DNA from: an uncultured virus (IMG/VR IMGVR_UViG_3300005239_000270)
Taxonomy: Duplodnaviria; Heunggongvirae; Uroviricota; Caudoviricetes
Length of the DNA: 64,000 nt
IMG/VR virus record: IMGVR_UViG_3300005239_000270
Direction: 5' to 3' (one strand)
Shown here: piece after piece, positions 1 through 64,000 of the stretch
Layout of the letters: every line of letters starts with the position of its first letter
Position numbering within the stretch: the first letter of the stretch is position 1
The notes under the pieces: generated by a model
The model's input: the letters and a program-made list of their open reading frames with translations, nothing else
Databases searched by the model: none
Told to the model about the DNA's origin: nothing
Made by a program: the position numbers and the translations under genes

Positions 1-1524
1 ACCAGCGTTTGTAGTCTCAATCTTTTTGACATTATCGTAGTAAAGCTCAACAGATCCATCTGATGCAGCAACAATGCTTTCTTCACCAGATTTTGCTTGT
101 ACTCTTATATGATTTCCATTAGAACCGCGAAGATATAAGGATCCTGTCGTATTGTCTATATAAGAGTTAGAACCGTTGTGATAGATTTCTAGATCATCAC
201 TTGTGCCTAGTGTTAGCTTTACATCATCGCTAAAATTCAGTGTTCCAGAAGTTTTTACATCGGCAGCATCAGATCTTAGGAATTGAGTACTGTCTAGATT
301 GTCAAGCTTATTAGCATTCTCAAATGTTGGAGTATTCGTAAAGTTTGTATAGTCTAAATAATAAGGCCCATGTTGCCCATCCAGAAGGTCTGCATCAAGT
401 CCACTATTTGCACCGTCAACTGTAAGTAAGGACGTAATAATTTCACTTGCAGTCTGATCTGCTGTAGCTGAAACTTCTATAGCATCAAGTTTGTTTTTTA
501 GAACAGTCGTAAAGTTATTGTCTGATTGCGTAGCGACATCAAAATCAATTGTGCCATCTGTATCTTGATAGGTAACTGTAATACCATTCTCGGTGTTACC
601 ACTGACCATTCCTCCAACGATATCTTGTACTTCTTCGTCTGTAAGCGTTGCACTAATGAAGCCACTATTGTTGGTTAGCTGACTAATGTTGTCACCTGGT
701 TGAATAGCGCTGTCAGCTGTTGATCCTTGTGATGTGGACGCTGCTCCTACATCACTGTGTCCAAGCACCACCGTACCTGTCGCTCCATTGACAGATGAGA
801 CGGGAGCTGCTGGGTACTGCAGTTCTGTCCAGCTACCAATGTCGCTAGGTGTTGTGCCTGTAATGATCCAGGTTGTTGAAGTATCTGATCGAATTGCCCA
901 GTCACCTTTTTGTCCTGATAGAGCTAGCAGTGCTGACTGACTTGATACTGATCCTAAGTACTCAGTAATAGCAATCGCTGGTAGTTGATTAGTTGGAACC
1001 AGTCCTCCAACCAAATCTGCTTTTACATTTAATGTTGATTGCAGGCCATCTACATTACTAATAACATGATTGTGACTATCATCTGCAATTACAATTGCAT
1101 TGTACGTACCACTTACATCTCCACCAAACTGTGTATTTGTTTGTACAAATGATGTACTATTGAGGCCATCAAGTAGTTCACTATCTGCTGCTTTTGCTGT
1201 AATTCCTAATAAAGTACTGTTTGCAGTTGTTGTATCAATCTTTGCATTAAGAGCTGTCTGCTGTGCAGATGATACGGGCTTATTTGCATCTGATGTATTA
1301 TTTACGTTCGCTAAACCTACGTCAGCAGATGTAAGGGTTACATTCCCGGTTCTTGTGTTGACAGCATTTACAACACCAATTGATGGATCTCCAGAATTAT
1401 CTACACCTGATTTAACTCTCCATACACCAGGTGTTGCCGCATCAGGTGTTGATGCTAGTGAATCTGGATCTAAATATACGTATGATCTACCAAATTTTAA
1501 TTTGCCGTCCTGTTCATTTGGCAT
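1..1524 (-). CDS. Tail fibre protein, 3' truncated by window edge
   Basis: Not in the ORF track (no stop in window). ATG at 1524 (MPNEQDGKLKFGRSYVY...). Contains typical fibre motifs VNAVNTRTGNVTLTSADVGLANVNNTSDANKPVS, DSHNHVISNVDGLQ and LDADLLDGQHGPYYLDY. Confidence 0.75.
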   Translation of the reverse strand, partial: MPNEQDGKLKFGRSYVYLDPDSLASTPDAATPGVWRVKSGVDNSGDPSIGVVNAVNTRTGNVTLTSADVGLANVNNTSDANKPVSSAQQTALNAKIDTTTANSTLLGITAKAADSELLDGLNSTSFVQTNTQFGGDVSGTYNAIVIADDSHNHVISNVDGLQSTLNVKADLVGGLVPTNQLPAIAITEYLGSVSSQSALLALSGQKGDWAIRSDTSTTWIITGTTPSDIGSWTELQYPAAPVSSVNGATGTVVLGHSDVGAASTSQGSTADSAIQPGDNISQLTNNSGFISATLTDEEVQDIVGGMVSGNTENGITVTYQDTDGTIDFDVATQSDNNFTTVLKNKLDAIEVSATADQTASEIITSLLTVDGANSGLDADLLDGQHGPYYLDYTNFTNTPTFENANKLDNLDSTQFLRSDAADVKTSGTLNFSDDVKLTLGTSDDLEIYHNGSNSYIDNTTGSLYLRGSNGNHIRVQAKSGEESIVAASDGSVELYYDNVKKIETTNAG

Positions 1525-1561
1525 CTTGCTTTATCCGTATGCTTCTTTTATTTTACCCTTA

Positions 1562-1780
1562 TTACTTCTTATATCTATTGTTTAAGTCTTCCATATTCAA
1601 TTGCAATTGTTCTTTCAGCAATCGATTTAAAATGTGTTGATATTTTGTCAGTAATTCAACAGTATCTAGAAAATGTTCTTTTAACTTCTCTAAATCTGAG
1701 CAAGTTGTAATCTCATCTTTGATCACTCTAAGCCGAAGCTGTTCTTCTAACGTAAGTTCAAAATCTTCTTTTTTAAGCAT
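1562..1780 (-). CDS. nblA: NblA-like phycobilisome degradation protein (putative)
   Basis: 72 aa helical protein; ELTLEEQLRLR...LNRLLKEQ resembles the NblA pattern ELSLEQQFxxR...YQELLKHQ. Recognised by eye only. Confidence 0.5.
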   Translation of the reverse strand: MLKKEDFELTLEEQLRLRVIKDEITTCSDLEKLKEHFLDTVELLTKYQHILNRLLKEQLQLNMEDLNNRYKK

Positions 1781-1818
1781 AACTATTATGACTCCATCGT
1801 CCTATCTTAATGGATTAA

Positions 1819-3540
1819 TTAAACTGCTGATAATGCAGATGCGATTGCGGCCTTAAATGCTGCAAGATTTGTACTTCCATCTAGTGCAGCTGTTTTTATT
1901 GCTGTCAATACAGCAGTAAGCTCGTAGGAACCACTCAGTGATCTACCATTTGAGCTTGCGTCATTTGTACCAAAGGTACCAATGTATAGTTTCTCGCAAG
2001 CTGGACCATCTTTATCAACTGAAAATACTTTTCCATTTGCACCATGCTTCCAACAGAAGTCCTCATTATTTGTAAAATCCCATGCATATTCAAGTGAGTC
2101 ATTATCGTAACTTCCAAATACTACATAATTAGATCCTGATAACTTTGTTTTAAACTTTAAGGCATTAACACCATAGATATAGTCTCCTGAAAAATCAAGT
2201 GCTACTTTACTAGTATCACTTTTTTGAAGTGACAAAGTATCTGTCATTGTGCCACCTGCTTTTGCAAGAAAGGTTGAATTAACAGTTCCTTGATATGTTG
2301 TGAATGTACTTGTGTTCAGCTTTGTAGAAACATCTGGGATCTGACCTACCGTATTAGATATTTGTGTGTTTACATATGATGTGCTTGCATATGCAGAAAT
2401 ATTGATTGAACTCTCAAGTGTACTTACTGCATTTGTTACATATGCAGTAGTAGCAAATCCACCACTGGTTAAATTATTTACATCAGTTTCTAGTGCTGTA
2501 ATTCTTGTGCCGTGGTTAGTTGTAGTTGCATTTACTGTAGATGCAATAGCAAATCGATTTACATTTCCTATGCTGTTGCTTAGTGTTAGTATTTGTCCTT
2601 CAAGGCTATCCTCTGTTGATGTTAGATTTGCTGTTGTCGCACAATTGTTCAACGATGTATTAAGTCCGCTGATCAACCCATCAATTCTTGCGACTTCTGT
2701 ATTAGTAGAGGACTGTAGTGTATTTATATTTGCTTGTAATGCTGCAGTAATAGAAGCTGTTGTATTAATCCATTCTGTACCATTTCTTACATACAAATGA
2801 TTAGTGGGGGTTTTAAACCACAAGTCTCCGTTAGTCGGTGAACTTGGCGCTGTTCCATTGCTTGTGACAAGTGGAGTATCATCGAGCGCTTTGAGGGCTA
2901 TCTCCAACTCATTAAGACCTTGAGCAGTCCAGCTGTTATAGCTAGCTTGCGTTGCTGTTCCTGTTGGTGCGTATGCAGTTACATATTGATTGGAAAGTGT
3001 ATTTAAGTACGTAAGCGTGGCACTAGTAATTGTTAAATCATTTGCAGACAGAGTTCCACCTGAATTCACTACATTCCATGATGAACCGTCATGAACGTAT
3101 AGTAAGTTAGTTATATTGTTATACCATTGTGCTCCAAGGACTTCATATTGAGGAGCGCTGGATCCAACATGCGTAATACCATCAGCTCCATTTGTTTGAT
3201 AGTAGTCATCATCTACGTAGACAAACAATCGGCCTTGTCTTGTATCAAACCATAATTGACCTTCATTTGGTGTATAGCTGTATTGTCCATCGACTATGTT
3301 TCCGCCTGCGTCGGTATTAATTGTCCAACCTGGTGGAGTTTCTCCAACAGAAGCATTACCCCATGATGTATCTAAATCTTTGATAGCCTGGATGATGCCA
3401 CCAAAGTTATCTGGATAATCCTTTGCTGTACCTTGACTGCTTACACGTAGATCGTTTATTGCTGCAAGAATACCGGGGTAGCTGTTAGCCGCCTTAGTGC
3501 CTGGAGCCCAATATGTTCCTGTTGATGGATTAATAGACAC
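1819..3540 (-). CDS. Tail fibre / virion structural protein
   Basis: Three PxxGxLWFxT...LY/FV repeats, a T/S/N-rich coiled-coil shaft and a C-terminal beta-rich domain; lies in the virion module. Confidence 0.6.
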   Translation of the reverse strand: MSINPSTGTYWAPGTKAANSYPGILAAINDLRVSSQGTAKDYPDNFGGIIQAIKDLDTSWGNASVGETPPGWTINTDAGGNIVDGQYSYTPNEGQLWFDTRQGRLFVYVDDDYYQTNGADGITHVGSSAPQYEVLGAQWYNNITNLLYVHDGSSWNVVNSGGTLSANDLTITSATLTYLNTLSNQYVTAYAPTGTATQASYNSWTAQGLNELEIALKALDDTPLVTSNGTAPSSPTNGDLWFKTPTNHLYVRNGTEWINTTASITAALQANINTLQSSTNTEVARIDGLISGLNTSLNNCATTANLTSTEDSLEGQILTLSNSIGNVNRFAIASTVNATTTNHGTRITALETDVNNLTSGGFATTAYVTNAVSTLESSINISAYASTSYVNTQISNTVGQIPDVSTKLNTSTFTTYQGTVNSTFLAKAGGTMTDTLSLQKSDTSKVALDFSGDYIYGVNALKFKTKLSGSNYVVFGSYDNDSLEYAWDFTNNEDFCWKHGANGKVFSVDKDGPACEKLYIGTFGTNDASSNGRSLSGSYELTAVLTAIKTAALDGSTNLAAFKAAIASALSAV

Positions 3541-3574
3541 GTAACTTCCCTTTACCCTATTTCAATTGTAACTT

Positions 3575-5371
3575 TTAGAATTGACTTGTAAGCAGAACGT
3601 ATGCTGTTTCTACTTCATCAAGGTTAAGCCCTTGTGCAAGAACATAGACAATTTCCACAGTAGTTATCTCTGATCGTTTTAGTTGATTGATAAATTCATC
3701 ATTTGTTTCACTAATATCTTTTGCTAACTTGGCTTCAAAACTTTGTCGTGATTCGAGTGACGGATAGCCATTAGGTTCTTCTACTCTTGTTTTATTAGCA
3801 AACATCGCTGCAATTACATGCTTACAAATGCGGAAGCTTCCTTTGTACTGCTCTGTTTCCCAGCTTTGAGCAATACTAGCGGCAGTGTTAATTGCAAGCT
3901 TGTCATATGTTGATGAGCCTTGAGCTGTCGGTACTGGTGCTCTTCTCTGTCTATTTAATTTCTTTCCTCGCTCATCGTATTGTTCAGGACTTCGTATTAC
4001 CGCATGCATAAAATCTGGACAGCTACATGCGTAGGTCTCCCCAAACTCAAGTGTAGATCCTGTTGTAAACGTTTGATCTATCCATGGATCAACAGTTATA
4101 TTTATGCGTTGCCATAAAGAATCACCGGGTGCTTCTGGTTTGTGTTTGTAATTGCCATCTGCATCATTATCAACTGATTGAACTGTAAAACTATTATCAG
4201 CTAATATTAGCCAGTTTTCATTTTCTGAAGGAGAGTATAGAGTTAGTGTTGTTTGTACAGGAACTGATGTTAGTTCAATTGTATTTGCAGATACGTCAAA
4301 GTCAATTGATTTAATTTCAAAAGGCAAAACTGAAAAAGCAAGATTAGACACTTCACTATTTACTAGATCTGCAGTTAAATAGTTTCGTCCGAAATAGCGT
4401 TGATACTTATCTTTTTTAAATTCAAATCCACCTTTGAGCTCACTGTTCGTATTCGATGTGTTTAGAATTTCTGTAAATTCATTGATATTAGTCAACGATG
4501 GAGGTAAATCACTTGATGATGTGTCTAGTATTTTAAATACAAATGCCGATCCACTATCTGTCAAGTCAACCGTAAATGTGTCAGAATTATCAGTAAATGT
4601 ATCACTATTTGTAATTGGTCTTATGTTATAGAAATTTGGTACGTATCCTATTTGACCGACTAGTGCTTGTAGATTGCCATTGTTTTCATTCATGAATGTA
4701 GTTGAAGTTACATCTGACAATGGAATAGTGATCGCAATTTTTGTACCTTTAGCTGGTGACTTGCCTTTATATACAGCAGGTTTTTTATCGGGTGTTAGTA
4801 CGTTTAAAACGTTAGCTGATGCCGTTCCATCAGTTATTCGCTCGCCAATTGTTCTCTTAACCAATAGATTGTCAGCACTGAGCGCTGGCTTTGTTACTCG
4901 TATCCATATCTCGTTCCGGGCATATAAATCATTGTTCTGATATCTATCTGAATAGATCTCTTGAATTGTTCCAAGTGAAATATTGTTCTCTGCTGTTACT
5001 TTGCGCCTGAGCGTGTAATGGCTTCTACTGTCCGAATTGCTTGTTGGAAATTTATATCCACTGAATGTTAAAGGCACCTCATTCGTAGTACCTTGATACA
5101 GAATACTGTCAATACTTTTGTAGTCTAAATAAGCTGTCTGGAAGAAATATTCTTGCCCCTTTCTCCAACGAGCCCAATTACTTTCCATGTCGTACTTCTC
5201 TACGACACTTCTACTTACAATAGAACCAAAGCTGCGATTACTTGGATAGTAACCTGCAGCTCCTATCTTTTTACTTTTTGTTATCTTCTGAGCCGGACTT
5301 TTAAAGGCAAAAGATTTGGAATTATTCCAACCGTTTTGCTTTCTGGGCATTAGTACCAGCCGCCTTGGCAA
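3575..5371 (-). CDS. Large protein with C-terminal SWIM-type zinc finger
   Basis: YACSCPDF ... ICKHVIA (CxC...CxH); 598 aa ORF. Confidence 0.55.
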   Translation of the reverse strand: MPRRLVLMPRKQNGWNNSKSFAFKSPAQKITKSKKIGAAGYYPSNRSFGSIVSRSVVEKYDMESNWARWRKGQEYFFQTAYLDYKSIDSILYQGTTNEVPLTFSGYKFPTSNSDSRSHYTLRRKVTAENNISLGTIQEIYSDRYQNNDLYARNEIWIRVTKPALSADNLLVKRTIGERITDGTASANVLNVLTPDKKPAVYKGKSPAKGTKIAITIPLSDVTSTTFMNENNGNLQALVGQIGYVPNFYNIRPITNSDTFTDNSDTFTVDLTDSGSAFVFKILDTSSSDLPPSLTNINEFTEILNTSNTNSELKGGFEFKKDKYQRYFGRNYLTADLVNSEVSNLAFSVLPFEIKSIDFDVSANTIELTSVPVQTTLTLYSPSENENWLILADNSFTVQSVDNDADGNYKHKPEAPGDSLWQRINITVDPWIDQTFTTGSTLEFGETYACSCPDFMHAVIRSPEQYDERGKKLNRQRRAPVPTAQGSSTYDKLAINTAASIAQSWETEQYKGSFRICKHVIAAMFANKTRVEEPNGYPSLESRQSFEAKLAKDISETNDEFINQLKRSEITTVEIVYVLAQGLNLDEVETAYVLLTSQF

Positions 5372-5835
5372 CCGAGATTCGGTCCATTATTTACAGAATC
5401 TGTTGAACCTGCTTCAATTGCTCCCCATAGTGCATAACCTTTAGGAATATACAGAGCTTTAAGCTGTGCTGCAGACCCTACTTGTGCTTGCGGTGCAAGA
5501 ATATTTGGCATATCTGCAAATGATGTTCTAGTGCCTGCAGTTGTTGATGCTGTAAAGCTTCCAATATGAACACCGTTTGAAGCTCTTAGGAAATCATTTT
5601 GATCTGAAATGTACAGATGAATAGTGTATGGTGTGCTTCCCGTCTTTGGGCCTCGTGAGATTGCGTAAATATCTTCAATAATTGCTCCATCAAGCGTAAT
5701 ACTATTGACAAGCAATACAGCACTATTAGTACCGACAATATCACGCTGACCATTACGTGCGTTATCCATGTTCACCACATAGTGGAGAACGTGGTCAATT
5801 AGTAATGGTTGCTTATTCGTTGCTGTTGATGCCAT
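5350..5835 (-). CDS. Putative virion structural protein
   Basis: 161 aa beta-rich ORF in the structural operon. Confidence 0.5.
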   Translation of the reverse strand: MASTATNKQPLLIDHVLHYVVNMDNARNGQRDIVGTNSAVLLVNSITLDGAIIEDIYAISRGPKTGSTPYTIHLYISDQNDFLRASNGVHIGSFTASTTAGTRTSFADMPNILAPQAQVGSAAQLKALYIPKGYALWGAIEAGSTDSVNNGPNLGCQGGWY

Positions 5836-5838
5836 GAT

Positions 5839-6375
5839 TTATGCCCTTTGTCCTGTTTTAAGATTAGTTCCTTTTCCTCTGCGTTGAGGCTGCCCTTGAG
5901 GTGCCATGTTTCCTAGAGGTAATGTTCTTGCTGTTTGTTGTGGTGATGGAACTGAGCCACCTGGAGCTACAGCTGTTGGCATTCCTAACGGGCCCATCAA
6001 GCTTGGATTCAAACCACGCTTCTGTGCATCTACACCCTGCCTTGCTGACTCAAACTGATCAGCCATTTGCATAGGGGGCTGAGCTTGGGTTCCGTATCCC
6101 GTGGCATTCATACGAAGCCCTTGTACTTGATTTTGAGGTAGTCCAGATACAGGTACTGGATAGACACCACCCATCTTTGTTGAACTTACTAATCCACTAT
6201 CCCCATATGGAAATTGATTAACACCACTAAAGCTTCCTGACATCACGCCAACACTTGTGACATTGTTCGGGTCGTTATTCATGGGTCCACCAGGAACAAC
6301 AGACATCTGTTTCGCAATTTGAAATCTTGCTGGATCTAGTTTTGCGATCGAGTCTCTTTTGCTTGAATTAGCCAT
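5839..6375 (-). CDS. Hypothetical low-complexity (G/P/Q/M) late protein
   Basis: 178 aa ORF tightly packed with its neighbours. Confidence 0.5.
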   Translation of the reverse strand: MANSSKRDSIAKLDPARFQIAKQMSVVPGGPMNNDPNNVTSVGVMSGSFSGVNQFPYGDSGLVSSTKMGGVYPVPVSGLPQNQVQGLRMNATGYGTQAQPPMQMADQFESARQGVDAQKRGLNPSLMGPLGMPTAVAPGGSVPSPQQTARTLPLGNMAPQGQPQRRGKGTNLKTGQRA

Positions 6376-6656
6376 ATCAGGTCATCCTTTCTCGTGATGG
6401 TGCGGTGTAAGCATTTGATCCGCCTTTGCTACCAGCTCGTGCATAAAGCGCCAANNNNNNNNNNNNNNNNNNNNNNNNNNNNNNNNNNNNNNNNNNNNNN
6501 NNNNNNNNNNNNNNNNNNNNNNNNNNNNNNNNNNNNNNNNNNNNNNNNNNNNNNNNNNNNNNNNNNNNNNNNNNNNNNNNNNNNNNNNNNNNNNNNNNNN
6601 NNNNNNNNNNNNNNNNNNNNNNNNNNNNNNNNNNNNNNNNNNNNNNNNNNNNNNNA

Positions 6657-6906
6657 GTGCACTATTACCTGGAGCGTCACCTTGTGAGAAATTGGTTGCA
6701 AATAGATCACCAGGCTTTACGGTTGTATCTCCATACTGTCCACGTGATGCCGAAATAGAAGCACCTGGATCTTCTAAGGCTGCTTGTACACCTTGAATAT
6801 ATGGATTAAGTTGAGACTGAGCTATTGCTGCTCTACGTTTAGCATCTAGTTCAGGATCACCATCTCGACCCATCGTAATCTGCTGTGTCCCCGAATAAAC
6901 GGTCAT
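6657..6906 (-). CDS. Hypothetical late protein, interrupted by gap
   Basis: N-terminus readable up to the N-run; TAGAAT box 27 nt upstream. Confidence 0.45.
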
Positions 6907-6935
6907 AACTTTAAAACAGTGTTGTTCTATTTATT

Positions 6936-7433
6936 CTAACGCCAGATTGTATTTAACATAATACGTGAACCTACTGCAGTATCAGCTGGTCCTGGTACTG
7001 CCATAATGAACTCAGAACCTGCTCGTTCAAATGCATAGCGACGCACTTCAGGACGCCTATAGTTGGGCACATACAAAGTTTCTGCTAAACGATCAATTTC
7101 ACGTAAATAAATTTCACGAAAATATTCATCACCTTTTAATGGGTCAGATGTACTAATTACTCTTTCTACATCGCCACTGATAATCTCTTGACGTGAAGGA
7201 TTAAGGACACCTTTACCATTTGTATCCATGTAATCATCTGGAATGGCTGCACTTGCCTTCCATGCAATATCACATCTTTTAATGTGATATACAATTTCGT
7301 TGTACCAAAGTTCATCTGGCACTAACGACATTGCCTCTTCTAATCGTGCTCGATCACCTGCAGGGATTTGTGCTCCTGCATTAAACCCGAGATGATAACG
7401 AGTTTTAGACTTAAGATACTCGTCTAACTCCAT
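6936..7433 (-). CDS. Putative head-tail connector/adaptor protein
   Basis: 165 aa helical protein (KSKTRYHLG...RLAETLYV) downstream of capsid genes; assignment is positional. Confidence 0.45.
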   Translation of the reverse strand: MELDEYLKSKTRYHLGFNAGAQIPAGDRARLEEAMSLVPDELWYNEIVYHIKRCDIAWKASAAIPDDYMDTNGKGVLNPSRQEIISGDVERVISTSDPLKGDEYFREIYLREIDRLAETLYVPNYRRPEVRRYAFERAGSEFIMAVPGPADTAVGSRIMLNTIWR

Positions 7434-7816
7434 TACGCCATACTCCCAGGATTGTTGTAAATATCTTTAAGTACTTTTTGTAATTCATATTGATCCATAA
7501 CATCAAGTCTCCCTTGTGATTGCATTTTGGCAAGTATGTTTGCTGCGGGAGATTCATTAATCATTGCTTCACGAACCCCCATACCTAATCCTCCACCAAG
7601 GATTGCACCTACTAGTCCACCTGCCATCCGAAACCCAGGCCGCATACTTGGCTTTGCACCAAATGCCTTCCCAATACTGTGAGGAACTTGACCTCCTAAT
7701 ACGCCTAGGACACCACCAACAGCTGCGCCACCACTCATAGCGACTGATGGGTCTGGCTTTGACTCAGCATCGGCCAGAGCCTTTGCTAGAAGGATATCCT
7801 CAATGCTGCTAGCCAT
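7433..7816 (-). CDS. Glycine-zipper small protein (RMAG motif)
   Basis: Two GxxxG hydrophobic segments; 127 aa. Confidence 0.5.
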   Translation of the reverse strand: MASSIEDILLAKALADAESKPDPSVAMSGGAAVGGVLGVLGGQVPHSIGKAFGAKPSMRPGFRMAGGLVGAILGGGLGMGVREAMINESPAANILAKMQSQGRLDVMDQYELQKVLKDIYNNPGSMA

Positions 7817-7879
7817 TCTTAACTCACTAATACTATTTATAGTTTAACTAATAAAGATANNNNNNNNNNNNNNNNNNNN

Positions 7880-8117
7880 ATCTGCGATCTTCAATAGGTA
7901 CAACTGCTTCTGGTGCCTTTTCTTCAGGCTCAGGAGCAATCTGTGGTGCGGTTACTTTTGCAAGTCGTCCTTTCTCTCGATCATAAGGAACTAACTGTTC
8001 CAAGCTCATATACGTAATAGCACCTCCTGCATCACGCACCATTGCATAATCCTTGTCGTGCTTATTAATGAACTCAACGAGTTTTCCAGTTTTGTTGTCT
8101 TGAAATAGGTTGGACAT
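7880..8117 (-). CDS. Hypothetical protein, truncated by gap
   Basis: ORF start 8117 with TATAAT 25 nt upstream. Confidence 0.5.
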
Positions 8118-8152
8118 TATTTATTGAGTCAGTCTCCTATCATTATAGTCAC

Positions 8153-8179
8153 AAAAAAAGCGCCCAATTATGAGCGCTT
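8153..8179 (-). terminator. Rho-independent terminator after the capsid operon
   Basis: Minus strand AAGCGCTCA-TAAT-TGGGCGC followed by T7. Confidence 0.7.
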
Positions 8180-8199
8180 GTATTATTGATCGTTTTAGA

Positions 8200-8769
8200 T
8201 CAGGTACCTTGACCAGCTTCAACCTTGTAAGGAAGTGCAATGTCATCGGTTACAGGTGCTGCACCATCAAGGTAGTAGCAAACTTCAACGATTACAACAG
8301 CAGTTTCGCTGGGGTCAACGATTGTAACTGCTCCTGCATGACTTGCAGTAATGGTCCTTTCTGCAGTTTCAGCTGAAACTGTTTGAGGAGCATATGCATT
8401 TGTGGCACCAGCAGTTGGATACACACCACCAGAAGCAGCAAGAGATGCTTCAAGCGCAGTGTTTGCAACCAAACCGTTAACGGCCAATGCGTTAGTACCA
8501 GTTGACTTAACGTTCACCGCCGTAATGGCAGTGCGATAGACCTTCGCTCCAGCAGGAATTTTGAAAGTCTTGTCAAGCCGGGGCTTGTCGTCACCACGCT
8601 TATCGGGTGACAGGATTTGAAGAGCCAGATCGCCAGAACCGGATACATCAGCGCTCAGTACTGCAGCACCACGGAGTTGATAGAACTCAACGCCAGGGAC
8701 AGCAAGGACGCCTTGATCGCGATATGCGTTCAGGTCTTGTACATAATTACCAGGAAAAATCACAGACAT
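8200..8769 (-). CDS. Putative capsid decoration/minor capsid protein
   Basis: 189 aa Ala/Val-rich beta protein directly after the MCP, with similar high-expression codon usage. Confidence 0.5.
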   Translation of the reverse strand: MSVIFPGNYVQDLNAYRDQGVLAVPGVEFYQLRGAAVLSADVSGSGDLALQILSPDKRGDDKPRLDKTFKIPAGAKVYRTAITAVNVKSTGTNALAVNGLVANTALEASLAASGGVYPTAGATNAYAPQTVSAETAERTITASHAGAVTIVDPSETAVVIVEVCYYLDGAAPVTDDIALPYKVEAGQGT

Positions 8770-8785
8770 AGTTAGTTAGCTCCTA

Positions 8786-9934
8786 TCAATATACGAAAGA
8801 GTAACCAACCGTGATGAAGTCCTTATTCAGAACCTCAAACCCGGCAAACAGTGACCAGATCATGATGATAAAACGAGAGAAGTCGTCGTTGTTATTCAAC
8901 AAGATTTGGGCGTTGTTTCCACCGATGCCAACACCAACAGCCTGTGGACCGAAGAAGACCATCTGTGCAGCTGTGTAGTCGGCAGCAGAACCACTTTCAT
9001 CGGTGACAACCAAGTTGTAGGAAGTCTCGGGCAGGTTGGTGGACTCGAACCAACGGACACCTTCGAAAAGGAAGCCGGTTGGCATTACAGGTTGACCAGC
9101 TACAAAGCCAGCTTGGCCGTAAGCAGGTCCCATGCCTTGGAAGAAATTGGCGTTAGGTGCACCATTGGGCTGCATCGGATCGATCATGCCCTGACCGGGA
9201 TAACGAGCGATTTCACGGAAGTCGCTGTTCTGACGCAAATGCATCATTGCAGTGGGATCCACAATGCAACGGTAGTAACCATCGGTAAATGTGGGGACGT
9301 TGCGCTTACGCATGTCCTTAACAACTTCGAGCAAATCAGTCTTTACATCGAACTTGGCAGACTCACCAGCTGCATAGGTAACACCAAGAGTTCCGCCGGA
9401 ACCGCCTTTGGCTTTACCGCCAGGCAAGTAGTAGCCACCTTGATCCTTAGAAGATTGACCTTCGGCTTCAGCTTTCAGGAGTTCGTTAGCGAACACCCGA
9501 TCGCGCCAGCGGCGATAGTCATCCAACAGGGTCAGTGAACCAATGGATTGATGAAAAACGTTCAGGTTGCCAGTATCAAGTAGCAGACGCTGAGCGGTGA
9601 TGAGGGTTTCACGCGCAACCTTGAAAGTAGAAGGCTGTGCAGTGTCGCGAGAATCGGCAGGGCCGGTGTATTCACGCAGGGTGACAAGGACTTTGTCCTT
9701 GACGATGTTGCGAGCGGAGGCTGATCCAAGAGTTTGGTCAGCAGTCCTCTCACGGGACTCCTTGGTGCCAGGCTTGCCCCAGAAACGATAGCGATCGAGC
9801 TGCACGGTCTGACCGGGCTGCTTGCTGAAATCGTGGACAACAACCGGCTCAACTGCCATCTCAATGATGTATGCAGGATGAGGACGGTAAAGCTCTGCAC
9901 CAAGAAGCTTTGGAAAATCATTATCGATCCACAT
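8786..9934 (-). CDS. Major capsid protein (HK97-like fold)
   Basis: 382 aa; DFSKQPGQTVQLDRYRFWG N-terminal motif, YRCIVDP, GVRWFES, C-terminal W..FAGF; strongly biased codon usage; position near scaffold and portal. Confidence 0.8.
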   Translation of the reverse strand: MWIDNDFPKLLGAELYRPHPAYIIEMAVEPVVVHDFSKQPGQTVQLDRYRFWGKPGTKESRERTADQTLGSASARNIVKDKVLVTLREYTGPADSRDTAQPSTFKVARETLITAQRLLLDTGNLNVFHQSIGSLTLLDDYRRWRDRVFANELLKAEAEGQSSKDQGGYYLPGGKAKGGSGGTLGVTYAAGESAKFDVKTDLLEVVKDMRKRNVPTFTDGYYRCIVDPTAMMHLRQNSDFREIARYPGQGMIDPMQPNGAPNANFFQGMGPAYGQAGFVAGQPVMPTGFLFEGVRWFESTNLPETSYNLVVTDESGSAADYTAAQMVFFGPQAVGVGIGGNNAQILLNNNDDFSRFIIMIWSLFAGFEVLNKDFITVGYSFVY

Positions 9935-10026
9935 AGATCGCTAACTCCGTAAGCTTAAAGGTATTGGTGACTTCGACTTAGTCACATATTAAGATCTTAG
10001 TTGATTTTATTGGTAGACTAACATTA

Positions 10027-10428
10027 GTGCCCCAGGATTATATGTACAACTTCGTTAATACTCAAGAGTGGATACCTATACATACAATTGCTGGATTTGA
10101 AGCCTGTATTGAATATCATGTCAGTCGTAATGGTCAAGTTAAGTCATCCAAAGGAAAAGTAGAACGTATACTAAAAACCAAAGTCTCTACTCGTGGTCAT
10201 CTTAGAGTTAACCTTACTCAACGCTTAAGTCGAGGTAAGCACAAGACTGTCGCTGTGCACACTCTCGTAGCTCTTGCATTCTTAGGTAACCCGCCTACAC
10301 CTACTGGTAGAAAATCTGATTCATCTGAAATCTACTTTATCGATGGTAATAAACTCAACTGCAAAGCTGATAATTTAAAATGGGTGGTTAGAAAAGAACG
10401 CGCTCATGAAAAGATAGCTAAAATATAA
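10027..10428 (+). CDS. NUMOD4/HNH homing endonuclease-like protein, possibly degenerate
   Basis: EWIPI...YHVSRNGQVKS (NUMOD4), VHTLVALAF, FIDGNKLNCKADNLKW (the usual HIDG His is replaced by F). Confidence 0.75.
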   Translation: MPQDYMYNFVNTQEWIPIHTIAGFEACIEYHVSRNGQVKSSKGKVERILKTKVSTRGHLRVNLTQRLSRGKHKTVAVHTLVALAFLGNPPTPTGRKSDSSEIYFIDGNKLNCKADNLKWVVRKERAHEKIAKI

Positions 10429-10448
10429 ATAGGTATTTAATATTTATC

Positions 10449-11144
10449 ATGGCCGATAGTTTAATTCTTAAAGGTGCACGTGACGTAACTAAAAAAGTTG
10501 GCACTGGCATGATTCTATTGAACCCTAAGGGTGGTGGTAATACACACAAATTCCCAGAGTGGTGGAACAAGAAACAAACTGTTCAGTATTCAGATTGTGC
10601 AATCTTCAAAGTTGTTTTTGATAATGGTGTTGATGCACGTGTTGTGGTGCCACTAACTGAGGATACTGAAATTCATATTAAACATGATGGTTCTGGTGGA
10701 TTGACTTTTCCGTATTACAGAGGAGTAGATCGTGTTGCTGTCGTAGAAATTAATGGCACAGGTCTTTTCAAGGAATATCAGTTCCCATCTATTTCTAAAG
10801 GCTCCATTCTTGAGCGTACTGTTTCTGCATACCCTTCAGCCTTAACAGCATCTGCTGTTCCTACACTTGCTGGTACATTCACTGTTGGTCAAGAGATTAC
10901 ATTGACACAGGCTGTCTTTGCTGGTGGTAATGCACCACTCACAGTTTCTAACGCTTTTGAAATCAGTGCGAATGGCACGTCTGGCTGGACTTCAGTCGGA
11001 ACTTCAAGTTCAGCATCAACTCATACTTTCACTCTAGTAGCAAACAATGCTACTAAGTATTTACGTGCTGTAAGTACTGTTACTGATGCAGGCGGAGATA
11101 CATTGGTTAGTAATTCAGTAGCATCAGCTCAAATTTCTGCATAA
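10449..11144 (+). CDS. Virion protein with C-terminal Ig-like domain
   Basis: PTLAGTFTVGQEIT...WT...TFTL...KYLRAVST Ig-like pattern. Confidence 0.55.
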   Translation: MADSLILKGARDVTKKVGTGMILLNPKGGGNTHKFPEWWNKKQTVQYSDCAIFKVVFDNGVDARVVVPLTEDTEIHIKHDGSGGLTFPYYRGVDRVAVVEINGTGLFKEYQFPSISKGSILERTVSAYPSALTASAVPTLAGTFTVGQEITLTQAVFAGGNAPLTVSNAFEISANGTSGWTSVGTSSSASTHTFTLVANNATKYLRAVSTVTDAGGDTLVSNSVASAQISA

Positions 11145-11147
11145 GCT

Positions 11148-11930
11148 TTAAATATAACTTGCAAGTAATTTTCTTTCCTCATCAGTTAGGATTTCCGGCT
11201 CGGTGAGGTTTGAAAGTTTAACTTTGAATTTATATGGTAAACGTTTGGTATTTCTTGCATGAACACCTATGTAAATGCTATCAGTAGCATAAATATATAA
11301 CGTAGTTGTTTTCGCAGAGTTTGTGTATGTATTTAAGTCTTCTGAATAAAGTGATTGTCCTATTGCATTGTCGTCATACGATTCTCTGAGAGGTAATACA
11401 TGATCAGCAGTACCTTGTGCTATTTCAGTTCGATATCTGTCATACAAGCGAATATCAACCCAAGCATTTTCGTATATATTACCTACCTTCTCATTGATAA
11501 GCTCAATCTTTACAATTGATTTTAAGTTGTTAATAAAATCAGACTCTACATCGACTGGCTCAAAATCATTTACTGGCTGAAGCTCTACAGTTGCATTGAA
11601 AATTGCAGAATTAAAAGTATTTTCTGTATTGGACGTAGTAGTTTCTATATCCCCTGCAATATAGTCATTAACGATTAGAACACCACCACCTGCATCAAGA
11701 ATATTACAATCAAGGCGCACAAAAATATTTTCGCAACCAAATAATCCAACCTCTCCCGAATAATTAAACGTATAAGGAGCTACCGTGACTTTATCTACAA
11801 TTGGTTTCTGCCAAGAGGATCCTTGAGAATAAACCAGTGATTTGCTTGATGAAGTACTGCTTGGATTAGTGCTGTCACTACCACCATACGTTTGTAAACT
11901 ATTTTGTAGTTCAGTAGTGACTTCCATCAT
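11148..11930 (-). CDS. Hypothetical structural protein
   Basis: 260 aa ORF with a TACAAT box upstream. Confidence 0.5.
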   Translation of the reverse strand: MMEVTTELQNSLQTYGGSDSTNPSSTSSSKSLVYSQGSSWQKPIVDKVTVAPYTFNYSGEVGLFGCENIFVRLDCNILDAGGGVLIVNDYIAGDIETTTSNTENTFNSAIFNATVELQPVNDFEPVDVESDFINNLKSIVKIELINEKVGNIYENAWVDIRLYDRYRTEIAQGTADHVLPLRESYDDNAIGQSLYSEDLNTYTNSAKTTTLYIYATDSIYIGVHARNTKRLPYKFKVKLSNLTEPEILTDEERKLLASYI

Positions 11931-11954
11931 TCATTAGCCCTTTTCTTTATTGTA

Positions 11955-12296
11955 TTAAAGATACTCGCTTACTTTTTCACTTCGTGCATTAAGTGCTCTT
12001 ATTGCTTTATGCTCTAATGTTCGTACTCTATCCCTACTCATGTTTAATATTTGACCGATAGCAGTCATTGACAAAGCTTCTAGTACTTCATCACCGATTC
12101 CATATCTCATTGAAATTACAATTGCCTGCATTTCTGGCAGCTCTTTAATAAGACTTCTTATGTCTTCCTTAATACAAGCACGCTCTAGCAAGACATCTGG
12201 TAACTGTGTTTCGTCTTCTAGTAAATCGATAAGAGCGGTATCTCTATTCTTTCCAATCTTTGTTTCTAGCGATGTAGGCTGTCGAGCCTGCACATC
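11955..12296 (-). CDS. RNA polymerase sigma-70 factor, C-terminal part (regions 3.2-4); 5' part in gap
   Basis: PTSLETKIG...LIDLLED, VISMRYGI, IGQILNMSRDRVRTLEHKAIRAL match RpoD/group-2 sigma region 4 HTH. Confidence 0.85.
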   Translation of the reverse strand, partial: DVQARQPTSLETKIGKNRDTALIDLLEDETQLPDVLLERACIKEDIRSLIKELPEMQAIVISMRYGIGDEVLEALSMTAIGQILNMSRDRVRTLEHKAIRALNARSEKVSEYL

Positions 12297-13062
12297 NNNN
12301 NNNNNNNNNNNNNNNNNNNNNNNNNNNNNNNNNNNNNNNNNNNNNNNNNNNNNNNNNNNNNNNNNNNNNNNNNNNNNNNNNNNNNNNNNNNNNNNNNNNN
12401 NNNNNNNNNNNNNNNNNNNNNNNNNNNNNNNNNNNNNNNNNNNNNNNNNNNNNNNNNNNNNNNNNNNNNNNNNNNNNNNNNNNNNNNNNNNNNNNNNNNN
12501 NNNNNNNNNNNNNNNNNNNNNNNNNNNNNNNNNNNNNNNNNNNNNNNNNNNNNNNNNNNNNNNNNNNNNNNNNNNNNNNNNNNNNNNNNNNNNNNNNNNN
12601 NNNNNNNNNNNNNNNNNNNNNNNNNNNNNNNNNNNNNNNNNNNNNNNNNNNNNNNNNNNNNNNNNNNNNNNNNNNNNNNNNNNNNNNNNNNNNNNNNNNN
12701 NNNNNNNNNNNNNNNNNNNNNNNNNNNNNNNNNNNNNNNNNNNNNNNNNNNNNNNNNNNNNNNNNNNNNNNNNNNNNNNNNNNNNNNNNNNNNNNNNNNN
12801 NNNNNNNNNNNNNNNNNNNNNNNNNNNNNNNNNNNNNNNNNNNNNNNNNNNNNNNNNNNNNNNNNNNNNNNNNNNNNNNNNNNNNNNNNNNNNNNNNNNN
12901 NNNNNNNNNNNNNNNNNNNNNNNNNNNNNNNNNNNNNNNNNNNNNNNNNNNNNNNNNNNNNNNNNNNNNNNNNNNNNNNNNNNNNNNNNNNNNNNNNNNN
13001 NNNNNNNNNNNNNNNNNNNNNNNNNNNNNNNNNNNNNNNNNNNNNNNNNNNNNNNNNNNNNN

Positions 13063-13230
13063 AATATCTTCGTAGTTCTGGTACTCTTCTACTGATCCTT
13101 CAAAGTCATCATGAGTGATCATCTCAGCTGCCATTTGATTAGCAGCCTGATCTGGAACACCATCTGACTTCAGGTGTTTCCAGATATTCTGATACAGTTC
13201 AGGTGTTACCTCTTCGCCAGCTAAACGCAC
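13063..13230 (-). CDS. Hypothetical late protein starting MRLAG, truncated by gap
   Basis: Readable N-terminus; TACAAT 26 nt upstream. Confidence 0.5.
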
Positions 13231-13267
13231 GGTATTTACTAATCAGACTATTACGATTGTAGTAAAT

Positions 13268-13754
13268 TTATACTGAGTACTGATTTTTAGTAAATACTTC
13301 ACCGCCGAGATCTGGACTCATACCTGCAGACATTGCCTTTGCAACTGCTGCACCGTGCAGAAAGTTTGCCCTCTCAGGTGATTGCATTACTGAATTCAAG
13401 CGCATCAATTCTGTACCAGAATCATTTGCGTAGAGTGCTTCTGATAAGCGTTGTGCAGCAAATGTTTGTGCTTTAGCGTTGGCATCAGACTGCATTGCAG
13501 TTTGACTGCGTACTTCACCCATTGCATTAGCTGCAGCCTGAGGTGCTGCAGTTCCAATGTTTTGACGCATATCTTGTTCAGCAAGACGCTGATTCTGATA
13601 TTCTTGATAATTATTTACAGCAGGATTTGATAGTCCATCGTCATGCATTTGGTCCTAGACGAACAGGGCTTGTCATTCCATGTAATCCTCTCTGCATAGA
13701 TGACATGCCTAGAGTTTCTTGTGCGACTGAATATGGAGTTCTGTTGATAGCCAT
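13268..13754 (-). CDS. Hypothetical Ala/Gln-rich late protein; probable start 13754 with a frameshift near 13650
   Basis: ORF 13268-13648 plus an out-of-frame upstream segment MAINRTPYS from ATG 13754, which has TACAAT 25 nt upstream. Confidence 0.45.
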
Positions 13755-13861
13755 TACGTGATACCGTTCTATATATCTATTGTAAGGGGATTGAATTTAA
13801 TAAGAATTGGGCTTATTTAACGTAAGCCCTCTTCTCTTTAATAACCATCCCCTAACAGTTA

Positions 13862-14845
13862 TCAGCTCTCTTGTACAAGCATCTTGGCCTGCAGTGCACC
13901 TTGTGGTGCCTGTGCCAGATACTTCCAAGCATTCTCTGGGTTGTTATCCATCATTTGACCGAAGCCGCCCCAGAAGTCGTTAGCTGCATTCACTTGACGA
14001 CCAGGTGTAGGCATTTCCATTTCAGGACGTTGGAAGTTCTGTGGAACATTGCCTTGCTCTTGAGCGAGAATCTCTTGCTCGAACTGAGCACGTGCTTCGT
14101 ACTGCTGGCGTTCGTAGGCTTCCTGCTGAGTCTCAGTAGGATAAGGACCTTCAGGACCGTAGAAGTCGTTGACGTAGTCAGCAAGGACGTCTGGGTCAGT
14201 AAGCATCAGGTTCATTGCTGCGCGCTCTTCACCAGCAGCTTCAAGCATCAGTGACTGTGACTGAACGGCTTGTACTTGCTCGATCAATGCATCTTCTACA
14301 GCACAGGCGTACTGATTAAGAAGCACAGGAGCTTCAGCGCCAAAGTGCTCAAGGACTTCAAGACTTGCGTCGCTGATCTGACTTAGATACGCGTCGCTTA
14401 CCGCTCTTGAGTTTGGCCTTGCATTGGAGCCTGGGCCGTTGAGTAAGCCTGGGTTGAAGCTTGGGGACTGTAAGTCGGCTGAGCCGTAGGCACCGACATT
14501 GCTTGGGGAGTTGAAGCCCAACTTGCTTGCGGAGACGCCTGATACGTCGGAGTCTGGTATGCCGAGTACGGAACCTGGGCTTGGGAGGGGCTGCTTGTAT
14601 TCAAGCTGGCGCTGAGTGCCTGGAACGCTTCCTGCCATGGATTGCCCTGAGGTGCTGAAGCCTGCTGGGCCTGGGCCGGTGCCTGGTAAGTTGGAATTTG
14701 GAGGTGCTGCCACCTGGGCCTGATAGCCCTGCGAGATTTGGGGTTGGCTCGTCACGGATGGCGCTGCCAATCCTGGATCGGCGCTCATCGGCGTCGGAGA
14801 GCTTGTCGGGGCTTGCGCCTGAATCGTTTGGTTTGTAGCTTCCAC
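13862..14845 (-). CDS. Capsid scaffolding protein (putative); middle section in another frame
   Basis: Q/P/A-rich N-terminus and acidic helical C-terminus; follows the portal. Frame switches near 14701 and 14406. Confidence 0.6.
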   Translation of the reverse strand: MEATNQTIQAQAPTSSPTPMSADPGLAAPSVTSQPQISQGYQAQVAAPPNSNLPGTGPGPAGFSTSGQSMAGSVPGTQRQLEYKQPLPSPGSVLGIPDSDVSGVSASKLGFNSPSNVGAYGSADLQSPSFNPGLLNGPGSNARPNSRAVSDAYLSQISDASLEVLEHFGAEAPVLLNQYACAVEDALIEQVQAVQSQSLMLEAAGEERAAMNLMLTDPDVLADYVNDFYGPEGPYPTETQQEAYERQQYEARAQFEQEILAQEQGNVPQNFQRPEMEMPTPGRQVNAANDFWGGFGQMMDNNPENAWKYLAQAPQGALQAKMLVQES

Positions 14846-16610
14846 TGTAACTTAACTCCTTACGTAAAAATTCGAGTGATCTATATAGGAACCCTGTAAT
14901 GTCTAAATTAGGATCGGATGCCAATGGCATATCAGGGATCTGTGGGTGAGGTAGTTGATAAAGACTACCGAGTAATCCAATGAATGAATTTAAAGACTGT
15001 TGTGTTTGTTGAACCATCCTGAACGGATAGCCTGAAAGCATTGCTGCTCTCTCTTCATCCGTTTTATTTGGGAATAGATACTTAAGTGCCTCGATAGAAT
15101 CGACACCTAATTCTTGAAGATTTCGGACAACAATACTGTTATTGAGAATGTCATCTGTACCTTCTTCAAATACTTCTCCCATCCAACGCCAGCTAACTTT
15201 AGTGCTACCGTCAGGAACCAATCCAACTACACCTGCAGGCATATTGCCTGATTCAAGTGTAACACGGATACTTTCTTCTCTTTTGACTATAAATTTTTGA
15301 ATATCTTTTTGATATTTTTCAGTTGCAGCTTGATACGACTTAGCATCATCACCGAATTCCTCAGGCAATGGAATCTCAGGCTTTTTTAATCCTATGGCTA
15401 CAGCAAAGGATTCTTGAAACATCTTTTCCTCATGACTAATCATCATCGAAAAAAGCCTACTTAGTCCGTATGTGAATAGCCCTTTAGCTTTCTTTTCTGC
15501 TGTTGCTGCTACACGTCCGTAAAGAGTTTTAATTTCATAAGCAGTTCCTGCAGTTCCAATGTCAAGATCATCTACTCCACCTAACGCTAGGCGGATCTCT
15601 GAACGATAGTTCTTGACATATAAATTCTGATCACCTGAGACACTATCTGGTGTCATGTACTGAACACGATCAGTTGGCTCCAGATTTGCAATGACACGGG
15701 GGACTTTGATTTGACCATCTGATGATCTTCCACCAAAGGGTTGACTAACACGGGTACTCTGAATTGAGCCACCAGTCATGGGAGCAAAGCCAGCCTGTGA
15801 ACTAATCGTTGGTTTAAAGCCTGACTCATCACCAGCTTCAATTAAGTCATGCTTAGGACGACTTGATACAAGTGTTGGATTACCAAAGAATTTTAAGTTT
15901 TTGCGAATATTACGAGTGAGTTCATCGTGATAAAGGATTTGATGTGCTAGCCAATCAAACTCCCCATTGCCAGTTGCTTCACCTGTGCAATCCATGTGAT
16001 TAAACACTTCGACTGCTGGAATGAAACCTAGTGAGTTGCTCAGAGTCTCTGTAGACCCTGGCATGTTCATAGGCAGAGATCCTCTTTCATTGTCGAATTC
16101 AATTTTTTCATCTGATACTGTTTGTTCAATTCGATCCTTGAAAACTCTAAGTCGTATATACTTCTTCTTACCTCCACGGCTGGTTGTTTGTGAGTAAGGA
16201 TCTAAAGTATTTGATTGTTTAACAGCAAAGCTATAGACAAGCACGATGCTTTCAAGTTGATTATTCTGATCTCTATATGCTCTGTAACTGTCTTTAGGGA
16301 AGTAAAGTAATTGATAGTTATCTCCTACTGGTCTAAAGTAAAATAATCCTTGCCCATCACATAAGAAATAATCAACGATGCTGTCAAGCTTCATATCAAG
16401 CATGTTGTGTTCACATACTTGTTTTATGAACTCTCGACGCTTACCAAAACTATCTTGCTCCGCATAGAATTCTAAACCTCTTCGCAGCATGAACATACGC
16501 ATTTGTGCTAAATGCGAAGACACGATCATACTATCTACAGATAAGTCTCCACGTCGTTCTTTTGCAGCTGTAAGAATTTGCTGAAACTCTGTCTGTACGG
16601 AAGAAGCCAT
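14601..16610 (-). CDS. Portal protein (putative)
   Basis: 669 aa; LCDGQGLFYFRP, NSLGFIPAVEV, FFGNPTLV, TAYEIKTLY, VSWRW pattern of portals; lies between terminase and scaffold. Confidence 0.7.
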   Translation of the reverse strand: MASSVQTEFQQILTAAKERRGDLSVDSMIVSSHLAQMRMFMLRRGLEFYAEQDSFGKRREFIKQVCEHNMLDMKLDSIVDYFLCDGQGLFYFRPVGDNYQLLYFPKDSYRAYRDQNNQLESIVLVYSFAVKQSNTLDPYSQTTSRGGKKKYIRLRVFKDRIEQTVSDEKIEFDNERGSLPMNMPGSTETLSNSLGFIPAVEVFNHMDCTGEATGNGEFDWLAHQILYHDELTRNIRKNLKFFGNPTLVSSRPKHDLIEAGDESGFKPTISSQAGFAPMTGGSIQSTRVSQPFGGRSSDGQIKVPRVIANLEPTDRVQYMTPDSVSGDQNLYVKNYRSEIRLALGGVDDLDIGTAGTAYEIKTLYGRVAATAEKKAKGLFTYGLSRLFSMMISHEEKMFQESFAVAIGLKKPEIPLPEEFGDDAKSYQAATEKYQKDIQKFIVKREESIRVTLESGNMPAGVVGLVPDGSTKVSWRWMGEVFEEGTDDILNNSIVVRNLQELGVDSIEALKYLFPNKTDEERAAMLSGYPFRMVQQTQQSLNSFIGLLGSLYQLPHPQIPDMPLASDPNLDITGFLYRSLEFLRKELSYSGSYKPNDSGASPDKLSDADERRSRIGSAIRDEPTPNLAGLSGPGGSTSKFQLTRHRPRPSRLQHLRAIHGRKRSRHSAPA

Positions 16611-16653
16611 TTCTATTTTTTACTACCTATCTTTAGTTTAATCTAGTTTGAAT

Positions 16654-17013
16654 TTAAATGCTATTGATATTATCCATGTTATCGCGATAGATTTGTTGGA
16701 AATCTGGTGTTTTTACTTTAGGAGTTGGCTGTGATGGAGTCCATGAATATGGATTTTCTCGTGAATTCCTGCCCATATCGCCAAATATATTTAAATTTGA
16801 TAAGTCAGCTTTATCTCTCATATTCTGAATACCTCTTCTATAGTTCATATCTAAAGCTGCTGTATCAATTGCTCTATTGTCTCTACCCCCCTGGATAGCA
16901 GCATCAGCAAATGAACTAAAATCTCCTCTACCTCTTTGTGCGTCATCATTCAGTAATGAGAACTGCTGATAACGGTTTGTAACGTCCTGTGTAATTGGAC
17001 TATTGGATCTCAT
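16654..17013 (-). CDS. Hypothetical late protein (may continue the upstream ORF across the gap)
   Basis: 119 aa ORF next to a short gap. Confidence 0.45.
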   Translation of the reverse strand: MRSNSPITQDVTNRYQQFSLLNDDAQRGRGDFSSFADAAIQGGRDNRAIDTAALDMNYRRGIQNMRDKADLSNLNIFGDMGRNSRENPYSWTPSQPTPKVKTPDFQQIYRDNMDNINSI

Positions 17014-17041
17014 ATCAGCTTNNNNNNNNNNNNNNNNNNNN

Positions 17042-18001
17042 GGGTTGATATTGAGGATCTGTAGTTTGACGGGTTTGAGAATCTGAATTTTCAGGAGTCT
17101 GAGAGGTTGAGGGTGTTTGCATTACTTCTTCTTTCTTCTTGTCGGCAAACTCTTGCGGATTAGGAGAAGTATTACTTACATTATTATTAGGAATCTGAGG
17201 AGTTTGAGGAGCTGGAGTTACAGCTGGAGTTCGAGGAGCTGGAGTTACAGCTGGAGTTCGAGGAGCTGGAGTTACAGCTGGAGTTTGAGGAGCTGGAGTT
17301 ACAGCTGGAGTTTGAGGAGCTGGAGTTTGGCCTAAATTTTTTGCCTCCTCTAACTGATCTCTAAAAGCATTACTTCCAGCAAATCTATTTTCGTGTTCTA
17401 CAAGGGTAGGTGGTTTAGTTTCTATAGGTTGTGTCGGCTGATTGGGGGCACTAGGCTCTGGCTCAGGTTGTACAGGTTGTACAGGTTGTACAGGTTGTAC
17501 AGGTTGTGTAGGTTGAGGTTTTTGTGCGATCTGTAAATTTGCAAGTGCTTCACCCTCTAAATGCTCTCCATCTCTTGCAAAACTTGTCTTAAGACCTCTC
17601 TGAATATCTTCGATACCCATTCCAGTACCTGTCCAGTTGGATATCTCATCAGCATGAGCATTCCTTCCGTAATGATCTCGATATGCGTTATTGATACGAT
17701 CTGCGTGTGAAGTTGAATATGTCTTCTTTACTTCCGCTTTCTTTTGATCTGCAAACTCTTGAGGGTCAGGGCTTGTAGGTTGCTGAGTACTAGGTGGCGA
17801 AGGTTGGCTAGGTCTCTCAGGCAAGTTATTATTAAGCTCAGAACCATTAGTGCTATCGCCAGGCATATTGTTAGGACCTTGGTCACGCATGACTAAGTCA
17901 CTGAAATCAGGCTTTTTATTCTTAGCGTTAATAGGATTATGGTAATAATCATTATCTCCCATAAATCCACCACCTCTGTAGCTAACACCAGAATTATTCA
18001 T
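17042..18001 (-). CDS. Pro/Gln/Thr-rich repeat protein
   Basis: PVQ and TPAVTPAP(Q/R) repeats, duplicated PQEFAD(Q/K)KK motif, RFAG motif. Confidence 0.55.
17199..17329. repeat. 27-nt coding tandem repeat, ~5 copies
   Basis: Unit GGAGTT(T/C)GAGGAGCTGGAGTTACAGCT, encoding P(Q/R)TPAVTPA. Confidence 0.9.
17464..17515. repeat. 9-nt coding tandem repeat
   Basis: (CAGGTTGTA)x4-5, encoding QPV on the minus strand. Confidence 0.85.
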
Positions 18002-18002
18002 T

Positions 18003-19136
18003 TTACAATTTTAAGCCGGATTCATTATATTCTAATTGTAACGCTCCTCTCCTTAGTAATCCTCCCATCGTAAGCACCATCGAATCAACGGCGTCATCAT
18101 GCTGTGAATGACCGAAGTTTAATAGCTCATCCTCAAGAATGTTCCACTTGCGCCATTTATTCCATACAACTCTTTTGTGTTCGTATAGACCTAGGACTCC
18201 ACGTAATCTTGCAAGTTTGTCACCTTTGAATCCTTTGACCGGTGAGCAGTGCAAATTATATAAAGCACGTTGGTCAAACATCACCCGTTTGAAGTCACCT
18301 TCAAAAGATGTCTGGTATGCCACTGCTTCTGGCCATATCACACATGGTGACATTGTCGGGAAGTATTGACCTTCATCATTCTCTAATAAAATATTCCAAT
18401 CGGTCAACATCTCACATAGAGTATCCATCTTCTCTAAGTTACCCATTGTTCGTGAGCGGCGTTGATCTATCAGATATATTTTTCCTTCTTTGATACCGCC
18501 TAGTGTCATGACTGTCCAGTCATTCTTTTCACTTAATCCTGCACTAAGGTCTATTCCTACGCCAAGACAGTCATACTCTTCTGGTACAACACCTTTGACA
18601 ATTAACTCTGGCGAGATGCCAACATCAGTATTNNNNNNNNNNNNNNNNNNNNNNNNNNNNNNNNNNNNNNNNNNNNNNNNNNNNNNNNNNNNNNNNNNNN
18701 NNNNNNNNNNNNNNNNNNNNNNNNNNNNNNNNNNNNNNNNNNNNNNNNNNNNNNNNNNNNNNNNNNNNNNNNNNNNNNNNNNNNNNNNNNNNNNNNNNNN
18801 NNNNNNNNNNNNNNNNNNNNNNNNNNNNNNNNNNNNNNNNNNNNNNNNNNNNNNNNNNNNNNNNNNNNNNNNNNNNNNNNNNNNNNNNNNNNNNNNNNNN
18901 NNNNNNNNNNNNNNNNNNNNNNNNNNNNNNNNNNNNNNNNNAGTATCTACACCAGTACATAATTCATTATGCCATTCCAACATATGATTAGCAGGAGCTT
19001 TACCCATCAAGGTACAGAAGTCTTTAAAATCATCACGTGCTCTTAGTACTTCAGGTGTAGGAGGCTTAGTCGTTACTTTAGTTGCCGTCATCAGTGCTGA
19101 TCGACGATAAGCTAATGCAGCGCTAGGTATTGCCAT
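18003..19136 (-). CDS. terL: Terminase large subunit; ATPase region mostly in gap
   Basis: RNase H-like nuclease motifs GVGIDLSAG, NDWTV, EAVAYQ, DKLAR, HDDAVDS. Confidence 0.85.
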   Translation of the reverse strand: MAIPSAALAYRRSALMTATKVTTKPPTPEVLRARDDFKDFCTLMGKAPANHMLEWHNELCTGVDTXXXXXXXXXXXXXXXXXXXXXXXXXXXXXXXXXXXXXXXXXXXXXXXXXXXXXXXXXXXXXXXXXXXXXXXXXXXXXXXXXXXXXXXXXXXXXXXXXXXXXXXNTDVGISPELIVKGVVPEEYDCLGVGIDLSAGLSEKNDWTVMTLGGIKEGKIYLIDQRRSRTMGNLEKMDTLCEMLTDWNILLENDEGQYFPTMSPCVIWPEAVAYQTSFEGDFKRVMFDQRALYNLHCSPVKGFKGDKLARLRGVLGLYEHKRVVWNKWRKWNILEDELLNFGHSQHDDAVDSMVLTMGGLLRRGALQLEYNESGLKL

Positions 19137-19161
19137 ATAGTTAAATTATCTTTCTTATAGT

Positions 19162-19428
19162 CTATCGGCGCTCTGCTGCTCTTTGAGATCGCCGTCCTCT
19201 TGCTTTAGCAATTGCTTTACTACGTGCTGCTTGTTGACGAGAGATGTCATAGACAACTCTCATCTCATTCATTAATTCCTTTGCTTTAAGCTGTCTGTAG
19301 TTTGTAAAACCCAGGCCCTGTAAGTCACCTGATGGCATATTCGGTAGTCGTTTATCAAGTGTACTCCCTAGTTGAAGAGTTCCTGCCGATGCATCTTTGA
19401 TTGTCGGAAATTCTGGTAGATCAAGCAT
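19162..19428 (-). CDS. Hypothetical basic protein
   Basis: 88 aa, overlaps neighbours. Confidence 0.45.
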   Translation of the reverse strand: MLDLPEFPTIKDASAGTLQLGSTLDKRLPNMPSGDLQGLGFTNYRQLKAKELMNEMRVVYDISRQQAARSKAIAKARGRRSQRAAERR

Positions 19429-19960
19429 TACTTAACTCGCTGTACACTTTTGCCCAAACGGCATTCATTGCGTTTTCAATTGGTTCTGCAAACTGTGGAT
19501 CATCTTTAAAGATGGTGGTCATCTCACGCATCACACGATCAGCACCAGCAAGCACAAGTCCACGTTTATCAGTTGTGCGGTTCATCTTGTCTGATGTTTC
19601 AATGTGACTGCGAAGTTCTTTCTCTAAAGCTGCAAGACGTTGGCAACCATTGTCAGCTTTAACCTCACCAGAATTGATTGCCATTCTCAGGTCTTGAATG
19701 TCTGAATGAAGTGCAGCAATTTCACTATTGAGTATTTCTCTACGGTTTAATTTCTTATACTTCATCTTGACCCAACGACTCATATCATTGAATGTTCCTG
19801 GGTATTGAAGTATTCCTGCATAAACCCAAATTTCAATAATGCTCGGTGTAACTTCTGCAAACTCTTTGAAGTCCTCACTTTCAGCAGCAGGTAGAGTGTC
19901 TAGCCATTGATCAACATACGTAAGATATACCTTTGCGGTTGCTGTAGTCTTGGTTGTCAT
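19421..19960 (-). CDS. Putative terminase small subunit
   Basis: 179 aa helical/coiled-coil protein upstream of terL; positional inference. Confidence 0.4.
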   Translation of the reverse strand: MTTKTTATAKVYLTYVDQWLDTLPAAESEDFKEFAEVTPSIIEIWVYAGILQYPGTFNDMSRWVKMKYKKLNRREILNSEIAALHSDIQDLRMAINSGEVKADNGCQRLAALEKELRSHIETSDKMNRTTDKRGLVLAGADRVMREMTTIFKDDPQFAEPIENAMNAVWAKVYSELSNA

Positions 19961-21309
19961 CAGAATGCCCTCGCCAAGGAACGACTACGGGCTGATTGAC
20001 GCCTTGCTTTTGCGGCATCCAGCTTATCTTGATAACCCATAGTCTGTCTCTGCTGGCTACCTGCTTCAGAGGTATTTCTAATAGTTGCATCTGATCCATA
20101 CATGCTTGCTGCCTTTGTTGCATCAGCACCATAATTAGATGCACCTGCTGAACTTGCAGCAACATTCTCTGATGCAGTTGCTTGTCTACCAGTGTTTGTT
20201 ATAGAAGCAGCAGTTCTTGTATCTTCAGCTTCTGCCTGTCTTGCTGTATTTGTAACAGAAGCCTCAGTCTGTAGTTTACTTGCATCAAATGATTTTCTTG
20301 ATCCAAACTTAGATGCATCAGCCGCCTGTTTAGAACCAAACCTAGATGCATCTGTTGTTAACCCAGTATTTGTGATAGAAGCAGCAGTTCTTGTATCTTC
20401 TGATTCAGCCTGTCTTATTACATTTTCTTTAGAAGCTTCAGTTTGTAGTCCTGTTGCATCTAATGATCTATCAGCACCATATGTAGAAGCATCTTTAGAA
20501 GCTTGTGATCCAAATATAGATGCACGTTCAACAGCTTCAGTCCTTTTATCTTCTGTTGCAGCTTGAGCAGCAGTTCTTGTATCTTCTGATTCAGCCTGTC
20601 TTATTACATTTTCTTTAGAAGCTTCAGTTTGTAGTCCTGTTGCATCTAATGATCTATCAGCACCATACTCAGATGCAGCTCTTGATTGTGTAGAGCCAAA
20701 CTCAGATGCAGCTCTAGATTGAGTAGCACCAAACTGAGATGCATCTTTAGCTGCTTGAGATCCATAGACAGATGCACCTGCTGCAGTTTCTGCAACATTT
20801 TCTGATGCACCTGCTGTTCTATCAGTATTTGCGACAGTAGCGTCTGTCCTATAGGTGTCAGCACGTTCAACAGCTGCAGTTCTTCTATCTTCTGATTCAG
20901 CCTGTCTTATTACATTTTTTTTAGAAGCTTCAGTTTGTAGTCCTGTTGCATCTAATGACCTATCAGCACCATACTCAGATGCAGCTCTTGATTGTGTAGC
21001 ACCAAACTGAGATGCATCTTTAGCTGCTTGTGAGCCAAATTCTGATGCAGCTCTAGATTGATCCGCACCATACTCAGATGCAGCTCTAGTTTGAGTAGCA
21101 CCAAACATAGATGCTTCTGCACCCTTCTCCGCACTGAATTTTTGAGCGTCTGCACCTAGACCTGCTGCTTGAACAGTCGCCCCAGCTCTTGCCTCTGCTG
21201 CTCCAAGAGTTGCTCCTGCTTGAGCTTGAGCTCCAGCCCTGTTTGCATCAGCGACAATCTGCTGACCCATCACATTGTATTCACCTTGAGTTGCAGCTAA
21301 TCGTTGTGC
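19960..21309 (-). CDS. 11-residue-repeat coiled-coil virion protein, allele B (C-terminal part)
   Basis: AS(E/Q/M)(Y/F)G repeats every 11 aa; homologous to the 21331-22309 segment across the gap. Confidence 0.65.
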   Translation of the reverse strand, partial: AQRLAATQGEYNVMGQQIVADANRAGAQAQAGATLGAAEARAGATVQAAGLGADAQKFSAEKGAEASMFGATQTRAASEYGADQSRAASEFGSQAAKDASQFGATQSRAASEYGADRSLDATGLQTEASKKNVIRQAESEDRRTAAVERADTYRTDATVANTDRTAGASENVAETAAGASVYGSQAAKDASQFGATQSRAASEFGSTQSRAASEYGADRSLDATGLQTEASKENVIRQAESEDTRTAAQAATEDKRTEAVERASIFGSQASKDASTYGADRSLDATGLQTEASKENVIRQAESEDTRTAASITNTGLTTDASRFGSKQAADASKFGSRKSFDASKLQTEASVTNTARQAEAEDTRTAASITNTGRQATASENVAASSAGASNYGADATKAASMYGSDATIRNTSEAGSQQRQTMGYQDKLDAAKARRQSARSRSLARAF

Positions 21310-21330
21310 NNNNNNNNNNNNNNNNNNNNT

Positions 21331-22309
21331 GCAGTTTCTGCAACAGTTTCTGATGCACTGCTGTTCTATCAGTATTTGCGACAGTAGCGTCTGTCCTATA
21401 GGTGTCAGCTCGCTCTACAGCATCAGTCCTCTTATCTTCTGATCTAGCCTGGGTGTTTGTATTTGTAACAGATGTATCAGCTTGATATCTTGTTGCATCT
21501 AATGACCTATCAGCACCATATGTAGAAGCATCTTTAGCTGCTTGTGAGCCAAAAATAGATGCTTCTTTAGATGCGTCTGATCCGTACATTGAAGCTTCTT
21601 TTGTTGCATCCGATCCATACATCGATGCTTCCTTACCCGCAGTCGCACTGAATTTTTGAGCGTCTGCGCTTATTCCTGCAGCATCAACAGTTGCTCCTGC
21701 TCTTGCCTGTGCTGCTCCAAGAGTAGCTCCAGCTTGAGCCTGAGCTGCAGCCCTGCTTGCATCAGCGACGATCTGCTGACCCATGACATTGTATTCCCCT
21801 TGAGTTGCAGCTAATCGTTGTGCATTCTCACCTTGAACTTGAGCTGTCAAACGATCTTGTGATCCTTGTGCTTCTGCCTGAAGACGATTTTCTGCACCTG
21901 TTGCCATTAAGGTACCCAAGTCTCGGTTGTGTTGATTATTAGCAAATTGATTCTGCATCCCAGCCTGAGCAGCCATGGATTGCATTCCATAGTTGAACTC
22001 ATTAGCCATGTTGGTAGCTGTATTCCTCTGCTCTAAATTAGCAGCTGCAAGCATATTTGCTTGAGCAATTTCTGATTGCTGATAACCAAGCCCTTGCGCT
22101 AATTGTGCATCAAATGCTGATTCTATTATTCTTCCTTTAGAAGCTTCTCTTGATGCCTTCTGTGCTTCGCTCTGTTCCCCTTGCGGATTCATGAAACTAT
22201 TCATCATGCCGTTCAGATCGTACATGCCTTGAAAAATAGAGCCCGAATTATTTTTCTTTGAAGATTGATTAGGGTTGCCGTAATTTGATACTGGGCTATA
22301 GCTGTCCAT
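21331..22309 (-). CDS. 11-residue-repeat coiled-coil virion protein, allele A (N-terminal part)
   Basis: Likely start MDSYSP at 22309 (TAGAAT 27 nt upstream); Q/A/N/M-rich with the same repeats. Confidence 0.65.
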
Positions 22310-22388
22310 TATCTTCTCAAGTCGAATATACATATATTCTATCTATATAGATACCATAGAATATATACAGGCGTATTTGAGATTAATA

Positions 22389-23391
22389 ATGAGGTTTGCT
22401 TCTCTTGGTGGTAGTAACGCTGGAAAATATGCGGCTGCAGGCAGAGCTGCATCAAATAGCTTTTCGAAAGTCTTTGCTGCTCAATTGAAATCTAGACCGG
22501 ATCATGCTGGTCTTGCTATCAAAGCAATGAATACCGCTTCTGAAGAAAAGATTGCTGGCATGAAGGCCGAGGCTAGACTGACAAACGTTGCTCAAAAAGT
22601 ACACGCAGATCAGAAACGTGTTGACATTGATATTGATTTATTTAATAAGAAATCTGATATCAATGCTGGTCAACGTAAAGCAGGTGGGATCGCTGCAATT
22701 GGCAAGATTGCAGGGGCTGGGTTCCTTGCAGCTACCGACAATACCAAAGGTAGAGAAAGACCTAAGGCAGATCTACTCGTCCATTTATGATGGTTACAAA
22801 AATAAACGTGATGCTTTGTTGTCTGACTACGATAACAGTCTCGACAGCAAAACAGATACCACTACAAGTACAACTAAAAAAGTAGACGGGGGAACTACTG
22901 AAAGTACTACTAAGCCTTTAGGTGGTTCCCTTACAGGTAATCAAAAGTTAGTAGCTGATGCTATTGCTAAATATGAATCAGGTGACTGGGGGTATGAAGC
23001 CTTTAATCAAGGAGGAGCTAAGGGTGGGATGAAAGTACTTGGCAAGAGCGGTTCTTACAAGCAAACCTATGGTTCATCTTTGACAAACCTGACACTGGGT
23101 GAAATTTACCACAAACAGAACACTAAAGATCGTGGTTTAAGTATGCAGGAGCATCTTGATTCTGGTGGTCTCCATGCTGTTGGTAGGTATCAGTTTATTG
23201 GCTCTACTTTGCAAGACGAAGCTAGGCGTATGGGACTATCCGATGACACCAAGTTTACTCCTGAAGTACAAGACAATATATTCTTAAGTCACATCAAACG
23301 TGTTGGTAATATTAGTCCCTGGGTTGGACCATCTAATAACTACAGCTCCGGCCAAAAGCAAGAGTTTAACTCAATGATTTCAAACTTCTAA
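22389..23391 (+). CDS. Virion-associated lysozyme/lytic transglycosylase fusion, frameshift near 22775
   Basis: N-terminus MRFAS...RPDHAGLA; C-terminus AIAKYESG, YEAFNQGG, HAVGRYQFIGSTL, FTPEVQD lysozyme-fold motifs. Two overlapping ORFs join with one indel. Confidence 0.7.
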
Positions 23392-24104
23392 TCAGAGAGC
23401 AAATGCTCCGCCAAGTGAACCAAGGCCTGACATCAGCTGTGCAATAGCAGCACTACGCTTATCCATACGCCGTGTCTCACGGTCGTAGTCCATACGCTTA
23501 TCCTGCAAGTCAGCATTCATCTGAGCAATGGCCATATCCTTATCGTTAGTAAGGATTCCTAAGTCACGAGTTAATTTATTCTCAGCACGTTGTGCAGCTC
23601 TATCATCAGAACGAATATTTGCTCTTTCTGTTCTTCCAGCTTCTTCTCTGTCTGCGATTACGCCTTCTTGCCTGAGTGTTTCTGTTAAATTCTCTGCTTT
23701 GGTAGTTTTTTTATTTGAATCTCTTAAATTACCTTGCAGTGCTCTAATGGTTCCGACTGACATCCCTGGTTTCAGCAGGCTTGTGTCTGAATTCTCCATT
23801 AATGAATATTGATTAGCTATTGTAGCTGTAGCTTTCTCTCCTGAAAGTCTTGTCTCGTAGTCTTCATACGTCTCATCTTCTCTGATTTTATCGCCAAGCC
23901 CTAAGTCAAACCCTCCAGCAAGAGTAGTAATGTCACCCCTTGTTCTTGATTGAGTTGCATTGATTTTTTTCTCTAGCAGCTCTCTTGCTTTTTTCTGAGT
24001 ATCTTCTCTACTTACACCTGTTACTGCGCTACGGAAGCGGTCACCAAAATCCCAGTTATCCAGCTCGCTGCGGGTATCATTTAAATTATTAATCTCACCT
24101 TCTG
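23392..24104 (-). CDS. Coiled-coil internal virion protein, partial
   Basis: Charged helical protein with C-terminal GLGSLGGAF. Confidence 0.5.
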
Positions 24105-24124
24105 NNNNNNNNNNNNNNNNNNNN

Positions 24125-24607
24125 TAGAAGATCACTTGCATCAAATGCGTGACGAGCATTCTGTGCCTTTAACGTTGCATTAAATTGATTATTAGAATTT
24201 TCGTTCTGTGCACCTATAATTTCAAGTGCATTTGTTTGTGCAGTTGCTACGTCTTCTCGTTTGATTCCTAATGCTTTTGCATCAGCTTGCTTCTTCTTTG
24301 CATCCTCTTGTTTTACAATCTTCGATAGATACGAACCTGTAGTATCTCCAAAATCAGCACCACCAGAACCATCTGCTCCTGTCAAACCCGCATTAATTGC
24401 TCTATTACGTAGCTCTGAACTGTTCAGTGTTTCTTGTTGCTTTTTCTTGATATAGTTTCTTACATGATCTTCAGTAGCACCAAAGCCTGACTCTAGTAAT
24501 CCAATGTCAATATTATCTAATGCTTTGGAGCCATACTTACGAATTGCTTCATCACCTGCATCCTGGATTGCTCCACCTTTCCAGTTACCTAAAAGATCTA
24601 AATTCAC
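24125..24607 (-). CDS. Coiled-coil late protein, truncated by gap
   Basis: ORF with TAAAAT 29 nt upstream. Confidence 0.5.
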
Positions 24608-24638
24608 AACAGTACTCTCTACTTATTCTTTTTCTATT

Positions 24639-25311
24639 TTACACAGTTGCTAAAGCTTGTTTTGCTTCAAGCATTCCGATGCGTGCTTCGAGCTCTTGGT
24701 TAGCACGAACGAGTAGTCCGATTACATCACCAGTGTCGATGCACATCTTACCGATGCTCTCATCAAAGTAGGTTGCATCAGGTAGAACCTTCTGGAATTC
24801 TTGTGCAATGAAGCCGTGATGCATACGCTCTGGGCTTGAGCTGTACTCTTCCTTGTAGTAGAACGTGACAGGACGTAAGATTACGTAGCTTCTCTAGTGC
24901 ACTATCAATACGCTTTACGTCATGCTTAGTTGTTTCGTCACTGAGGCCGATTAGAGCTCCACCAATAGAACCAATGGCTCCGAGAAATGAGCCAGTCTTA
25001 GAAGCTGATGCTTGTTTATCTGCTGCTGCTTTTGCAGCTTCAGCTTGCAGTTTGGCGCCTTTGACTTGACCGTAAGCTTGCATGCCAGTAGCTAACACAG
25101 CTGCTTCTGCTTCCATAGCTGCCTGTCTTTCAGCAGATGCATTATCCATTTCTGCACCGTAGATCCTATCAACTGGAGTACGAGTAGCAGCTAAAGCCCC
25201 AAAAGTATCTCCTATATCAACCATTCCAGCTGCTGCACCATAATTACCACCACTAGCACCGGACGCTAACGAAATAGGCGTTAAATCTATACCACTACCT
25301 GCAAATCGCAT
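24639..25311 (-). CDS. Small Ala/Gly-rich protein with C-terminal peptidase S74 intramolecular chaperone, frameshift near 24877
   Basis: LSDETTKHDVKRIDSALEKLRNL / RPVTFYYKEE / HHGFIAQEFQKVLPDA...LVRANQELEARI is the S74 signature split over two frames. Confidence 0.75.
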
Positions 25312-25343
25312 GGTGTTTATTCTCTTAGTCTTTATTTAGTTTA

Positions 25344-25856
25344 TCAAAACAACGATTTGTACTTATCGGAAAAAGAAAATCCAGGGTTAAATAGTCCAGA
25401 CGTGCTTCCTCCAAACGATCCAATATCGTTGGTTAGTATAGATTGATAACCTCCGTCTCCAAATGTATCTAGTGAACCGCCTGGAGTGAAAGGTCCATCT
25501 GATCTACTATTCATTTTCCCTATTCTATTTACAATTCCTGTACCAAGGCCACTTGCCATATTGCCTATACCTGCTGACATTGATGCCGCTGCATTTGCGT
25601 CTCCTCGTGCCTTTGTAGCTTCTGCATTATATTTACCCATTTGAGCATTTACAACACTATTGATACTTGAGTTTTGAAGGTTAGCCATTGCATTCATAGC
25701 TGTTATTCTGTCTTTTGCATTACTCCGAAGTGATAGATTAGCTAGGCCAGCATGGTCAGGTCTTGTTTTTGATAATATATCCTGAAGCCCACTATTAGCA
25801 CCCTTAGCAGCTGTTACGTAGTTACTTCCATCTAATGCCATTCCTGCAAATCTCAT
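25344..25856 (-). CDS. Ala/Gly-rich protein (MRFAG...RPDHAGLA family)
   Basis: Paralogous to the N-termini of the 22389 and 25311 ORFs. Confidence 0.55.
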   Translation of the reverse strand: MRFAGMALDGSNYVTAAKGANSGLQDILSKTRPDHAGLANLSLRSNAKDRITAMNAMANLQNSSINSVVNAQMGKYNAEATKARGDANAAASMSAGIGNMASGLGTGIVNRIGKMNSRSDGPFTPGGSLDTFGDGGYQSILTNDIGSFGGSTSGLFNPGFSFSDKYKSLF

Positions 25857-25886
25857 ATCTTCAGCCCTTGTTACTTATATAGTTTA

Positions 25887-27074
25887 TCAAAGTGTGTCAT
25901 AGTAAGCTTGATTACTAGCTTCATTGCGACGACGACGTTCGTTCTCTAATACGTTACCTATAGCCATGCCTCCAAGTGCCCCTGCAGTACCACCAATAAG
26001 ACCACGCTTTACTGCATCAGGATCTACTTGACCTGCTAATTCACCTCCAGGCCTGTACTTTCTCCCTCGTCGGACTCCTGCCATTGTTCCTGCAACAGAT
26101 GATAGAAACGGAATAATTGCAGTGTTGACAGGTAGAGATCTCCCAAGAAATTGAATTTCTGATCCGTGAATACCATCTGTCGTTGCACGTAGTACACCAC
26201 CAGGCAAACTGATATTTCCATCATCAAATGGATTTACATCGATTGCCTTGTCATACTTAAACGCTTTATACGCATTGTATTCTCCTTTGCTTACATCGGG
26301 TCTAACCTTCTTGAACTCATCCCAGTCAAGCAAATTGCCGGTTCTACCGAGTATATATTTAGACGCAACTTCTAGTACTGCGTTATCAGTCTGAGAAGGG
26401 TCTGCTGCATTAGGTACAACTGCTTCGTACCCTTCATATCCGCCAAATGGCGTCATGAGTCCCATACCTTGGTTAATTGCAAAACCTACAGGTGCGCCGA
26501 GTGCAGCAACCATTCCACTTCTGTAGTTACGCTGTTTAGCACGTCCATTTGCTCCATACACTCCTTCTTTTGGTACTTCCCTACCAGACTCTGTTGTACG
26601 TGTTAATCCTGCTTTTTTTAAATCTGAAATATTGAATGGTGTATTTAAATCTGTTGATCCGTACAGAGACGGATTAGATCTCTTCAGGCCGTAATCATTA
26701 AGCACGTTACCTGCAGCTTGAGCAGCATTTAATAGCCACCATATACTTCTACTTTTATCTTGAATCAAGTCTGCACCTAAAGCACCACCTAATTGACCAA
26801 CACGTCCCCCTGGTGTTTGCTTCATTTCCATGCCAAGGGCTGCCCGAGCTTCTACTGCATCCTTATCTGCAATTCCTAGATTCTCACGGATTCGATATAC
26901 AAGAGGATGCTCACCCATCGTCTTATCCATTCTTGGCGCATCATCATCTAACCCTTGTTCGTCTCTGACCTTATAAAACATCTTTGCTTGATCATCAGCA
27001 CCATAACCAATCTCTTCGTTAAATGCATCTCGTGCATAACGTGCTTGTTGTATCAGATCCTGGAGATTCATCAA
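25887..27074 (-). CDS. Putative internal virion/membrane-interacting protein, allele 1
   Basis: 395 aa with glycine-zipper hydrophobic segments; near-identical to 28483-29583. Confidence 0.6.
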   Translation of the reverse strand: MMNLQDLIQQARYARDAFNEEIGYGADDQAKMFYKVRDEQGLDDDAPRMDKTMGEHPLVYRIRENLGIADKDAVEARAALGMEMKQTPGGRVGQLGGALGADLIQDKSRSIWWLLNAAQAAGNVLNDYGLKRSNPSLYGSTDLNTPFNISDLKKAGLTRTTESGREVPKEGVYGANGRAKQRNYRSGMVAALGAPVGFAINQGMGLMTPFGGYEGYEAVVPNAADPSQTDNAVLEVASKYILGRTGNLLDWDEFKKVRPDVSKGEYNAYKAFKYDKAIDVNPFDDGNISLPGGVLRATTDGIHGSEIQFLGRSLPVNTAIIPFLSSVAGTMAGVRRGRKYRPGGELAGQVDPDAVKRGLIGGTAGALGGMAIGNVLENERRRRNEASNQAYYDTL

Positions 27075-27706
27075 ACTAATCCGTTTCCATACATATATTG
27101 ATCTCTTACTCCCGGAACTAACCCAGCACCTGCAAGTGTCTGTTGTCTAATTTGTTCAGCAAATGCAGCCTGTTGTTCTGCACTCATACGTTCATATGCA
27201 GTTTGACCAGCACCACCCATCAAACTATCTTTACCTCTTTGAAGACTGTCACCAACCATCATGCCTGCATAATCACCACCGATAGATCCAGCCGTATCAG
27301 CTAAGAATCCGGCAGTGTTTCCAAAGCGCTGACCTGCTCGGCCTAATGCAATACCACCAAGGCCACCACCAATAGCTGATGCACCACCTGCAATTAACTT
27401 GTCCCCAAGGTCGCCAGGTGTTGTAGCTGCTGCTAGTCCACCAAACATTAGGTCAGGTGCTAGGCGTGCAGCAATTTGGCCCTTGCTCATCTCACCAAAG
27501 ACTGCTCTACCTAAACCAGATTTAAACGCACCACTCATAGCCATCCTTGGACCGTGCACTGCTGCAACTTGTCCTACTGAATTTAATCCAGCACCAATTG
27601 CTCCCTTTGCCATTGCTGCTTTAGCTGCTGCACCAATCCCAAGCTTTGCCATTAATGATTTAAGTGCTAATCCACCTGCGGCTAGAGACCCTGTAATAAT
27701 AGCCAT
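27071..27706 (-). CDS. Gly/Ala-rich glycine-zipper protein
   Basis: 211 aa with multiple GxxxG segments. Confidence 0.55.
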   Translation of the reverse strand: MAIITGSLAAGGLALKSLMAKLGIGAAAKAAMAKGAIGAGLNSVGQVAAVHGPRMAMSGAFKSGLGRAVFGEMSKGQIAARLAPDLMFGGLAAATTPGDLGDKLIAGGASAIGGGLGGIALGRAGQRFGNTAGFLADTAGSIGGDYAGMMVGDSLQRGKDSLMGGAGQTAYERMSAEQQAAFAEQIRQQTLAGAGLVPGVRDQYMYGNGLV

Positions 27707-28005
27707 TATGCTTGCTCCTGCTGAGGCTGGGGATTCGCCATATTCATTCTAGCTTGATTAAACTGCATACCTTCATTGGACATTCCAAATTGCGCCATCC
27801 AATTAGCAGTTCGTTGTCGTTCAACTGGATCATTCATTAGTTGAATAGCTCGGGCACCGACTGGACCTGCCATTCGTTTACCATAACCAGCAGCAGTGGG
27901 TCGTTCGATTGCTCCAGATGCGGTTGCAAAACTACTAGGCTTTTCCCTCTTTTCTTTTTTTACTTGCTGACCTTGTTGCATGTCTTGTGGCGTTAAGTTA
28001 ATCAT
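27706..28005 (-). CDS. Hypothetical protein (RMAG motif)
   Basis: 99 aa, start/stop coupled with neighbours. Confidence 0.5.
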   Translation of the reverse strand: MINLTPQDMQQGQQVKKEKREKPSSFATASGAIERPTAAGYGKRMAGPVGARAIQLMNDPVERQRTANWMAQFGMSNEGMQFNQARMNMANPQPQQEQA

Positions 28006-28302
28006 TAGTAAAGTCCCTCTTGACGACGTTCTGATTCTCCACCGATTAAGGCGTCTAATCCTGTAAGCCCGGCTACTGCACCACCTGCGATTGCAGCATT
28101 TCTACCGAAGCCTCGTACTCTTCCTAGGTTACGAACTGCTTGTCGATAATCAGCTTCTTGTCGTATCCTCCTCGGACTCACGCTTGGTCCATCAGGTTTA
28201 ATACCTGGATCACTGAAGTTAGCTGCAGGACGTGGACCTTCGATAAAGTCTCCTGAACTTAGTTCTGCTAGTTGATTTCTTAGTTCATTTGTAATTGGAC
28301 GA
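28005..28302 (-). CDS. Hypothetical protein, C-terminal part
   Basis: Open frame from the gap to stop 28005; hydrophobic C-terminal segment. Confidence 0.45.
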
Positions 28303-28352
28303 NNNNNNNNNNNNNNNNNNNNNNNNNNNNNNNNNNNNNNNNNNNNNNNNNN

Positions 28353-28452
28353 TGTCACCACTCAAAGCCACCATATCAGTATAATCGGGTCTTCCTGCAT
28401 TTATTACATCAAATGCATCACTACCTATGTTAAAGCCTGCAGGTCTAAACAT
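28353..28452 (-). CDS. N-terminus of an allele of the 25344-25856 gene
   Basis: MFRPAGFNIGSDAFDVINAGRPDYTDMV...; same position after the 395-aa gene and same TAAACT box 25 nt upstream. Confidence 0.5.
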
Positions 28453-28482
28453 TTTATTATTCCTATTAGTACTTATAGTTTA

Positions 28483-29583
28483 TCAAAGTGTGTCATAGTA
28501 AGCTTGATTACTAGCTTCATTACGCTTACGACGTTCGCCTTCAATTAAATTACCAATTGTCATACCTCCAAGAGCACCAGCAGTGCCGCCAATAAGTCCA
28601 CGTCTTACTGAATTAGGATCTACTTGTCCTGCTAATTCTCCACCAGGTCTATACCTTCTACCTTTACGTACTCCAGCCATCGTTCCAAGAATTGCAGCTG
28701 CTGTAGGCATGATTGCAGTACTCACAGGTAGTGATCTACCAAGGAACTGAACTTCTGGACCATGGATACCATCAGTCGTTGCACGCAGTACTCCACCAGG
28801 AAGGCTGATGTTTCCATCATCAAATGGATTAAGATCAATAGCCTTGTCATACTTAAATGCTTTATATGCGTTGTACTCACCCTTGCTTACATCAGGTCTG
28901 ACTTTCTTGAATTCCTCCCAATCAAGTAGATTACCGGTGCGTCCTAGAATATACTTAGATGCAACTTCTAGTAATGGATTTGCAGTCTTGGATGGGTCCT
29001 GTGCATCAGGCACAACGGCTTCATAACCTTCATAGCCACCAAATGGTGTCATCAGACCCATACCTGAGTTGATGGCAAAACCTACAGGTGCACCAAGAGC
29101 AGCAACCATTCCACTTCTGTAGTTACGCTTTTTTGCTCTTCCATTAGCACCATACACACCTTCTATGGGAACTTCTCTTCCTGACTCTGTGGTTCGTGTT
29201 AGTCCTGCTGCTTTTAAATCTGAAAGATTAAAAGGAGTATTTAAATCAATTGCACCGTAGAGATCTGGGTTTGATGATTTAAGTCCATAGTCATTCACCA
29301 CATTACCAACAGCTTGTGCAGCATTCAATAACCACCAGATACTTCTAGTTTTATCTTGAAGTACATCAGCTGCAATTGCACCGCCTAATTGTCCTGCACG
29401 CCCTATAGGAGTTTGCTTCATCTCCATGCCTAGCCGAGCCCTAGCTTCTACAGCATTAGGATCTGCCATGTTGAGGTTCTCACGTACACGGTAGACAACG
29501 GGATGTTCACCCATTGTTTTATCCATGCGTGGAGCATCATCATCCTTTTCCTGAAGCTCACGAGTTTTATAGAACATCTTTGC
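28483..29583 (-). CDS. Putative internal virion protein, allele 2 (5' end in gap)
   Basis: Highly similar to 25887-27074, with identical C-terminus. Confidence 0.6.
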   Translation of the reverse strand, partial: AKMFYKTRELQEKDDDAPRMDKTMGEHPVVYRVRENLNMADPNAVEARARLGMEMKQTPIGRAGQLGGAIAADVLQDKTRSIWWLLNAAQAVGNVVNDYGLKSSNPDLYGAIDLNTPFNLSDLKAAGLTRTTESGREVPIEGVYGANGRAKKRNYRSGMVAALGAPVGFAINSGMGLMTPFGGYEGYEAVVPDAQDPSKTANPLLEVASKYILGRTGNLLDWEEFKKVRPDVSKGEYNAYKAFKYDKAIDLNPFDDGNISLPGGVLRATTDGIHGPEVQFLGRSLPVSTAIMPTAAAILGTMAGVRKGRRYRPGGELAGQVDPNSVRRGLIGGTAGALGGMTIGNLIEGERRKRNEASNQAYYDTL

Positions 29584-30556
29584 NNNNNNNNNNNNNNNNN
29601 NNNNNNNNNNNNNNNNNNNNNNNNNNNNNNNNNNNNNNNNNNNNNNNNNNNNNNNNNNNNNNNNNNNNNNNNNNNNNNNNNNNNNNNNNNNNNNNNNNNN
29701 NNNNNNNNNNNNNNNNNNNNNNNNNNNNNNNNNNNNNNNNNNNNNNNNNNNNNNNNNNNNNNNNNNNNNNNNNNNNNNNNNNNNNNNNNNNNNNNNNNNN
29801 NNNNNNNNNNNNNNNNNNNNNNNNNNNNNNNNNNNNNNNNNNNNNNNNNNNNNNNNNNNNNNNNNNNNNNNNNNNNNNNNNNNNNNNNNNNNNNNNNNNN
29901 NNNNNNNNNNNNNNNNNNNNNNNNNNNNNNNNNNNNNNNNNNNNNNNNNNNNNNNNNNNNNNNNNNNNNNNNNNNNNNNNNNNNNNNNNNNNNNNNNNNN
30001 NNNNNNNNNNNNNNNNNNNNNNNNNNNNNNNNNNNNNNNNNNNNNNNNNNNNNNNNNNNNNNNNNNNNNNNNNNNNNNNNNNNNNNNNNNNNNNNNNNNN
30101 NNNNNNNNNNNNNNNNNNNNNNNNNNNNNNNNNNNNNNNNNNNNNNNNNNNNNNNNNNNNNNNNNNNNNNNNNNNNNNNNNNNNNNNNNNNNNNNNNNNN
30201 NNNNNNNNNNNNNNNNNNNNNNNNNNNNNNNNNNNNNNNNNNNNNNNNNNNNNNNNNNNNNNNNNNNNNNNNNNNNNNNNNNNNNNNNNNNNNNNNNNNN
30301 NNNNNNNNNNNNNNNNNNNNNNNNNNNNNNNNNNNNNNNNNNNNNNNNNNNNNNNNNNNNNNNNNNNNNNNNNNNNNNNNNNNNNNNNNNNNNNNNNNNN
30401 NNNNNNNNNNNNNNNNNNNNNNNNNNNNNNNNNNNNNNNNNNNNGTTGTCCGTCTAGATTTAGTGAGGCTAAGAACTGAGCGCCATTAGTAATATCTGAA
30501 TTTGCCACAATCGCTTTATCAAACCTTCCACTATTGTAGAAAGTTTGAGATACTTA

Positions 30557-31738
30557 CTAATAACTAAAGATTGAGGAATAATCAACTTCAGATTTCTTAC
30601 TCATCGGCTTATATCCACCTTTATTTCCAAACGCTGGTACATCTACTCCGTTATTAATATTAAACGCCGTAGTATCTGGAATACTGCCCTCAATAGGGGT
30701 ACTGATTGTTTCAGTACGCCCGAATGACTGCTTGATTCCAGGCTTTTCAATTGTTGGTGGCGCTTGGGACTCTGCTGGTGTTGCGTTGCCTTTGTTTTTG
30801 GCGATATGTTCAGCTAATAATGCATTTGCTGTAGTTTTACCAGTATTCATGTCCCGAGCTTGATAATCTTCTATGGCAATAGCTTGATCATCGCCAGATT
30901 CGCCACTGATGTAGTACTTGCCACCCGCAAATACTTTTCCAAGAACTGCATCACGCGCTTTTAATCCATTCATAGGGCCATCAGCGTTTAAAAATGCAGC
31001 GCGAGCCATTTGTTGACGGCGTTCAGGGGTCATTTCCCTACCTGCTTCTTGCTCTCTTACTCCATTCAACGCATCAGACAATCTGCCGCTAGTAATTCCA
31101 GTAGCTTGTTGTGCAATTCGCTCGGAACCGCCCTCAATAAAGGGAGCACTGAAGCTTAATGGCGCTTGATCTTGCAAGTTTGTAGAATTTATAGCGTTTC
31201 TACCCCCTTCAGAGTCAAATTTAACGCCGTTATAGCCCCCAATATCTGGAATTTCGTCACCAAAGCCTTGTGTTTGCTTATATGTTGCTGTGTATGGGTT
31301 ACCCATTGTTGTTGGCAATTGTGATCCGCCGAATGGTTGCTGACTTACACCATTAAGCAGGTCGTTAAAAGACCTACTCATGTTGATTCCAGTTTGCACA
31401 ATTCTATTTTTATTTGTCCTTGTGCTCTCTGGAATTGGTCCAGTAATTTCTGGGTCTGGTTTTGGATCAAGCTCTGGATCTGGCTTAGGTTTTTTGGAGG
31501 GTTCGATTACAACTTCATTGATTGGATATGAAGGGTCAGCATCGTACTCATCTTTAAATGTATTAGGGAAGGCACGGACTTTATCTCCACGGAACATATT
31601 CTGAATCGCTACACCAGTTGCTCCTAATGTCTGGCTACCAAAGCCGGGGCGAAGTCTTGAATAGTTCCCATCTGAATCTCTCCAGCGCTTATCTTTTATA
31701 CCAGGTACTGTAAGCCAGCCTTCAGAGTATTGTCCCAT
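30557..31738 (-). CDS. Hypothetical low-complexity late protein
   Basis: 393 aa; TAGAAT 27 nt upstream. Confidence 0.55.
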   Translation of the reverse strand: MGQYSEGWLTVPGIKDKRWRDSDGNYSRLRPGFGSQTLGATGVAIQNMFRGDKVRAFPNTFKDEYDADPSYPINEVVIEPSKKPKPDPELDPKPDPEITGPIPESTRTNKNRIVQTGINMSRSFNDLLNGVSQQPFGGSQLPTTMGNPYTATYKQTQGFGDEIPDIGGYNGVKFDSEGGRNAINSTNLQDQAPLSFSAPFIEGGSERIAQQATGITSGRLSDALNGVREQEAGREMTPERRQQMARAAFLNADGPMNGLKARDAVLGKVFAGGKYYISGESGDDQAIAIEDYQARDMNTGKTTANALLAEHIAKNKGNATPAESQAPPTIEKPGIKQSFGRTETISTPIEGSIPDTTAFNINNGVDVPAFGNKGGYKPMSKKSEVDYSSIFSY

Positions 31739-31771
31739 CGTTTTAAATATTTAGTACTTCCCTTATTCTAC

Positions 31772-31895
31772 AAAGCTACAATACTACGCTAACTACGCTC
31801 CTATCTAACCCTTTCTAAAAAAATGATAGTAGAGGAGAGCGACCGTGCATTAATAAACAGGTATATAGGAAACTACCGTAGTTGCCGTAGTTTTA
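31772..31895. repeat. CTACG/CGTAG inverted element, copy 1
   Basis: CTACGCTAACTACGCT ... AGAG..GTGCATTA ... TATA ... CGTAGTTGCCGTAGTTTT; related to 43081-43208. Confidence 0.7.
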
Positions 31896-32099
31896 CCTTT
31901 GACTCATAAACCTGCGAATACAAGCAGGAAGAGATTATCCAACTTCTAAAGTAACACAGCCTCCAATTGTAGTGATCATTAAGACAATCTGTACACTACA
32001 TTATTACGCACTGCTTATCGACAAAAGTTGCCAAAAAACGCCCTATAGAGGGCTAAAAATGCTACAAAATTTTAGAGGTGTTTAATACCCTCTGTACCT

Positions 32100-32460
32100 C
32101 GATTGGCGGTCAAACAAAAAAAATAACTAGTAGTTAACAGTTGCTATTGACTTGAGTTAACAGTAGTTAACATCAGTCAGCAACATGAGTTAACACTTGA
32201 GTTACATTTGTTTCACATTTGTTTGTCGCTTGTAATCGAGCTGAAGTGTATTTAACAATCGTTGTTCGCTTTCGTTTCACTCAAGCTCACGTTTGTTTTC
32301 TGTTCACACGAATTCACACAAGTTACTTTAGTTGATACGAATGCGTATCGTCTGTGACGTGTGTTCATAATTCGTGTTCACTTATGTTGACACAAGTTAC
32401 TTCCTTTATCTATCTGTCGTTTAACTCATCTGAGTTGACAGTTGATATACATATGTAACC
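32100..32460. repeat. Non-coding cluster of short AGTTAAC/AGTTAC repeats
   Basis: GTTAAC at 32133, 32156, 32166, 32189; CACAAGTTACTT twice; no ORF. Confidence 0.55.
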
Positions 32461-32752
32461 TTGTGTCTCACTGAGGGTATGAGCTCCTACCACTCCCACC
32501 TCCCACGCTGATCGCGTGGTCTAACACTCTGTGTTCTATACATTTACACTATGCCTTTACTCGCATTCGCTGGCGCTTTTTTCGCTGGCCGTTTTGTTCG
32601 TGAATACACTTCACACAAGCAACAGATGAATCGCATCGCTGAAGCTCAGCGTAATGTCATCCCCGGTGAGTATCTCACCTGGCTCTCTAAGTAACAACCT
32701 CTTCCCCCCTAGCGGGGGGTTTACTTCACTGTGTTCTTTATATCTATTTACT

Positions 32753-32941
32753 ATGACTACTTTTCCTAACTACTGGACTCTCCTGTCTAACGGTCAACGT
32801 TATACATTCGATACTTACCGTGAACTCAAAGAGTTCTCTCAACAGTTATCTAACGAACGTCGTCAACGGTTTGAACAGAATGTTCAACCTTGGATTGACT
32901 ACTCTCCTGAGTCTAAGACTGTTACTGAGTATCAGTATTAA
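32753..32941 (+). CDS. Small early protein
   Basis: MTTFPNYW start follows a hairpin element. Confidence 0.55.
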   Translation: MTTFPNYWTLLSNGQRYTFDTYRELKEFSQQLSNERRQRFEQNVQPWIDYSPESKTVTEYQY

Positions 32942-33086
32942 CTACCTTCCCTCCCTTAACGGGAGGTATAAACCTTTGTACATTTCTCTCAAGTAATTGC
33001 TTGCACACATATGTGTTTCTTTACTTATTGCTTGTTGTTTCCCCCCTAACGGTGGATAAATCACTGTGTTCTTTAACTTCATCAAC

Positions 33087-33317
33087 ATGTCTAACCAACT
33101 CAAGACTCGTGTCCTTTCCAATGGCAAGTCCACTTGGCGTCTGACTCGCTTCTCCGATGAACTCTTCATCGCGAAGGGTGCCTTCAATAAGCAACATACC
33201 TTCAGGTGTGTCGCTGAAGTAGACCGCTTCGAAGACTTCCTTATCACTAAGGGCTTTGCTCTGCGTGAATCAGGACAGTCACTGGACACAATCAAGAGGA
33301 CCCCCGTGTCTGCTTGA
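33087..33317 (+). CDS. Small early protein
   Basis: MSNQLKTR start follows a hairpin element. Confidence 0.55.
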   Translation: MSNQLKTRVLSNGKSTWRLTRFSDELFIAKGAFNKQHTFRCVAEVDRFEDFLITKGFALRESGQSLDTIKRTPVSA

Positions 33318-33379
33318 TAACAACTGTATCGGCCCCTTATCGGGGCCTTTAAAACTTGGTGTTCTTAACTCATTCTTCA

Positions 33380-33556
33380 ATGAATAGTTCACAGCAAGTA
33401 GCAATCGTTGGTGGAGCCTCTATTGGCTTACTTCTCTCAGCTACTCTCTTCTTCACTGTCCCTGCTTACCACGACCTTATCGTCTGGAGCTGGACAACAC
33501 CCTGGGTCTGGGCATTAGCCCTTGCCGGTGGTGTTATTGCTTACGTCACTGACTAA
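33380..33556 (+). CDS. Small two-helix membrane protein
   Basis: Two hydrophobic segments. Confidence 0.5.
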   Translation: MNSSQQVAIVGGASIGLLLSATLFFTVPAYHDLIVWSWTTPWVWALALAGGVIAYVTD

Positions 33557-33630
33557 CAACTGTTATGCACCCTAACGGGTGCTTTATAACGTTGTGCTCT
33601 CTTTGAGCATATCCTTTACTTCGTTATCAT

Positions 33631-33876
33631 ATGCGTTTCAAAATCCCTGGTCAGGACGTCTCTGTCCGTCTCTTCGAGCGTGTCTCGACTACTGACTCTC
33701 AGTACGACATCTTTGATGTAGGACTTGAGCAAGCTGACGGTTCCATTGACTCAATGGTCGTCGGCGGATCTTTCTCCTACGCTAAGTCACTTGTCTCAGC
33801 TATGGACAAGAAGGCTGCAGATAGTAAAGCAGCACCTACTATCACTGTTCTCAATACTGATACTACTGCTGCATAA
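33631..33876 (+). CDS. Small early protein
   Basis: 81 aa after a hairpin element; followed by a terminator. Confidence 0.55.
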   Translation: MRFKIPGQDVSVRLFERVSTTDSQYDIFDVGLEQADGSIDSMVVGGSFSYAKSLVSAMDKKAADSKAAPTITVLNTDTTAA

Positions 33877-33883
33877 TCTAATT

Positions 33884-33907
33884 CCCTCCTTTACAGGAGG
33901 GTTTTTT
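33884..33907 (+). terminator. Terminator between convergent genes
   Basis: CCCTCCT-TTAC-AGGAGGG-TTTTTT. Confidence 0.7.
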
Positions 33908-33916
33908 CGCGTGCTT

Positions 33917-34306
33917 CTAATAGCCTACATATGTTGACGGCACTGGATTCTCTGGGTTGTTACCAAACACAGGGAGCTGTGACGCAACATTGTATAGCGC
34001 ACCAATACCTTGAGCCCCTCCTATTAAACCTGCGGCAGGTATCCCATACCTGACTCCAGCATTCAATGCTGGGACCCCGTACCCCATTAACTCTCGGAGT
34101 ATGTCACTCTCCTCCTCTACCTGAAACTTACGAGTTGCTGGTACTCCAGCACTCAATCCAGCTGCTGCCTGAGCTACTTGCCCTGCACTAGCGTTCTTAG
34201 GCGTAAAGCTGGCAATGTATTCAGCTAACTTGTTAGCGTATGCATCGTCAAAGTTTCTAACTTTATCTCCTGCGTATCGCAGGCCATCCATAATTTGCTT
34301 ACGCAT
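33917..34306 (-). CDS. Late-type hypothetical protein (RYAG motif) within the early region
   Basis: 129 aa; TACAAT 29 nt upstream. Confidence 0.55.
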   Translation of the reverse strand: MRKQIMDGLRYAGDKVRNFDDAYANKLAEYIASFTPKNASAGQVAQAAAGLSAGVPATRKFQVEEESDILRELMGYGVPALNAGVRYGIPAAGLIGGAQGIGALYNVASQLPVFGNNPENPVPSTYVGY

Positions 34307-34340
34307 CTATTCACTCTATTAATAGCTTATTCTCATTGTA

Positions 34341-34898
34341 CTATTCTTGAATTTCACCACCTCTCAATGGTGCATAAGCTAGAGGTACTGATGCTAATCC
34401 ACCAATCAGTGCTCCTCTAACTGTTCTATTTACTGCCCTTGGGCTCATACCTAAGATATTAGCTCCTGTGGCCTTAGTAAATAGCTCTTGCCTTGCACGA
34501 TTTGAATCAATCGGTTCATAATTGTTAAGCACCCTATGCTTACCTTCTGCAAGCTGTCTATTAGCTTCGATTGGACCTTCTGTTCTCATCACTTGCTTAC
34601 TCTCTTGCTTGAGATTTGCAATCTCTTCAGCGATTAGCCTAGCTTTATCTTCGTCTGACAACTTAGACAATGCATGTCCAACGTATGTACCTCCCCCTAT
34701 TCCTCCTAATGTGATAGCTCCACTAAGAGCTTCACCTAGTAACCCCTCTTCCTGGTTATCTGCCATGGACATAAGTCCTGGTAGCAATGCTGCTACTACT
34801 GCAGCACCTGCCATACGTTTAGTATTTGCATCTACCCCCTTCCGTAGATTATCAACCCCTGTTGTATACATCGCTTGTGCTGCTGGATTTGTATACAT
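34341..34898 (-). CDS. Late-type glycine-zipper protein (RMAG motif)
   Basis: Likely start MYTNP at 34898 (TACAAT 28 nt upstream). Confidence 0.55.
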   Translation of the reverse strand: MYTNPAAQAMYTTGVDNLRKGVDANTKRMAGAAVVAALLPGLMSMADNQEEGLLGEALSGAITLGGIGGGTYVGHALSKLSDEDKARLIAEEIANLKQESKQVMRTEGPIEANRQLAEGKHRVLNNYEPIDSNRARQELFTKATGANILGMSPRAVNRTVRGALIGGLASVPLAYAPLRGGEIQE

Positions 34899-34992
34899 TA
34901 GTTCTATACAATTTAGTCTGTAACTATTGTAATAACTTAACTCCACCCTTATCGGGTGGTTTGAATCACTGTGTTCTTCATACATTATTTAC

Positions 34993-35136
34993 ATGTATCA
35001 ACTTCAAATGCTTAAAGACGGCAAGTGGACTAACACGTCCTACATGCCTACCGAATGGGAGACTGCTAAGCGTCGTCTGTCCCATTACTCAACGTACTGG
35101 CCTAACAATCTGTACTCCTTACTAGCTGTCAAATGA
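34993..35136 (+). CDS. Small early protein (47 aa)
   Basis: MYQLQMLKDGKW... directly after a hairpin element. Confidence 0.5.
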   Translation: MYQLQMLKDGKWTNTSYMPTEWETAKRRLSHYSTYWPNNLYSLLAVK

Positions 35137-35843
35137 TTATTTACCTCGTCTGTATGTTCACACTACTCGGGACAATGATCTACTTTGGCGCCTAACTTTC
35201 ACAAGTACTCCCTAGCGTTCTACCTAGGGTTCACTGTCCTATTACATCTGCCTTTCGACTGTCCTTTAGCTCTACTGCCGTTTCTCTTCAACCGTGACGA
35301 GATTGCGGTGGTAGAGAGGTCGTAAAAGGCCGCCCGGATTTTCTTCCCTTATCGGGAAGTTTATTCGTGTGTGTCCTTCACATAAATATGAATGCCTGCA
35401 CTTCAAATCAAGGCTATCCAGAAGTCTGTCCGTTTGCAAAAACGTAAGGCTACTGAGTCTGCAAAGTCTATCTCTGATCTTCAAAATCAGATAGTTATCC
35501 TGTAAGAGGTATATATAAAGAAGCCGAGTGAATATTTTCACCTACCTAACTATTGCAACTGTATTTATTGTTGCTCCTGTAATTGTTGATGCTACTCCTC
35601 GCTATGACGAACTGTTATGCGAAGAGGTTGCTGAAGCAGTGAATGAGTCTGTCCTATGGGGCACTCTGACTCAACAGNNNNNNNNNNNNNNNNNNNNNNN
35701 NNNNNNNNNNNNNNNNNNNNNNNNNNNNNNNNNNNNNNNNNNNNNNNNNNNNNNNNNNNNNNNNNNNNNNNNNNNNNNNNNNNNNNNNNNNNNNNNNNNN
35801 NNNNNNNNNCGCTTTCGATCACGACACTGTAAGACATGAAACT

Positions 35844-36101
35844 ATGCATGTTTTACAACACTGTGCTGCTCTTCGTCGTGGAGATACTCGCGGTATTGTT
35901 CCACTAGCTATCAATGAGAACGAACGTAATCAGTGGGTCTCATCTGTACTCAGATCTGGTCAAATAACCGAGATTAAAGAGACCTACCCTGTACGTGCTC
36001 ATCAAATAGAGCTTGAAGCTTTCGCAGCTGCAGCTCACTATTCACCTAGTGATCTAACTAAACTTGTAAAGTCTTGGTGTGTAAAACCTATACCTAAATA
36101 A
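35844..36101 (+). CDS. Hypothetical protein
   Basis: 85 aa ORF. Confidence 0.45.
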   Translation: MHVLQHCAALRRGDTRGIVPLAINENERNQWVSSVLRSGQITEIKETYPVRAHQIELEAFAAAAHYSPSDLTKLVKSWCVKPIPK

Positions 36102-36144
36102 GACCCTAATAAAGAAGCAGTTCCACAAAATCAACCTAATATTT

Positions 36145-36486
36145 ATGAAATCACTTATCTCTGCGCTCGTTCTAACTGCCGCATCTGTTCTTCCTGTATC
36201 TGCTGGCATTCACGATTTTAATCCTCGTAATGCCGCTCCTACCCCTACTCGTCAAAAAGTCAGAGTAGGTCATGGTCAATGTATTACAACAGCAGACCGT
36301 AGCAAGATTTGTTATCTCAAAACTTCTGCTACTAACTTCTCAATCTCCATCCTTGATGTGGATTACCCAGGTGCACCTGAAGTTGCTCATATTGACTGTA
36401 GTACTGGCCGTTGGAGAGCTTTTGGGGATCTTCCAAAAGCAACTCTTAATTTATACCTTGGTCAATTCTGTCCAACCTTTAGTTAA
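36145..36486 (+). CDS. Secreted/periplasmic hypothetical protein
   Basis: N-terminal signal peptide (..VLPVSA) and four Cys. Confidence 0.55.
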   Translation: MKSLISALVLTAASVLPVSAGIHDFNPRNAAPTPTRQKVRVGHGQCITTADRSKICYLKTSATNFSISILDVDYPGAPEVAHIDCSTGRWRAFGDLPKATLNLYLGQFCPTFS

Positions 36487-37047
36487 CAGCCTTCTCCGCC
36501 CTTATCGGGCGGTTTAATTCATCGTGTCCTTTATATCATATTTATGATTTACGATTCGCAAACAATCATCCTGGCAGTCATCGGTCTTATCGGTGTTCTG
36601 TCTACTGGCGTGATTGTTACTTATGCATTCGCTAGGAACAAAACGGGCAATGGGAGGTACCAGTAATGGACCCTGCCATGGACCCCTGTGAGTATCCAGG
36701 TACACCTGAATACAACGAACTACAAGAAGATCGTGACGCTAGGTACACCGAGTATCTAGACCTCATGGCTGAAGAACAGGACTACGAACTTGTTCAGTAT
36801 CCCCAACGTTTCTCACACTAATGACAAACACTGCCTTCCCCCCTGTTTCTGACACTATCTCTACCTTCAAATCAATCGATTGGAAAGAGATGCGTGAACG
36901 AACACGAGCTGGTGTCAACAACATCGGCTTAGTACTAGCAGTACTGGGAGAAAAGCTACACGAAGCAGGCTGCTGGCTTGCTGAAGTCTGAAACCCTTGC
37001 CCCCTTAACGGGGGCTTTTTTTATGTGTGTACATTCTTCTTTTGTTT

Positions 37048-37257
37048 ATGTCAGTCTCCTTTGATTTCACTCTGGTCGCCTCCGGTGTACCAGGAATGTC
37101 ATTGGTGATGTCACAAAACGAAGAAGCCTTCGAAACCATAACTGGCGAATTTGACATGACCGTTATCTCAGATGGCTCTGCCCCTCTGGATAATTCTCGT
37201 CTATCTGACTTCGTACATCTGGCCGAGTGCGCTCATCTTGCGTGCGACTTCGCTTAA
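37048..37257 (+). CDS. Small early protein
   Basis: MSVSFDFT start after a hairpin element. Confidence 0.5.
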   Translation: MSVSFDFTLVASGVPGMSLVMSQNEEAFETITGEFDMTVISDGSAPLDNSRLSDFVHLAECAHLACDFA

Positions 37258-37316
37258 GTCATCACTTTCTGCCCTTATTGGGCAGTTATCGGCTTTTTGT
37301 ACTCAACTTCTTTTAT

Positions 37317-37691
37317 ATGTCATCGATTCCCAATTGCGTTTCAACTGCTCATCTCATGGAGCTACTGAACGCTAAACCAGAAGAGGTAACTACTCCTCCT
37401 ACTGACCTTTCTGATGCTGAACCTGTCGAATTAATTGAGTTTGTTGTAGACGGCGTAGATTCTATGCATGATGTCATAGGCACTACCTTTGCCTTCAAGC
37501 TCATCGCTGACTACTGTTTGCATCAGCTTCAGGAGCTTCATGAAACTGGATATCGTCACATGCTTGATGACGAAGAAGACCAAGATCGAGCACTTTGTTG
37601 GGCTCGTGACGCAGGTCACCTTCAGGCTATGCAAGCTACTTTGCGTCAGATCCAATGTGGTCCACAAGACTTTTACTGTCCTGCTGAATAA
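37317..37691 (+). CDS. Acidic early protein
   Basis: MSSIPNC start after a hairpin element. Confidence 0.5.
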   Translation: MSSIPNCVSTAHLMELLNAKPEEVTTPPTDLSDAEPVELIEFVVDGVDSMHDVIGTTFAFKLIADYCLHQLQELHETGYRHMLDDEEDQDRALCWARDAGHLQAMQATLRQIQCGPQDFYCPAE

Positions 37692-37748
37692 CAGCCCTTC
37701 CGCCCTCATCGGGCGGTTTATTTATCTGTGTTCATCATATTGACTCAC

Positions 37749-38180
37749 ATGTCTAACTACAAAACCTACGCAATGTTCAATACTCTGACCATCACAGGTC
37801 GTTTGAGCTTTGCTGAGGTACTAGAAGGTAACAACGGTGATTACCTCTCCGTTACGCTCATCTCTGAGCTTACTGACGGTTCAGAAGGTATCTCCGTTAG
37901 CTTTACCACTAACAACGGACTTATGTCCCTCTTCAACTCTGGTTACCTAAACAAGGGTCGTATGATCACTGTTACAGGTCACCTCAATAAGTTTGAAGAG
38001 ACTTACTTCAACAAGCAGACAGGTAAGCGTGCAATCTTGCAACGTCCTCGCCTGACTCTTGGACAAGCCCAAGTCCTCCACGGAGGCATGGGACCTGGAG
38101 CTAAGCGTGAGGAATTGCCTCAAGTTGATGTAACGCCTAGCTTCTCATCTGAACCAACACTCGAAACTATCGAGTTGTAA
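37749..38180 (+). CDS. ssb: Single-stranded DNA-binding protein (OB fold, SSB-like)
   Basis: FNTLTITGRL...LNKGRMITVTGHL SSB-type strands and an acidic tail. Confidence 0.6.
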   Translation: MSNYKTYAMFNTLTITGRLSFAEVLEGNNGDYLSVTLISELTDGSEGISVSFTTNNGLMSLFNSGYLNKGRMITVTGHLNKFEETYFNKQTGKRAILQRPRLTLGQAQVLHGGMGPGAKREELPQVDVTPSFSSEPTLETIEL

Positions 38181-38187
38181 TACCTTG

Positions 38188-38211
38188 CCCCTCCTTTTGG
38201 AGGGGTTTTTT
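38188..38211 (+). terminator. Terminator
   Basis: CCCCTCC-TTTT-GGAGGGG-TTTTT. Confidence 0.75.
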
Positions 38212-38232
38212 ACTTTTATCTAAACAGCTGCT

Positions 38233-39237
38233 CTAATGCCCGTTACCGTTTTTATGTTTGCCATTGCCATTGCCATTGCTCCTAAGAACACCTTCTCCAA
38301 TAGTGACGTCACCTCCACCACTATTGATAACCAAAGCACGCTCTTTACTGTCACCAGGGCTCTCAGTACGTTTGCCAGAAGCAATCTCTAACGCCCTTGC
38401 TGCTTCAGGTTTAGTACCTGCCATTCTAGATGGGGATTCCATAATAGATTTGTCAGAAATTGATTTTGTTTCATCTTCAACCATTCTACTTGTGGGCTTA
38501 ATATGCCAACGCTTTGCGTTTTTCTTCATTGCATTAAGCTCTGGATTCCATCCTTTTGTTTCTCTTTTAGAACTAGGCAACTCGCTTAATAACTGTGTTA
38601 TTACTTGTGGGTTTTTACTATATAGTACAGCTGCTGCTAAGTCTTCTCTAGCATCTTCTAATAGATCCATTTTCTCTATTCCATCAAAATCTTGAGCTAC
38701 TTTATTGACCCTAGCTTGCTCAGGTCTTGTTGCCCCATCTCCGTGAGTATTAAAATCAAGTAAATGTCCTGCATTATGTTTGTAATTTAACGGGGCACCT
38801 GTTAAACCATCTATACCAAAAGATGCGTCGTAAAGGGCATTTGCCGCTATCTCTAGTCCCCTATCACCTGTAGGAGCATTCCCTCTTTCGTTCCCGTATC
38901 CCCCTATTAATCTACTTAAACCTTTATTACCTGTCACTAAACTTGCGGCTAATTCATATGCTTGATTCCATTGAGCTGACTCTGTTGGAACTGTTACTCC
39001 ATCAACAGTTCTCCAATGCTGTAGCTCTCGTTTGAAATTAGGATTAGCTTGTTTCTCTCGTTGATAATCAAGCTCCTCATCAACTGCCATTTTTAAACCT
39101 AAGTCTAATTTTCTCGGACTTATCTCTTCTGGTTTAATTGCTACTAAGGTATTTAATCCTGTTGCAGTTGGTTCCCCTAATGCAAGATTTAAATGCTCTA
39201 AAAAATCATTTGCATATGCAAATTTCCTAATAGCCAC
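38233..39237 (-). CDS. Hypothetical protein with a possible degenerate HNH-like core
   Basis: DGLTGAPL...AGHLLDF...G...EQARVNK; RMAG motif. Confidence 0.45.
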   Translation of the reverse strand: MAIRKFAYANDFLEHLNLALGEPTATGLNTLVAIKPEEISPRKLDLGLKMAVDEELDYQREKQANPNFKRELQHWRTVDGVTVPTESAQWNQAYELAASLVTGNKGLSRLIGGYGNERGNAPTGDRGLEIAANALYDASFGIDGLTGAPLNYKHNAGHLLDFNTHGDGATRPEQARVNKVAQDFDGIEKMDLLEDAREDLAAAVLYSKNPQVITQLLSELPSSKRETKGWNPELNAMKKNAKRWHIKPTSRMVEDETKSISDKSIMESPSRMAGTKPEAARALEIASGKRTESPGDSKERALVINSGGGDVTIGEGVLRSNGNGNGKHKNGNGH

Positions 39238-39453
39238 ATATATACTTAACTTCGCTTATTAGGCGACAGTTATTATCATCATTACTCTTATATATTAACG
39301 ACTAAGTAATAATTACTTTTAGATACTGCATTTTCTAGGTTTAAGATTATTCAGTTATTTCATCAACAAATACTTAACTCCGGTCGTCTGACTGGTACCA
39401 CCTCCCTCTGCTTACGCAGGGGGTTTTTACTGTGTGCCCTTTATCACTAATTA

Positions 39454-39993
39454 ATGACTACTGCTACATACAAACGAATTCGTGGCGAACGCTATGTCGG
39501 TGCTGTACGCACTGCCCCGGACAAAGCAAAGGTTGTTCATTGCTTTGACGTTGATGACACTCTCACCATGAAACCTGAAGGTTTCGATAACACTGGTCTT
39601 ACTAAAGATCAGTTCTTCGATGCAGCTCGCGAGTTCCCCGCTGATCCCGCTGTGGTTGAACTTGCTCAGATGCTTGCATCTATGGGTGACCGAATTGCTA
39701 TTGCTACGGCTCGTCCTGCCAATCGTTTATCTGAAACGATGGCTTGGCTTGATGCCAACAATGTTCCATACGATCAGATTATGCTCAGCAATGGCGTTGA
39801 GCCATCTGGTGTTACCAAGCAGGAAATGCTCCTGCGTCTTCAGTCTCAATACCGTATGGTCGGTACCCTTGTTGACGACTCCATTTACAATGTAATGGGC
39901 GCTAAATTACAAGGTATCGATACTATTCACGTATTAAAGAATGAAGACTACTGGGCTCAACACCCTGAAAACGTTTATAAGGTAATGAAATGA
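39454..39993 (+). CDS. HAD-superfamily phosphatase (PNKP phosphatase-like)
   Basis: FDVDDTL (motif I), ATAR (II), K (III), LVDD (IV). Confidence 0.8.
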   Translation: MTTATYKRIRGERYVGAVRTAPDKAKVVHCFDVDDTLTMKPEGFDNTGLTKDQFFDAAREFPADPAVVELAQMLASMGDRIAIATARPANRLSETMAWLDANNVPYDQIMLSNGVEPSGVTKQEMLLRLQSQYRMVGTLVDDSIYNVMGAKLQGIDTIHVLKNEDYWAQHPENVYKVMK

Positions 39994-40259
39994 CTACTGC
40001 TACTAAAACTAAAAAGACTTCACCAGTCACTACAAATACGTACAACTGGTTCACCTGTGAGTACGGACAATACCGTATCGTTACTACACGCTACGACTTA
40101 TACAAAAGCATTGATAAGCAAGGCAACGAACTTATCACTGGTTTAACTGAACAAGCGGTACATGAATGTACTCCCTTGCATTTATTGGCGCAGCAGCCTG
40201 ATTACGATGGAAGATATGACACCGTTATCGGTAAAGCTGCTATTACTCCTGACTTATGA
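39990..40259 (+). CDS. Hypothetical protein
   Basis: ATGA overlap with the upstream gene. Confidence 0.5.
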   Translation: MTTATKTKKTSPVTTNTYNWFTCEYGQYRIVTTRYDLYKSIDKQGNELITGLTEQAVHECTPLHLLAQQPDYDGRYDTVIGKAAITPDL

Positions 40260-40712
40260 ATTCTGAAAAACAACATGCCAAACTTATCAAGACAATGACC
40301 AAGGCTCAATCCTGTGTCGATAGAAACACAGCTAAGAAACTTATCCGTAAAGCGACCAAAATACAAAATAAACTTAATAAGTAACACTGATATAGACCGA
40401 TGGATACCACCACTATCCTTTCCCTTTTCTCTGGCTTTTGTGTCGGCTCTGTAGCCGCTGCTCTAATCCTTCATTGATATCATATGAATTTCAATATCCC
40501 GCTATCTGTTGAAGACTATACAATTCTCATCAATGCTCTTCATTACTATAAGAAAGCAGAGAAACGTGCAAACTTTCGACAGTATACCGATGAGCGTATC
40601 AATAAATTGAGAGACCACATGGCCTCTGAATTTATGTCTGCCTTTAACTAGTTAATACAGCATTCCGCCCTTAACGGGCGGTTTAGTTCCTTGTGTCCTT
40701 TATATAGACAAA

Positions 40713-40952
40713 ATGGATCAGTCTTACTGCCTTATTTCTTCGTTCGATCTTGAACGTATTGACGAAATGCTTGTAAGAGCTATCAACATCTGCAGTAGTC
40801 CACGTCCATTCTCTCAAACTTCAGATGAGGATGACTGCACTGCATCATATGCAGGTGCTTATGGCTACTCTTATCAAACACTTAAGAGTATTAAAGAGCA
40901 TATTGATACTGCTCGACCTTTTGACCCTTCAGTCACAGGTGTGCCCTTCTAA
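40713..40952 (+). CDS. Small early protein
   Basis: Follows a hairpin element. Confidence 0.5.
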   Translation: MDQSYCLISSFDLERIDEMLVRAINICSSPRPFSQTSDEDDCTASYAGAYGYSYQTLKSIKEHIDTARPFDPSVTGVPF

Positions 40953-40990
40953 CTCACATATAGGCTGACTAATTGTTAGCCTTTATTATT

Positions 40991-41064
40991 GACTGTGTAG
41001 CATAGCGGTTTAATGCGCTTGCCTGTCACGCAAGAGATCGTGGGTTCAAATCCCATCACGGTCG
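40991..41064 (+). tRNA. trnD: tRNA-Asp (GTC), no encoded CCA
   Basis: Acceptor GACTGTG/CACGGTC; anticodon arm CTTGC-CTGTCAC-GCAAG; T-arm GTGGG-TTCAAAT-CCCAT. Confidence 0.9.
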
Positions 41065-41082
41065 TTATAAGTATTACTAGAT

Positions 41083-41550
41083 ATGACTACTGATTGGACT
41101 AAAGAATTTAGCTCTTTACTTTCTGCTGAACTTGATGCCTTAGCTGTTCTTCGTATCATCGAGACAAGCAATGGCATCATTCAATTTATGTATAGAGATA
41201 AAGAACCTAATGCTTTGTCTATTGAAGACACTCGCAAAGCAATGGGCTTCTCAATGTCCTCTATCAAACGAATGAAAATTGTCCTCGAAGATGGCACGAT
41301 CGACTTCGCTGACGATACTAAAGAGATCATGGGTCGTGTCCGTGATCTTTATCTCAAAGGTATGAAGCAAGGTGATGACGAAGCTTACGAGAAGTTTCTT
41401 GATGCTTCTCATGCTTGTCTCATCGCCTGCGGCGTACCCCGACTTTTTGAAGCAAAAGCACGCTTGTATAACGAGTGCTATGCCATGCCTCCTGAGGCTT
41501 GGGACTGGGGTCTTCAGTATTGTTTAAACTTTATGTCTAAACCTCGTTAA
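41083..41550 (+). CDS. Hypothetical protein
   Basis: 155 aa ORF. Confidence 0.55.
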   Translation: MTTDWTKEFSSLLSAELDALAVLRIIETSNGIIQFMYRDKEPNALSIEDTRKAMGFSMSSIKRMKIVLEDGTIDFADDTKEIMGRVRDLYLKGMKQGDDEAYEKFLDASHACLIACGVPRLFEAKARLYNECYAMPPEAWDWGLQYCLNFMSKPR

Positions 41551-41579
41551 ACTAGTATTAAATGTGACTAATTAATATT

Positions 41580-41999
41580 ATGCCTAATATGGGGTGGAAT
41601 CCGCAAGGGGTTAACGAAGTAAATTACGGTGAGAAAACCTCTGAATATGGCCACTATCAACTAGCTGATTGGGGACACGCAGGTACTAACAAAGATGGTA
41701 CTAAGTGGAAGTCTCAAAACATGGAATGGGTTGAAGACAATCGTAAGTTTGAAGCACCTGCTGCTGAACCAGAGCCTGCTGCTGAACCAGAGCTCACACC
41801 TGAACCTAAACAACCTATTGAATATTCTCCAGAAATTCAACAAGCTAAAGAGCGTGTTGCTAATTACGAAAATGACGTAATGTCTGGAAAGATTTCTGAT
41901 GATATCTATGGCAATGACAAATTTATCAAAAATGCTAAGCCAAGACAAGTAACGCAAAGTTTTCTTGATAAACAAAAATATCAGTTTCTACGTAAATAA
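41580..41999 (+). CDS. Late-type protein with PIEYSPEIQ..AKERV / SFLD..KYQF C-terminus
   Basis: TAAACT 27 nt upstream; C-terminal motif shared with the ORF ending at 43082. Confidence 0.55.
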   Translation: MPNMGWNPQGVNEVNYGEKTSEYGHYQLADWGHAGTNKDGTKWKSQNMEWVEDNRKFEAPAAEPEPAAEPELTPEPKQPIEYSPEIQQAKERVANYENDVMSGKISDDIYGNDKFIKNAKPRQVTQSFLDKQKYQFLRK

Positions 42000-42057
42000 G
42001 CTTACAATATTAAATCAACTAACACATATAATGAATAAAGATCATTGACTACTAATA

Positions 42058-42572
42058 ATGGCTGATACATTTAAGTACCTTAATAAAACACAAACAAAAG
42101 AAGATCCAGCTCAAGATTTTCTTAAGTCGTACACTGATCGTTATACACCTGAGCAACAAGCACGCCTTGATGCTAATGGCGGACCAAGCATTATCAATAA
42201 TGATCAATATCAAAATGTAGTTACTAATCAAGAAGAGATGGATGCCACCTCTGACAAGCGCCGTGGTATCGCTAAAGGCGGTGACCATGACCACTACGGC
42301 AACATGTATGAGTCAGGCCAATGGGGCACTGGCGGATCAAGTGCTGATGACCTTGCTACCAAATATAATCTTGACCGAAGTGAAGCTAACTCTCCTAACA
42401 ACCGTGATGTAGACGCAGGTCACATCTGGGGTAAGGATGCTTCTGGTAAAGATGTTTACATCGGTAAAGCAAATATGGACATTGGTAGTAACCAAGGTCT
42501 AATTGCTAGCCATGCCACGCAGCTCTATGGTGACGAAGTTGTTCATAACCAAACTGGTGATAACCTAGATAC
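42058..42572 (+). CDS. Late-type hypothetical protein, truncated by gap
   Basis: TATAAT 26 nt upstream. Confidence 0.5.
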
Positions 42573-42656
42573 NNNNNNNNNNNNNNNNNNNNNNNNNNNN
42601 NNNNNNNNNNNNNNNNNNNNNNNNNNNNNNNNNNNNNNNNNNNNNNNNNNNNNNNN

Positions 42657-43082
42657 TCCGCTTCTCGATTAAATAGAAAAAGCGACTTCTACGACAAGTT
42701 CGGTCAACTTAAAGAAGGCTACAGCTATGACGGTGGCGAAGGCATGGTTGCCATGGGCGAAGGCCAAGTTGGCACCACACGTGGCGCTGGTCCAGACGGC
42801 ATGGTTGGTGGCACTATCAATAAAATGATTTATGGCAAAGCACCCCAAGCATCCCAACAAAAGTCTTCCGCTCCTTCTGCGCCTGAACCCACTCCAAAAC
42901 CTAAAGCAGAGACCTCTCCACCTCCTATTGAATACTCACCTGAGATTCAAGAAGCTAAAGAACGTGTATCTGCTTACAAAAATAAATCAATGTTAGGAGA
43001 AATCTCTGCTCAAATTTACAATTCTCCAGAACAAGCAACAAGTTTCCTCGATAGCAAAAAATATCAGTTTATAGTCAATTAA
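42657..43082 (+). CDS. C-terminal part of a PIEYSPEIQ-family protein
   Basis: Same C-terminal motif as 41580-41999. Confidence 0.5.
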   Translation, partial: SASRLNRKSDFYDKFGQLKEGYSYDGGEGMVAMGEGQVGTTRGAGPDGMVGGTINKMIYGKAPQASQQKSSAPSAPEPTPKPKAETSPPPIEYSPEIQEAKERVSAYKNKSMLGEISAQIYNSPEQATSFLDSKKYQFIVN

Positions 43083-43208
43083 ACTACAAAACCACGAAAA
43101 GCTACGCTAACTACGCTAATTCCCTATATAAGCAATAATTAAATAGAGAGAGGGGGAGTGCATTAAAAAAGAGATATATAAGGGGGAAACGTAGCAAACG
43201 TAGTTTTT
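43081..43208. repeat. CTACG/CGTAG inverted element, copy 2
   Basis: CTACGCTAACTACGCT ... AGAGAG..GTGCATTA ... TATA ... CGTAGCAAACGTAGTTTT. Confidence 0.7.
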
Positions 43209-43408
43209 TCCAAATTTATAGATGCACTAATTTAGTACTCCCCTTGCCGCGCAGTCGAATACAAGCAAAAAACCGCCCAAAATAAAACTACAAACACATA
43301 TGTAGCAACTACTACAAATGAGTCAACCTTAATATATCTTAACCGGAACCAAATTCGGATATCTCGCCCTTTTGGAACCACTTCGTAGGTAAATTGACCA
43401 AACGCTCT

Positions 43409-43765
43409 ATGGAATTGATGCAACGTATCGATGTTCCCGTTGACGCAAAATTTGCTGATGTCCTCAAAGACTACTGCGCTTACTACGGTCTCACTATGGG
43501 CGAATTCATGTATGAAGCTGCTAAACAGCACATACACTCATCGGCAGCGATGTGTGACCTTGCACATGGCATTCTTGAAACACATGGCACTGCTCCTGAC
43601 AAAAGGTCTTCAAAGCATTGCTATGGGTTTAAATGCAGATGCTGTATGCATGAAGTTGCATGTCGCACTGGTCTTTATAAAAATTACTGGGAAATTGCAG
43701 ACGAGCACAAACATCTTCTAAAAGAACAAGATGAGCCATGCTCTTGTGATGAGTACAACCCATGA
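43409..43765 (+). CDS. Putative ribbon-helix-helix regulator with Cx4Cx2Cx5C domain, paralogue A
   Basis: QRIDVPVD..FADVLKDYCAYYGLTMGEFMYE; CYGFKCRCCMHEVACRTGLY. Confidence 0.55.
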   Translation: MELMQRIDVPVDAKFADVLKDYCAYYGLTMGEFMYEAAKQHIHSSAAMCDLAHGILETHGTAPDKRSSKHCYGFKCRCCMHEVACRTGLYKNYWEIADEHKHLLKEQDEPCSCDEYNP

Positions 43766-44079
43766 AAAAAGTACAAGTTCAAATGTCTGATGAATCCCAT
43801 GAAGTCTTAAAAGACTTTGCAAATGCATGGGGCATGACTATGTCAGATGTTATGTACGAATGTGCTCGATGTCATATTCACAAGATGTCTAACGACTGCT
43901 CTTATGTGAAATCAATACTTAAATACAAACAAATCAAGCAAGACCGACGATCATCTAAATCTTGCTATGGACCGTCTTGTTTTGCTTGCAAGTTCAACAC
44001 ATCCTGCCGTACCGGGCTTTACGAAGGAACCTTTGAATTGTCAAAGAAAGCGTCTGCTTTGTATTCAGAATATTCTTAA
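43762..44079 (+). CDS. Putative ribbon-helix-helix regulator with Cx4Cx2Cx5C domain, paralogue B
   Basis: KKVQVQMSDESHEVLKDFANAWGMTMSDVMYE; CYGPSCFACKFNTSCRTGLY. Confidence 0.6.
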   Translation: MKKVQVQMSDESHEVLKDFANAWGMTMSDVMYECARCHIHKMSNDCSYVKSILKYKQIKQDRRSSKSCYGPSCFACKFNTSCRTGLYEGTFELSKKASALYSEYS

Positions 44080-44235
44080 TGTTTCTGTTGATACACTTTA
44101 CAACACTTAATTGGTTTCACCAGTACATGCTTTGACGATGTAATTAGCTGAGTATTAGTCATAGTTAATTGCGCCCTAACGGGCGCTTTATTCGTTTATG
44201 CCCTCTTTGAGGGTTGTCCTATATATGTCAAATCA

Positions 44236-45227
44236 ATGCCTGCTAATTTCACATCCGGCTGGCTCGGCAACGGCGAACGTGCGTGGCACGGAATGGGAGT
44301 CGTCACAGATGGCACCCTGCCAGCGCGAGAAGCGTTTGAAACAGCGAACGCCCTCTTCACCGTCGAGAAGCGAGAGTTGCAACTCCCAACTCACGTCGAA
44401 TCCCAAGTCGATACCGGATACTTACCTGGTCGAGTTATCTATCAACCGTCAGGTGCATTCGGACTCGTCCGCACTGACACCCAAGACTTGCTTGGCATCG
44501 TCAGTAAGCAGTACGAAATCGTGCCAAACGAATCGCTCTTACGCATGGCGGAGTTCATCCGCGAAGAGGTTGACATGGACACCGTCGTCGTTCTATCAGA
44601 TGGTGGCAAAGTCTGCTTTACCGCCACACTCCGTGGTGCGACGCAGGACATCGTCCGTGGTGACACAGTCAAACGCCGCATCGTTGGCTTCTTAGGTCAC
44701 GACGGTAAGACTGGCTGTGGTGCAATGTTCACCAACGTCCGCGTTGTGTGTACTAATACTCTTGCTGCAGCTATGTCTTCAGCCACTGCGAAGGTCAGCA
44801 TCCGTCACAAGACTGGTGCTAACGACAACTTCGATCAGCTGATCACGTCTATCGATACTGCACGTGAGACATTCAATAATGAAGTCGAACTATTCCGCAG
44901 TTTGCTGATACTCCTATCGAGCAAGGTGACTTCCGTGAACTCCTAGAGCGTGTCTACGCCAGTGAGATTCCTGAAGGTAAGCAGATCGATGACTTACGTA
45001 AGTATCCCAAGCTACGCCGTGCTTATACCGGTGGCCTTGGTGCTCGTGAGTTTGCTCCCTATACCATGTGGTCTGCTGTCAATGCAATCACTGAGGTAGA
45101 GACAAGCACACAGACTGGCACTCGTGCTCAGCAACGACGTCAGTTTGCCAAAGCTAATTTCGGTAGCGGTTTACTTACAAGTAAGCGAGCCATTCAAGAA
45201 GCTGAAGCTATGCTCTCGCTTGTCTAA
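44236..45227 (+). CDS. DUF932-family phage/plasmid protein, frameshift near 44900
   Basis: AWHGMG, LGIVSKQYEIVPN, GHDGKTG, NVRVVCTNTL, IRH; the alternate frame carries TMWSAVNAITE to stop 45227. Confidence 0.8.
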
Positions 45228-45335
45228 TGTCCCGGCTTAAATTAACATGTCTACTCGCTTATGTTAACTATTCATTGATTTGTTAACATTTATATTCGTA
45301 CTTACTTAGTGCGTAGTTAAATATACCTAATTGTT

Positions 45336-45692
45336 ATGTTAAAGAAACTTACTACCGGCTTAATTGCTGGCGCTTGTTTGTTGTCTGCTGCTTTGCCTAT
45401 CAAAAGCAACGCAGCTAACAGCACCATGCTCACTAGCTATTACGCTCACTACTTCCACGGCAGGACAACAGCGAACGGTGAATCTTTCAATATGTATGCC
45501 AACACCGCCGCTCACAAAACCCTCCCGTTTGGTACACGACTTCGTGTCTGCTATTCGGGATGCGTGGATGTCCGCATCAACGACCGAGGACCCTATATCT
45601 CTGGCCGTCATCTTGACCTTAGTTATGGTGCCGCCAATGCTATTGGTCTTATCGGACCAGGTGTAGCGTGGACTACTGTGACTTATCTCTGA
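45336..45692 (+). CDS. rlpA: RlpA-like (DPBB) lytic transglycosylase
   Basis: Signal peptide; [36 protein letters not shown]. Confidence 0.9.
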
Positions 45693-45858
45693 TTTATCTA
45701 TGCAAATTCCTGAACGAATTACTGAACAGCTTCAGCAAGCGACTTCTAGAAAAGAAGCTCTTGAAATTATTCTCGATGAATGTTTTTCTGAAGAGCTTCA
45801 AGACGCTACTTTGGACTGGTGCATTAAGCACCGTCCTGATTTAAAACTGGATGATTAG

Positions 45859-45941
45859 TAACTCACGACAGTTAGTCTTTCAGCATAGACTGTAAATAAG
45901 CGGGAGCAAATCCCATGCTCCTGCTATACGAAATGGAGTTA
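45859..45941 (+). ncRNA. Candidate structured cis-regulatory RNA leader
   Basis: Outer stem TAACTC/GAGTTA encloses two hairpins (AGTCT/AGACT; AGCGGGAGCA/TGCTCCTGCT) and overlaps the GGAG RBS of the MSRTYRR gene. Confidence 0.4.
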
Positions 45942-45943
45942 TT

Positions 45944-46114
45944 ATGTCAAGAACTTACAGACGTACTACTGAGTCCAGCACTGGACTTAGGCACCCACAT
46001 ACAATGAATGAACGTCGTCAGCTAAACGGTCTACAAGCAGATGCTCGACTACATCAAATTAATATTTCTCCTGTTAATCGTCTATCTCGTCATATTCCTA
46101 CAGACTTTGACGAC
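45944..46114 (+). CDS. Small basic protein MSRTYRR..., truncated by gap
   Basis: GGAG RBS; ORF runs into an N-gap. Confidence 0.5.
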
Positions 46115-46134
46115 NNNNNNNNNNNNNNNNNNNN

Positions 46135-46408
46135 GAAGACTCACTCCATTCGGACCTACACTGAAACTTTCGCCTGGACCAAAGTGCATAGGGTTGCTAC
46201 TGTCATCAAAAGTAGCGCCCTGTCCTGTTAATAAACCTTCAACTTGTCTTAGATCACTTGGAGCATTTGCATATGGGTCTATTACACCCTGACCTCTTGG
46301 CCCTGCTAAACGACCTCTAAAGTCTTTATCAGCTTGCTGATCGATATAGTTAGGATTATTCGGGTAAAATTCTCTTCTAGGACCTTTACCAAATCTAAAA
46401 CTATCCAT
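46135..46408 (-). CDS. Late-type protein (RLAG motif), truncated by gap
   Basis: TAAAAT 24 nt upstream. Confidence 0.5.
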
Positions 46409-46540
46409 CGTATCAAATACATATTATATCTATTTTAGGCAATATAACTTATGTCAATCTCAAGACATAACGTGTAGAATCATGAAGTAGGCCTCTGTGC
46501 CGAGTACTTCGCCTTAATACACAAACAATGTCTTACTTAA

Positions 46541-47628
<1,088 letters not shown>

Positions 47629-47694
47629 TCAACAGTCATAATCAACTGCCCCCTACCGGGGGCTTTTTTTATGTGTGGTATATGTAAATAATGA

Positions 47695-48093
47695 ATGCCC
47701 CTGACTATTGCTGGAACTGAAGTTGAAAATTTTATTGAAAACAAATTAGAACACCATGGATATAACGTTGAATCTCAAGTTGCATCTTCTGGAATCAACA
47801 AGGACTGGAGTCGTATTGACTTAGTTATTGTTGATGATGCATTTGATTTTGCTGAAGCACTTTCTCTTAAATATCAAGATGTTGCAGGCACGGCTGAAGA
47901 AAAACTTTTATATGAAGCAGAAAACCTTTCGTTAATGTGTCATGCACATAAGTATCACAGTGGAACTATTGTTCTTTGTGGAACTGGCTGGTCTCCAGTT
48001 AAATATTACTGGTTCTTAAATGAATACGAACCGCCCTCAAATGTAAGAATAATATCTTACGATGAGTTTGTACAAGAATATATCGTGAACTAA
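47695..48093 (+). CDS. PD-(D/E)XK nuclease-like protein
   Basis: RIDLVIV...LSLKYQDVAGTAEEKL...IVLCGTGW. Confidence 0.7.
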   Translation: MPLTIAGTEVENFIENKLEHHGYNVESQVASSGINKDWSRIDLVIVDDAFDFAEALSLKYQDVAGTAEEKLLYEAENLSLMCHAHKYHSGTIVLCGTGWSPVKYYWFLNEYEPPSNVRIISYDEFVQEYIVN

Positions 48094-48603
48094 ATGCCTG
48101 CCGCTTCTCTAGCGGCTTTAACTGCAACAACTGGTAATCGTAAAGATACTTGGAATACTCCTAAAGAAATTGTAGATAAAGTCGTTGAATATTTTGGTGG
48201 TCCTGTTGAATTGGACCCATGCTGTAATGACCGTGACAATCCAAACGTACCTTGTCACTCCTGTTTTACTGAAGAGGATGACGGACTTGCCCATCAATGG
48301 AATGCAAACTCTGTGTTTGTCAACCATCCATATAGTGATAGCAAGCACTGGATTCCTTATGCCAGACGTATGTTTGACGAAGGTAACGTACAAGAAATGA
48401 TACTACTCATCAAACTTGACATTAGTACTAAATGGTATCGTTCAATTGCTGACCGTCCTTGGATTGCTATTGACCGTCGTCTACGGTTTGGTGAAGCAAC
48501 AGGTGCAGCACCATTTCAGTCAGCATTGTTCTATCTAGGTCCTGACCCAGGTAGATTCTTTAATGTTTTTGCTGAATTTGGACAACCTTACTTGGCCTTA
48601 TAA
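48094..48603 (+). CDS. Phage DNA N6-adenine methyltransferase (Dam-like)
   Basis: DTWNTP, ELDPCC, DDGL..W, VFVNHPYS (NPPY variant), RLRF, APFQS. Confidence 0.8.
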   Translation: MPAASLAALTATTGNRKDTWNTPKEIVDKVVEYFGGPVELDPCCNDRDNPNVPCHSCFTEEDDGLAHQWNANSVFVNHPYSDSKHWIPYARRMFDEGNVQEMILLIKLDISTKWYRSIADRPWIAIDRRLRFGEATGAAPFQSALFYLGPDPGRFFNVFAEFGQPYLAL

Positions 48604-48747
48604 ATGAACCTAAACAAAGAACAGCTTAATGATGTGAAACATGCAGTGGCTTACTATATGTACCACCATGTCAGCGTCAACAACCCACGGTATAACGATT
48701 ATGAAGTTATACTACAATTGTTAAGTGAAACAAGAGAGGAAAAATGA
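48604..48747 (+). CDS. Small hypothetical protein (MNLNKEQL), allele 1
   Basis: Conserved second copy at 49171-49317; stop overlaps the hli start. Confidence 0.55.
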   Translation: MNLNKEQLNDVKHAVAYYMYHHVSVNNPRYNDYEVILQLLSETREEK

Positions 48748-48780
48748 CTACAGTAACTGANNNNNNNNNNNNNNNNNNNN

Positions 48781-49131
<351 letters not shown>

Positions 49132-49170
49132 TTCAATTAGGCTCTATTCACTAGAGTCTTTTTTAATGCA

Positions 49171-49317
49171 ATGAATTTAAATAAAGAACAGCTGAATGAT
49201 GTGAAACATGCAGTGGCCTACTATATGTACCACCACGTCAGCATCTCCAACCCACGGTATAACGATTATGAAGTTATACTACAATTGTTAAATGAATATA
49301 AGGACGAATCAAAATGA
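49171..49317 (+). CDS. Small hypothetical protein (MNLNKEQL), allele 2
   Basis: Homologue of 48604-48747. Confidence 0.55.
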   Translation: MNLNKEQLNDVKHAVAYYMYHHVSISNPRYNDYEVILQLLNEYKDESK

Positions 49318-49505
49318 CTATCGTAAATGAAGACGGCGGACGCACAAATATGTACGCTGTCGAACCACAAATGCAAGTAATGGAGGTCTCCGTGACACAC
49401 AACGAAAATGCAGAAAAGCTTAACGGTCGTCTAGCAATGCTTGGCGTAATTGCAGCAATTGGTGCTTATGCAACCACTGGTCAGCTTATTCCTGGTGTAT
49501 TTTGA
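49314..49505 (+). CDS. hli: High-light inducible protein
   Basis: AEKLNGRLAMLG...TTGQLIPGVF. Confidence 0.95.
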   Translation: MTIVNEDGGRTNMYAVEPQMQVMEVSVTHNENAEKLNGRLAMLGVIAAIGAYATTGQLIPGVF

Positions 49506-50053
49506 CTTTCCTGGCGGGTTCTATTCAGGACCCTGCCTGATGTTTAATATTTACTACTGGTAAACAACGACCTATGCGCCCTTATCGGGCGCTATAGTTA
49601 ATAGGTGCCCGGCGATTGGGCTTGTCGTTTATATCTCAAATCAAATGGAAATCTCACGCGAACAACTCAACGAATTGACTGAAGTCATTGAAGACACAGT
49701 TGAGTATGCCTGTGACCAATACACAATGTCAGGCGAGAATGCTTGGGCTTTACTTGAATGCTTAGCTATTACAAAGCAGGCATATATTGCTGGACTCGTC
49801 ACCTCTGATGTTGCCTGATGGCAGCGTCTGTAGGCAACGTTTATGACGTCCTTGAATGCGTCAAACAAGAAGTAAAAGAGCTATGCAAACAAGAAGCTGT
49901 ATCTCAACAGCTCGTATGGCTATTGCTTAGACAGCAAGCTGATTATCAGTTGCTACTTCTAAAAGATTCAAACAACTAACAATATCCGCCCTTAACGGGC
50001 GGTGTATTTCTCTGTGCCCATTCGTGGGCTCTGTTCCTTTACTTTATATACAG

Positions 50054-50710
50054 ATGACAATTATCTCAACCTCTGCACCTACAACTAACCTTACCTCTGC
50101 ACTTGTTGCTGAGTTCGCTGGTGGTAGCGAAAGCACTGTTGACATGATGGTTGGCATTGGTGTCCTTAAGGATTCCGATGCTGTTTTCTTTCAATACCTT
50201 GGTGACAGCAACGAGCCTGCTGCACTGATGCTCAGCAACGGCAAGCCTCTCACTCGTATGGGCAATGTCACTCTCACTGGTATCAGTGTTGCTGACGACA
50301 TCGGAGAGTTCAACGCTACTAAGCTCAACATTTTTCTTGAGTCTTCCAAAGGTACGACTGTCCTTGTCACTAGTGGTCTTACAACAATCTGGTCCCAGTG
50401 CATCATCAATGGCTTAATGGCTATGTTCAATGGCGGTGACCTTACTTGCCCGTTCAACCTTGACACTTGGAAAGGTACTTCCAAGATGAAGCCTTGCTTC
50501 GGTGGCATCCGAGTTGGTCAAGTCAAAATGTCTGACAATGACTTGTACGCTCAGCTCAAAGCTGCACGTACTGACGGCAACAAGCAGCTTGTCGAGACAG
50601 TCATGCGTGACAGCGTATCTATCTTGTCTCACGCTGTAACTGGTGGTCCAGTCGAAGAGGCTGTCATTACTACTGACGAGCTCAGTGTGACGGTAGCTGC
50701 CGACTTTTGA
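50054..50710 (+). CDS. Hypothetical protein
   Basis: MTIISTS start after a hairpin element; acidic ...ADF terminus. Confidence 0.6.
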   Translation: MTIISTSAPTTNLTSALVAEFAGGSESTVDMMVGIGVLKDSDAVFFQYLGDSNEPAALMLSNGKPLTRMGNVTLTGISVADDIGEFNATKLNIFLESSKGTTVLVTSGLTTIWSQCIINGLMAMFNGGDLTCPFNLDTWKGTSKMKPCFGGIRVGQVKMSDNDLYAQLKAARTDGNKQLVETVMRDSVSILSHAVTGGPVEEAVITTDELSVTVAADF

Positions 50711-50811
50711 GTTTCCCCAGTTCCGTAAGGACTTAGGTCAGTTGTCTATGGCACGTCGTCANNNNNNNNNNNNNNNNNNNNNNNNNNNNNNNNNNNNNNN
50801 NNNNNNNNNNN

Positions 50812-51096
50812 AAGATTGGCACCACACTCGACAACCAAGATGTAACTACCTGGCTATTCCTTGAACTCCATGAACAACGCAAAAATAAACTCAGCGACCG
50901 AATCCGTAAAGGACGCGCTATCTGCGTCCAAGGATATCTCCGTGAATATCGCAAGGACGACAGTGACAGCCCTTATCGAGCTATCGTCGCAAACGACTTC
51001 ACTACTCGAAAGGAGCTCGCAAAAACTAACGGAAGTCGCACGCAGACGGGACAAGCAGCGGGCTACTCGGAAGTCGACCCGACGCCAGACTACTAA
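50812..51096 (+). CDS. C-terminal fragment of the tandem-OB-fold SSB-like gene (allele)
   Basis: Near-identical to the end of 58350-59009. Confidence 0.75.
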   Translation, partial: KIGTTLDNQDVTTWLFLELHEQRKNKLSDRIRKGRAICVQGYLREYRKDDSDSPYRAIVANDFTTRKELAKTNGSRTQTGQAAGYSEVDPTPDY

Positions 51097-51141
51097 GTAT
51101 GGCCGGATGGATGTCGAAGATAACTATCCTGATTGGTACTA

Positions 51142-51306
51142 ATGACTAAACTCAAAAATGCCTATGACCTCATGATCATGAGTGTCATCAAACCTGATTC
51201 TGAACTTCGTACTGAAGCAAAAGAAGCTGGGTGTTACGCAGAGCTTATGGCTATTAGGAAGACAATGATTTCTTATTTAGAAAGTTCGCGAGCTTCACTT
51301 AGTTAA
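51142..51306 (+). CDS. Small hypothetical protein
   Basis: MTKLKNAYDL..., followed by a terminator at ~51314-51340. Confidence 0.5.
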   Translation: MTKLKNAYDLMIMSVIKPDSELRTEAKEAGCYAELMAIRKTMISYLESSRASLS

Positions 51307-51408
51307 TGTACCCCAAAGGGTCTCACGCGAGGCCTTTTTTAATGTCAAAAATTTTCCCACGCTAATTAACATTTAGCTTTATATTTGTAAGGTCTACAAA
51401 ATAATAAT

Positions 51409-52149
51409 ATGACCTTGCAAGTACTGCCTCCAGAGTTACTGGAGTCACAAGACAGAATTGAAACTAAAGAACCACAACCATATTGGAAACCAAGCTCACT
51501 AAAAGATGGAGAATCTGAAGAATTTCGCCTCCTTGGATGCTACGAAACGGGGCACGCGATCATGGGATGGCAATACGCCAGTGAAATCCAAGACCCCAAG
51601 ACTGGAGACCTCCGCTTTAATGGCTACGTTGTTAGTCGGAGTCACCCTGGTACTCCTCCTGACCTTGCCCGTGAGACCGACTGGTCCAAAGCAGAACGCC
51701 CCAAGATTGACGGAACCTACGTCAAGCCCCGGCGTTTCCTCGCCTGGGTTGCCACCTCGGCTAGCCGTAGTCGACTAGAAGTTCTCTTCATCGAACAGAA
51801 AACTATTCGTGAACAGCTCTCTGAAATTCTGCAAGAAGTAGAAGATTACACCTGGACTGAAGAAGGTCTAGCTAATTTTTCTATCAAGATTTCTAAGAAA
51901 GGTGCTGGCCTTGAAACTAAGTACAGCATTCTCCCTAAGGTACGTCCTGTGCCTGACAAGATTAAAAAGCAATGGACTACTGAAAGTGAAAGCATCTGGT
52001 TGCCTAACTATTTCTCTGGCCTTGATCCATTCGATGGCAAACAAGTAGAAGAGAAAGGTTTACCTGCTGGCGGCACTGATAAGCGTGGCGCACATGTAGA
52101 GCCCGCTAAAGCTAAGAAAAAAGTTGTAGATACTAACGAGGAATTCTGA
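51409..52149 (+). CDS. Putative gp32-like ssDNA-binding protein, allele 1
   Basis: FRLLG...GWQY, RRFLAW, IEQKTI, SIKISKKGAGLETKYSILP; acidic ..NEEF tip. Confidence 0.55.
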   Translation: MTLQVLPPELLESQDRIETKEPQPYWKPSSLKDGESEEFRLLGCYETGHAIMGWQYASEIQDPKTGDLRFNGYVVSRSHPGTPPDLARETDWSKAERPKIDGTYVKPRRFLAWVATSASRSRLEVLFIEQKTIREQLSEILQEVEDYTWTEEGLANFSIKISKKGAGLETKYSILPKVRPVPDKIKKQWTTESESIWLPNYFSGLDPFDGKQVEEKGLPAGGTDKRGAHVEPAKAKKKVVDTNEEF

Positions 52150-52543
52150 TGACAAACATTAATACTGAAGGCTTGCCTGTTGAAATGCAGGCACGCATTG
52201 CCGAGATCATTGAGAAGGCAAAAGCAAATGCTGTCCAGCCATATGCACCTGCTGCTCCTACACAACCAGCTCCTGTAGCTGCTCAAGGTTTACAGAACCC
52301 TGGCGCTTTGGCTCAACGTCCACCATCACTGATGGACCACATCATTTCTTTGCGTGGTGAAGTTGCTGAACTACGTCAAGAGAACTTGAACTGCGGCAAC
52401 AAGTACAAGCATCCGGTCAAGTAACGGAGGCTGTAGGGCAAGCAGTGGGCTCCTTGTATCAAATGTTTCAAACAGAAACCCAAGTTACAAATTACAGCAG
52501 CCATTTCCAAGCGGCGGAACCATCGCAAGTAGATGACTTCTGA
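52149..52543 (+). CDS. Coiled-coil protein, frameshift near 52390
   Basis: Homologue of 61074-61360; the allele comparison shows the missing base. Confidence 0.55.
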
Positions 52544-52884
52544 TGCCATTCGCTTCTAAAGAGCGAGAACGTGAATACAACCGTCAAAAGTATTTAAGAG
52601 ATCGTGAAGAGCGATTAGCTCGTCAAATTAAAATCGATTCAACTAAACGATCTCGTCGTCGTGATCTCCTATCAACCTTCCCTTGTGTATGCTGCGGCGA
52701 ATTAGATACAACTGTTATTCAATGGCATCATATGAATCCTTCCATTAAAGAATTTGATGTATCTAAAAGCGGTGTTAGTGAAGAGCGTTGGTGGAACGAA
52801 GTTCTTAAATGTATTCCCGTATGCGCTAACTGTCATGTAAAAATTCATAAACAAAAACTATGTCTACTATCGATACGCCCGTAA
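52543..52884 (+). CDS. HNH endonuclease
   Basis: CVCCG...IQWHHMNP...EVLKCIPVCANCH. Confidence 0.85.
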   Translation: MPFASKEREREYNRQKYLRDREERLARQIKIDSTKRSRRRDLLSTFPCVCCGELDTTVIQWHHMNPSIKEFDVSKSGVSEERWWNEVLKCIPVCANCHVKIHKQKLCLLSIRP

Positions 52885-53099
52885 ATGATAAGCCTTATCG
52901 TATACAAACGACAGCAGGTCACCGTAAGTACCTGTGCTCCGGTTTATATATGCCTTCGGTCACCACCGTCCTCAGTGGTACTGAAAGTGAGAAGTCGAAA
53001 GCAGGTCTTCGCAATTGGAACATCAATAACCCAGGTGCCTTAGAAGCAGCTGGCATAAGAGGAACTGCAATTCACCATGGATGTGAGAACTACTTACGT
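52860..53099 (+). CDS. PD-(D/E)XK exonuclease, N-terminal fragment
   Basis: MPSVTTVLS...W...RGTAIH; matches the allele at 61381. Confidence 0.75.
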
Positions 53100-53452
53100 N
53101 NNNNNNNNNNNNNNNNNNNNNNNNNNNNNNNNNNNNNNNNNNNNNNNNNATGAACCCATACATCACTGAGATGGAAGCTATCCTGTGTCTAAACCACATA
53201 TGGTGCTGTGTTTAATCCAAACACACTCGAAGAAGATGAGCACTTCGGCTACGAAGCTGAGATGCAGTACAAGCGTAAAGAGAACACTATTAGAACTATC
53301 TTGTGTTCAAGACTTGACACCGTAAATGTTGGTGAGCCCGTCATGTTGGTTTATCATCATGGTATGCGTGCTTATACACATAACAGGCACGTGATTGTTT
53401 CAAACCACAGCAACTGTGTTGGAGGTTTTTATTACACGAATGGAACAGAAGC

Positions 53453-53803
53453 ATGATGAAAAGCTACGAGTTATACGTCTTTACCCAACCTGGTTGTCCA
53501 CCTTGTGACAGGCTTAAGGCTCACGTAAGCTGTCTTACACCAGCTCAACAGAGTGCCCTGCACTTTGTACCTCTACGTGCGCTTAACGGTAATTACACAG
53601 CCCTTGCAGAGGAGCTTGGAGTAGAGCAAACACCAACCTTGGTTGTTACCTACGAAGGGCTTCACTGTGACATTGATGCCGATGGTGATGAAGACTGTGA
53701 TTACACAGAAGAACCTGTCGAAACATTTATTGGCGCTAATGCAATTATTGATGCATTAGATAGTACCATTGAAGCTTATACCTACGCTAATCCCCCTGAA
53801 TGA
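53453..53803 (+). CDS. Thioredoxin/glutaredoxin-like protein
   Basis: VFTQPGCPPC ... GVEQTPTLV. Confidence 0.8.
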   Translation: MMKSYELYVFTQPGCPPCDRLKAHVSCLTPAQQSALHFVPLRALNGNYTALAEELGVEQTPTLVVTYEGLHCDIDADGDEDCDYTEEPVETFIGANAIIDALDSTIEAYTYANPPE

Positions 53804-54091
53804 CTACTCAAGAACTTGAAGATGCTTTTACTGATTTGATCATCAAACATGCATCTGATGATTTATATATAGATCTCGTAAAGAAATTTATCCAAGAAGC
53901 TAAACAATCAAAACATCCTTTATCAGAATCTTCAGTTGGCTAGAAGAATATGCAACCTAGAAAGAAGTTTAAAGTAGAATTAATCGTAGAGGTTAAGCCT
54001 CTAGTCATTGAACATTTATTGGAAGAGTTCTGCGATACTGCAGACTTTGAAAATGCAACGATTCATCAATATAATTACTACGGATTAGATA

Positions 54092-54322
54092 ATGAGCAAG
54101 AAGAAGCAAGGAGTAATTGAAACCAAGGGCACTATCTATAAAGAGAGTGGCAATGGATACTTCAATGTAGAACTCGAAGAACCAGAAGGACATACAGCAC
54201 TCTGCCGCGCATCAGGTCGTTTAATCACACGTAAGATTCAACTGCTTGTTGGCGACAGAGTGACTGTTGAACTAAGTGAATATGACCTTGGAAGAGGACG
54301 TATAACTTTGCGTGAAAAGTAA
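54092..54322 (+). CDS. infA: Translation initiation factor IF-1
   Basis: IETKGTI...NGYFNVEL...SGR....IQLLVGDRVTVELSEYDLGRGRITLR. Confidence 0.9.
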   Translation: MSKKKQGVIETKGTIYKESGNGYFNVELEEPEGHTALCRASGRLITRKIQLLVGDRVTVELSEYDLGRGRITLREK

Positions 54323-54361
54323 CGACTATTAGTTACACTAGAGAAACTCTAAAATTTTATA

Positions 54362-54799
54362 ATGACATTACTAGAACAAGCAATCGCATTTCGTGAAGCT
54401 TACGATCAAGAGATGCTAGAAGGTATGGTTCGCTATGGCTTCGTCAAAGAAAAACTATTCGATATGCAAGCAGGGCTTATAGAAGAAGAAGCTAATGAAT
54501 TCCTTGAAGCCTGTAAAGACTTAAGAGATGCAGCCAATACACCTGCTAATCACTATGAAGTTCTTAAAGAACTTAGTGATCTTGTATTTGTTTGCTATCA
54601 GTTTGCTGCTACTTATGGGCTTGACTTAGATACCGCAATGGAGCGTGTATTTGAGTCGAACATGAGTAAACTAGATGATGACGGAAAACCTATTTACCGT
54701 GAAGACGGTAAGGTACTCAAGGGTCCAAATTATAAGAAACCAAAGCTGGATGACTTGATACCACTAGGTCAAATTCACTACGATACTTCAGGCAAATGA
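54362..54799 (+). CDS. MazG-like nucleotide pyrophosphohydrolase
   Basis: LIEEEANEF, LKELSDLVFV, VFESNMSK, REDGKVLKGPNY. Confidence 0.85.
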   Translation: MTLLEQAIAFREAYDQEMLEGMVRYGFVKEKLFDMQAGLIEEEANEFLEACKDLRDAANTPANHYEVLKELSDLVFVCYQFAATYGLDLDTAMERVFESNMSKLDDDGKPIYREDGKVLKGPNYKKPKLDDLIPLGQIHYDTSGK

Positions 54800-56220
54800 T
54801 GCAAGAAACTAAAGCAGATACAAACAATTTAATTGCTCGCACTGGTCGAGTACAGGGTTGGATTGATGACCCTACTAGTCGGTTGCCCGTGTCGTGCACG
54901 GTCATTAATGTTCAAGACAGTATGAGTGATGGCCAAGATTCAATCGAAGCAAGCTGGCGATTTGTTTCGCACGCTTTACGCTACGGAGCAGGAGTTGCTG
55001 TGCATCTATCCGACGTTAGAGCACGCGGAACAGAAAATGGTAAAGGCTTGGTGGCCTCGGGTCCAGTCTCGTTTGGAAAAATCTACAGCTGCTTGAATGA
55101 GCAACTGCGTCGCGGTGGCGTTTACAAGAACGGCGCTGTGGTTTTGCATATTGATATTAAGCACGGTGACATCCTTGAGTTCGTTACTACACCTAGGCAC
55201 GAGCTACCTTGGGCTAAGCGTTGCGTCAATGTAACCACTGCTCTATGGAATGAAGCAACAGATGAAGTCAAAGATGAAATCCTTAAAGGCATTGCTCGTG
55301 GTGACATCTGGCTTGCCAAGATTCGCTATGACCAGCACGGCAAACGTATCTTCGCGAATGTATGCCTTGAAGTATTCCTCAAATCAAGAGGCACCTGCTT
55401 ACTTCAGCACGTGAACCTCGGTGCTTGCCGTCCTGAAGATATCTCAACTGCATTTGCTGTCGGTATGAGTGAGCTCATTGAGCTTCACGCAAAGACTGGT
55501 GTTGAAAAGACTGGCGAGTATTTGACTCAAGAGAATGATCGTCAAGTCGGCCTTGGTGTCCTTGGTTTAGCCAACTTGCTTGCGCTAGAAGAGATCACTT
55601 ATGCACAGTTCGCTGATGCAATAGATCAACTACCTGAAGCGACTCCTAAAGCTACTAAACTTGTAGCACAGCTAAGCGCAGGATTCTCTGTTGCTGCATC
55701 ACTTGCACGCTCTGCCAATATGGATAGAGCATTTGCAATTGCACCAACTGCTTCTTGTTCTTATCGTTATACAGACCGAGCAGGCTATACAACAGCCCCC
55801 GAGATTGCACCGCCAATCGGGCGCACCGTTGATAGGGACAGCTCCACATTTGGCGTTCAACAGTTTGATTACGGCAACGTAGAGACTGCTGATTGCGTTG
55901 GTTGGGATAACTACTTCCGTGTAGTTAATGGCATCGTTCAAATGATGCACGACACCGGCCTAAGCCATGGCTATTCATTCAACAGTTGGTCAGACGTTGT
56001 TCAATATGACGAAGACTTTATTCAGTCGTGGCTTGCTTCACCGCAGACCTCACTGTATTACAGCCTTCAAGTTAATCAGAACACGCAGGCTAAAGATGAT
56101 GCAATGGTTGCACTCGATGACCAATACGGTTTTGACTTTTCCAACCTAGATGACGAAGACGCTGACGGCAACTACAGCGTATTTAATGACCCTGCCTTGT
56201 GTGTGGGTTGTGCCGAATAA
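54796..56220 (+). CDS. nrdA: Ribonucleotide reductase alpha subunit, compact cyanophage type
   Basis: LPVSC, NVCLE, CLL, GLGVLGLA, AIAPTASCS, SLYY, C-terminal CVGCAE. Confidence 0.9.
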   Translation: MMQETKADTNNLIARTGRVQGWIDDPTSRLPVSCTVINVQDSMSDGQDSIEASWRFVSHALRYGAGVAVHLSDVRARGTENGKGLVASGPVSFGKIYSCLNEQLRRGGVYKNGAVVLHIDIKHGDILEFVTTPRHELPWAKRCVNVTTALWNEATDEVKDEILKGIARGDIWLAKIRYDQHGKRIFANVCLEVFLKSRGTCLLQHVNLGACRPEDISTAFAVGMSELIELHAKTGVEKTGEYLTQENDRQVGLGVLGLANLLALEEITYAQFADAIDQLPEATPKATKLVAQLSAGFSVAASLARSANMDRAFAIAPTASCSYRYTDRAGYTTAPEIAPPIGRTVDRDSSTFGVQQFDYGNVETADCVGWDNYFRVVNGIVQMMHDTGLSHGYSFNSWSDVVQYDEDFIQSWLASPQTSLYYSLQVNQNTQAKDDAMVALDDQYGFDFSNLDDEDADGNYSVFNDPALCVGCAE

Positions 56221-56238
56221 ACCTCACTTAATAATTCA

Positions 56239-56973
56239 ATGACAAAAGCAGCAACGCCTTACTTACATCTTCATCAGCGCAAGCGTACCTGGACTCCGGT
56301 TCAAGTCTCTGCTGGTCAGCTACTGACTGGTGGTGAAGAAGCAGTGCATCGTGCACTTGCTCTTCGTAGCCTTGAGATTCCTGTTGGTGACTTCATTGCT
56401 GATGCAATGAAAGGCGACCTACCTGATATCGAAGGTTGCCGGGAGCTGCTGCTCTCTAATGTTAAGGATGAAGAGAACCATGACATTGCCCTTAATTTCG
56501 CGGCTCAAGCGCATCAAGTCCCCGATCGGATTGAGAAAGAAGCTGCGCGGATTACTAAAGCGTGGCTTGAACTTGACAGGCATCCTGTCCTTAAAGCGGT
56601 CGTCCTCGAACGGTCTGTGTTCTTCGTGCTCCTGCCCATATTCCGATTCCTTGGAGATACCGGACTTAGAACCACTTCTGCAGACATTAGCCGGGACGAA
56701 ACAACGCACGTCGCTGCCAACACCCTCGTCTGTCAAGAGCTTGGTCTTACACCTGACAAAGAGCTCAATAAGCTTAGACGGGCAACCGTTGCATGGGTAC
56801 TTCAATCCCTTAACGGAGAAGCAAGTCATAAGCATCTCTCGTCAAACTTCTGGCTGGGATGTTCGGATAGTCTGTACACGCGAGGCAAAGCAGAAGGACT
56901 AAGTGATACCAGGGCTTCTCGGATGCCTGCATTCTTTGAAACCGCCAACCAAAATTTGCCTCAGTATGCTTGA
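56239..56973 (+). CDS. nrdB: Ribonucleotide reductase beta subunit (ferritin-like)
   Basis: LE, DEENH, LE..FF, DETTH metal ligands; C-terminal Y; adjacent to alpha. Confidence 0.85.
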   Translation: MTKAATPYLHLHQRKRTWTPVQVSAGQLLTGGEEAVHRALALRSLEIPVGDFIADAMKGDLPDIEGCRELLLSNVKDEENHDIALNFAAQAHQVPDRIEKEAARITKAWLELDRHPVLKAVVLERSVFFVLLPIFRFLGDTGLRTTSADISRDETTHVAANTLVCQELGLTPDKELNKLRRATVAWVLQSLNGEASHKHLSSNFWLGCSDSLYTRGKAEGLSDTRASRMPAFFETANQNLPQYA

Positions 56974-57259
56974 ATTCACAGCTAAAGAACTAAACAGAAT
57001 ACAGATACTCACACCAGGAATAGATCCAGGTAACTTCGACCATAAAGGGTTACCTTCTGATACTCATATTGTTAAGTATGAAGTAGACAATGGAATTGTT
57101 TATGATGCTGTCCGTGCCTACACTATGGTTGATATATTTGACACCTACCACGATAAGCTCAAGACACTAAAAGGTAGGGTGATTGATATCAGGTCTGGGT
57201 ATGGCACTGTCCGTCCTAACATGTACGGCAAAATTAAAACTGGAGCAATTGAAGAATGA
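56966..57259 (+). CDS. Hypothetical protein
   Basis: Likely start MLEFTAKE. Confidence 0.55.
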   Translation: MLEFTAKELNRIQILTPGIDPGNFDHKGLPSDTHIVKYEVDNGIVYDAVRAYTMVDIFDTYHDKLKTLKGRVIDIRSGYGTVRPNMYGKIKTGAIEE

Positions 57260-57534
57260 CACATCAATACGGAACAAAAGAGTTTTACGCAGAACAATTT
57301 GCAGACTTGATTGCAGATGTTCAACACGACTCACCAGAATGTAGTGACAATCTTGTGTCAGCTTCTTGCTTGCACTAGATGATTGGCGTAAGTATCACGT
57401 CAACAAATCCTAGAACTAGACCGAGTGCAACTTAAGTTGGATGAACAAAGCTGAAACAAAAGAAACTGCTTGACTATATGACAAGCAGCTTGATAAACTA
57501 ACTGTAAAACAAATACGTACACTTATATCTAGCT

Positions 57535-58179
57535 ATGCACGACGCTAAACTTGTCTGGATTACACCAGATGCAGAGAAACTTATCGGTAAAATTGCCCGT
57601 GTCTCTAACCCTGCTAATGAAGACAACCCAAATGTGGTTGGTCTTCTGAAGTATTTAATTAAGCACAAGCACTGGTCTCCATTCGAAATGTGCTCTATGT
57701 GTCTTGAGATACAAACAACACGTGCAATTGCACCGCAAATCTTAAGACATCGTTCATTTTCTTTCCAAGAATTTAGTCAACGCTATGCAATTGCTATGGA
57801 TTTAGAGCTACCGCATTTGCGTAGACAAGATCTAAAGAATCGTCAGAATTCAATTGACGACTTAGATTCAGAAACAACAGAGTTTATTGATGACAGAATC
57901 AATAAGCACTTCCGTGAAGCTGAAGAGTTGTACGGCTACATGATTGACAAAGGTGTAGCTAAAGAATGTGCACGTGCAGTGTTACCATTAAATACAAATA
58001 CCAGGCTGTATATGTCTGGAACTATTCGTAGCTGGCTGCACTACATCGATCTACGCAGCTGGCATGGCACACAATGGGAGCACACGCAGATTGCTCTCAA
58101 TGCTCTAGCTATTTTGAAAGAGCAGTTGCCGACAATTGCTGACGCTATGTGGTCCAATGAATCGACTCAACAAACTTAA
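57535..58179 (+). CDS. thyX: Flavin-dependent thymidylate synthase
   Basis: HWSPFE, QILRHRSFSFQEFSQRY, ECARAVLP, LR...TQWEH. Confidence 0.95.
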   Translation: MHDAKLVWITPDAEKLIGKIARVSNPANEDNPNVVGLLKYLIKHKHWSPFEMCSMCLEIQTTRAIAPQILRHRSFSFQEFSQRYAIAMDLELPHLRRQDLKNRQNSIDDLDSETTEFIDDRINKHFREAEELYGYMIDKGVAKECARAVLPLNTNTRLYMSGTIRSWLHYIDLRSWHGTQWEHTQIALNALAILKEQLPTIADAMWSNESTQQT

Positions 58180-58349
58180 AGAGTGTTTGGAAATCGCTCG
58201 TAAATTTAAGAACCCTGACATGGAAGCTAATATTAAATTAGCTATTGAAGAAGAACGTAAAAATCCCTGCGATGATGTCTATCCAGACCCCACAGATGAA
58301 TGACTTAACTCTTACACTGAGAACGTCGAACAAATAATGCTTACTCAGA

Positions 58350-59009
58350 ATGAATTTTATAGCAGCTACCGTTGAACTCAAAGATGTTATCGGTGATTCA
58401 ATCAACGCTTATGGGCTGGACTATCGCGGTGCTAACGCTGTGGTGCCCGCTAATGGCAGTGCTAGTGAAGTCAGATTTAGGATTCTCTGTTACAACCGTG
58501 AAGGACCTAAGCTTCAAAACTTTCTCAATTGGAAACAAGGCACCAGAGCATTAGTTACTGGCAACATTGTTTTCTCTGATGACACGAGCAAACCTCTTGA
58601 TTTGATTGTCACCACAATTGAACAAAATATTCCTAAAGATATGTATTGCAATCAAGTCGTACTTGGCAATGCATTCTTTGGATCTGATGAGATTAAAGAA
58701 CGTAAAAATAACATGGTTGCTACCAAAATTGGTACAACACTAGACAACCAAGATGTTACTACATGGCTTTTTCTTGAACTACATGAACAACGGAAAAATA
58801 AACTTTCTGACCGACTCCGTAAAGGACGTGCTATCTGTGTCCAAGGATATCTCCGTGAATATCGCAAGGACGACAGTGACAGCCCTTATCGAGCTATCGT
58901 CGCAAACGACTTCACTACTCGAAAGGAGCTCGCAAAAACTAACGGAGGTCGCACGCAAACGGGACAAGCAGCGGGATATACGGAGACAGACCCAACGCCG
59001 GACTACTAG
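58350..59009 (+). CDS. Tandem OB-fold SSB-like protein
   Basis: Two SSB-like units (KQGTRALVTGNI; NQVVLGN...LRKGRAICVQGYLRE) and an acidic tail. Confidence 0.6.
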   Translation: MNFIAATVELKDVIGDSINAYGLDYRGANAVVPANGSASEVRFRILCYNREGPKLQNFLNWKQGTRALVTGNIVFSDDTSKPLDLIVTTIEQNIPKDMYCNQVVLGNAFFGSDEIKERKNNMVATKIGTTLDNQDVTTWLFLELHEQRKNKLSDRLRKGRAICVQGYLREYRKDDSDSPYRAIVANDFTTRKELAKTNGGRTQTGQAAGYTETDPTPDY

Positions 59010-59045
59010 TCGTATGGATATCGAAGATAATTACCCTGACTGGTT

Positions 59046-59378
59046 TTGATCAACAAATACACATTATCAATTAACAAAATGACTCCTCATATCACAAACA
59101 TTGTACGCAGCGCAACAGTACTTATCTGCGCTTTACCTATAACAGTCTCAACTGCTACTCGTCTCAATGTAGGTACTGACGTTGCACGGCAACAGCTTGA
59201 AGTCTCTCCTGCTGATCAAGCTGTGACTGATCTCAAGAATGATTTGACCAAAGCCTGTATTGACTACAAGCTTGGGAAACTAGATGGTACAGTCGAACGT
59301 AAAGCTAAGACTGCTTTAGACGAGGCATTTGATGGTGAAGTACTTTACGATCGTACTTGTGCATTCATCTTAGGTTAA
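59046..59378 (+). CDS. Hypothetical exported protein
   Basis: Hydrophobic N-terminal segment; followed by a terminator at ~59392-59417. Confidence 0.5.
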   Translation: MINKYTLSINKMTPHITNIVRSATVLICALPITVSTATRLNVGTDVARQQLEVSPADQAVTDLKNDLTKACIDYKLGKLDGTVERKAKTALDEAFDGEVLYDRTCAFILG

Positions 59379-59486
59379 TTACCTATACCCCAAAGGCTCG
59401 CGTAAGGGCCTTTTTTAATGCCGGAAATTTTCTCACATTAAATAACATTTAGAACTAAACTTAGAGGTGTCAAATCAATATATCTC

Positions 59487-60227
59487 ATGACCTTGAATGT
59501 AATCCCACCAGAACTTCTGGAAACACAAGACCGAATTGAAACTAAAGAACCTCAGCCGTATTGGAAGCCAAGCTCACTAAAAGATGGAGAGTCAGAAGAA
59601 TTTAGATTGCTTGGTTGTTATGAGACAGGACATGCAGTCACTGGATGGCAGTACGCATCAGAGATCCAAGACCCTAAGACCGGTGACCTCCGCTTTAATG
59701 GCTACGTCGTTACTAGGTCTCACCCTGGGTCTCCTGCTGACATTGCCCGTGAGACCGACTGGTCCAAACCTGATCGGCCCAAGATTGACGGAACCTACGT
59801 CAAGCCTCGGCGATTCCTTGCTTGGGTGGCTACGTCAGCTGCAAGAGGAAGACTAGAAGTTCTATTTCTAGAACAGAAATCTATCCGTGAGCAGCTAACT
59901 GAAATCCTTCAAGAGGTTGAAGACTATACCTGGACTGAAGAAGGTCTCGCTAACTTCTCAATCAAGATTACCAAAAAAGGCACCGGACTTGATACTAGGT
60001 ACACCATCATGCCTAAAGTTCGTGCGGTCCCAGCCAAAATTAAAAACGAATGGGAATCGCAGAAAGATACTATCTGGTTGCCTAATTTCTTTGCTGGCAA
60101 AGATCCATTCGATGGTAAGCAAGTGGAAGAAAAAGGTCTACCTGCTGGCGGTCAAGATAAGCGTGGCGCTCACGTATCTCCCACAACAGCTAAAGCAAAA
60201 GTACAAGATGACAACGCAGAATTTTAA
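59487..60227 (+). CDS. Putative gp32-like ssDNA-binding protein, allele 2
   Basis: Highly similar to 51409-52149. Confidence 0.55.
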   Translation: MTLNVIPPELLETQDRIETKEPQPYWKPSSLKDGESEEFRLLGCYETGHAVTGWQYASEIQDPKTGDLRFNGYVVTRSHPGSPADIARETDWSKPDRPKIDGTYVKPRRFLAWVATSAARGRLEVLFLEQKSIREQLTEILQEVEDYTWTEEGLANFSIKITKKGTGLDTRYTIMPKVRAVPAKIKNEWESQKDTIWLPNFFAGKDPFDGKQVEEKGLPAGGQDKRGAHVSPTTAKAKVQDDNAEF

Positions 60228-60330
60228 TCATGACAAACATTAATACCGAAGGCTTNNNNNNNNNNNNNNNNNNNNCCCACATATTTAATAAATTAGTCTT
60301 ACACTTGTGAGTGTCAAACATATATAACAC

Positions 60331-61071
60331 ATGACCTTACAAGTGCTGCCTCCAGAAATGCTGGAGACTAAAGACAAGATTGAAACTAAAGAAGCTCAAG
60401 CATATTGGAAACCAAGCTCACTAAAAGATGGAGAATCAGAAGAGTTCAGACTGCTTGGCTGTTACCAAACAGGACACGCAATCATGGGATGGCAATACGC
60501 CTGTGAGATTCAAGACCCTAAGACCGGTGACCTCCGCTTTAATGGTTACGTCGTTACTCGGAGCCACCCTGGTACTCCTAGCGATATTGCCCGTGAGACC
60601 GACTGGTCCAAAGCAGAACGTCCCAAGATTGATGGAACCTTCGTCAAGCCTCGTCGGTTCCTCGCCTGGGTTGCAACATCTGCTGCCCGTGGTCGTCTCG
60701 AAGTACTGTTCATTGAACAAAAAACATTACGCGAACAGCTGACTGAAATCCTTCAAGAGGTTGAAGACTACACCTGGACTGAAGAAGGTCTCGCTAATTT
60801 CTCAATCAAGATTAGCAAGAAAGGCGCTGGCCTTGATACTAAGTACAGCATCCTGCCTAAAGTTCGTGCTGTCCCTGCCAAAATTAAAGCTGACTGGGAC
60901 TCACAAAAAGAAACCATCTGGTTGCCAAACTATTTCGAGGGCAAAGACCCATTCGACGGCAAGCAAGTGGATGAGAAAGGTTTACCTGCTGGTGGCACCG
61001 ACAAGCGTGGAGCTCACGTAAGTCCTACCACTGCAAAGAAAAAAGTACAAGAAGATAACGCGGAGTTTTAA
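60331..61071 (+). CDS. Putative gp32-like ssDNA-binding protein, allele 3
   Basis: Highly similar to alleles 1 and 2; separated from them by gaps. Confidence 0.55.
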   Translation: MTLQVLPPEMLETKDKIETKEAQAYWKPSSLKDGESEEFRLLGCYQTGHAIMGWQYACEIQDPKTGDLRFNGYVVTRSHPGTPSDIARETDWSKAERPKIDGTFVKPRRFLAWVATSAARGRLEVLFIEQKTLREQLTEILQEVEDYTWTEEGLANFSIKISKKGAGLDTKYSILPKVRAVPAKIKADWDSQKETIWLPNYFEGKDPFDGKQVDEKGLPAGGTDKRGAHVSPTTAKKKVQEDNAEF

Positions 61072-61073
61072 TT

Positions 61074-61360
61074 ATGACAAACGTAAATACTGAAGGTCTT
61101 CCTGTTGAAATGCAGCAACGCATTGCTGAGATCATTGAGAAAGCTAAAGCGAATGCTGTACAACCTGTTGGTTCTGTACCAGTACAAGCACCTGTTCAAC
61201 AACAACAACCAGGTCTTGTTAACCCTGGTGCCGTAGCACAACGTCCACCATCACTGATGGATCACATCATTGCTTTGCGTGGTGAAGTTTCTGAATTGCG
61301 TCAAGAAAATTTAGATCTACGTCAGCAAGTTCATGCATCTGCTCAAGTAACGGAGGCAGT
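61074..61360 (+). CDS. Coiled-coil protein allele, truncated by gap
   Basis: Homologue of the 52149 gene. Confidence 0.55.
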
Positions 61361-61380
61361 NNNNNNNNNNNNNNNNNNNN

Positions 61381-62037
61381 GGTACTGAAACGGAAAAGTC
61401 TAAAGCCGGTCTCCGCAACTGGAACATCAATAACCCAGGCAAGCTTGAAGAAGCTGGCAAGCGTGGCTCAGCCATTCACCTCGGTTGCGAGAACTACTTA
61501 CGTGGTTTAGATCCAGGTGTACCAGATGAGTATCAAGACTTTTGGAATGGTCTCTCTCAATACCTTGATTGGTTTGATGTACTTCATTGGAGTGAACGAC
61601 CATTAAGAAAAGATTGGTATCACCTACGCTCTGATGATAAGGAAGTAGCCTATGTCTGGTCGACGAAACATTTATATGCAGGGTGTCCAGACTTAATTGG
61701 TGAAATCGGTGGTGTCAAAGTCATCGCTGACTTCAAGACAAGCAACGGTCCATACATGAATCGTTTCCCTGACAAGGGTGACAAGATGGGCTTCGGTGGA
61801 TTTCGTAAGTATCAGAAGTGCGCTCAACAAATGGCTGCCTATAGGCTCGCCCTTGAAGAGCGTACTGGTTATAAGTGTGACGTAGCTTTGATTATTGTCT
61901 CAACTCCGGAGACATCACAAGCTATATTTATCGACGGTGATCAGATGGATCTAGCTGAGTCTAGATTCACTACACGGTGCGCTCAGTTTCATGAGATGTA
62001 TCCACCTGACCCGGAGGAGATTGCGTTAAAAGAATAA
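61381..62037 (+). CDS. PD-(D/E)XK exonuclease (5' end in gap)
   Basis: Open frame from the gap: RGSAIH, WSE, YAGCPDL...IADFKTS, QMAAY. Confidence 0.85.
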   Translation, partial: GTETEKSKAGLRNWNINNPGKLEEAGKRGSAIHLGCENYLRGLDPGVPDEYQDFWNGLSQYLDWFDVLHWSERPLRKDWYHLRSDDKEVAYVWSTKHLYAGCPDLIGEIGGVKVIADFKTSNGPYMNRFPDKGDKMGFGGFRKYQKCAQQMAAYRLALEERTGYKCDVALIIVSTPETSQAIFIDGDQMDLAESRFTTRCAQFHEMYPPDPEEIALKE

Positions 62038-62044
62038 AAGGTAT

Positions 62045-62701
62045 ATGAAACTCAAATTATCTGTCCATAAAAGTTGTAAGAATAAAGCTAATCCTCAAAA
62101 GGTTGCCCGTGGTTGGAGCAATATCTTTGAAGATATTGATTGGCTACTCGGTTGGGTGCAGCACGGCTATGGCTGGACTGCTACTCACTTTGTAGACAAG
62201 CACCGTAAAGCTGAGAATGCTTGCGGCAGTAACCTCGTCGTCATCGACTTCGATGGTGACACCACACTCGATGCATTCTGGGATACCCAGACTGCTAAGG
62301 ACTGGTGCGTTGCTACTTATACATCTTCAAGTCATACCCTTGCTGAGCATAGGTTCCGTGCTCTCTTCCCACTAGAGAGAGAGCTGCAGTCTGCTGCTGA
62401 ACACCGTGGTGCTTACTGGCTTGTGGTCAATCGTTTGTTGCAAGAGCTTGGTCTAACTGAGCTCAAAGACAACTGCGGTCAAAAGCCTGAGCGTCTTTGG
62501 TATGGCAATACCAAAGCAATCGTTAAATACAATGATCAATCATCCAGTGCTTTACATGCATTTGTCCCTGAGTTTCTGCTCATGACATTGAGTATGAAGA
62601 GACAACTACCTATGTGCACTCAGACACACTGACCTTGATGTCAGACGATGTCAGTGGCTTCTACGTGAGTTCCTAGAGCGTCTGATGACGTGAGTATGAG
62701 T
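62045..62701 (+). CDS. Primase domain of primase-helicase, allele 1 (frameshifted, truncated)
   Basis: LVVIDFDG, YTSSSH, RFRALFP AEP-like motifs. Confidence 0.75.
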
Positions 62702-62721
62702 NNNNNNNNNNNNNNNNNNNN

Positions 62722-64000
62722 ACATCCTCTAGTCACACACTTGCAGAGCATCGCTTCCGTGCTCTGTTCCCACTTGGCAAAGACTTAGACACAGCATCAC
62801 AGCACCGTGGTGCTTACTGGCTTGTCGTCAATCGTTTGCTACAAGAGCTTGGTCTAGATGAGCTCAAAGATAACTGTGGCCAGAAAAGTGAACGCTTATG
62901 GTACGGCAATACAAAAGCAGAAGTAAGGCTCAACGATGATGCCTTAGTCCCTGACTTCCTGCTCAACGATATTGAGTACGAAGAGTCTTCTACTTATGTA
63001 CACTCTGACGTCACAGACGTTGATGTCAAACGTTGTCAGTGGCTCCTGCGAGAGTTCTTAGACCCTTCTGAAGATGGTGAGTATGAGTCTTATTTTGTAC
63101 CGATCATGGCCGCCTGTGCAGGCATTGGACACGTTGTCTTCGATGACTGGGTTGACTGGGTCTTACGTGGTCATCACGGTGAAAAGCCAGAGAACTCTCA
63201 GCCATTTAAATGGCATGGTCTTGGCAATTTTGCAGGGCACACTTCGCTCTATGCAATGGCCAAAAAACAAGACCGTAGTTGGACTCAACAGCTCCCACAT
63301 TCATTAATGTTTGGTGCTGTTGGTACAGCTGTAGGTTATACAGAACTCGACCCACAACCTGATTTTGCAGAAGTTATAATCGCATCGCAGGGTAAATCTA
63401 TACCGGAGAAAAATATGATTGAACCAGAACCGTTACCTGATGTATCGGTTGCAAAACGAAAAGGTCGTCCTAAAAAAAGCAGCAATGACGCTGCCAAAGA
63501 ACGTGAAGAAGATGTTCGTCAAGTTAAAGAGATCCTGCAAGAACTGCGTAAAAATGAACTAACGGGTGCTATTGAATACACTGACAATACTGGTCGTACT
63601 ATTGCACTACAAGGTAATGACCTTGAGTTAATGACAACCAAACTAGCTTGTGAGTTTGGAGTATTTATACCTGAGCCTCGTGTCAAAGCAGCTGTTCAGT
63701 ATGCGGCTTCCAGGAATTCATACTGTCCTATTCGCCGTTATCTTGATCACTGCAGTGCACGCGCTAAGCCGCATGAGCAATGGGCAACCATTGGCGAGGA
63801 GTTCTTAGGCAACAAGCATCACATCGCTACCCTTGCTATGCAACGGATGATGATTGGTGCTGTAGCACGAGCATATAACCCTGGCTGCTCTATGTCTTGG
63901 CTACCCATTCTTGTCGGTGCTCAAGGTGTTGGTAAGTCAATGTTCAGTCGCAACCTTGTCCCTAATGATTTGTTTGCTGAGGTTTCAACACCTTTAGACA
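62722..64000 (+). CDS. Primase-PriCT-VirE/VapE-like helicase, allele 2 (both ends missing)
   Basis: Continuous frame from TSSSHTLAEHRFRALFP through FDDWVDW to the Walker A PILVGAQGVGKS at ~63905-63940. Confidence 0.8.

Follow-up and report, generated by a model that had tools for sequence, protein, structure and literature searches.

Two adjacent genes of an uncultured cyanophage-like virus, here called ORF1 and ORF2, encode small paralogous proteins in which a predicted N-terminal ribbon-helix-helix (RHH) domain is followed by a Cx4Cx2Cx5C module near the C terminus. We consider it probable that the two proteins are metal-module RHH regulators that act on a repeat element upstream of their genes. 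Judged by sequence comparison, the family to which they belong is new and previously undescribed. Regulators with an RHH domain are familiar, and so are those that depend on an Fe-S cluster or a metal; an RHH domain joined to a compact, invariant set of four cysteines (Cys4), however, was not found in Pfam, NCBIfam, PHROGs or the literature searched. Members of the family occur in an almost unstudied, S-EIVl-like lineage of psbA-carrying marine cyanophages, in other phage contigs and in the chromosomes of some marine Synechococcus. The timing of cyanophage gene expression relative to the light-driven physiology of the host is an open question, and this pair, being small, easy to express and accompanied by a defined candidate operator, makes one possible link testable.

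The window (the whole 64,000-nucleotide stretch of IMG/VR record IMGVR_UViG_3300005239_000270 that was analysed) resembles a marine cyanophage genome. Its genes point leftward up to approximately 31.7 kb, one of them being terminase-like, and mostly rightward beyond that position. The rightward genes include those for tRNA-Asp, a HAD phosphatase, a DUF932 protein, a DPBB protein, PsbA (psbA), a PD-(D/E)XK nuclease, Dam, ribonucleotide reductase (RNR) and ThyX, and the ORF1/ORF2 pair (Table 1) has the DUF932 gene, the DPBB gene and psbA as its neighbors. By terminase, the nearest cultured phage is Synechococcus phage S-EIVl (52 per cent identity over 53 per cent of the query), in which a family member was sought and none was found. 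Within the GenBank phage collection, positions 43000–44200 had no DNA match, and tblastn with either ORF1 or a distant relative (P0048) returned no match. The stretch is contained in metagenome runs labelled marine or seawater, and five runs from two studies contain half or more of the sampled words.

Table 1. Positions of the gene pair and of the candidate regulatory features associated with it.
Feature	Position	Strand	Basis
Second CTACG palindromic copy, immediately past the final leftward gene (30557–31738, minus strand) in the structural block	31772..31895		repeats, conservation
CTACG element: large imperfect palindrome with 9-nt-phased CTACG on the left, inverted CGTAG on the right and an A/T-rich core, GTGCATTAAAAAAGAGATATATA	43081..43208		repeats, conservation
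Proximal CTACA-N8-TGTAG inverted pair, then CTACTAC, approximately 100–130 nt upstream of ORF1	43286..43316		sequence
ORF1, RHH + Cx4Cx2Cx5C protein (three candidate starts)	43394/43409/43418..43765	+	sequence, BLASTP, orthologues
ORF2, paralogous RHH + Cx4Cx2Cx5C protein, 105 aa	43762..44079	+	AF2 pLDDT 96.1, RHH structure matches
Terminator-like GC hairpin (44171–44186) and T-rich tail, 3' of ORF2	44171..44196	+	terminator scan

The two genes overlap in an ATGA sequence, in which the ATG of ORF2 begins one nucleotide before the TGA of ORF1 (43763–43765), and the sequence-only reading of this region was right to treat them as a translationally coupled pair. That reading had also started ORF1 at a TTG codon (43394; 123 aa), but ATG codons are available at 43409 (118 aa) and at 43418 (115 aa), and the last of these, which gives the N terminus MQRID, corresponds to the start in most homologues; the start of ORF1 is therefore uncertain. 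ORF1 and ORF2 align by BLASTP without gaps, with 38 of 103 residues identical (37 per cent; E = 7e-25), so that their paralogy is far beyond chance. Both proteins contain the three motifs named in the sequence-only reading, namely HIH, DKRSSK or DRRSSK, and CYGxxCxxCxxxxxCRTGLY. If the hairpin downstream of ORF2 is real, the two genes form a bicistronic unit; the terminator scan of the region found one site where 1.2 were expected from shuffled sequences, and the hairpin is thus not statistically distinguished. A minus-strand ORF at 43232–43537 (101 aa) was treated as spurious, because it overlaps ORF1 and because homologues back only the plus-strand frames. A search of positions 42900–44300 against Rfam matched no family at E ≤ 1.

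The N-terminal residues of both proteins, approximately 45 in number, very probably adopt the RHH fold, a prediction that is well supported even though no single score is strong. An AF2 model of ORF2, built from a 79-row alignment of diverse family members, has a pTM of 0.83 in addition to its high pLDDT (Table 1), and consists of an extended segment (residues 1–9), three helices (10–22, 27–42 and 47–55) and then short helices around the cysteines. The first AF2 run, on ORF1 with a 37-row alignment, had a pLDDT of 65.7, with values below 50 in the cysteine region. In a wide VIA-align search of the ORF2 model against 48,161 chains, 92 chains had Z ≥ 2 and none had Z ≥ 5; RHH domains lead this list, the best match being PutA (2rbf_A; Z = 4.6, rmsd of 1.1 Å over 44 of 44 residues) and further ones TacA, CopA-SO, StnY, MazE9, NikR, VapB12, AmrZ, Arc, omega and MetJ. 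The matches span only residues 1–57 of the model, and none of them covers the third helix and the Cys4 module. Likewise, RHH proteins make up nearly all of the top Foldseek rows in the PDB and in BFVD (for Arc, AtaR and StnY, the local rmsd is 0.8–1.5 Å over 32–38 columns), and none of these rows reaches E ≤ 1e-3 (all E > 0.4). No row in BFVD was a full-length structural analogue; the rows there match the RHH part only, again with none at E ≤ 1e-3. Such weak structure-match scores (Foldseek E > 0.4, VIA-align Z < 5) are expected for a domain of 45 residues.

Sequence profiles point to the same fold. Compared with PDB sequences, the family profile had four matches at E ≤ 10, and all four are RHH proteins: ParG (E = 0.0037), SvtR/56B (0.014), ParD (0.037) and AvtR (0.18). 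When the 79 diverse members were scanned against Pfam, six of the seven families matched were RHH families (ParD in two members, DUF6290 in three, NikA-like in two, FitA-like in two, 56B in one and ParG in one). All of these matches are weak, the best being to ParD at 1e-5, and at least 68 of the 79 members matched no RHH family at E ≤ 0.01. No curated RHH model was matched above its cut-off (DUF6290: E = 0.034, 14.8 bits vs a cut-off of 27; RelB: E = 0.025, 14.9 bits vs 50). RHH domains are typically recognised by alternating residues in the first strand and by a G-x-S/T/N turn that links the helices. Polar and hydrophobic residues alternate in the first strands of ORF2 (KKVQVQM) and ORF1 (QRIDVPV), and the two helices are joined by a G-(M/L)-T turn, whose threonine is invariant across both paralog families. 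The RHH domain suggested by the sequence-only reading is thus what the model and most of the structure and profile matches return.

The cysteine module is conserved to a degree that can be counted without bias only outside of the alignment selected for the motif (A4), whose members were chosen because they contain it and in which its invariance is therefore by construction. We counted cysteines among 113 representatives (P0037–P0149) instead. The profile match runs past the fourth cysteine in 81 of them, 78 with exact Cx4Cx2Cx5C spacing and three with one extra residue in one spacer, and five more representatives, in which the match ends at profile position 84–85, also carry the motif. All four cysteines, whose loss in homologues would have counted against the earlier reading, are accordingly kept in every relative long enough to include the module (86 in all, 83 with exact spacing and three off by one residue). 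The other 27 representatives stop before the module, either as fragments or frameshifted reads or because the protein is truly short and RHH-only. A fifth cysteine (C46) at the start of helix 3, together with D61, K66 and G85, is invariant or present in at least 90 per cent of the aligned sets. Among ORF1 orthologues (alignment A2, numbered from the start at 43418), C20, C46, C68, C73, C75, C76 and C82 are invariant, C20 and C75 being two further cysteines of this paralog, and ORF1 has a cysteine-containing tail.

Word-indexed searches recovered 21 orthologues of ORF2 and 15 of ORF1 (the latter with 64–91 per cent identity), all of them unnamed and from metagenomes. The family profile, built from both sets and searched against 1.84 billion cluster representatives, matched 114 proteins at E ≤ 1e-3, 90 of them at E ≤ 1e-10; the family thus comprises 114 clusters at 50 per cent identity and is far from a rarity, and nearly all members are 60–175 residues long. 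No match above any cut-off was found in Pfam, NCBIfam or PHROGs (in PHROGs, nothing below E = 0.04). Whole ORF2 matched only unnamed clusters in the ESM Atlas, mostly cyanobacterial, plus low-scoring clusters named as RHH.

Genome contigs were searched with a degenerate DNA pattern, which produced 40 loci, 15 with a match to the family profile at E ≤ 0.01 and 11 with real members; the pattern also caught a radical-SAM/SPASM protein with the motif Cx4Cx2Cx5Cx3C. Seven of the 11 members belong to marine Synechococcus/Parasynechococcus genomes, two of these copies being split into two ORFs. An eighth (L055, on a 25-kb contig binned as Synechococcus) is also a split copy and is close to the phage ORF2. 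The contigs of the other three were binned to different phyla, and two of these contigs look phage- or plasmid-like; L053 has a T7-type RNA polymerase and a terminase, and L044 a primase-polymerase. Host copies are single, were found in eight of the 201 picocyanobacterial genomes sampled, and have a class II RNR gene, an SDR gene and a LOG-like gene as neighbors, with no toxin partner.

Related viral contigs, identified with alignment A1 (loci L001–L014), are 67–85 kb long, except for contigs of 24, 33 and 106 kb; on the 106-kb contig the locus is present twice, about 81 kb apart. The tandem arrangement of ORF1 and ORF2 orthologues with a 4-nt overlap is found in all seven distinct related contigs that carry both (L001–L009, counted as seven: L001 and L005 are one place, L002 and L003 are on one contig, and the proteins of L008 and L009 are identical). 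L010 has two full-length family members with 134 nt between them, and L013 has a single member. At L011, L012 and L014, a short RHH-only protein is followed by an ORF2-like full-length member, and this pair occupies the same position as in the window, between the HAD phosphatase gene upstream and the series DUF932–DPBB–psbA downstream (Pfam was run on L011 and L014).

The earlier reading had placed the gene pair just downstream of the CTACG element, and indeed 186–210 nt separate the two. Related phage contigs have kept the element ahead of the pair, and its A/T-rich core is strongly conserved. Allowing up to one mismatch, CTACGN4CTACG occurs nine times in the window (1.4 expected). Four of these matches are exact; they form the arms of the element and those of its second copy, which lies at the switch from leftward to predominantly rightward genes. 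In the sublineage with the replaced first gene, the boxes read CCACG/CGTGG instead of CTACG, and at L010 three tandem AACCACAC repeats abut the start codon of the first family gene. We regard the element as a candidate operator/promoter of the pair, which would make it an autoregulated RHH operator, and the proximal CTACA-N8-TGTAG site as a possible second binding site. The CTACG element could equally be a replication origin or a promoter used by some other factor.

The mechanism that we infer extends to metal and DNA binding, the identity of the metal, the operator, a heteromer and any sensing role. As is usual for RHH proteins, the N-terminal strands of two chains would come together in a ribbon that recognises DNA through its major groove. 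Specificity would come from the polar strand faces, K3/Q5/Q7 in ORF2 and R3/D5/P7 in ORF1. A metal cofactor would be bound by the four invariant cysteines, with an Fe-S cluster as the likeliest candidate and structural zinc as a less likely one, and this module would control how the chains oligomerise or how tightly they bind DNA. The proteins would probably repress or tune transcription from the upstream element, with its CTACG boxes 9 nt apart, and from the copy at 31.8 kb.

The two paralogs may act together or separately. Prediction of an ORF1–ORF2 complex gave an ipSAE of 0.53 (runs: 0.53, 0.53 and 0.63; at least 65 per cent of contacts agreeing and partner pLDDT of at least 52), compared with 0.00 for the best of three controls. 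The mark that it passed is reached by 116 of 157 solved complexes and by two of 215 mismatched pairs, and scores of 0.60 or below account for 18 of the 157 solved complexes and for both of the passing mismatches. Such a score can arise between close paralogs simply because they resemble each other, and few RHH heterodimers are known to occur naturally. The heterodimer proposed in the sequence-only reading thus keeps the weak support of this score, against which stand the single copies of hosts, and we hold it tentatively, as somewhat short of an even chance. Because host genomes have a single copy, homo-oligomers must also work, and because both hosts and L013 are single-gene, a heterodimer is not required by the family. 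It comes close to an even chance that there is no heterodimer at all and that each paralog forms its own homodimer or tetramer on its own operator, in a two-step circuit in which translational coupling would only equalise dosage. In this they would resemble Arc and Mnt, the two RHH repressors of phage P22. The first strands of ORF1 and ORF2 differ (QRIDVPV vs KKVQVQM), which under separate action would imply different DNA specificities; the single genes of hosts and L013 point to functional homo-oligomers; the first gene has been swapped at L011, L012 and L014 for an RHH-only protein of unrelated length while the ORF2-like gene stays; and the likeness of paralogs can raise a complex score that is weak support to begin with. 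Separate homodimers are harder to reconcile with the 4-nt overlap kept in seven of seven related contigs with both orthologues, and with a predicted complex that passed the mark while its controls scored 0.00. It is very unlikely that the proteins are not transcription regulators at all, and serve instead as an antitoxin-like binder, a ParG-like partition or packaging accessory, or a replication factor that binds an origin at the iteron-like element. Many of the best RHH matches are indeed antitoxins or the partition protein ParG, and the iteron-like repeats surround an A/T-rich core in an element that is present twice. However, no toxin, ParA or replication initiator is adjacent to the pair, whose neighbors are the paralog, DUF932, DPBB and psbA, and the host copies are located among housekeeping genes (class II RNR, SDR and LOG-like) and have no toxin partner. 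A role as type II RHH antitoxins (of the ParD, RelB, CopA or TacA kind) was rejected, since no cognate toxin gene is adjacent in either phages or hosts.

In known proteins, Cx2Cx5C ligates clusters in FNR, WhiB, endonuclease III and AddB/Cas4, and Cx4Cx2C ligates clusters in plant-type ferredoxins. Among phage DNA-binding proteins, zinc is a frequent cofactor of small Cys4 modules, and zinc ribbons typically have two CxxC knuckles. The exact spacing of the module is reported for E. coli FeoC (56-CX4CX2CX5C-70), in which replacement of the two central cysteines by serine gives a phenotype like that of a feoC deletion (PMC8749426). The cysteine-rich wing of FeoC is reported to bind a [4Fe-4S] cluster that is sensitive to O2, and a sensor role has been put forward for this protein. 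The same spacing is described for the conserved motif of NifQ (PMC4085339), which is an Fe-S molybdoprotein (PMC11605450). Because the spacing is documented in FeoC and NifQ, an Fe-S cofactor is plausible, as the sequence-only reading had suggested alongside zinc; cofactor-dependent regulation is likewise plausible. The module alone, represented by the C-terminal segments of ORF1, of ORF2, of L010b and of one host copy, had no Pfam match at E ≤ 10, neither to FeoC, NifQ, WhiB or SPASM nor to a zinc finger or ribbon; the whole proteins also matched neither FeoC nor NifQ, and the C-terminal part had no usable match in the ESM Atlas. The likeness to FeoC, NifQ and SPASM is therefore one of motif and not of homology, and the Fe-S reading rests on cysteine spacing. 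We give an Fe-S cluster an even chance, structural zinc a clearly smaller though substantial one, and any other cofactor a small one. It is somewhat unlikely that the proteins are the same RHH regulators with structural zinc only, in which case they would sense nothing and act as constitutive early repressors, their Cys4 module being a small knuckle that stabilises the fold or tetramerises dimers on adjacent boxes, like the C-terminal domains of Mnt and NikR. Four invariant cysteines would suit tetrahedral coordination of Zn just as well, the AF2 model of the module is confident with no cofactor present, no Fe-S family showed homology to it (Pfam, E ≤ 10), and one BFVD row, similar in length and from an archaeal virus, bears the name 'putative zinc finger protein' (E = 0.55, not significant). 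On the other hand, the module has one CxxC, with single cysteines at -5 and +6, and so lacks two CxxC knuckles, and its exact spacing is documented for Fe-S binders, whereas the motif literature searched, which was covered in part, yielded no zinc site. Absence from the known Zn families lowers the chance of membership in one of them, and zinc binding may still occur. Structural zinc would make this a routine new repressor family. It is unlikely that the pair represents the founding class of Fe-S-dependent RHH transcription factors in marine Synechococcus and its phages, in which an asymmetric heterodimer would read the non-palindromic, 9-nt-phased CTACG boxes on either side of a conserved promoter core and loss or oxidation of the cluster (through O2, reactive oxygen species or iron status) would switch the rightward early block, including psbA. 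O2, reactive oxygen species and iron status all follow photosynthetic activity, and phage expression would in that reading be coupled to the redox and light state of the host. The link to host redox or light that was suggested earlier is speculation.

Among known systems, the closest resemblance is to the RHH repressors and their relatives (Arc/Mnt of P22, CopG, MetJ, omega, ParG, the N-terminal domain of PutA and RHH antitoxins), with which the pair shares a strand-helix-helix unit of about 45 residues, the G-x-T turn, the alternating strand, and the occurrence of small phage genes beside repeated short DNA boxes. The pair differs from them by an extra third helix and the Cys4 module, and matches no curated model above its threshold. 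NikR, which was matched via its RHH part, resembles the architecture proposed here: behind the RHH domain lies a C-terminal domain for metal binding, through which DNA binding could be regulated. Its C-terminal domain has a beta-alpha-beta fold, binds nickel via His/Cys ligands and forms tetramers. In contrast, the C-terminal module of the pair has about 45 residues, is modelled as short helices with four cysteines, and has no Pfam match to NikR_C (ACT-like). The Fe-S factors FNR, WhiB/Wbl (including phage WhiB) and SoxR, with its compact motif, use other DNA-binding folds (CRP-type HTH, Wbl and MerR, respectively) and are not homologous to the pair; in FNR and WhiB, Cx2Cx5C supplies some of the ligands of a cluster by which binding to DNA or to a partner is switched. 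FeoC of E. coli and K. pneumoniae is also small, with a DNA-binding type of fold and the identical CX4CX2CX5C near its C terminus, but it is a winged helix with the cysteine motif in a disordered wing, has no detectable sequence similarity to the pair, and acts on FeoB, having no known action on DNA. No RHH-class Fe-S regulator was found in the literature searched, which was covered in part, and the accessible portions of PMC3877281 and PMC10272220 describe none. The accessible text on TrcR, a cyanobacterial RHH repressor that we considered, does not contain the word 'cysteine' and offered no link to the family.

The short RHH-only relatives also match a 55-aa RHH gene of the hosts (per-genome E of about 1e-6), comparable to FciC of the marine Synechococcus CA4-A island. 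FciC, unlike the pair, has neither a third helix nor a Cys module, and the similarity is confined to profile positions 1–42, so it may be no more than general RHH likeness. The 55-aa host gene follows two AraC-type genes and precedes a HEAT/PBS-lyase gene, which is the arrangement described for fciA-fciB-fciC-mpeZ of the CA4-A island (PMC3877281).

Upstream of the paralogous pair, the CTACG palindromic element is shared with related viral contigs, in which it precedes the family genes at nine loci (L001, L002, L004, L006–L008, L011, L012, and L014). The core between its repeat arms, GTGCATTAAAAAAGAGATATATA(A/G)GG, is strongly conserved. One of the two copies in the window is situated just past the structural block's final leftward gene. 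The element may comprise two divergent promoters with operators, or it may be an origin. Between the element and the first gene of the pair (ORF1), the leader carries two blocks that are conserved in the alignment of L001–L008: GCAAAAAA(A/C)C, located approximately 150 nt upstream of the ORF1 start, and T(A/T)ACCGAG, located approximately 75 nt upstream of it. A comparison of the conserved leader blocks to Rfam returned no family match.

In three host Synechococcus loci (L016, L028, and L049), a conserved near-palindrome, ATGCA-N5/6-(T)GCAT, lies approximately 40–60 nt 5' of the family gene, and a weak version of it is found 5' of the gene in a fourth (L020); the motif may act as an operator for the host homolog. 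The repeats of CAATGTGTCA(C) in L044, which is a contig binned to another phylum and also bears a primase-polymerase, may be iterons or operator boxes.

L020 and L049 each carry, approximately 650 nt 5' of the family gene, a 78-aa ORF that matches the family profile marginally (E = 0.008) and has no Pfam match; it might encode a second small RHH-like protein. At three further host loci (L072, L073, and L075), the profile representing those short relatives that lack Cys matches a 55-aa RHH gene, which has two AraC-type genes upstream in all three and a HEAT/PBS-lyase gene downstream in L072 and L073. The CA4-A chromatic-acclimation island is described as having the gene order fciA-fciB-fciC-mpeZ (PMC3877281), which corresponds to the order of the two AraC-type, 55-aa RHH, and HEAT/PBS-lyase genes in L072 and L073.

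Locations of the features discussed (L numbers denote loci on other contigs)
Feature	Location (strand)	Remark
CTACG palindromic element	window 31772–31895 and 43081–43208	two copies
Leader with conserved blocks	window 43240–43400	same leader in L001–L008 (alignment A8)
DUF932 gene, split over two frames	window 44236–45227	downstream of pair
97-aa protein	L001 2384–2677	~2 kb upstream of pair
Repeats 5' of family gene	L044 3560–3800	three direct and one inverted copy of CAATGTGTCA(C)
78-aa ORF	L020 2818–3054 (-), L049 3243–3479 (-)	opposite strand to family gene
55-aa host RHH gene	L072 3982–4149 (-), L073 3996–4166 (-), L075 4012–4179 (+)	profile match

Among the related phage contigs, one 106-kb IMG/VR contig carries the same locus twice (L002 and L003), approximately 81.35 kb apart, which suggests a concatemer or a terminal duplication of an ~81-kb genome. 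The 97-aa protein of L001, whose translation contains C-x4-C-x2-C, looks by sequence like a plant-type [2Fe-2S] ferredoxin.

In the window, residues 1–223 of the DUF932 protein (44236–44946) align with residues 19–234 of the 334-aa L001 ortholog at 70 per cent identity, and a separate ORF in another frame (45066–45227) matches residues 283–333 of that ortholog. As this two-frame alignment implies, the gene is frameshifted or a pseudogene, or the assembly is in error. Runs of N, where bases are masked or were withheld, at approximately 42590–42660 and 46115–46140 break the ORFs at 42058–42672 and 45944–46231, and the psbA ORF is 292 aa long, compared to 362 aa in relatives.
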